In this document: in pieces, positions 1 through 32,000 of the stretch
Position numbering within the stretch: position 1 is the first letter of the stretch
Layout: every line of letters starts with the position of its first letter
NCBI GenBank assembly: GCA_002794465.1
Contig: MTSL01000117.1
Location: 3,135-35,134, forward strand
DNA length: 32,000 nucleotides
Source of the DNA: Paramicrosporidium saccamoebae KSL3
Taxonomy: Eukaryota; Fungi; Cryptomycota
Reading direction: 5' to 3'
Made by a program: the position numbers and the translations under genes
The notes under the pieces: model-generated
What the model was told of the DNA's origin: nothing
The model's database searches: none
What the model saw: only the letters and a program-made list of their open reading frames with translations

Positions 1-552
1 TTGTAATTGCATCCCAAATATCCGCCGGCCAAAAAATAATCCCGTACATCGGGATAATCCTTGCGGTCCATTTCTGCCCGCACATTCCATGACATGGTGA
101 TATCTTTTGTAGGGATCATTATGCCAGCTATGCGGGCGAATTCTTCAGAGAAAATGGTCGGAATCTCACTTTGTTTGAACGATTCATCAGGTAACTTGCA
201 GCATCGAAATGCAAAAGCAACTCCATGACCCGGGAGACCGTATGACATACTAAACATCCCATCTTTAAATCTACGATATTAGAACATGCCGACTTTGACA
301 CCTGAGAGCCTGCTCAAACTCACAGTCTTTGAATCTTTCAACGAGCTTATCCATGCGGTCTACTGGGCTATTAGTGCTATCTTCGCTAGCGCCAAGAATC
401 ATTTCCTCCAAGCATTCCAGAGCTCCTTCTACTTCTCCCGGAATGCGAGTGTCCAAGTCAAAGGCACACTCAATCTCATCCACAAATTCCTGTTTCATTT
501 TCTTCCTCTCCGAGACTGCCGGCTCTATCATTTCATCAAAATTTCTCTTCAT
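1..552 (-). CDS. Hypothetical protein, runs off the window edge (exons 302-552 and <1-270; intron 271-301)
   Basis: ORF 271-552 ends inside a 31-nt GTGTCA...CTAAT...TAG intron. Removing it gives an open frame (LRFKDGMFSMSYGLPGHG...) through position 1. No family recognised. Confidence 0.6.
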
Positions 553-601
553 TGCAAAGCACTAACGTTTCTAGTGTTGGACAATACTGTCAACTTTTGT
601 C

Positions 602-1088
602 CTACTTTCTGAAACAGGGTTCATGTTTACACAAAAGGTGCCATCGTGCCTCAGCTGCATCCAATAACATCTCCTCCAAGAATTTGGTCCAATTTATACA
701 GCCTGGCCAAGTATTGGGAAAGACAGTAGGAAGGCTTGATTGTTCTAGATATATTGATACACGTAGCGCACAGGGCGGGTTTTTATTGATTGGACACTGC
801 TCAAAGACGGTCAATTCAGTCTAGACGTTGTTTCTGGTACACGAAAAGATCCACTTGTCCTAGTAAGCGGGTCTTTTCGCGTACCAGAAACAACGTCTCG
901 ATTGAATTGACGGTCTTTCCCACAATTCGTGGTGCTACTTTTACAATGCTTGGGTCAGCCATCAGTTCTTGTATGGCGTCGTCGATGCTCTGGGGCTCGC
1001 AGAGCGCTTTTCCGCGATCTTCATCGTCGCCCTGGATAAGGACCCATAAGAGGGGCGTCTTGTTATCGCTTGATGTATGACGGCTCAT
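602..1088 (-). CDS. Hypothetical protein, probably two exons
   Basis: ORFs 816-1088 and 602-814 join in frame if a GT...TCTAG intron ending at ~820 is removed (22 or 34 nt depending on the donor). No clear branch site and no recognised family. Confidence 0.35.
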
Positions 1089-1424
1089 CGTTTTAGCGGT
1101 TTCTTATCCCCCAGCGAGTCTTTTTATACTCGAGCCGTTGCTTAATTAAAAGATCGGATCTTGAAATGTAAGATCGATGCAGGAAACATTTGACAGCATC
1201 CGCTTATGATTGGTGAATCCCATCCAGGCCATCAGATCGATGATGGGCGGCCGATCAAGCCACTCTTTTCTATTCACTAACCAGATATATCCGCTATACC
1301 ATAGTCTCCCGTGAGATAGTGTAGCTACGGGTCAGGGATACCAATAAAGGGCCTGTTAAACAGCATCCACTTATTACTGGCGAGTCCAACCAAGGTAGCG
1401 GCCCGGCAGGCCAGTTTGGTTATA

Positions 1425-1724
1425 TTAAGACTGGCTACCTATAAAGGAGCCATATACTTTAATAAGCGATAGCTCACCCATCAAAAGGGTCTTTAACTCT
1501 AACCTCACACCTGTTAATTTATTTATACTTTGGTCAGCTGGATCTTTCGTGTAATGAGATCTTGTGATAAAAAGCTGCATGTTGTTCATGGTCACGGTTG
1601 GTCCGTTATACACCAACTCGAACTGTTGCAGTGACAATTTAAACATGCTCCGGAACGCTGTAACGGGCTCTAAAGCCTTGTCGGGAATGGCGTCACAAAC
1701 GGGATTTAACAAGTTCAACAGCAT
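1425..1724 (-). CDS. Hypothetical protein; ends uncertain
   Basis: 99-aa ORF filling the gap between genes. A possible upstream ATG at 1769 could join through a 36-nt GT..TTTTAG intron. No family recognised. Confidence 0.3.
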   Translation of the reverse strand: MLLNLLNPVCDAIPDKALEPVTAFRSMFKLSLQQFELVYNGPTVTMNNMQLFITRSHYTKDPADQSINKLTGVRLELKTLLMGELSLIKVYGSFIGSQS

Positions 1725-1805
1725 GAATCTAAAACAAAGCTTCGGCTATCTTTTCTCATCCCACGACATCAATGCTTTGTTGCACAAGACTATGACTTTA
1801 CTAAA

Positions 1806-2627
1806 CTACAGTTTGTATCTCTTTAACTCGGCCCGTTTCTCTTCCTACACATCAACACCTATGAAAGAACGTACCACAGAGATGACCAGATCTGGCGAGA
1901 CGATGACGGCGCCGGGAATACTCTTTCCGTTCGAATCACATGACGGAGGCACCACAATATTATCAAAAGAACCACCCATAACTACCGGAACATTGTCAGA
2001 GACCGAGTCTGCTAGACCGACACTGGCACTGGCGCCTATTGTCTCCGAACTGGTACTAGCACCAGCACTGACACTCCTCGTCCTCTCTCCCAACATACCG
2101 TTTGACATGGACGGATATGCTGCGTAGAAGGGTTGGAGGGGGGGTGAGAATATGGCGGGTGCTGCTATCACTGGACCTGATGCAACGGTTGGCACGCTGG
2201 GCAGCACCGGCGATACTGGCAGTGGCGAGTATACTTGCAGGTCGGGTCCTTCTGGTACGGACGACTTTTGCGCCGCCAGCAACGGCAGCAGTCCGCCGTC
2301 TGTCACTCGGATGCGTTTGTATGCCACCATGGGCTGCTTGGTCCGGTGTCGGTGCAGGTCCTCTGGCGGCACACCCTCCATCCCAAAAATCTCCACCTCG
2401 GGCGTGTCGTGTCCCTCCACCGCATTGGGTACCACCGAAATGTTCTCCTTGTGGATTTGCGCAACGTGTATAACTAGACCAGAGGCAGAGTTAAGTTTCT
2501 TATGGCAGTACATGCATTTAAAGTGCTTGGCTTTCTGGTGCGTGATGAGGATTTTCTCGTCATCAAACTCGCGGTCACAATACCAACACCATGGCTTGTG
2601 CGATACGTGCTTCCTCTTCTTGGTCAT
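1806..2627 (-). CDS. ZNF207: ZNF207/BuGZ-like C2H2 zinc finger protein (intron 1845-1874)
   Basis: N-terminal KPWCWYCDREFDDEKILITHQKAKHFKCMYCHKKL is the family signature. Removing the 30-nt GTACGT..TAG intron restores a GLEBS-like C-terminus, VISVEEKRAELKRYKL*. Confidence 0.9.
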
Positions 2628-2915
2628 TTAACTACAGTAGAATGTACAGTTGATGTGGTGACTAAGGCAGCGTTGCTATCCAGTCCAGGGTGCCCGCCTT
2701 TTGCATGATTGTCACAACCTGAGCATTAATAACTGCAATACAAGATTCGTCGATGACTCCAAATTAGATGACGATTCCAAACCAAACGGCTATTCCAATC
2801 CAGACGTCTACCCCCACCCAGGCCCGCTAGTCTGATCCGCCTTACTGAGAACGCTACCTACAAATGCACCACATCATTTAATAAAGCAATCTTTTCGGTT
2901 CACTGGCAATACCAT

Positions 2916-4402
2916 TTAAGAATAGAATGCAAACGGGGTAACATAGTCAACAATCTTTTTTCGCAACGATGCAAGTGCAGGGAAGGCATCATAGGTCAGG
3001 GTAGTCTTAAAGTCCGCCATAGACTTGCTTGGCAGCTGCTCCTGAATCCTGCTGGTCAGTTCGATTGCCTCGCAGAGAACATCAGCAGCCCATTCAAAGT
3101 CAGTCGTGTCAAATCCGCGGGTAGTCATTGCCGGTGTCCCGATCCGCAGTCCCGATGGCTTCATGGCACTCTTGTCGCCAGGAATTGTGTTCTTGTTGGC
3201 AGCAATGTTCATCATTTCCAAAACTCGCTCCAGACGAGCTCCGTCGATACCCCGTCGGGAGAGATCCAATAGTAAAAGATGGGTATCGCTTCCTCCTGAT
3301 ACCAATCTGACTCCTTGACTCAGCAAACGAGCGGCCAACGCCTGACAGTTGTCAACAACTCGTTGTTGATAATCCTTGAATTCCAGAGTCGTGGCCTACT
3401 ATTAGAACCGCGTCTTTTGTACCTGATGGAGAGCGACTGCCAGAGCTGCGATTGTATGATTATGGGGGCCGCCTTGGTGTCCTGGAAACACAGCTTTGTT
3501 GATCAAATCTCCCACATTACCCGTCTCGCCGACATCACGACGAGGCTTACTTCCCTGTCGGTAAAATATCATTGCTGCTCTCGGACCTCGGAGAGATTTG
3601 TGGGTAGTTGTAGTTACCACATCGGCATGTGCAAATGGATCTGGTATCACTCCGGCTGCCATCGTCCCCGACCAATGTGAAATATCGGCCATCAAATACG
3701 CGTTTGTCGAATCGGCAACCTACACACAGTCGGCTACAACTCTGCATTTACCTTTCGCATCTTTTCATAGTCGATGAGACGGGGATACGAGCTTGCCCCT
3801 GCAATCAGCAGCTTTGGTCGGACTATTCCCACCAATTCTTGCAACTTTTCATAATCGATCAAACCAGTCTCCTGGTCTACACCGTATGCAAACGTCTCAA
3901 AAAACTTTGACACTGCCGATACTTTTCTCGTGTCAGTCTGGTATCCATGTGACAAGTGTCCGCCGTGTGGTAAATCCAATCCCATGATTCGATCATGTGG
4001 TCGGAGGAGCGCGCTATATACATACATGTTTGCGGGTGAGCCGGAGAGTGGCTGTACATTGACTCCCCACTCATCGGGCGAGAGTCGGAATGCCGAAAGG
4101 GCACGTCGTTGACATAGTAGTTCCGCACGGTCAATATGCTCATTCCCACCATAGTAGCGGGCACCAGGATAGCCTTCCGAGTACTTGTTCTGCATTACCG
4201 AGCCACTAGCCTCCATAACAGACCGAGAGGTAAAATTTTCAGAGGGTATCAACACCAAGGACTCTTTCTGTCTGCTTTGTTCTGTATCTATAATTTCTCT
4301 CACTTCTGGGTCCATCTCCGCCAGCGGAGCATTCAGGATGCAAAGATGCCTAACATGGTGCGCAGAGGGATTTACTGGCCGACGCACTAGGAAGCGGAGC
4401 AT
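2916..4402 (-). CDS. SHM1: Serine hydroxymethyltransferase, probably mitochondrial (introns 3720-3751, 3396-3422)
   Basis: Motifs [41 protein letters not shown] (PLP lysine), [24 protein letters not shown]. The first in-frame ATG gives an Arg-rich, acid-free leader, [12 protein letters not shown]. Confidence 0.96.
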
Positions 4403-4433
4403 GAGAGCAAATTTGATTGGCGGGAACACTTCA

Positions 4434-5182
4434 ATGGCTATGGCAGAGATTCTCTCGTCCTTGGCTCACCGTCTCAACAGCTTGAACATTCAATTAGTGG
4501 CCGATGGCTGTGGTATTGCTTTGGAAGGTTAATTGGAGTGTATAGCTGATGCGGAAATTGAGCAACTTGCAACGACAATTGCTGGCCTGAAGGAGAACAT
4601 GGCCAAATGCCACAGCTCTATGACACTGGAAATGGAACGTCTCGATGCTGCCAAGGTATCGCGACGGATATTCCTGATTGTCTGTAGGAGACTTGTACAC
4701 AAATTTTGACAGCAGTAGAGGGCAGCCAAAGGACAGAATCGCGTCCCGACCCTGTCCCGCTCCCAACCCTCCCCGACATCAACGAAGACGAATTCAGTAC
4801 TGTCCCCAAGTACATGAAAGGCCGTCTCACTCTCGACAAGATCAACAACGGGGTAGAATTCCTCAACAAGGTGCTCACCGACAAATACATTCTTCTTCGC
4901 CAGAACCCGGCAAAAATGTCCGTCGACCAACGACAGAGATTCTACGTACACTTTCTCATCGTTGTCATCACGGTATAGGAGCTGAGGGACAGCGAGTGCG
5001 ATGAAGTTGTGGGACGGATCTTTGTGACAGAGAGTGATCTGAAGGCAGGGATGGCGGTAAAGGGCGCGACGGGCTTCAAACTGGACTCGACAGGACGGGC
5101 CATTTTGGCAATTTTGAGACACTTGGGACGGATGAAAGAGTTACGCACGAATGGAGTTATACGGTTTGTAGTTACTCAGTAA
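4434..5182 (+). CDS. SKA1: Spindle and kinetochore-associated protein 1 (introns 4513-4545, 4656-4687, 4946-4978)
   Basis: Absent from the ORF track as one gene. The spliced product has an N-terminal coiled coil, then [18 protein letters not shown]...KYILL...FVTESDLK...[24 protein letters not shown], matching the SKA1 microtubule-binding domain pattern (VPxYMKxRL; LRHxxRLxE). Confidence 0.85.
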
Positions 5183-5385
5183 ACCATTGTTTATCCCTCT
5201 GTTGCGATTAGATGGGATGATGCGGAAACGGACTTGATCAGCAGTGCGAGAGCAGCGTTTATAGTAAGGACCTTTTATTAGAATTTTAATCTGCAAATCA
5301 CAACAGATCCTCCACCTCTGATTTGTAAATGTACCTTTTCATGATATACTTTTTCATGGTGTATATTCTGATAAGAGACCCCTGA

Positions 5386-7518
5386 CTAGATAGAGATGAA
5401 ATTATCGCGCGTCTTGCTCTCATCTAGCTCTTTAAACTTGGCAATCGCGTCGTCAATAGACAAGAGAACATCATTTCCGTCTTTGGAGGCTTTCCTAATG
5501 TTGATCATCCGAGTCTCGGCTTCCTTTCCACCCACCACACAAATAAAGGTGTAATGATTGACTTCAGCATTGCGGATCTTCTTATTCAGCGTCAAATCTG
5601 ACAGATCGGCATCGACATGGAATCCAGCAGAGTGGAGAGCAGTCTGGACCTCTCCAGCGTATTCATCATAGGCATGGGATACTGGAACGACGGCAATTTG
5701 GCGGGGCGAGATCCAGAAGGGCCAGTTTTGCGCAAAATTCTCAGTCAAAATGGCAAACATGCGCTCAATCGAACCAAGCACAGCGCGATGGATGATAACT
5801 GGCCGTTGCTTAATATCACTGGCGGCATCGCCCTCTCCTTGGGATCCAGTGCGATATTCGAGATTAAACCGGGTTGGGAGCTGATAGTCCAGCTGGATAG
5901 TGGCGCATTGGTGCCGCTTGCGATGAGCGTCTTGGATGGTAATGTCAATCTTGGGGCCGTAGAAGGCGCCATCCCCTGGATTCAACTCCCACCGATGTCC
6001 AGATGCATTCAGAGCATCAGTCAATTGACGTTCAGCTTCATCCCACACTGCAACTTCACCAAGATACTTTTCAGGTCGAGTACTCAGCTTCATGTTGAAT
6101 GTGAAGCCAAAGATTCCATAGACAGATTCCAAGAATGAAATGCAGCCGTTAATCTCTTCCTTGATTTGGTCATTTCGACAAAAGATGTGCGCATCGTCCT
6201 GTTGGAAACGACGGACACGGGTGAGACCAGTCAAAGCGCCAGAGAGCTCATTCCGGTGCAAGACACCAAAATCAGCAAATCGGATGGGAAGTTCACGGTA
6301 TGAGCGTTCACGATGAGCAAACATTAGACAATGACCGGGACAGTTCATTGGCTTCAAGGCCCAAGGCTCCTTTTCGACTTCAAAGGTGAACATGTCATCG
6401 CGATAATTCTCCCAATGCCCAGACGTCTTCCAAAGGGCCGCGTTAAACATGTTTGGAGAGATGACTTCAGAGAATCCACGCTTGCGGTACTCGCTACGGA
6501 TAAACTCGACCAGACGATTGTGGATTCTGGTGCCGTGGGGAAGGAAAAAGGCTGATCCGGGGGAGAGCTCGTGGAAGAAGAAGAGTTGTTGATCTTTTCC
6601 AACCTTGCGATGGTCGCGCTTATCGGCTTCCTCCAAGAACTTTAAGTGTTCCTTCATCTGGAGGGTATCTGGGAACGAGACACCGTAGATGCGTTGGAGG
6701 GAGGCGTTATTCGCATCGCCAAGAAAGTAGCTGCTGCTATTTTTCATCACTTTAAAGGCCTTGATGCGGCCCGTGTGGGGAATATGTGGTCCACGACATA
6801 GATCAATCAACGGTCCACAGCGATATACCGTCGACTTGGTCCCATCGGGAATCTTGTCGTTAATAAAATGAATTTTAAACGGATTGTGTTTGAACATTTC
6901 CAGCAACTTTTCCTTGCTCATCTCCAACCGTTCAAATTTCTGACGATCCTTGACAATGGATTTGGCTAATGTCTCGAGAGCGGGATAGTCGGATTGCGTG
7001 ACCGCGCGTCCTGCCGTGTCCATTTCGTAGTAGAATCCGTCCTCCACCGGCGGTCCTAGGCACAAGTGGCAGGCGTAGTGTCCCTCGCAGGCCTCGCCGA
7101 GAACGTGGGCACTGGAATGCCAAAAGACTTGTCGTCCCTCTTCATTGTCAAAGTCGAGCAGCTCAAGAGTACAATTCCCTTCCAACGGACGGCCAGTATC
7201 CCATAACTCGCCATTGACCTTGGCAATGACCAGACGATCGGCCAAAGCCTTTTCAAGGGAAATGGCAACCTCCATGGGCGTAGTCTTCCATGCATTACCC
7301 TCGACATTTCTTCCATCAGCTAAGGTAACCTGGATAGGCACTACAGGCTGCTGCAAGACCCATGCATCATATTGTGCCTTGAGTTCATCGAACATTTGGA
7401 TACGATGTTGCACATACCCGGGCTTGGGTGCCTCTAAAGGGTAACCAGATGCCAGCATTGGGTTTTTCTTTTCTTTCAAATTCATGTCAGCGACTTGTGT
7501 CGATAACTCGCTTGCCAT
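5386..7518 (-). CDS. THS1: Threonyl-tRNA synthetase (eukaryotic cytosolic type); possible non-AUG N-terminal extension
   Basis: TGS domain, [60 protein letters not shown] and the anticodon-binding domain. First ATG at 7518. Confidence 0.98.
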
Positions 7519-7658
7519 TCTTGGGTGGATTGGAAAGAGTACGGTGGACAGACGACTTTTTAAAAAAGACAAAGGACCACCAAAAAGACGCTGGAACTTT
7601 GACGTGGTGAGACGCTAATCCCCTGGTCAGGGCATGGTGTCCTTTATGCAACACACTT

Positions 7659-7667
7659 ATGACTCAT
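7659..7667. promoter_or_regulatory. Gcn4/AP-1-type site ATGACTCAT
   Basis: Exact match to the optimal Gcn4 site, ~140 bp upstream of the ThrRS ATG. Confidence 0.6.
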
Positions 7668-7741
7668 CATTGTGTGGACGAGCAAGCCCACCGCTATGAC
7701 CAATTGGCTAAAGCTTGTGTATCTAAAAATGCTTACGATGG

Positions 7742-7750
7742 ATGAGTCAT
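7742..7750. promoter_or_regulatory. Gcn4/AP-1-type site ATGAGTCAT
   Basis: Second exact optimal site (opposite orientation) in the same ThrRS/RPS18 divergent intergenic region. Confidence 0.6.
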
Positions 7751-7975
7751 CAAGTCAGCTGTCTTGCTATTGGGCCATCCTGTCAGCCAACTATCCAGCC
7801 AAAGTGTTTTCTGCTGCTCGGATTTATCCAAGTGTGCACAGGACATGTAAATGTGTATTAATAAACACTTGCACCACAGCATCTTGGTAAAACATTCATA
7901 TTTGTACAATTTTTGCGCGTGCTGCTAACAAATGGGAAACCGGGGTATCGGCCACCCTCGACACCCCCTCGGATA

Positions 7976-8483
7976 ATGGTACCTTGACCCATATATTCCT
8001 CATCCATCCATTTAGTCTGTAAACGTCCCCGAGAAGGCCGGCTTCCAGCACATTCTCCGTCTCCTCAACACCAACGTTGACGGTCGCCAGAAGGTCATGT
8101 TTGCCCTTACTGCCATCAAGGGTTGCGGTCGCCGCTACGCTGGCCTCGTCTGCCGCAAGGCCGAGGTGGACCTGAACAAGCGCGCTGGTGAGCTCGACCA
8201 GGTTGAGTTGGAGCGCATCATCACCATCATGCAGAACCCCAAGAACTACAAGATCCCCGATTGGTTCCTCAATCGTCAAAAGGACCACAAGGACGGAAAG
8301 TTCTCCCAGCTGTTGTCGAACAACTTGGATAACAAGCTTCGTGAGGATTTGGAGTACATGAAGAAGATTCGCGTGCATCGTGGACTTCGTCACTCTTGGG
8401 GTCTGCGTGTGCGCGGTCAGCACACCAAGACTACTGGTCGTCGCGGACGCACTATGGGTGTGTCCAAGAAGCGTGGAGGCTAA
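7976..8483 (+). CDS. RPS18: 40S ribosomal protein S18/uS13 (exon 1 is ATG only; intron 7979-8015)
   Basis: Spliced [24 protein letters not shown]...[11 protein letters not shown]...[24 protein letters not shown]. Confidence 0.98.
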
Positions 8484-8514
8484 TCTCTGGTTTCGTCCTG
8501 GATATATAAATGGA

Positions 8515-8672
8515 ACTATGCAATAAATTCAATATTGAGAGCTATGCGGTAAATCCACGGGTACTATATGCAGTAAATTCTCGGGCACTATGTAGTAAAT
8601 TCTCGGGCACTATATGCAGTAAATTCTCGGGCACTATATGCAGGAAATTCCCGAGGACTATGCAGTAAATTT
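8515..8672. repeat. Minisatellite, ~7 units of 22-24 bp, ACTA(TA)TGCAGTAAATTCTCGGGC
   Basis: Directly visible head-to-tail units: central ones near-identical, outer ones degenerate. Confidence 0.9.
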
Positions 8673-8837
8673 ATCGTATTGCTCATCCCATCTTCAAGAT
8701 CACCTGTATATATATGAATGGAACTGTCGGACGGTTTCCGCTTATGATTGGCGTACTCCCCATAAGATATTAAGTATGACTCCACCGACTTTAATGGCTT
8801 GCTTTAGTTTTTCAACAGAATCTATGCGATAGATCCA

Positions 8838-8958
8838 TTACTACCCACACCATAGTCACTATGCAGTAGATTCCCCATTACTCACACTATGGTCACTGCT
8901 ACTCACACTATGGTCACTGCTACTCACACCATGGTCACTATTACTCATATCATAGTCA
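8838..8958. repeat. Minisatellite, ~5 units of 21 bp, (C/T)TACTCACAC(T/C)ATGGTCACTG
   Basis: Directly visible tandem units ending just before the Yta7 stop codon. Confidence 0.85.
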
Positions 8959-8971
8959 AGATCAATGTCTA

Positions 8972-11344
8972 TTACAGAGTGTCATCCAGGCTACCGTCGT
9001 CAATGTTTAAGAAGCCCTGAGATTGCTGTACATGTTTAAGAGCAACTTTGCTTCTCTCTGACTTATCGGAGCCATGATCGGATAGAAGCTTTTCCATGGA
9101 CAAGAGTAAACTCTCCACTTTAGTCAACTCGAATTTTCCGTTTGCGATGGGCAACAAAACGTCGTTAGAGATTTTCAGAGTTTCGGCACAATTCTTCAAG
9201 TAAGTTTTTACCGAATCCATGGAGGGCCCCATATCACGGCACGTGACATTCCAATCAAGCCGCAGGGAATGAGCCATGTTCCAAGATTGGCAATCTAGTA
9301 GAACCAACAGATATGGCGATCCTTGGTAAAAGGTCACCCGAATAAAGAATCCAAGGATTGAAAATAGTTCATCATTTTGGTCAAACTCGTCAACAATCGT
9401 TCCAATCCCGATAATTTGCACGATACCACCGGGCGATGGGAGAGAATCTTTTAAAAAGTCGAGGACCGTCTCTCTCGACCTGCCAACCAGATCCAGCACA
9501 GTGATGGTCACGGTCCGGATGGACGTCAAACTCCTTGACAAGGTTGGCGGCATTCTTGTCAAATAACTGACAGGGATATTTACATTGCTAGAGAATGCAA
9601 ACTGAAGTATGGGCTCTATGAAACAGGGAATGTCTCGTTCTAAACATTGCAACGATATACTGGACAACGTACCTAGCCAAGAGCAGGAGGTGGCACTCCT
9701 ATAGACGGTCGAAGAAGTAACTGTCAGGACAAGCAAGTCGATGCACTCTTGGAATAGGCTCTGTAGGGGACCAGTGAATGGCTTTGACTGAATAGTCTTT
9801 CGTTTCGTGCTCGGCACAATCTCTACACTTTGAACAAGGATTATTGGATGCTACCTCTAAAGGCCAGTTGGAAATCGTCGTCGGTAATTTGCAGCAACTC
9901 TACACTTTTCGTCAATTCCGAGATATCCGGAGGTGGCAGATGCAAGTCATAAGCGCGTGGACATGACCGGCGAATGGCTCTTAGACTAGCCTCTACGCAC
10001 AGAGCTTTTAAATCGGCACCCGAAAAATCAACAGCCTCCTGTGCCAGCCTGTTGAGCAGCTCGTCACTGAGAGGAGGCGTCCAGGAAGACGTGTGGATTT
10101 TTAAAATGTCAAAACGAGCCTCTTTAGTTGGAAGCCTGAAGGAAAATTCACGATCAAATCTACCTGGCCTCCGCAATGCAGCGTCGATAGAGTTGATCCG
10201 ATTGGTAGCACCAATGACGACGACATTCCCCCGATCGTCAAGCCCATCCATCAGTGCCAGCAGAGTGGCCACTAGCGAAATATGACTTTGCTCCTGCTTT
10301 CCTGTTCGCTCTGGCGCCAGACCATCAATCTCATCAAAAAATATAATGGAAGGCTGCTGTTCACGAGCCTTTTTGAAAAGAAGCCGCAAATTCTTCTCTG
10401 CCTCCCCAATCCACTTGCTTAGGCAATCAGATCCGTTCGTCATGAAGAATGAAACCTTGCGGTCACTGCCGGGAATTGAACAATTCTCAGCCAAAAGTCT
10501 AGCCAACAGTGTTTTACCCGTCCCAGGCGGTCCATGAAAGAGAACTCCCCGAGGAGGCGAAATGCCAAGATTTGCAAAAACTATGGGATACAAAAGGGGA
10601 AATACAATCATCTCTTTTAGCTTTCTAATGTCTAGACATGTTACAAAGACTCTAGCAAGACTTACACTCATCTAACCCTGCGATCCTATCCACTAGGGGT
10701 TTGGGAGGAACTACGGCGGTTGTTTCACTCTCCTTGGGAGCCAGTCTCGACTTGTTGCCATTAACCTCTCTGCCCGAATCGCCTCTGAGAGTACTCCTCC
10801 TTGGCTGACTATCATCAACCTCGCCGTCGGAATCGTCTCGGAGAATGCTCCTCCTTGTTTTGCCTCTCCTAATCTCCTCGTGATCGTCACTAAACTCGGC
10901 ACTGAACATGTCCCTGAGATTGTATGACGCATCTCGATGCACGAGTCGAGGAGATTTCCTGGTACCACGACGATCATCACGCTGTTGAGGAATGATAAAG
11001 GTCCCATCTTCTTCCATATTTACGCGGCCCACATATTGCGCCTTTACACGACGACTGCGACGTGGATGATCATCTCGGGAGCGTACATGTATTCGCATGA
11101 GGGGGTCATCCAACGAGTCAGCCTCAGAGACAGTCTTTGTTGGACTGGTGCTCCGCTTTCTACAAAGTTCGTAACGTCGAGGAGGTCTGTCATGGTCGCG
11201 CTCCGAACCTATCGCTTAGTGGTCAAATGGACACGTACGGACAAACTCAAAGAATTCGGAATTGTGATTATCAAGGTCTGCATTTTTATCGGAAAAGGCC
11301 TCGCTGAGGATACTATCTGCATCGCTATGGTCTCCGTCCTTCAT
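8972..11344 (-). CDS. YTA7: Yta7/ATAD2-like AAA+ ATPase, short form (introns 11209-11238, 10632-10665, 9823-9854)
   Basis: IAGLDEYIRKLKEMIVFPLLYP, GVLFHGPPGTGKT, DCLSKWIGEAE, IIFFDEIDGLAP, SLVATLLALMDGLDDRG, RRPGRFDREF. Acidic/Arg N-terminus and degenerate second AAA domain. Spliced length 758 aa. Confidence 0.85.
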
Positions 11345-11559
11345 CACAACCACTATCATTGACAATCAGACATGGGAGATCATACAGTAGCGTGAACGGC
11401 CAGAGCGGTAATTAGATGACCTTTGTGGAACATCTCTGGTCTACGAGGAATAAGACAATCACAAGAACAAACCGATGGGCGATACGGACTAGACCGGAGC
11501 ATGACAAAGCGCGCCCGTGACAAAGAACAATGGTATTTTTTTATTTTAGGCTCGTTGAA

Positions 11560-12300
11560 CTATGCGTTTCGGATAGTCTTTACCAGCCTAAAGAGATGAT
11601 GACATATATTGACTCTGACGTACCAACCAAAGCCATCCTCAAGGCCGGTTCCTTCTGTGGCAGTTGTGCATTGTATGTGCCACGGCCGCTCCTTGATCGA
11701 AACTAGATCCAGTGATTCCGACAATTCGGCCATCTGCATTGCTCCCGGCAAGTCCTAGACGATTAGATGCGTTGGAGGATGGACTTGTTTGTTGGCGAGT
11801 ACCAGTAATGGGGCATTTCGTAATTCATCCTCCTGCAGCATGGAGGATAGCTCGGATCGTGCAGATACTGTCCTATCTACATCGGCACTGTCCACAACAA
11901 AAACAATTCCGTCAGTGTTTGCATAGTAGCAACGCCAGTATGGCCTGGGTAGCATTCAGTATCCACTATCCAAAACAGTACCTGATGCTGGACTGGCCCC
12001 CTAAATCCCAGACTTGGAATTTAATGTTCTTGATGACCACGCTCTCAACGTTGAATCCAATCGCTTAATAATCAAGGAGACGTTGTGGAGAGATTACTTG
12101 GAATGGTCGCATTTGTCTCGCCAGTCTATGATGAGAAACGCACAAACGTTTACCTGAAGGCGGTACAGAATTGTTGTTTTCCCGGCACCGTCAAGTCCGA
12201 TGATAAGAATCCGATATTCCCGCTTGCCCCATAGTCTCGAAAATACCGATAATATACCACCTACATTTCAAGATGAGCATTTACTGGTTGGTATACCCAT
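11560..12300 (-). CDS. ARL1: ADP-ribosylation factor-like GTPase 1 (introns 12261-12296, 12126-12153, 12064-12097, 11945-11981, 11755-11784, 11588-11623)
   Basis: Spliced [37 protein letters not shown]...[24 protein letters not shown]...ANKQD...[16 protein letters not shown] and [14 protein letters not shown] are ARL1-type. Confidence 0.95.
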
Positions 12301-12705
12301 TGCAAGTCTTGGGTCCGCGGGTCCAAATGCGTCTATCAATTCCCAAAATAGCTAAATAGCGAAATATATTTTCCTTTTATGCATTCCCCTAGTTTGCCAA
12401 CAGCAACTATGAGTAGCTACTGCGACAGCTCCTTTATCAGAATAAATGACACAGATGTGTGTGTATTGCGTCCGTGACACCTGTGAACTAGTAGACTGGA
12501 TGGCTGGATCTTTGCCGCGAATCAACTGCTTAGGACAAGAAAACTCACAAATACCCAACGTGATGGAATTGTATTAAAGGGACTATCAGAGGACCCGGTA
12601 ATGAGGAAGCTTTCTGCTTGAACAAATAGCAGTGACAAAGTACGTGGTAACCCCTACTCTACTACGCAACCCTTGGACTCCGGTGGCCGGGGTGTGTTAA
12701 AGTCC

Positions 12706-14109
12706 ATGGCCGGTAAGAAGAACAAGCCCAAGAAGACAGAGGACTCGCTGCTTACTCCACCGGGCAGCGCCGTCAAGACGCCGGCTACAGAGACAGACGC
12801 CGATACTGGCGCTATGCAAGTAGACGACGAAGAGCTCAAGGTGTACTTGCCTGGAATGTCGCTTGCCGAGGGCGAAGTGCTTGAAGTCGATCCCTCTGCA
12901 TATGTGATGCTGCATGAACTGAATGCTGAGTGGCCCTGTCTTAGTTTCGACATTGTGCGGGATGGTGGAGCTGAGGAACGGACGGCATTCCCGATGGAGG
13001 GATGTCTAGTGACGGGAACACAGGCAGATAGGAGGAACAAAAATCAGCTAATGATGTTAAGGTATACAAATCTCCACAAGACGCAAGTAAAAGATGAGAC
13101 CGAGGAGGATAATGAAATGGACAGTGAGGAGAGCGAAGAAGAAGAGGAAGAGGAGGAGGGATCGACCAAAAAGGACCCTCGGCATTACTGTATTGCCATT
13201 CCCCATGATGGAGGTGTTAATAGGGTGCGTTCCAAAAATGTCGTGTCAGCTGATGGAGGGCTGCAGAACGTTCTTGCGGCCTCGTGGTCCGATACTGGTC
13301 GTGTCCACATTTGGGATTTGCAGTCTGCGTACAATGAACTCTATGCTATCAGCCCCGATACGCCCTCCACCATGCTGAAGAGGACAGTGAACCCAGCGTT
13401 TTCAGTGACGAAACACAAGACCGAAGGCTTTGCCCTCAGCTGGGGCCCCTTAGTGTCGGGTCGATTGGTTTCTGGGGATTGTAATGGACAGATATGTCTC
13501 ACAGAGGCCTCCTTGGACCGGATTGAGACTGTTGGGGAAACATTCCGTGGACATTCTGGCTCGGTCGAGGACCTTCAATGGTCGCCATCTGAGGCCACAG
13601 TGTTTGCCTCTTCGTCTGTGGATCGGACTGTGCGTATTTGGGACATTCGTCTTCCCCGCCATCAATCGGCATTGTCTGCCACTGTGCACGACTCGGATGT
13701 GAACGTCTTATCATGGAATCGACATGCAACCCATATGATTGCCACGGGCGCCGATGATGGCTCCTTTGCCACTTGGGATCTCCGTCGCTGGGCGCCCAAT
13801 TCGGAAGGAGGCGACGCACTGTCGCGATTTACATGGCATCGCGATGCTGTCACGTCGATTGAATGGAGTCCACATGACGTGTCCGTATTGGCGGTGGCGG
13901 GTGCGGATGATCAGCTAACCATTTGGGATTTCGAGGTGGAAGAGTCTTCCAATGAAGTCCTTGATGGAAGAACGGTTCCTTCCCAGCTGCTATTTATCCA
14001 CCAAGGACAAAAGGAGATTAAGGAACTGCATTGGCATCCCCAACTCTCGGGAGTTTTGGTGTCTACAGCCCTCTCGGGATTTAATATTTTCAAGACAATC
14101 TCAGTTTAG
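12706..14109 (+). CDS. RRB1: Ribosome assembly WD40 protein RRB1/GRWD1
   Basis: DPSAYVMLHELNAEWPCLSFDI (CAF1C/H4-binding-like N-terminal domain), acidic tract, WD40 repeats (GHSGSVEDLQWSPSE), QLLFIHQGQKEIKELHWHPQ, GFNIFKTISV. Confidence 0.93.
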   Translation: MAGKKNKPKKTEDSLLTPPGSAVKTPATETDADTGAMQVDDEELKVYLPGMSLAEGEVLEVDPSAYVMLHELNAEWPCLSFDIVRDGGAEERTAFPMEGCLVTGTQADRRNKNQLMMLRYTNLHKTQVKDETEEDNEMDSEESEEEEEEEEGSTKKDPRHYCIAIPHDGGVNRVRSKNVVSADGGLQNVLAASWSDTGRVHIWDLQSAYNELYAISPDTPSTMLKRTVNPAFSVTKHKTEGFALSWGPLVSGRLVSGDCNGQICLTEASLDRIETVGETFRGHSGSVEDLQWSPSEATVFASSSVDRTVRIWDIRLPRHQSALSATVHDSDVNVLSWNRHATHMIATGADDGSFATWDLRRWAPNSEGGDALSRFTWHRDAVTSIEWSPHDVSVLAVAGADDQLTIWDFEVEESSNEVLDGRTVPSQLLFIHQGQKEIKELHWHPQLSGVLVSTALSGFNIFKTISV

Positions 14110-14248
14110 ATTAATAAAGGCATGCTGATCAGGTCTTTCTATTAAACGAAAGGACATGGAGTATATTGTACAAGTCCAACTTTGTCGCACAAGCTATGTC
14201 ATGCGAGCTAGGTTGTATAACTATGCTGCCCAAGTCTCATCCTGCCGC

Positions 14249-16021
14249 TCAACTCTGTCTTCTCTGCAGATTGTTAACCAACACTATCCGTTTGCCCTTT
14301 TTGCCCGTCGGATCACTTTCTCGATTGACATCTCCCTCTCCGAAAGAAAAGTTTACCTGGGGAGGCGATGAGTCACTGGTGACTATGATAAAGCCATCGG
14401 GGCTGGTTGCTGCGATGCTGGCAAAAGAACTGGCAAGCCCGGAAGTGACAGATTTTGCGGGTTCAGTGATTGGAATGGCTGATGATGGCTCCTCTTCCTC
14501 TGCCGCCCGGGGAAGCGGGAAATTTTCATAATTCATTGCAAATGCTCCAAAGATGCCCGTAGCCACGCCAGGAAGAGAAGAGGGCGACGCTCTGCCAGAG
14601 TCCACAGAGGTGCGCAAATCATACAATTGCTGTTCCTTCCTCAATGCAGCTGCTGAAATCTTGGCCTCCTTTGCAGCCTTACTCTTGCGAGTATTCTCCT
14701 TGGCCTTGAGCTCTGATGCAAACTCTGCCAGCACAGAGGCACTGACAATTGAGGAAAGATCCACTTCACACAGTCCAAACTGGCATCCAGTGGGAACATG
14801 CTGAAGATACCGATGTCTTTTCCGAATTTCTTCATTCATCACAGACATTTCAATTTCTAGCACGGGGGGACATAGAAAAGCCGGCATTTCCGAATATGTC
14901 CCAAATTCCCTGCGAAGAATTCTGATGCTCAACGGATTCAGAAAGAATGGCTGTCCATCCATAGATTGGTGAAAGAATATTGATGCTCCCTCAGACAAAA
15001 CATCACTCTCGCCTTCACTCTTACGCTCGCTCTTGTACTCACACTTCTGCTCGCTCTTGTACTCACTCTTCTGCTCACTCTTGCATTCACTTTTGCACTC
15101 ACTATTACCCTCACTTGCAGACAGCCTTGGAGAGGCCCCTTCTGAAGCCAGGGAAGCCCTTCGATCCTCAACCATTGTCAAGGCCAATTCAGTGTAGACA
15201 CGATCAGGGTCATTCTCAGCCATCCCATTTAGACGTTCAAAGAGAGTCTCTATTTCTCTGGAAATGATATTTTGCTCCACAAAATCGCGAGGGACAAAGG
15301 TAATTTTTTCAAATGGACTAAGATCTGAGAGTGATTCGGGAGTCATCGTCTGGTTCATCTGCTCTACAGGCCGGACCCGACATGTTCCGGTTGTGCCTCT
15401 TATCAAAACCATTGGAATGCCAACGGCCGTAATTTCAGTGCTGTTAGTTGTAAAGTCGGTAACCTGACTGAAATAGACGCTCTTTAATTGTCTCACACTG
15501 ACACTTTCAAAGCAGATCGGACATTTGCGCCAGTTTCCCGACCCAGCCATACTGGTGGCTGCTGCATATCTGAGAATGCAAGGCCAGCAGAAAAAATGGC
15601 CGCATTTTGTCAACTGTGGTGCAAGCGGAGTGTCGAGACAGATGGGACAGGTAACATCCTGCTGAGCTGGGACAACAACCATTTCAATATCATTCCACTC
15701 CAACTGCGCATCTGGATTTACTCCAAATTCGTGACGGTCAAGCACGACTTCCTCGCGGGCCACAAACTGGAAATTTGCATGGATAAAACGCTCCTTCGTA
15801 AACGAAGCACCAGGCCGGGCAGTACGACCTCTCCTAGTCGGACCTGACGAGGAGCCAAACATGCTGCCTGGCGAGCTCGTCACTTCAAAGCTAAGCAAAT
15901 GGTTTCCAGAAATATAAGTGCGGCGACCAGTCGCAGCGGGCTTGCTAACGGGAATGGGCTCACTGGGCGGTCCCGGCGGCGGGGTTTCCTTTTTGACAGA
16001 CTTACGACCCTCCCGTTCCAT
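14249..16021 (-). CDS. RING finger E3 ligase, RNF10/Mag2 family
   Basis: ISGNHLLSF, KERFIHANFQF, C3HC4 RING (CPICL...CGHFFCWPCILRY...KCPIC), FFLNPLSIRIL, RKRHRYLQHVP, NFPLP. Confidence 0.8.
   Translation of the reverse strand: MEREGRKSVKKETPPPGPPSEPIPVSKPAATGRRTYISGNHLLSFEVTSSPGSMFGSSSGPTRRGRTARPGASFTKERFIHANFQFVAREEVVLDRHEFGVNPDAQLEWNDIEMVVVPAQQDVTCPICLDTPLAPQLTKCGHFFCWPCILRYAAATSMAGSGNWRKCPICFESVSVRQLKSVYFSQVTDFTTNSTEITAVGIPMVLIRGTTGTCRVRPVEQMNQTMTPESLSDLSPFEKITFVPRDFVEQNIISREIETLFERLNGMAENDPDRVYTELALTMVEDRRASLASEGASPRLSASEGNSECKSECKSEQKSEYKSEQKCEYKSERKSEGESDVLSEGASIFFHQSMDGQPFFLNPLSIRILRREFGTYSEMPAFLCPPVLEIEMSVMNEEIRKRHRYLQHVPTGCQFGLCEVDLSSIVSASVLAEFASELKAKENTRKSKAAKEAKISAAALRKEQQLYDLRTSVDSGRASPSSLPGVATGIFGAFAMNYENFPLPRAAEEEEPSSAIPITEPAKSVTSGLASSFASIAATSPDGFIIVTSDSSPPQVNFSFGEGDVNRESDPTGKKGKRIVLVNNLQRRQS
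15008..15103 (-). repeat. In-frame 12-bp coding minisatellite (SExK x ~8) in the RNF10-like gene
   Basis: SECK SECK SEQK SEYK SEQK CEYK SERK SEGE, from an AGTGAGYRCAAG-like unit. Confidence 0.85.
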
Positions 16022-16206
16022 CAAGATAGAGACTGGCCACGTCGAGGACGCAGACCGGAGCGCCCAGGACGGACCAATCAAATTGCTTTAATCGGTCTCC
16101 CCAGAATGTAAACATTGATGACTAATGTCTTGATCCTCCCCCACACGGTTATATATGATAAATTTATTCCATTGCATGCTAGATGACTATTAGTGCTTTT
16201 AAAGAG

Positions 16207-17241
16207 TTAGAGAAGCACAGGAACTAGAGCAATAGTAAGACTGACCGCAAAGAGACCGAGGGAAGCGCCCAGTGTGTTGGAACCATTTTCGCTGAATCCC
16301 GTAATATCTGCACACTTGGCCTCCAGGGCCTTGGCCTGTTTATCATCCAAATCACTCTTGACTACAGATAAAGCCATACAGGCATGGTTTCGTTTAAACT
16401 GGCGACGATTAAGAATTTCCTGATTGCGAAGAGAAGGGTCTTTGGCCGCAAGCTTTGCTGCAGAGCTGGCGGGAAGACCAAAACTGGCAACTTGGAGGGG
16501 AGTCATGGCGTTCCAGCAATCCTTGGAGAGCTTGGAAGCTTGATCGCGATGGAGCATGGTGAGCGCGGCAGGTGCAACAGCGCACCATTGCTTAGCAGTG
16601 AAACCGGCAAAGCTATCACTGGGAATCATGGAGAGTTGGAGGGCGGAAATCTTGGAGAAGGCATCGTCATTGAGGGAGGAGATGAGGGTCTCGCCGAAGC
16701 GGCGGAGTGCCACAGGATTTAGCGCTGCAACATTGTCTGCCGTCAAGAAGGCTGAAATTACTTTGGCGTCAGAGGTTTCAAAGATGGCCTCAAGAAGTAT
16801 TGGCTCACGGATAGCATATCCAGTAAAGCCAGCCGGCAAGTCGTCTAAATTCAGTTTGGCCAGGATCTCTGTTAATTGTTGTGGGGTCAGAGAGATGTCA
16901 GACACTTTGGATTTGGCAATCTGCTCAGCAGTCTTTCCGTCAAATTTTGCCCATTCGGAGGTATTAATGTTTGACAAACAGTCAGCACAGAGATCAGTCA
17001 CATCAAATTTCTTCAGACACTCGGCAGTGAGACCCGCGCAGGCCTTTGCGTCTTTTAATGCATTGAGCTCTTTGACGGTGAGCTTTTCACAGTCGGCTTT
17101 GCGTAGCTGCTTAGCAGAGGCGTCGGGGCTGAGTACTGATGTCTCAGCAGTCTTGGCCTTGGTGGCAGCATCCTTATTTTCATCGTTTCCAGCCGCAACA
17201 ACGGCAAGCAGGCAGAGTCCAATGATATTCTTAATAAGCAT
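16207..17241 (-). CDS. Secreted, probably GPI-anchored octapeptide-repeat surface protein (P1)
   Basis: Signal peptide MLIKNIIGLCLLAVVAAG; Cys-containing N-terminal region; 11 consecutive 8-residue repeats; C-terminal small-residue site plus hydrophobic tail (SENGSNTLGASLGLFAVSLTIALVPVLL). Confidence 0.8.
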   Translation of the reverse strand: MLIKNIIGLCLLAVVAAGNDENKDAATKAKTAETSVLSPDASAKQLRKADCEKLTVKELNALKDAKACAGLTAECLKKFDVTDLCADCLSNINTSEWAKFDGKTAEQIAKSKVSDISLTPQQLTEILAKLNLDDLPAGFTGYAIREPILLEAIFETSDAKVISAFLTADNVAALNPVALRRFGETLISSLNDDAFSKISALQLSMIPSDSFAGFTAKQWCAVAPAALTMLHRDQASKLSKDCWNAMTPLQVASFGLPASSAAKLAAKDPSLRNQEILNRRQFKRNHACMALSVVKSDLDDKQAKALEAKCADITGFSENGSNTLGASLGLFAVSLTIALVPVLL

Positions 17242-17410
17242 TATGGAACACTGGTGAAGCAGCGAACACTGGCTGTACTTATAGCCTGTGGAGGCAAACA
17301 ATAATCGAAGTAATATTCTAGATTTGGCATATGCAATTACAGCCACGTCCCTTATGAGACATTATTCTGTTTGTAGGATATTGTCCAATCTCCCCTCAAA
17401 TGGACGGAGG

Positions 17411-17675
17411 ATAAAGGGTCATTTACAATCTTGTGTGCACTGTGAGGTGGTACAATTACATGCAGTATATTATGCCAATAAAGGGTGCGTTACTTGTAAT
17501 TTTGCGTGCACTATAGGATGGTATGTTTACAGACTAGGTTGCCAACAAAAGGGGCATTATTTGTAATTTTAAACTAGATTTACAAACAGTGTATTATGCC
17601 AATATAGGGGTACTACTCGTAATGTTAAACTAGATTTACGTGCAGTATATTATGCCAATAAAAAGGGCATCACTT
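17411..17675. repeat. Degenerate tandem array, units of 56-67 bp (ATAAAGGG...TAATTTT...TTTAC...TATTATGCCA)
   Basis: Unit starts at 17411, 17478, 17545, 17602 and 17658; the last is cut at the inverted-repeat element. Confidence 0.85.
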
Positions 17676-18043
17676 TGTCGCGTAGTGGGGATGATACCAC
17701 GGACTTTGTCAGGCGGGAAGGGAGGTTTGTTTACTGCTGATCCTATAATAGTATGGATACACATCTCCTTGTCCTTAAATATCCAGCTAATCGACACTAT
17801 CGCATAAATATATCCTCATGTGACGTAGAAGACTGATTAACATGTCTTTTGGAAATAGTTCCCTAGTTTGGAGAAGAGATAATCAGAACAATCGCTGAAG
17901 GATAATGAGATCTATGTCTTATCATTTGAGGATTATTACTATGCAGCTCGGGAGACTATAAAAGGGCTATTGGATTAAAAATGAGCGGGTTCTCCTCCCG
18001 CTTGACAAAGTCCGTAGTATTGTATTATCCCCACTACGCGACA
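17676..18043. mobile_element. Non-autonomous MITE/foldback-like element, 368 bp, ~50-bp imperfect terminal inverted repeats, TGT...ACA ends
   Basis: Left end TGTCGCGTAGTGGGGATGATA-----CCACGGACTTTGTCAGGCGGGA versus reverse complement of the right end TGTCGCGTAGTGGGGATAATACAATACTACGGACTTTGTCAAGCGGGA. No long ORF and no clean target-site duplication. Confidence 0.75.
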
Positions 18044-18097
18044 CTCATATCTTCGAATACCCAACCAATCAATCCTCTACGTCACAACTTTACTTAC

Positions 18098-18190
18098 AAA
18101 ACCTATATTTACGCACAATCGGTTGTGCCAATAAAGGGACATTGTTTCACAATTTTGAACTATATTTACATGCATTACATTATGCCATAA
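18098..18190. repeat. Continuation of the 56-67 bp array right of the element, overlapping the P2 stop codon
   Basis: CTATATTTACG...TTGTGCCAATAAAGGGACATTGTTTCACAATTTTGAACTATATTTACATGCATTACATTATGCCA aligns to the array unit. Confidence 0.75.
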
Positions 18191-19142
18191 CAGCGACTAG
18201 GAGAAGGGCCGCCATCGCAACCATCGTACTGGTGTGTGGCAGAGTTACAGACGCTCCACTGCTGCTATCCCACAATGCCTTGCATCTAGAACTCAAGGCC
18301 TTTGCTGTAGATTTCGAAACGTGATTCTTCCATCTGACTGCTGAAGAACACTGATGTTCCTTGATGTAGTTCTCCCGATCAACTTTTTGTGCCTTCTTAT
18401 CTCCTTTGCTAGAGTCCACTTTGGGAGGCCTTGGTTCGGCTCCAAGGTGGTTGGCCTGCTCCACCGTCATGCCCTCCAAGGCATCGCCGAGGATGGCGTC
18501 CATCTGTGGCTTCTTGATTGAGGTAAAGACCTCGGGATTGATCTTTTTCATGAGTTTCTTGTCAACTCCGGACAAAAAGTCAGCTGTCAGGCGTTTGAAA
18601 CACTTTGGTTGGACATCTTTAAGGGCATCCGATCCCATCGATTCGGCCATGTCTTTATCCAGCTCACCACAGAAGGTGGGGTCTATTGTCTTAATGTTTT
18701 CCGCAGTGAACAGGCGGGCCATGAGCTTTCCAGGGATCTTGTGCTTTCTCAGACGCGTTATGGCGTTTGTATCAGCGACAATTAGATTCACAAAGTCCGT
18801 AGCCGGATTGTTCTTCCAGTCATTTTTATCAAGGAATGCCTTGAGGAACTCGGGGGTCCTTGGGAGAGTTGCTACATGATCTTTGTTGCTGGTGAGCTCC
18901 ACCATCTGCTTTGTTGGGAACTTGTCAAGGACTGATGAAGGGATCTTTTCGATGCATTTAGAACCGAGATTGGCGATGCCGTCTTTGATCGCTGCAATAC
19001 AGACCTCATCAAAGAGCGAAGATTTACACAACTTGGGCTCCTTGTTGAGCTGTTCAGCGGTGACCTCCTTGCAGTTATTCAACGCGGTTGACGCTTGCGC
19101 TTGGGCGATGATCGCAAAGGCGATGGTAAAGGACCTTATCAT
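18180..19142 (-). CDS. Secreted, probably GPI-anchored octapeptide-repeat surface protein (P2), paralog of P1
   Basis: Signal peptide MIRSFTIAFAIIAQAQA; 11 octads ending MTVEQANHLG; HxC...AKALxxxC block as in P1; SSSG plus hydrophobic tail. Confidence 0.82.
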   Translation of the reverse strand: MIRSFTIAFAIIAQAQASTALNNCKEVTAEQLNKEPKLCKSSLFDEVCIAAIKDGIANLGSKCIEKIPSSVLDKFPTKQMVELTSNKDHVATLPRTPEFLKAFLDKNDWKNNPATDFVNLIVADTNAITRLRKHKIPGKLMARLFTAENIKTIDPTFCGELDKDMAESMGSDALKDVQPKCFKRLTADFLSGVDKKLMKKINPEVFTSIKKPQMDAILGDALEGMTVEQANHLGAEPRPPKVDSSKGDKKAQKVDRENYIKEHQCSSAVRWKNHVSKSTAKALSSRCKALWDSSSGASVTLPHTSTMVAMAALLLVAVMA

Positions 19143-19251
19143 TCTGCTTGCCCCCCAAAGTCGCCTGTGTCTATTTAATTTGGATCTTTGCCACGCACAG
19201 GCAATTGGTAGTTATTTGACTGGCCAATGAGACGTTGTTTGGGCTTTTTCC

Positions 19252-19307
19252 ATTGGGTTGCACTTCTCGCTGATTGGGTTGCATCCCCTACCGATTGGAT
19301 TGTTGCA
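19252..19307 (-). promoter_or_regulatory. Three TGCAAC(N0-3)CCAAT boxes at exact 21-bp spacing upstream of P2
   Basis: ATTGG starts at 19252, 19273 and 19294 on the + strand, each followed by (G/ATT)GTTGCA. Confidence 0.55.
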
Positions 19308-19371
19308 ATTTCGACCAATAAATAGTGGTTTATTATTCTTGTTTGAGCCGACCAACCATACACTTGCATTA

Positions 19372-20528
19372 TTAATCCTTCTTGGCACGACGTTTGGCAG
19401 GAGAGGAACGTCCACCTTTTGAAGCAATCTTACTGGTTCCGTCATCGTCGCTCTCCTCTTCGTCATATACTTCCTCCTCCACTGCCGCTGGCTCAGTGGT
19501 GAACGCAAAAATTTCCTTCAGCTCTCCACGAACGATTGCTGTGAGCAGTACAGACAAGATTCCAGCTGGGCTTAGATACAGCAGAGCAGGCTGAGCCGCC
19601 TTGTAAATGTGCATAACTGCCATAGTCGTAAGCAATCCCAAAATATAAAACACGAGGGCCGTGGTAAAATATGGGCTGCGATTCTTTGCGATCCTTTTGC
19701 TCGCAATGAGGTGGTGATCAAACTTTAGGCAGAGCGCGATAAAGACACCAGGAATGACGATATCGCCTAGACCGAGCATGGAAAATCCAGAATTGGGCGA
19801 AGAAATGATATCGCGTGGGAACAACACCTTGACTGGCACATCAAACGACTTTGCTACACTGACCATTACATCGGTACCAAAGACCCAGAAAATGTCATAG
19901 ACAAACAAGCCAGCCAGGAGTATCATTCCAGTAACAAAGGTGTCGAGCTGGATGAGGGAGATGGCGCTGATAGAGAATGCCTCACCAAAGATATTGCTTG
20001 CAATCCAGTTTTTGGTGTAGACATAGTAAGCCGTGAGAGCCAGACTGACTACGCCCATGGCCCCGTGCAACCAGGTGAGCTTAGTGTCCAAGAGTATCCC
20101 TATCAATGAACCATTGACCATTACAAGCTTACCATCCTTCTTGCGCTCAACCACAACGTGATAGTAGTCGAACATGTACCATTTCTTGGGCAGCGCCATT
20201 GAGGCCATTCCAACGAGCATTTTGGCCACGGAGAAGGCTCCAAATGCACCAAAGTACGCCGTCAGCAAGTAGTTAATGTACTCTTTGGAGAAGTAGTTGA
20301 ATAAGAGATAGAATCCAAAGAGCACACAGGAGCCAATAACTGGGAACCAGTAGGCATCTGACTGGGAAAGTCGTTCGGCACCGGGTTTCTGCAGGGTTAG
20401 CCAGCTAATACGGATACCTCGCTCTCTTCAACAGACAACTTGCTACCAAAGTAGATCGGCACAACTGCCATGGTCATGAGACCGGCATAAGCGATGAAAA
20501 TTGGGTCAAACGGGAGTTGTACTACCAT
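19372..20528 (-). CDS. SPP: Signal peptide peptidase (GxGD intramembrane aspartyl protease, family A22B); intron 20389-20417, probable in-frame intron 20100-20132
   Basis: Catalytic FVYDIFWVFGT and MLGLGDIVIPG, QPALLYL motif, multiple TM segments; upstream exon MVVQLPFDPIFIAYAGLMTMAVVPIYFGS. Confidence 0.93.
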
Positions 20529-20682
20529 TTCCTAAATTTGACTTGGAGTTAAACCGTAATCCATTTCCCCTTAATACCCGTAGTTCGCCCAATTGGACCA
20601 GATCATCGGATGGCCAGAACCAATCGTTTGGCGGCATAAATTATGATCAAAAAACGAGCTCTGGGAAAGCCACCACCCGTCA

Positions 20683-22821
20683 ATGTATCACGGATACGCG
20701 GTTGTTCTTGCCGGCCTTGTGGCCAGTGCAACGGCAAAGATTAATGTATCAGCGGAACAGGAGCAATTTAACACTCATCCCCAAGACATTGCATTCTTGT
20801 CTCTATTTTATGGAAAGTATGCTTTCCAGCAGCACACTCCGGCTTTATTTAAAGGGATGGAAATGCGTACATTTTCAAAGTTTCTGAAAGAGCGTCCTCA
20901 ATTCGTGCCGCTACTCACCTCCAAAGATATGGCCGCTCTCGATGATGCGAGAATGTGCCGCGCCCTCTCCCGCTTTGCAATGTCTCTTGCACCAGAAGCT
21001 TCTAGTGGAATATCAGCAGAGTGTCTCTTGGCGATTTTGAGATCGAGACACATGGATATAAATAAATGGGCCGTTGAAGCCCGTATAAAGCTGATTCCTG
21101 AACGGACATTCAAGACTGGAGGTCCCGAGCTATTAAAGCTACTCCGCACAGTTCTTCATCGTCTCTCTGAGTCTCAAATTCGCTCATTGCTATCCACAGC
21201 CTCCACCGCCCCCTCTATTCACCTCAACTGGCTGCTTAGACTAAACACTAAGCAGCTTGGAGTATTCTCTGCCGATCATTATGCTGAAATGCAAGGCTGG
21301 GATGCTCCGCATCTTGTTACTTCTCTGATTACTCGCCTGCCCGATTATACCTTTTCCAAGATTGACTTTTCTCTGCAAGCATCCTTGTTCGCCGCAATGA
21401 CCAAGGGCCAAGTGGAGAAATTTACCCACTGTCAGTACATGCGTCCCGACATGCTATCCCGTAACGCTCTCCCTGGCCTAAAGTCTGCTTGCTTCAAAGC
21501 CTATCTCGCTGGGTTGGATGGCAACCAGGACCAAATTCACGTATTGGGTCGGATGATTGTCTTTGCTGATGAGCAACTTCTTGAAAAGCTAAATGAAGAC
21601 GATGTCAAGTTGATCCATGCTGACGACTGGGTGCACTTTAGTGGCGAGCAGTTGCAACATCTACCAGCCGCATCTTGCGGTGGCATTGACAAAGATGCTC
21701 GCCCCGCCGATAACATGTTTTTCATCCCAACCCCCGTATGTTTCGGGAAGCTCAATCCACGCCATCAGCTGTCATTTCTCAAAAGACGCATATACGAACT
21801 CCCTCCCTCCACTCTTCGTCACGTTGATCGTGACTCTGTCGATGCCTGGCCCGAGAAAATGAAGACTCTGATCAAATTCCGGTTGCCTGGAAGCATGATC
21901 CAGCAACTTGGCGCAGACCTGGACAAGGAATCACACCCGTGCTCTTTGTTTTCCTGTCTTAATTGTGTCCGTAATAATCCGCTCCTCATGGCCAATATGG
22001 GACGACACTGTGCCAACGCCATCCCCTCTCGACTCTTGGAGAATGCCAATGTCTCCATATACCGCAAAATGCTCTCTGGTGTGTTTATAGCGCCGCCTGG
22101 CCTTCGACTAGAGAGTCTTCAGACTATGCACACAACAACCCAGACATCTCTCATTAAGGATGTTGAATTCTGTGCAGTTCTCTCCTATCCTGAGTTTGGC
22201 GCTTTGAAAAATGTTGCCAAACAATTTACTTCGGAATGCGTTCAAAAATTCTGCTTCCTGGAGCAGTTGAGGAAGGACGATATCGGAACCCTCCATGACA
22301 GAGCATTCTCTGCTTTTGATGCTGTAAGCTTCAAACTCATCTCAGATCCTTTCCACTTGACTGGCACCCAGTTCCATTTCCTCGGATCAGACTTGCCAAA
22401 TGACTCTGGTGCGAATCACCCGATAAACGCACTAGAAGGCGGAAAAGTTTCCCAGCTGCCCACCAACTACCTCGCACAATTTACTGCACAACATCTTGGA
22501 AACATGCGTCCTGTCCTCGTGGCCGCGCTGACGGCCGACCAGGTGAGTAAGCTTCCCGCCGAAGCATTCAGACGTCTCCCTGTAGAACAATTCAATGCCC
22601 TCCATAGTGAGGCATGCTCCGTAGAGCAATTGGAAAATTTGGGTGCTGATCTCTCCGAGGACACTGTGTACAAGCTCTCATCTGCCCAAATTACTCGTCT
22701 GGGTGGGAGTGCCAAGACGCTATTGATGAAGAATTCACGGCTGACTTCCAAGGCATTTGCTGCTGTACCGAGCTGGGCTGTTATGATGATGGCTGTCGGT
22801 TTCGCCGCCCTGCTCATTTAA
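20683..22821 (+). CDS. Large secreted, probably GPI-anchored octapeptide-repeat surface protein (P3)
   Basis: Signal peptide MYHGYAVVLAGLVASATA; several octad runs (LPTNYLAQ FTAQHLGN MRPVLVAA LTADQVSK LPAEAFRR LPVEQFNA); recurring LG(A/S)D...HP motif; hydrophobic C-terminus. Confidence 0.78.
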   Translation: MYHGYAVVLAGLVASATAKINVSAEQEQFNTHPQDIAFLSLFYGKYAFQQHTPALFKGMEMRTFSKFLKERPQFVPLLTSKDMAALDDARMCRALSRFAMSLAPEASSGISAECLLAILRSRHMDINKWAVEARIKLIPERTFKTGGPELLKLLRTVLHRLSESQIRSLLSTASTAPSIHLNWLLRLNTKQLGVFSADHYAEMQGWDAPHLVTSLITRLPDYTFSKIDFSLQASLFAAMTKGQVEKFTHCQYMRPDMLSRNALPGLKSACFKAYLAGLDGNQDQIHVLGRMIVFADEQLLEKLNEDDVKLIHADDWVHFSGEQLQHLPAASCGGIDKDARPADNMFFIPTPVCFGKLNPRHQLSFLKRRIYELPPSTLRHVDRDSVDAWPEKMKTLIKFRLPGSMIQQLGADLDKESHPCSLFSCLNCVRNNPLLMANMGRHCANAIPSRLLENANVSIYRKMLSGVFIAPPGLRLESLQTMHTTTQTSLIKDVEFCAVLSYPEFGALKNVAKQFTSECVQKFCFLEQLRKDDIGTLHDRAFSAFDAVSFKLISDPFHLTGTQFHFLGSDLPNDSGANHPINALEGGKVSQLPTNYLAQFTAQHLGNMRPVLVAALTADQVSKLPAEAFRRLPVEQFNALHSEACSVEQLENLGADLSEDTVYKLSSAQITRLGGSAKTLLMKNSRLTSKAFAAVPSWAVMMMAVGFAALLI

Positions 22822-22851
22822 GCATAATTTTATAAATCCATAAACTAAATC

Positions 22852-25073
22852 ATGCAGGCTACTAAGCAGGTCAAAAAGCTTGTCATAAAAAACTTTCGAG
22901 GTTTGCAGTCTGTTAGGTGTGACTTAATATTGTAGGTCAAAGACTTCCCGAAGACTTTGAGTCTTCGTCATGGTCGACCCTGCAGGCAGGCTTGAAGGAA
23001 ATATTCGCTGGACATGCAGACCGTGTCAGTATGGAAACACTTTATCGAACCTGTGAAAATGTGTGTCGCTGCCGTATGGCTCATCCCCTTTATTCAAAAC
23101 TCTATGCCGAGTGTGAGGCATTTGCTCAGAGCTACGGACCGCGTATCCAGCAAATTGAAGTTGGCGGACGCAAGGATGTCGAATTGCTTCGCCGTGTCAA
23201 TGACATTTGGACAGAGTACACGCAGCGCATCAAGGTGGTCTGTAATGTCTTTCTCTATCTCGATCGTGTTTTCGTCCTTAATCGTCCTGAACTTGCCTCT
23301 ATCTGGGACTTTGGCATGAATTTATTTCGTGTGCACGCCTTTAATGATGACTATGGCAAGAATTTACTACTTCCTGCACTTCTCAATACGATCACCAGCG
23401 ATCGACATTCTGAAATGTCCGAAGTAAGCACCTTGGTGGCAGATGTCTTTTCTATGCTAACGAGTCTAAAACTCATGGACGAGTGGGCAAATTCAAAGGT
23501 TGCTCAAGGGACTACTAGTTTCTATAGTGAGAAGGCAACCGAAAAGCTGGCCTCAATGGAAATGTCCGGCTATCTGGAGTATACTAGAGGAAGCATTGAC
23601 AGCGAAACTGTTCGCTATGAAAATTATGGACTTGATCGTCGTTTCTCGTCAGATCTTGTTAGAAGAGTTCAGGACGCTTTACTAGTTTCTCATCTGGACG
23701 AAATCCTGGAAAAGGGTCTCGAAGCTCTTGTCTTGGAAAAAAACTTTCGCACCTTGTCACTGTTATACATTCTCTGCGCTGAAACCGAGTCTCTGGAAAA
23801 GCTCCGAAATCACTGGCTATTGCTCGCCAAAAACAGGGGATCCGCACTGGTCAATGACACAAGCAAAGACGAACTGCTTATTGGGGAACTGGTTGATTTT
23901 AAGGACAATTTGAATTCCATCCTGGTAGATTCCTTCCAAGAAAATGTCCTATTTGCCGACGCCATCAAGGAAGCATTTGAATCGTTTATGAACAGTCGCC
24001 AAAGTCGTCCCGCTGAGCTTATTGCAAAGTATGCAGACTACCAATTGCGTGGCGACAAGGACATTTCTGATGAGCAGCTATCTCTGATTATGGACAAGAT
24101 TATAACAATTTTCAGATTCGTCCAAGGTAAGGATGTATTTGAGTCATTCTTTAAGAAGGGTCTGGCCAGACGTTTGCTAATGTCCCGCTCGACTTCGATT
24201 GAGGCAGAGAAGGATTTTGTGGCCAGATTAAAGCAGGAGTGTGGCTCGGCATTTACAAGCCGTCTTGAGGGAATGTTTAAAGACATGGAAACTTCCAAAG
24301 ATACCATGTATTCGTATTTGCATTCCACTGCATATGAAAAGAAGAACAGTAGAATAGAATTTAACACTGCCATTGTGACCACCGGACTGTGGCCATATCC
24401 GCCCCTGATCACGATGGCTCTTCCTGAAGCCATTACCAGGGAGCAAACCCAGTTTGAGGGCTTTTATCATGGACAACACAAGGGCCGCGTCCTCACTTGG
24501 CATCAAGGTTTGGGCCATTGCGTGATCAAGGCCAATTTTCCGCTTGGAGCAAAGGAATTACAAGTGTCCATCCCCCAAGCATCAGTCTTGCTGCAATTCA
24601 ATGACGACGAAGAACTGGACTATTCCGAGATTCGCAATCGCACCGAAATGGACGATGTAACTCTGGCGCGCACACTCCAGTCCCTCTCTTGTGGTAAAAT
24701 TGGCGTTTTAACAAAGTCGCCCCGCGGACGCGAAGTCTCAATTGCTGATCGCTTTTCATTCAATCGCGAATTCGCATCCAAGCATCAAAAGATCCGCATT
24801 AATGCCGGTTCTTCACGCGACACACCCGAGGAGCCTGCAATGATCTCTCCGGAAGCACCTTCAGATCTGCAGTATCAGATCGATGCTGCGATTGTGCGTT
24901 TATTGAAGGAGCATAAGAGTCTGGCAATGGAGAAGCTTGTGGGCCTAATTTCCCAACAGCTTGGCTGCAATATAACAATGACCGAGTTTAATCGCAGAAT
25001 GCCATCGTTGATTGAGCGCGAGTTTGTTGGACAAGATCCAGAGAGCCCCAATATTTATACTTATATTATCTAA
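22852..25073 (+). CDS. CUL4: Cullin-4 (intron 22901-22935)
   Basis: The spliced N-terminus contains KKLVIKNF (CUL4 signature); cullin motifs VFLYLDR, AELIAKY, GKDVFESFFKKGLARRLL, LKQECGSAFTSRLEGMFKDM; C-terminal QIDAAIVRLLK. Confidence 0.92.
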
Positions 25074-25384
25074 ATGGATTCATCGTCAGACAGTCCTGTA
25101 ATCAATGGTTCAGCTTTTAATGAAAATAACTGCTTTAAACTGCTTGTAGTCACAAGAGTCTGGTGATGGGGAAGCTTGTGGAACTAATGTTTCAACAGCT
25201 TGGTTATAATGACCGGGTTTAATCGCAGAATGCCATCGTTAATTGAGCGCGAGTTTGTTAGACGAGATCCAGAGAGTCCCAATATTTGTACTTGTATTAT
25301 CTAAATGGATTCATCGTCAGAAACTCCTGCAATGAATACATCAGCTTCTAATGAAAATAGCTGCTTTAAACTAGTTGCAGCCTC
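24915..25384. repeat. Tandem duplication of the CUL4/BRF-like 3' junction (copy A 24915-25153, copy B 25154-25384)
   Basis: The copies align end to end with about 30 substitutions and one 8-bp deletion in copy B (hand count). Confidence 0.95.
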
Positions 25385-26488
25385 AATCTGCTCTTCAGAG
25401 ACATTGTGAAGCAGAAGCCGTTCGATAATAATGTCCTCGATCATGACGTTTTTGCTTTCACCACCATGTTCTATTGCCAAAGACAGTCTTTGCTTGGCCA
25501 TTTGGATTTGATCAGCCCGTCCTTTGGCCCTTTCAGTGCTTTTTTTGAACGAAGGCGGGGCCTTTCCTCCCGGCATGGTATATCTCCGATGCTTTAAAAC
25601 ATCCAAGGCCACGATGGCTATCTTGGTCCTCTTAAAATGCGACGTGCTTTCTTGCAAAAGGGGATTTCTCTTGGCATCCTCGATAAGGGCATCTTTGAGC
25701 TCATTAATCCGTTGTGTTGTAGTGTCATGTGCAACTCCCACCGCGTCGCAAGAAGTCTTGATTAGCAATTTCAACTCTGCAGACTTGCATTGCAAAAGAT
25801 TTAAAATCTCGAATGAAAGAATAAGGGCGGCCATTGAGATGGCTTCGCATTTCCGCCCCTCCACCAAAGAGTGGTCCTCGGCAAGTTTGCAAAGATCATT
25901 TGCCACAGAGAGGACTAGACTCGTATTTTCCACATTGCAGACATTGGACAGACTTCCTAGCTGTCTCTCAAGGAATAGCGCAGGGTCGTGGCTAACATTG
26001 GCATTGTTCCCCAGAATCTGCATGGTATACGGCCTCATCAAAGAAATGGCTGAGAATAGATCAACGGTGGATTCACCTATTGCCTGCGAAATGTCAGATA
26101 TTGAAACTGGGAGGGTTCCTGATCCTCTGCCTAGGAGATACAAAAGAGCTACTGCCGCACGACGTCCTGCTCGCCCCCTATTTACAACTTTATCGGCAAT
26201 GGCCCTGTCCAGCAGTGTGATTGTCCGTTCCCCCACCGATGACGGAATACTTAACAGTGTACAGATAGACTTGACCAGGTTATGCAAGGCTAGGCTATTA
26301 TAAGATACTGACTTTAGATGCACTCGTTGTGTATGGCCCAATTCCGCCCATAGTCGATTTCGGTCTTCGTCGTCCTTTAGCACTCCCTCCACCAGGGAAT
26401 CCTGAGATAGCACCAGACCACACTCTGTACAAACGATTACGTCGTCAGTCTTTGAACGTTTCCGATGCAGACATTCATTATCGGCCAT
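25301..26488 (-). CDS. TFIIB-related factor (BRF family, short BRF2-like length)
   Basis: N-terminal zinc ribbon (C-x-H...IVCTECGLVL), two cyclin-fold repeats (RGRAGRRAAVALLYL; GRKCEAISMAALILS), PPSF motif. Confidence 0.75.
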   Translation of the reverse strand: MADNECLHRKRSKTDDVIVCTECGLVLSQDSLVEGVLKDDEDRNRLWAELGHTQRVHLKSVSYNSLALHNLVKSICTLLSIPSSVGERTITLLDRAIADKVVNRGRAGRRAAVALLYLLGRGSGTLPVSISDISQAIGESTVDLFSAISLMRPYTMQILGNNANVSHDPALFLERQLGSLSNVCNVENTSLVLSVANDLCKLAEDHSLVEGRKCEAISMAALILSFEILNLLQCKSAELKLLIKTSCDAVGVAHDTTTQRINELKDALIEDAKRNPLLQESTSHFKRTKIAIVALDVLKHRRYTMPGGKAPPSFKKSTERAKGRADQIQMAKQRLSLAIEHGGESKNVMIEDIIIERLLLHNVSEEQIEAATSLKQLFSLEADVFIAGVSDDESI

Positions 26489-26538
26489 ATAGGCCTACCC
26501 TGCAACCGTGGCCAACCCTGGTCCTGCCTTAGTTCACT

Positions 26539-27226
26539 ATGGGTAAGTAGCCATTCCATCCCCATTCATCCATCCTCCTTCACCTCCCACACCTTTCCCC
26601 ATGACAGTATCTAACACCATATAGGCATTAGTCGTGACAGTCGCCACAAGCGATCGGCATCGGGAGCCAAGCGCGCCCACTACCGCAAGAAGCGCAAGTT
26701 TGAACTCGGTCGCCAACCGGCCAACACCAAGCTTGCCGGACCCAAGCGTGTCCATATCGTGCGCACCCGCGGTGGTAACTTTAAGCATCGCGCGCTCCGT
26801 CTTGACTCTGGCAACTTTTCGTGGGGAAGCGAGGCCGTCACCCGCAAGACTCGCGTTATCGATGTCGTCTACAACGCCAGCAACAATGAGTTGGTTCGCA
26901 CCAAGACCTTGGTGAAGAATGCCATTGTGCAGATTGATGCTACGCCGTTCCGTCAATGGTGGGAGTCTCACTATGGACAGGTATTGAGCAAGCGCAAGAC
27001 CGCCGAGACTGCTGAGGCAAAGAAGGTGTCGTCCAGTGTTGCCCGCAAGCACACTGACCGTACTGAGGATGCCAAGGTGGAGCAACACGTGAATGATCAG
27101 TTCAACACTGGCCGTCTGTACGCTGCCATCACTTCTCGCCCTGGACAGAGCGGACGTTGCGATGGGTATATTCTCGAGGGTAAGGAACTTGATTTCTACC
27201 TCAAGAAGATTAAGCATAAGAAGTAA
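26539..27226 (+). CDS. RPS8: 40S ribosomal protein S8/eS8 (exon 1 is ATGG; intron 26543-26624)
   Basis: Spliced [38 protein letters not shown]...[15 protein letters not shown]...[19 protein letters not shown]. The intron has GTAAGT, CTAAC and TAG. Confidence 0.98.
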
Positions 27227-27318
27227 CGGTCTTTATAAGAACCAGTTCTAAAATAATACACTTGTCTCATTCAAAGGCGCTATTGTTGGCATGGGTCTCT
27301 TGGCCCTGTCTTGTGTGT

Positions 27319-28587
27319 ATGACCAAGAACCAGGTCTCGGACGTACAGGCAGTTGTCCTTTGTGGGCCCGGACACCGACTGAGTCCACTGACGGATGAGG
27401 AGAAACTGCCCAAATGTATGCTAAACATTGCAAACCGTCCAATGCTCTACTATCCTCTGACATGGCTCATGCAGGCGGGCATTACGGATGTCATTGTGGT
27501 TGCCAGCACTACAGGTGGCCAACGACTGCAGAACTATCTGACCCGTATATTTGACGGTGGACGGGTGGAATTGGTGCTCCTTGAAGAGTATCGTGGTACC
27601 ATGGACGCTCTTCTTGCCGTAAAGTCAAGACTAAAGAATGATTTCATGGTCGTGTCTTGTGACTTGATCACAGACTTTCCAGTTGCCAAGTTTGTGGAAA
27701 GGTGCCGACTGAGCAGCGCCTTGGTTACGTCTCTTCTGGCCACACCCACCTGCATGTGCTTTGGCCAGCAGCCAAAAGAATCCACAGAGCCCAAGCATCG
27801 GCTCTTAGACGGTAACATTTCACGTGTGGCCATTTATTGAATAGAAGGTGGAATAGTTGTCGGATTAGATGGAGGGAAGGAGAGGACACTCACATGGATG
27901 CATCAGGACGACATTGAAGAAGGAAACATGACATTTTCAATGGCACTCTTGACGAGATATCCAAATGTTCATCTGTACACTGATCTCAGCGATATGCACT
28001 GCTATTTATTCAGACGTGAGATTTTCGAAAAGGAAGAGATGATGCACAAACTGTTCTCAATCCGGGAAGAATTCATCCCCAAGCTTGTTAAACGTCAATT
28101 TGGTGTGGAGGATTATCATCGCTGTGAAGTACTCACTGCCGACTCGGGGTATTGCTTACGGGCAAACACCCTGAGTAGCCTTGCAGAATGCGGCAAACAG
28201 CTCGCCAGGATTATGGGATCAAATGGAACTCGTCTAGTGTCCCAAGCGGCAGAGATTGGACAAAAGACGCAGATTGGAAATGACTCGTTGATCGGCGACC
28301 AGAGCAAAGTGGGTGACAAGTCTTCTGTGAAGCGATCCACAGTGGGGAACTATGTTCACATTGGAAATAATGTCAAGATTAGCAACTCCATCATCATGGA
28401 CTATGCCCAGATTGAGGATGGAGTCAAATTGGAGGGTTGTATTGTTGGATATAAGGCTACCATTGGCGAGAAGTGCTACTTGAAAGATTGTGATGTTGGC
28501 TGCGAGTATGTGGTCGAAAGAGACACTACTCTGAAGGGCGAGTTGATGGGATGCAGCCGCGAAATGTTTATCGATCACAAAGAGTAG
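27319..28587 (+). CDS. GCD1: Translation initiation factor eIF2B gamma subunit (intron 27812-27844)
   Basis: QAVVLCGPGHRLSPL, LPKCMLNIANRPMLYYPLTWL, VVSCDLITD (nucleotidyltransferase-like fold) and C-terminal hexapeptide left-handed beta-helix repeats. Confidence 0.88.
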
Positions 28588-28627
28588 AGAATAAACTATT
28601 GCTTAATTACATGATCTATGACACGTA

Positions 28628-29489
28628 TTAAGAGTTGATGAGTTCATCAAGCTCTGCCAAGTGTCTATCTAAGTCGTCGTCATCCGTAGGTACAGTAGTA
28701 GTTGCAGTAGCGGGTGCAGTAGTGGGTACAGTAGCGGCTGTAGTGGGTGTAACGAGTGTGGCGGTTGCAGTGGATCTAGTGAGTGGTTTATCCGTAGTTA
28801 CTGCTGCTGGTTCAGGTATAACGGTCGCTAACGGCTCGGCCGGAGGAGTTGTTGTCGTTGGCTTGGATGCCACATTAAGAGGTAGTGCTGATGCCCGCGC
28901 GGAATTGATTACTGGCTCCAATTTGGTTTGCACATTACTCACTTGGCCTACTGGGATCTCTTGATCCAGCTTTCTCCTCTTTTCTCTCATAATTTCTTCA
29001 AAAGTTTTCACTTCAAAATCCATAGACTTTGCTTCTTCTGTTCGTTTTGTAGGCTGCGGGGACCTGTTTGGAGAAATTGAATGGGTCGTCCTCTCTGCAC
29101 TGTTTGGCTGTCTTGATGTTACGGGCTGGTGCACTGCTGTGTTCTTAACCTGCTCTGTCTTCCGTTCCCTTGACTGAGGGGCCAGAGACCTGGCTGACGC
29201 ACCTTCAGTGGTAGCGGCGTGTTTAAACGGACAGTTGGGCTTTAAGCATCCGCCGTTTGCCTCCCAGTAACATGCGATATCTTTTCGACTTTTGATTTCA
29301 AAGACTGAATGACGCATGGGACACTCGCGGTCCTGACAACCAGCCTGACCCGCCCATTTGGGACATATGGCAACACTGGTCTTGGCTGCTTCGCAGTGAC
29401 GGAAAGGACATTGAGGGCCCTATTGATGAGCATGGAAAAATAGGGACCTTGGCGCAACTAGCTGTCATAAAGAAGTAGCAGTCTTCCAT
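28628..29489 (-). CDS. ZC3H11-like CCCH zinc finger protein (intron 29420-29447)
   Basis: Spliced [26 protein letters not shown]...CPKW...C...CPMRH...IACYWEANGGCLKPNCPFKH matches the three ZC3H11 fingers; Thr/Pro/Ala-rich tail. Confidence 0.82.
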
Positions 29490-29716
29490 AGTGAGACTTT
29501 AACCCACCCATGTGACTCTTAATGCACTTAGATACGACTAGACCTTATGAACATGTAGTCCTCAATCTCTCACCTCTAACGCCTGACGTCTAGGCTAAAA
29601 TCTTTAGATAAGAATCTCCAGCATTCGGTATCTCGATTATAGTCGCACGTAGAATTACATCCTATCAGGTATCAGAGATTACTGTCACAAGCCACGGGTC
29701 GGGGTTCGGTGATAAA

Positions 29717-30254
29717 ATGGGCTGTGGTTGTCATTCTCCTTCAGAAGACGTATCTCCCTCGGCCTGCTTTGAATTCCCTAGGGTGGTTATCTCAATTGGG
29801 GTACTTCTGTCAAGTATGTATTTTTCCACTGGTGGACCGCCAATTCTCCCCTAAGTAGCATCCAGCGGTGGCATTGAATCTATAGAATTCGCGACTGCCA
29901 ATGTGGTGCTCTTTGTTTTGTCATTTTTGTTTGAGGGGATGATGAACTTTCGTGCACGGCTCGACAGTCACATCGCCCATACGCAATCCTTCCCGACCGA
30001 CACCAAACGGAGCATGTATCATTCATTCTCTTACTAATTCTAGCGGCCCATTCACCGTATCACAGAATTTTGTGCGATCTGTCCTTCATGCATTCTCCTA
30101 TTATGTAAGCCAGGTTCTCATGATGGTCTTTATGGCATACAACGGCTATTTTTGCGCTAGCCTGGTTCTGGGCCGATTCGCTGGCTACTTTTTCTTTGCC
30201 GTCTTCATGCCAGAGAAGAGCGTGGGAGATCGCCCCAAGTCATGTTGTGGTTAG
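29717..30254 (+). CDS. CTR-family copper transporter (introns 29750-29781, 29855-29885, 30016-30043)
   Basis: Three TM segments with LFEG in TM1, MMVFM (MxxxM) followed by AYN in TM2, GRFAG (GxxxG) in TM3, and C-terminal SCCG. Confidence 0.85.
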
Positions 30255-30325
30255 CCAATAGGATGGGGACCGTAATTAATACTTTATAAACCAGTGCTTT
30301 GCTTGGGTAGATAGCTAATTCTCAG

Positions 30326-30689
30326 ATGCCCGAAGTAACTGTAAATGTAATGGGCTACAGCATGCTATAATTGATAGGCTGCATTCAATGGTGCTGCCGA
30401 GCGTGCAAACAGCTTCACTAAGAAGCCAACTGACAATGAGCTATTGGAACTCTACGGACTCTACAAGCAAGGAACAACTGGAGATGTTAACACTGGTATG
30501 TTCTGCATCTAGCTGCTGAATTATAGAGCGTCCCGGAATGTTTGACTTTAAGGGTCGTGCCAAATGGGATGCCTGGAGCAAGAACAAAGGTAAGCCATTC
30601 ATGGCGAACTAACTTAAGGAATGAGTAACACGGAAGCACAAGAAAAGTATGTATCCCTCGTTGAGAAGCTCGCTACCAGTTATGCCTAA
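30326..30689 (+). CDS. ACB1: Acyl-CoA-binding protein (introns 30335-30377, 30496-30526, 30590-30618)
   Basis: Missing from the ORF track. Spliced [81 protein letters not shown]. Confidence 0.95.
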
Positions 30690-30720
30690 CTTTTCAGGCT
30701 AAATAAAACTTGCCAATTGT

Positions 30721-31047
30721 ATGTGTCGGGGCAGCATGAAAAAGGCATTGGCGGGGACTGCTGGCAAATTCCTCAAAGTCAAGCTATTTCGTGGCTTCAT
30801 CGGCCTCCCCAAGTCGGTGCAAGAGCATGCACATTGCATCGGTTTGACAAAACGGTTTCAAACCGTCTACTTGCAGCCTGAGCCTCACATAGTCGGAAAT
30901 TTGCTAAAGATTAAAGAACTGGTCAAAGTGGAGCTAGTCAATTCCGTGCCACCTCGGCGTATCGGACCGCTCTATCCAAAGGGCTACCACGTCACCAGTA
31001 CCTATCTCCCCACTGGCAGCCTATACCGCTACCGCCCCATCTCATAA
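30721..31047 (+). CDS. MRPL33: Mitochondrial ribosomal protein uL30m (start may be the ATG at 30736)
   Basis: FLKVKLFRGFIGLP...IGLTKRFQTVY...IVGNLLKIKELVKVE fits the uL30 pattern. Confidence 0.8.
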   Translation: MCRGSMKKALAGTAGKFLKVKLFRGFIGLPKSVQEHAHCIGLTKRFQTVYLQPEPHIVGNLLKIKELVKVELVNSVPPRRIGPLYPKGYHVTSTYLPTGSLYRYRPIS

Positions 31048-31077
31048 TAAAGTCGCTGCTAAATTTGGAATTAGCTC

Positions 31078-31540
31078 ATGCCCCGCACGTTCCGCCTAGA
31101 GCGGGACGACCCCTTTGGAAAAACGCAAATGACAAACCAGGAGCTAGTACAAAACAACCAGAAATTGCAGGGACGCGTGCAGAAACTGACTGCAGCATAC
31201 CAGCAGGTGGAGCAACAGAATGTGATACTGAGGGACCGATGCTTGAGATTGCAGAATCGGGTGGATGAACTTAAGGAGTATCTGGCTGCCATCAAGGTTA
31301 TATTTCATCAGAACTAATGCATAGAATGACGTGGGGCAGCGTGTGCCACCGATTAGACTGATTGCCGGGCATTTATTTGAGGTGGCGACGTTTCTGGAGA
31401 CACTGGATAAAAGTATTGATATGGGCACTGGTGCATCGATGAGTACAGGACAGAAGGGATGGACCTTTGCTGTGGAGAGATTATCAGAATCAAAAAGAAC
31501 CAGTCTGGAAGTGATATCAGAGGTTGCTGAAGGTGTTTAA
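31078..31540 (+). CDS. Hypothetical coiled-coil protein, ~144 aa (intron 31297-31324)
   Basis: A 28-nt GTTATA...CTAAT...TAG intron joins ORFs 31078-31317 and 31331-31540 in frame; heptad pattern in exon 1. Confidence 0.65.
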
Positions 31541-31797
31541 CATGAGTACCATAACATTGTAGTTCCTGAAACTGATCTGTCCAAAGTTAAGAAATAATCT
31601 AGTAAATAGCAAAGACGCCGACGCATAAGTGTATAATATATTGACCAGGCTTGAGAATGTCTCACAAGTATCTTTCCTTCACGGCGGTCCGCTATGAGTC
31701 TGGTGATGTTTTCGGATTTCTCCTCGCCTGGTGCAGCCTGATCCCCCATGTCGTCATTGTCGCTCAGGTCACCGCATTCCTCCTTGCTGAAAGCCAT
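31537..31797 (-). CDS. Hypothetical small protein
   Basis: 86-aa ATG ORF starting 27 bp after the previous stop, which is typical spacing here. Its stop overlaps that of the convergent gene. An internal intron cannot be excluded. Confidence 0.35.
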   Translation of the reverse strand: MAFSKEECGDLSDNDDMGDQAAPGEEKSENITRLIADRREGKILVRHSQAWSIYYTLMRRRLCYLLDYFLTLDRSVSGTTMLWYSC

Positions 31798-31824
31798 CGT
31801 CGCCGGCTCCAGGCTGGCACACTA

Positions 31825-32000
31825 TTAGCGGGACAAGTTCTCAACGAAACTGTCAATAGTGCGCTAAAAAAGATTATTAGACAGCCGAGGCCGTTGGGTA
31901 CGAACCGAGATGACTTTGGAATGCCATCTAGCCATGCCCAGTTCATGGGATTTCTGTTGGTTGCCGCCATGATCATGCTCCCGAGGGTACACCCAAGTGT
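31825..32000 (-). CDS. 3' end of a gene entering from the right edge (intron 31864-31901)
   Basis: Open frame from 32000; a 38-nt GTACCC...CTAAT...TTTTTTAG intron; last exon RTIDSFVENLSR*. Confidence 0.55.

Follow-up and report, generated by a model that had tools for sequence, protein, structure and literature searches.

The 3′-3′ junction between the CUL4 gene and the BRF-like gene of Paramicrosporidium saccamoebae, a parasite of amoebae, carries a tandem duplication that runs across the ends of both convergent genes. The junction lies on contig MTSL01000117.1, within a 32,000-nt stretch that we refer to as the window, and all positions are given in window coordinates (Table 1). Very probably, a lineage-specific tandem duplication of ~239 bp in the nuclear genome undid an overlap between the two stop codons and left spare gene ends that are now decaying, with neutral fixation as the favored course.

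Table 1. Features of the CUL4/BRF junction in P. saccamoebae (window coordinates)
Feature	Position	Strand	Length	Description
Copy A	24912-25150		~239 nt	Functional last 53 CUL4 codons, CTAA, spare BRF tail
Copy B	25151-25386		~231-236 nt	Spare CUL4 tail, CTAA, functional last ~27 BRF codons
Duplication junction	25146-25155			...TTGTAGT/CACAAGAG...; unit end gives way to unit start within 5 nt
Stop-to-stop spacer	25074-25300		227 nt	Composed wholly of both spare tails
CUL4-type cullin CDS	23031-25073	+		First ATG at 23031; stop TAA 25071-25073, in copy A
Spare CUL4 tail	25151-25300	+	150 nt	Downstream of BRF stop; frameshifted by 8-nt loss
BRF-like CDS (TFIIIB subunit, TFIIB family)	25301-26488	-	395 aa	Stop TAG 25301-25303 (CTA on + strand), in copy B
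Spare BRF tail	25074-25150	-	77 nt	TTSSLKQLFSLKAEPLITGLSDDESI; first 77 nt after CUL4 stop; AATGAAAATAA on + strand
CTAA, copy A	25070-25073			TAA serves CUL4; antisense TAG unused, ends spare BRF tail
CTAA, copy B	25301-25304			Antisense TAG serves BRF; sense TAA unused, ends spare cullin tail

The two copies are arranged head to tail and adjoin directly, with nothing between them, at 80-92% identity. A repeat search returned two direct repeats, one of 179 nt (24977-25155 versus 25208-25386; 88% identity, offset 231) and one of 60 nt (24912-24971 versus 25151-25210; 80% identity, offset 239). Gapped local alignment joined both blocks into a single unit (24912-25149 in copy A versus 25151-25380 in copy B; score 300), in which copy B lacks 8 nt at 25204-25208 whose counterpart lies within 24965-24976 of copy A. 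The copies diverge at 8-17% of sites, with ~28 substitutions in all, and indels account for a further 8 nt. A preliminary description of this DNA had placed a tandem duplication at 24915-25384; repeat search and alignment agree on the head-to-tail arrangement and set its boundaries at 24912-25386, 2-3 nt from those positions. The interpretation given in that description is supported wherever sequence can address it, with the qualifications set out below.

Similarity between the spacer and the flanking genes was far above that of shuffled sequence. In alignments of the 227-nt spacer, the real cullin tail scored 192 (null maximum, 27) and the real BRF tail scored 94 (null maximum, 25). In a control set of 66 spacer-versus-flank comparisons drawn from the window and from six loci of relatives, the CUL4/BRF junction was the sole clear case, and the window contained no further copy of the unit. 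TRF, run with default and low score settings, reported no tandem repeat at the CUL4/BRF junction, the divergence and gaps between the copies being too great for it. The three unit boundaries are alike, reading CATAA at 24912, CACAA at 25151, and CTCAA at 25382; after divergence, three of the five positions of this breakpoint microhomology are common to all.

Both genes could be assigned with the aid of homologs. The cullin open reading frame is open from 22992 (22992-25073, + strand), and its product has Cullin, Cullin_AB, and Nedd8 Pfam domains on record. In a protein search, the best named relatives were cullin-4A and cullin-4B (44-48% identity), in keeping with the CUL4 label of the preliminary description. 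The cullin C-terminus, ...IEREFVGQDPESPNIYTYII before the stop, agrees with the cullin ends of relatives, with which it has in common the tail pattern ...IEREF..DP....Y.Y.. followed by the stop. The product of the opposing gene is predicted to be BRF, with an N-terminal zinc ribbon and two cyclin repeats, nearer to Brf1/BRF2 than to TFIIB. A single-sequence search of this protein against the PDB gave no match, and a profile built from five homologs was required; the profile matched yeast Brf1 best (6eu0_Z, E = 8.8e-12), followed by human BRF2 (4.8e-8) and TFIIB (~1e-4), which bears out the BRF-like label. Residues C6, H8, C20, and C23 are invariant among the homologs. The ORF table and the deposited gene models agree on both stops in Table 1, which place the end of the cullin gene in copy A and that of the BRF-like gene in copy B, as had been described.

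In each copy, a cullin tail and a BRF tail meet inside CTAA, so that two stop codons overlap there, exactly as previously noted. The 27 nt around CTAA are identical between the copies (25064-25090 and 25295-25321). Because the tails abut within CTAA in both copies, parsimony indicates that the single-copy precursor would have had CUL4 and BRF stops sharing two bases. The preliminary description had called this overlap ancestral. That stands for the sequence just before the duplication, both copies of which carry CTAA, but does not extend deep into the clade. In six uncultured relative lineages, the two genes are likewise convergent, and their ends are separated by ordinary, unduplicated spacers of 30, 37, 69, 84, 113, and 177 nt. 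Given non-overlapping ends in all six, the overlap is a state of the P. saccamoebae lineage rather than the deep ancestral arrangement, and we reject a stop overlap ancestral to the clade. Non-overlapping ends in relatives had been named beforehand as counterevidence; they count against the earlier reading in this weak sense alone, and the content of the two copies outweighs them.

The halves of the two copies that are not attached to a gene body had been described as decaying, and the changes in each agree with this. In the cullin frame, the spare CUL4 tail reads HKSLVMGKLVELMFQQLGYNDRV before a stop, with a frameshift from the 8-nt loss and an early stop. Its proximal 93 nt retain 92.5% identity to copy A. 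Five amino acid changes (Y to C twice, G to R, Q to R, and E to G) are all derived with respect to the relatives: copy A retains FVGQDPE and YTY, like the relatives designated L003 and L002, whereas copy B has FVRRDPE and CTC and has lost the conserved Y-x-Y. At the nucleotide level, copy B is more distant than copy A from all five relatives compared (for L003, 64.5% versus 69.9% identity). On the other side of the junction, 12 of 76 nt differ between the spare BRF tail, TTSSLKQLFSLKAEPLITGLSDDESI, and the functional one, AATSLKQLFSLEADVFIAGVSDDESI, each followed by a stop. Two residues that are invariant in five homologs are lost from the spare tail (A371 to T and E381 to K), which also lies farther from L002, L003, and L005 than its functional counterpart does.

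These changes fit complementary degeneration, in which each gene works from a different copy and its tail in the other copy carries derived or disabling changes. A Nei-Gojobori comparison of A and B gave an overall omega of ~0.67, with 8.5 synonymous and 20.5 non-synonymous differences, as expected when a neutral lineage is compared with a constrained one. Divergence is uneven: the central 114 nt differ at 6% and the outer parts at 19% (Fisher P = 0.0045, with the partition chosen post hoc). We attribute the low central divergence to stronger constraint on the functional partner there; alternatively, gene conversion may have acted in part, or the spare sequence may itself be constrained. The earlier wording that decompaction had been "caught in progress" is generous for copies separated by this many substitutions and indels, roughly 7-8% neutral divergence per copy.

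The duplication appears to be confined to the P. saccamoebae lineage. The nearest relative in a neighbor-joining tree of cullins is L003, with 68% identity in the C-terminal half of the cullin. Copies A and B are 92.5% identical, whereas copy A is 70% identical to this nearest relative; the duplication is therefore younger than that split. A single-copy CTAA junction in a closer relative or strain was not found in protein searches with BRF-like proteins and the cullin C-terminal half, which were non-exhaustive (the cullin search did not list the cullins of L002 and L003, although these are the closest), nor in JGI metagenomes by an exact 24-nt DNA scan or a protein-guided scan. The collections searched contain only one assembly of P. 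saccamoebae. In a search for a shared 3′ motif, TGTAAATAT was seen past the BRF stop of both L002 and L003, and TACAAATAT past that of P. saccamoebae; this could be chance in A/T-rich sequence.

We propose the following course of events. In the ancestor, the CUL4 and BRF stops would have overlapped in CTAA. About 239 bp would then have been duplicated at a microhomology of ≤5 nt, whether by replication slippage, template switching, or unequal exchange, so that the final 53 CUL4 codons and the final ~27 BRF codons were copied head to tail. Because the microhomology at the breakpoint is imperfect after divergence, we can only infer that the mechanism was an ordinary microhomology or slippage tandem duplication. 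CUL4, on the left, now reads into the first copy, and BRF, on the right, into the second. Such an event would be tolerated because a copy that spans the boundary always leaves each gene one intact end, and with neither protein altered, neutral fixation is possible. The inner half-copies would have been dead on arrival because no gene body was attached to them, and they now form the 227-bp intergenic spacer and are eroding. By its geometry, this arrangement gives each gene up to 227 nt of non-coding DNA before the coding sequence of its partner. The private 3′ region ascribed to each gene in the preliminary description is predicted from that geometry. Since the new downstream DNA begins with the sequence that was there before the event, any 3′-end signals that once lay antisense in the partner's tail would have come along.

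We favor neutral over selected fixation, but the latter deserves consideration. Decompaction might have been positively selected for reducing convergent collision and sense-antisense pairing, with the spares kept for the 3′-end processing signals of the neighboring genes. By geometry, the 3′-end signals before the event necessarily lay antisense within the partner's coding sequence, and the duplication kept that sequence at the same distance from each stop. An AATAAA-like element, AATGAAAATAA, is located 46-57 nt past the CUL4 stop; in the window as in relatives, many stops are followed by AATAAA or a near variant. The center of the unit, which takes in the first 17 nt past each stop, is more alike between the copies than are the outer parts, and the spacer at this junction is non-zero in six of six relative lineages. 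However, other convergent pairs in this genome and its relatives function with spacers of 40 nt (28588-28627 in the window) or 18 nt (in L004), which indicates that tight packing is tolerated. In copy B, the A/T-rich element closest to the BRF stop is not conserved but degraded, from TATAAGTATAAATATT to TACAAGTACAAATATT, and the omega values are consistent with neutral decay. On balance, we regard positive selection as possible but not likely.

One might ask whether the event represents something more general, namely, that tail duplications spanning a junction are a recurrent route to new intergenic DNA in highly compacted eukaryotes. Spacers would be born from coding tails and then erode; in the sister lineage, L003, the 177-nt spacer would then be what is left of an earlier such duplication at the same junction, almost beyond recognition, and the 30-177 nt of the other relatives would be end states. 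We consider this generalization doubtful. When the spacers of relatives were searched for hidden tail duplications, L003 alone gave a weak signal, which was insecure under the 66-test control.

The same lineage is central to the idea that the duplication is old, was common to L003, and has been homogenized by gene conversion, or that tails have been duplicated repeatedly at this junction. L003 is nearest in the cullin tree and has the longest spacer among the relatives. That spacer is colinear with its own cullin tail (P = 0.003 by dinucleotide shuffles), and its last codons read ...GPHNIYII beside the BRF stop; the uneven divergence between A and B could also reflect conversion. However, at P = 0.0075, the L003 match is about what chance would yield among 66 tests, in a test that is somewhat anti-conservative (12% of comparisons with P < 0.05), and the spacer resembles neither the BRF tail of L003 nor the P. 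saccamoebae unit. Ongoing homogenization is also opposed by the ~28 differences between the copies and by the loss of 8 nt that shifts the frame. An old or recurrent duplication is thus quite improbable, and we retain a recent, lineage-specific one.

We give very little credence to a newly acquired function of the spare tails, whether as trans-acting antisense 3′ UTRs or through a peptide encoded by a 31-codon ATG ORF in copy B (25209-25304). By geometry, the region past the CUL4 stop and the final 76 nt of the BRF coding sequence are 84% complementary; for the region past the BRF stop and the final 93 nt of the CUL4 coding sequence, the figure is 92.5%, and there are exact shared stretches of 27 nt and ~23 nt. 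The mini-ORF is intact, but it lacks both conserved tyrosines and has accumulated five non-synonymous versus two synonymous changes. The region has no Rfam match, and RNAi machinery is not mentioned in the genome paper.

An assembly artefact, in which a short-read assembler stitched two haplotypes or co-occurring strains in tandem, would be a natural concern here, as the organism is likely diploid and its genome was assembled with Velvet from metagenomic reads of 80 nt, yet we find it highly unlikely. Heterozygosity is ~0.05% (3,832 SNPs in 7.3 Mb) versus a copy divergence of 8-17% plus 8 nt of indels, and the copies therefore cannot be two haplotypes, the possibility that had been raised against the duplication. 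The copies share no exact word longer than 27 nt, which is below the Velvet k of 53, so no de Bruijn path leads from the end of one to the start of the other unless reads contain the junction. Complementary, polarized decay is not expected from stitched functional alleles, and the locus lies in the middle of a 121-kb contig. A TE or MITE insertion as the source of the spacer was rejected, as 24000-26500 contains no inverted repeats, the two tails fully explain the spacer, and the window holds no other copy; an ncRNA or tRNA in the spacer was likewise rejected, with no Rfam family and no tRNA match.

Compaction of parasite genomes, as in microsporidia, rozellids, and nucleomorphs, is usually told as one-way intergenic loss that ends in overlaps. 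Overlap of genes and transcripts in compacted eukaryotic genomes, namely, those of microsporidia and nucleomorphs, is reportedly the subject of work by Williams et al. in 2005 (PNAS) and Corradi et al. in 2008. The P. saccamoebae genome is similarly compact, with 76% gene space, and like those genomes it has convergent genes tens of nucleotides or less apart, so their 3′ ends must run into the neighbor. Transcription signals have been described for E. cuniculi (PMC2803860). Whereas the compaction literature deals with compaction and its consequences, the CUL4/BRF locus represents the opposite step, a clean, sequence-dated reverse in which coding sequence became a 227-bp spacer with both proteins untouched. 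It also illustrates a rule: among duplications with intragenic breakpoints, those that span a gene boundary are the sole automatically harmless class. As a single and mechanistically ordinary event, it serves as a textbook illustration rather than a discovery, and it would carry more weight if many such cases occurred genome-wide.

In the literature searched, we found no described case of genes being un-overlapped naturally by tandem duplication, and several known systems resemble this one in part. Overlapping phage genes are said to have been refactored in T7.1. Synthetic decompression has also been applied to overlapping phage genes, for example, in the decompressed phiX174 (bioRxiv 10.1101/2020.06.10.143693; PMC11527146). 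As in P. saccamoebae, the shared sequence is doubled there and each gene has a full private copy. However, phage decompression is engineered and mostly concerns same-strand coding overlaps, whereas the CUL4/BRF event is natural and eukaryotic, the coding overlap was that of convergent stops only, and it was the 3′ flanks that were truly shared. Tandem duplication-random loss (TDRL) in animal mitochondrial genomes (PMC2576254 and PMC4223735 are examples) likewise involves a tandem duplication across gene boundaries, complementary degeneration, and pseudogene remnants that become new spacers. In TDRL, whole genes are duplicated, a random copy dies, and gene order changes; at the CUL4/BRF junction, which is nuclear, only tails were duplicated, the loss was predetermined, gene order was kept, and an overlap was removed. 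Truncated gene fragments such as psi-ycf1 and psi-rps19 are known from the borders of plastid inverted repeats. There, too, the edge of a duplication falls inside a gene and leaves a decaying partial end beside an intact neighbor, but the plastid fragments arise from expansion of a large inverted repeat that is copy-corrected to identity, whereas the P. saccamoebae copies form a small direct tandem repeat and are diverging freely.

Repeat searches and gapped local alignment revealed two head-to-tail copies, A and B, across the junction at which CUL4 converges on the BRF-like gene. Both copies share the layout of cullin tail, CTAA, and BRF tail. On the right, 179 nt form an ungapped alignment with 88% identity at an offset of 231, and on the left, 60 nt align with 80% identity at an offset of 239; copy B lacks 8 nt of copy A (within 24965-24976, gap site in copy B 25204-25208), and the 27 nt surrounding CTAA do not differ. 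The similarity is far above chance. The 227-nt spacer between the two stop codons aligned to the cullin tail with a score of 192 (shuffled-spacer maximum, 27) and to the BRF tail with a score of 94 (maximum, 25), bearing out the tandem duplication reported in the preliminary description. The ORFs and deposited gene models also place the CUL4 end in copy A and the BRF-like end in copy B, as described there. Among 66 comparisons of spacers with flanking genes in the window and the loci of six relatives, this junction was the sole unambiguous case. No second local direct repeat of this kind was found in the 32-kb window, nor was any found in ~47 kb of relatives' DNA.

Coordinates of features at the CUL4/BRF junction and elsewhere (window positions unless a locus is named; L002-L009 are loci of uncultured relatives)
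Feature	Position	Strand	Details
Copy A	24912-25150		Repeat search, gapped local alignment
Copy B	25151-25386		Repeat search, gapped local alignment
CUL4 stop TAA	25071-25073	+	ORF table; in copy A; deposited model agrees
BRF-like CDS	25301..26488	-	ORF table; 395 aa; stop 25301-25303 in copy B; deposited model agrees
ATG ORF in spare cullin tail	25209-25304	+	31 codons
Deposited fusion with CUL4	20683-25073		1417 aa; 11416-15806 in L001, the P. saccamoebae locus
Deposited fusion with S8e	26759-28587		611 aa; L001 7902-9950
22-24-nt tandem repeat	8543-8671		About five copies
~56-nt repeat	17451-18205		Several scattered copies
CUL4/BRF spacer, L002			30 nt
CUL4/BRF spacer, L006	L006 7417-7453		37 nt
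CUL4/BRF spacer, L004	L004 7417-7485		69 nt
CUL4/BRF spacer, L005			84 nt
CUL4/BRF spacer, L009			113 nt
CUL4/BRF spacer, L003	L003 2054-2230		177 nt

The gene labels are fair, since the closest named relatives of the cullin are cullin-4A/4B (44-48% identical across the last 350 aa) and a five-homologue profile of the BRF-like protein favors yeast Brf1 (E = 8.8e-12) over human BRF2 (4.8e-8) and TFIIB (about 1e-4). Protein searches detected very few relatives of the BRF-like protein. The deposited models join a 712-aa ORF to CUL4, and ribosomal protein S8e to an eIF2B-gamma/GMPPB-like protein. Both fusions are probably annotation errors, because the fused partners are separate genes in relatives.

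The half-copies that neither gene uses (the spare tails) are decaying, as previously proposed, and the polarized changes support this beyond the frameshift. The cullin tail of copy A, TEFNRRMPSLIEREFVGQDPESPNIYTYII before the stop, matches the tails of L003 (GDFNRRMPSLIEREYVGQDPETPGMYIYIS, stop) and L002 (...FIAQDPEDLDVYTYVA, stop); copy B carries FVRRDPE and CTC. When polarized by the relatives' protein tails, all five non-synonymous differences between the cullin tails are derived in copy B, and at the nucleotide level five of five relatives are farther from copy B than from copy A. The spare cullin tail is frameshifted and stops early, and this detail was correctly described, as were both BRF-tail peptides. 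The BRF-tail motif A-[TS]-x4-L-x2-L-E is present in 5/5 homologues, with A371 and E381 invariant. The functional tail in copy B retains this motif (AATSLKQLFSLE), whereas the spare tail in copy A carries the replacements A371T and E381K, together with V-to-P and F-to-L changes, and is the more distant of the two from three relatives. Overall, the copies differ by 8.5 synonymous and 20.5 non-synonymous changes (Nei-Gojobori), and the resulting omega of about 0.67 is the expectation for one neutral and one constrained lineage. Neither conserved tyrosine survives in the short ATG ORF of the spare cullin tail (MTGFNRRMPSLIEREFVRRDPESPNICTCII, stop), and this ORF presumably has no significance.

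The copies have not diverged evenly: they differ at 6% of the central 114 nt (24977-25090) and at 19% of the 112 outer nt (partition chosen post hoc, Fisher p = 0.0045), and each of the seven central differences is a transition. This pattern probably reflects stronger constraint on the functional partner in the center, and partial gene conversion may be a source of it.

We compared orthologous junctions from six uncultured relatives (L002, L003, L004, L005, L006, and L009) in Logan, ENA, and JGI assemblies. Sources for L002-L009 were Logan SRR12926096, DRR438482, SRR21707646, SRR24693327, SRR28204431/2, and SRR14578328, and ENA ERZ27237304; L007 and L008 have the cullin protein of L006. The order Peptidase_A22B - CUL4 -> <- BRF - S8e - eIF2B-like is kept in all relatives. 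At least six uncultured Paramicrosporidium-related lineages (54-68% identical over the C-terminal region of the cullin) have the CUL4/BRF gene order, and the L002-L009 lineages are known only from metagenome or SRA-assembly contigs. In all six spacers the stops do not overlap, and none contains a recognizable tail duplication. Because the tails abut in CTAA in both copies, the single-copy sequence just before the duplication had overlapping stop codons, as the preliminary description held. That description had also made the overlap ancestral; however, the spacers separating the relatives' stops indicate that it was not the deep ancestral arrangement.

In a cullin neighbor-joining tree, the nearest relative is L003 (68% aa identity in the cullin C-half). 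Over the last 31 cullin codons, identity is 92.5% between copies A and B and 70% between copy A and L003, which places the duplication in the P. saccamoebae lineage, later than its split from L003. The cullin homology search omitted the closest cullins (L002, 62%; L003, 68%) and the window's own protein, so its failure to return a closer relative is weaker evidence than it appears.

Parsimony favors a history in three steps. At first there would have been a short spacer, such as relatives have; it would then have been wholly lost in the P. saccamoebae lineage, giving CTAA, and a tandem duplication would finally have produced the present spacer. In the strongly conserved proximal cullin block (7 differences in 93 nt), every polarized change lies on the spare copy, which suggests a neutral divergence of about 7-8% per copy since the event. 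Less constrained parts of the copies differ by 16-17%, roughly twice that figure. The duplication is therefore not very recent, and its products are still fully legible. The left boundary reads ...GGAG/CATAAGAG, the junction ...TAGT/CACAAGAG, and the right boundary ...CAGC/CTCAATCT. The switch point lies inside a 5-nt window in which all three are alike (C-N-N-A-A), a likeness that would fit microhomology-mediated or slippage duplication, as far as boundaries this diverged allow inference.

When a tandem duplication crosses a gene boundary, each flanking gene keeps one intact end; such an event is hence silent at the protein level, with the inner half-copies dead on arrival. Neutral fixation is favored on the basis of this silence. 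An adaptive benefit, in which the duplication eased convergent transcription and antisense pairing and the former 3'-end signals travelled along in the spare tails, is possible but unsupported. AATAAA-like elements lie 3' of many stops, including AATGAAAATAA 46-57 nt past the CUL4 stop, and a CUL4 mRNA end inside the spare BRF tail would be compatible with the sequence, though unproven. Against the adaptive reading, tight convergent pairs work elsewhere, with spacers of 40 nt (28588-28627) and 18 nt (in L004), and in copy B the A/T-rich element closest to the BRF stop is degraded.

P. saccamoebae (MTSL00000000), an intranuclear rozellid parasite of Saccamoeba, has a 7.3-Mb genome (47% GC) of which gene space makes up 76% and repeats 0.53%. 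The genome is likely diploid, the heterozygous SNPs analyzed numbering only 3832, and was assembled using Velvet (k = 53) from 80-nt reads (PMC5701793). A two-haplotype artefact, which the preliminary description named as a possible refutation, appears to fail as an explanation: allelic divergence is about 0.05%, compared with 8-17% plus indels between the copies, and stitching of two functional alleles would not be expected to yield complementary, polarized decay. The longest exact word common to the copies (27 nt) is shorter than k, so no graph path joins them unless the junction is in the reads, and the locus lies in the middle of its contig (MTSL01000117.1, 121,202 bp; assembly GCA_002794465.1).

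The event works like mitochondrial tandem duplication-random loss and resembles the "decompression" of phages, in which sequence shared by overlapping genes is duplicated on purpose (10.1101/2020.06.10.143693; PMC11527146). Unlike these, it is a natural nuclear event in which gene tails alone were duplicated, the loss pattern was predetermined, and spacing changed but gene order did not. In the portion of the full-text literature covered, we found no description of natural un-overlapping of convergent eukaryotic genes by tandem duplication. The underlying mutation class is ordinary, and the junction is a new, clean example of an event type already known.

Stop-codon shifts have also remodelled this junction, since between the closely related L004 and L006 (cullin C-half 89% identical; BRF ORFs of 431 and 442 aa) the spacer of one is coding tail of the other. 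The L003 spacer aligns weakly and colinearly to its own cullin tail (p = 0.003, dinucleotide shuffles) and ends ...GPHNIYII, adjoining the BRF stop. In the 66-test control its p = 0.0075 is about the chance expectation, the test being somewhat anti-conservative, and comparisons with the L003 BRF tail and the P. saccamoebae unit gave no signal. It is possibly, but not securely, an older, eroded relic of a similar duplication at the same junction.

Two other repeats lie in the window. One, with a 22-24-nt unit (TATGCAGTAAATTCTCGGGCAC), lies between the ORFs at 7896..8378(-) and 8972..9553(-). The other, a ~56-nt unit (...TAGATTTACGTGCAGTATATTATGCCAATAAAGGG...), is scattered over an unusually long, GC-poor gap (~940 nt, GC 0.42) that separates ORFs 16207..17241(-) and 18180..19142(-); it may represent a minisatellite, or a promoter or terminator element present in multiple copies.
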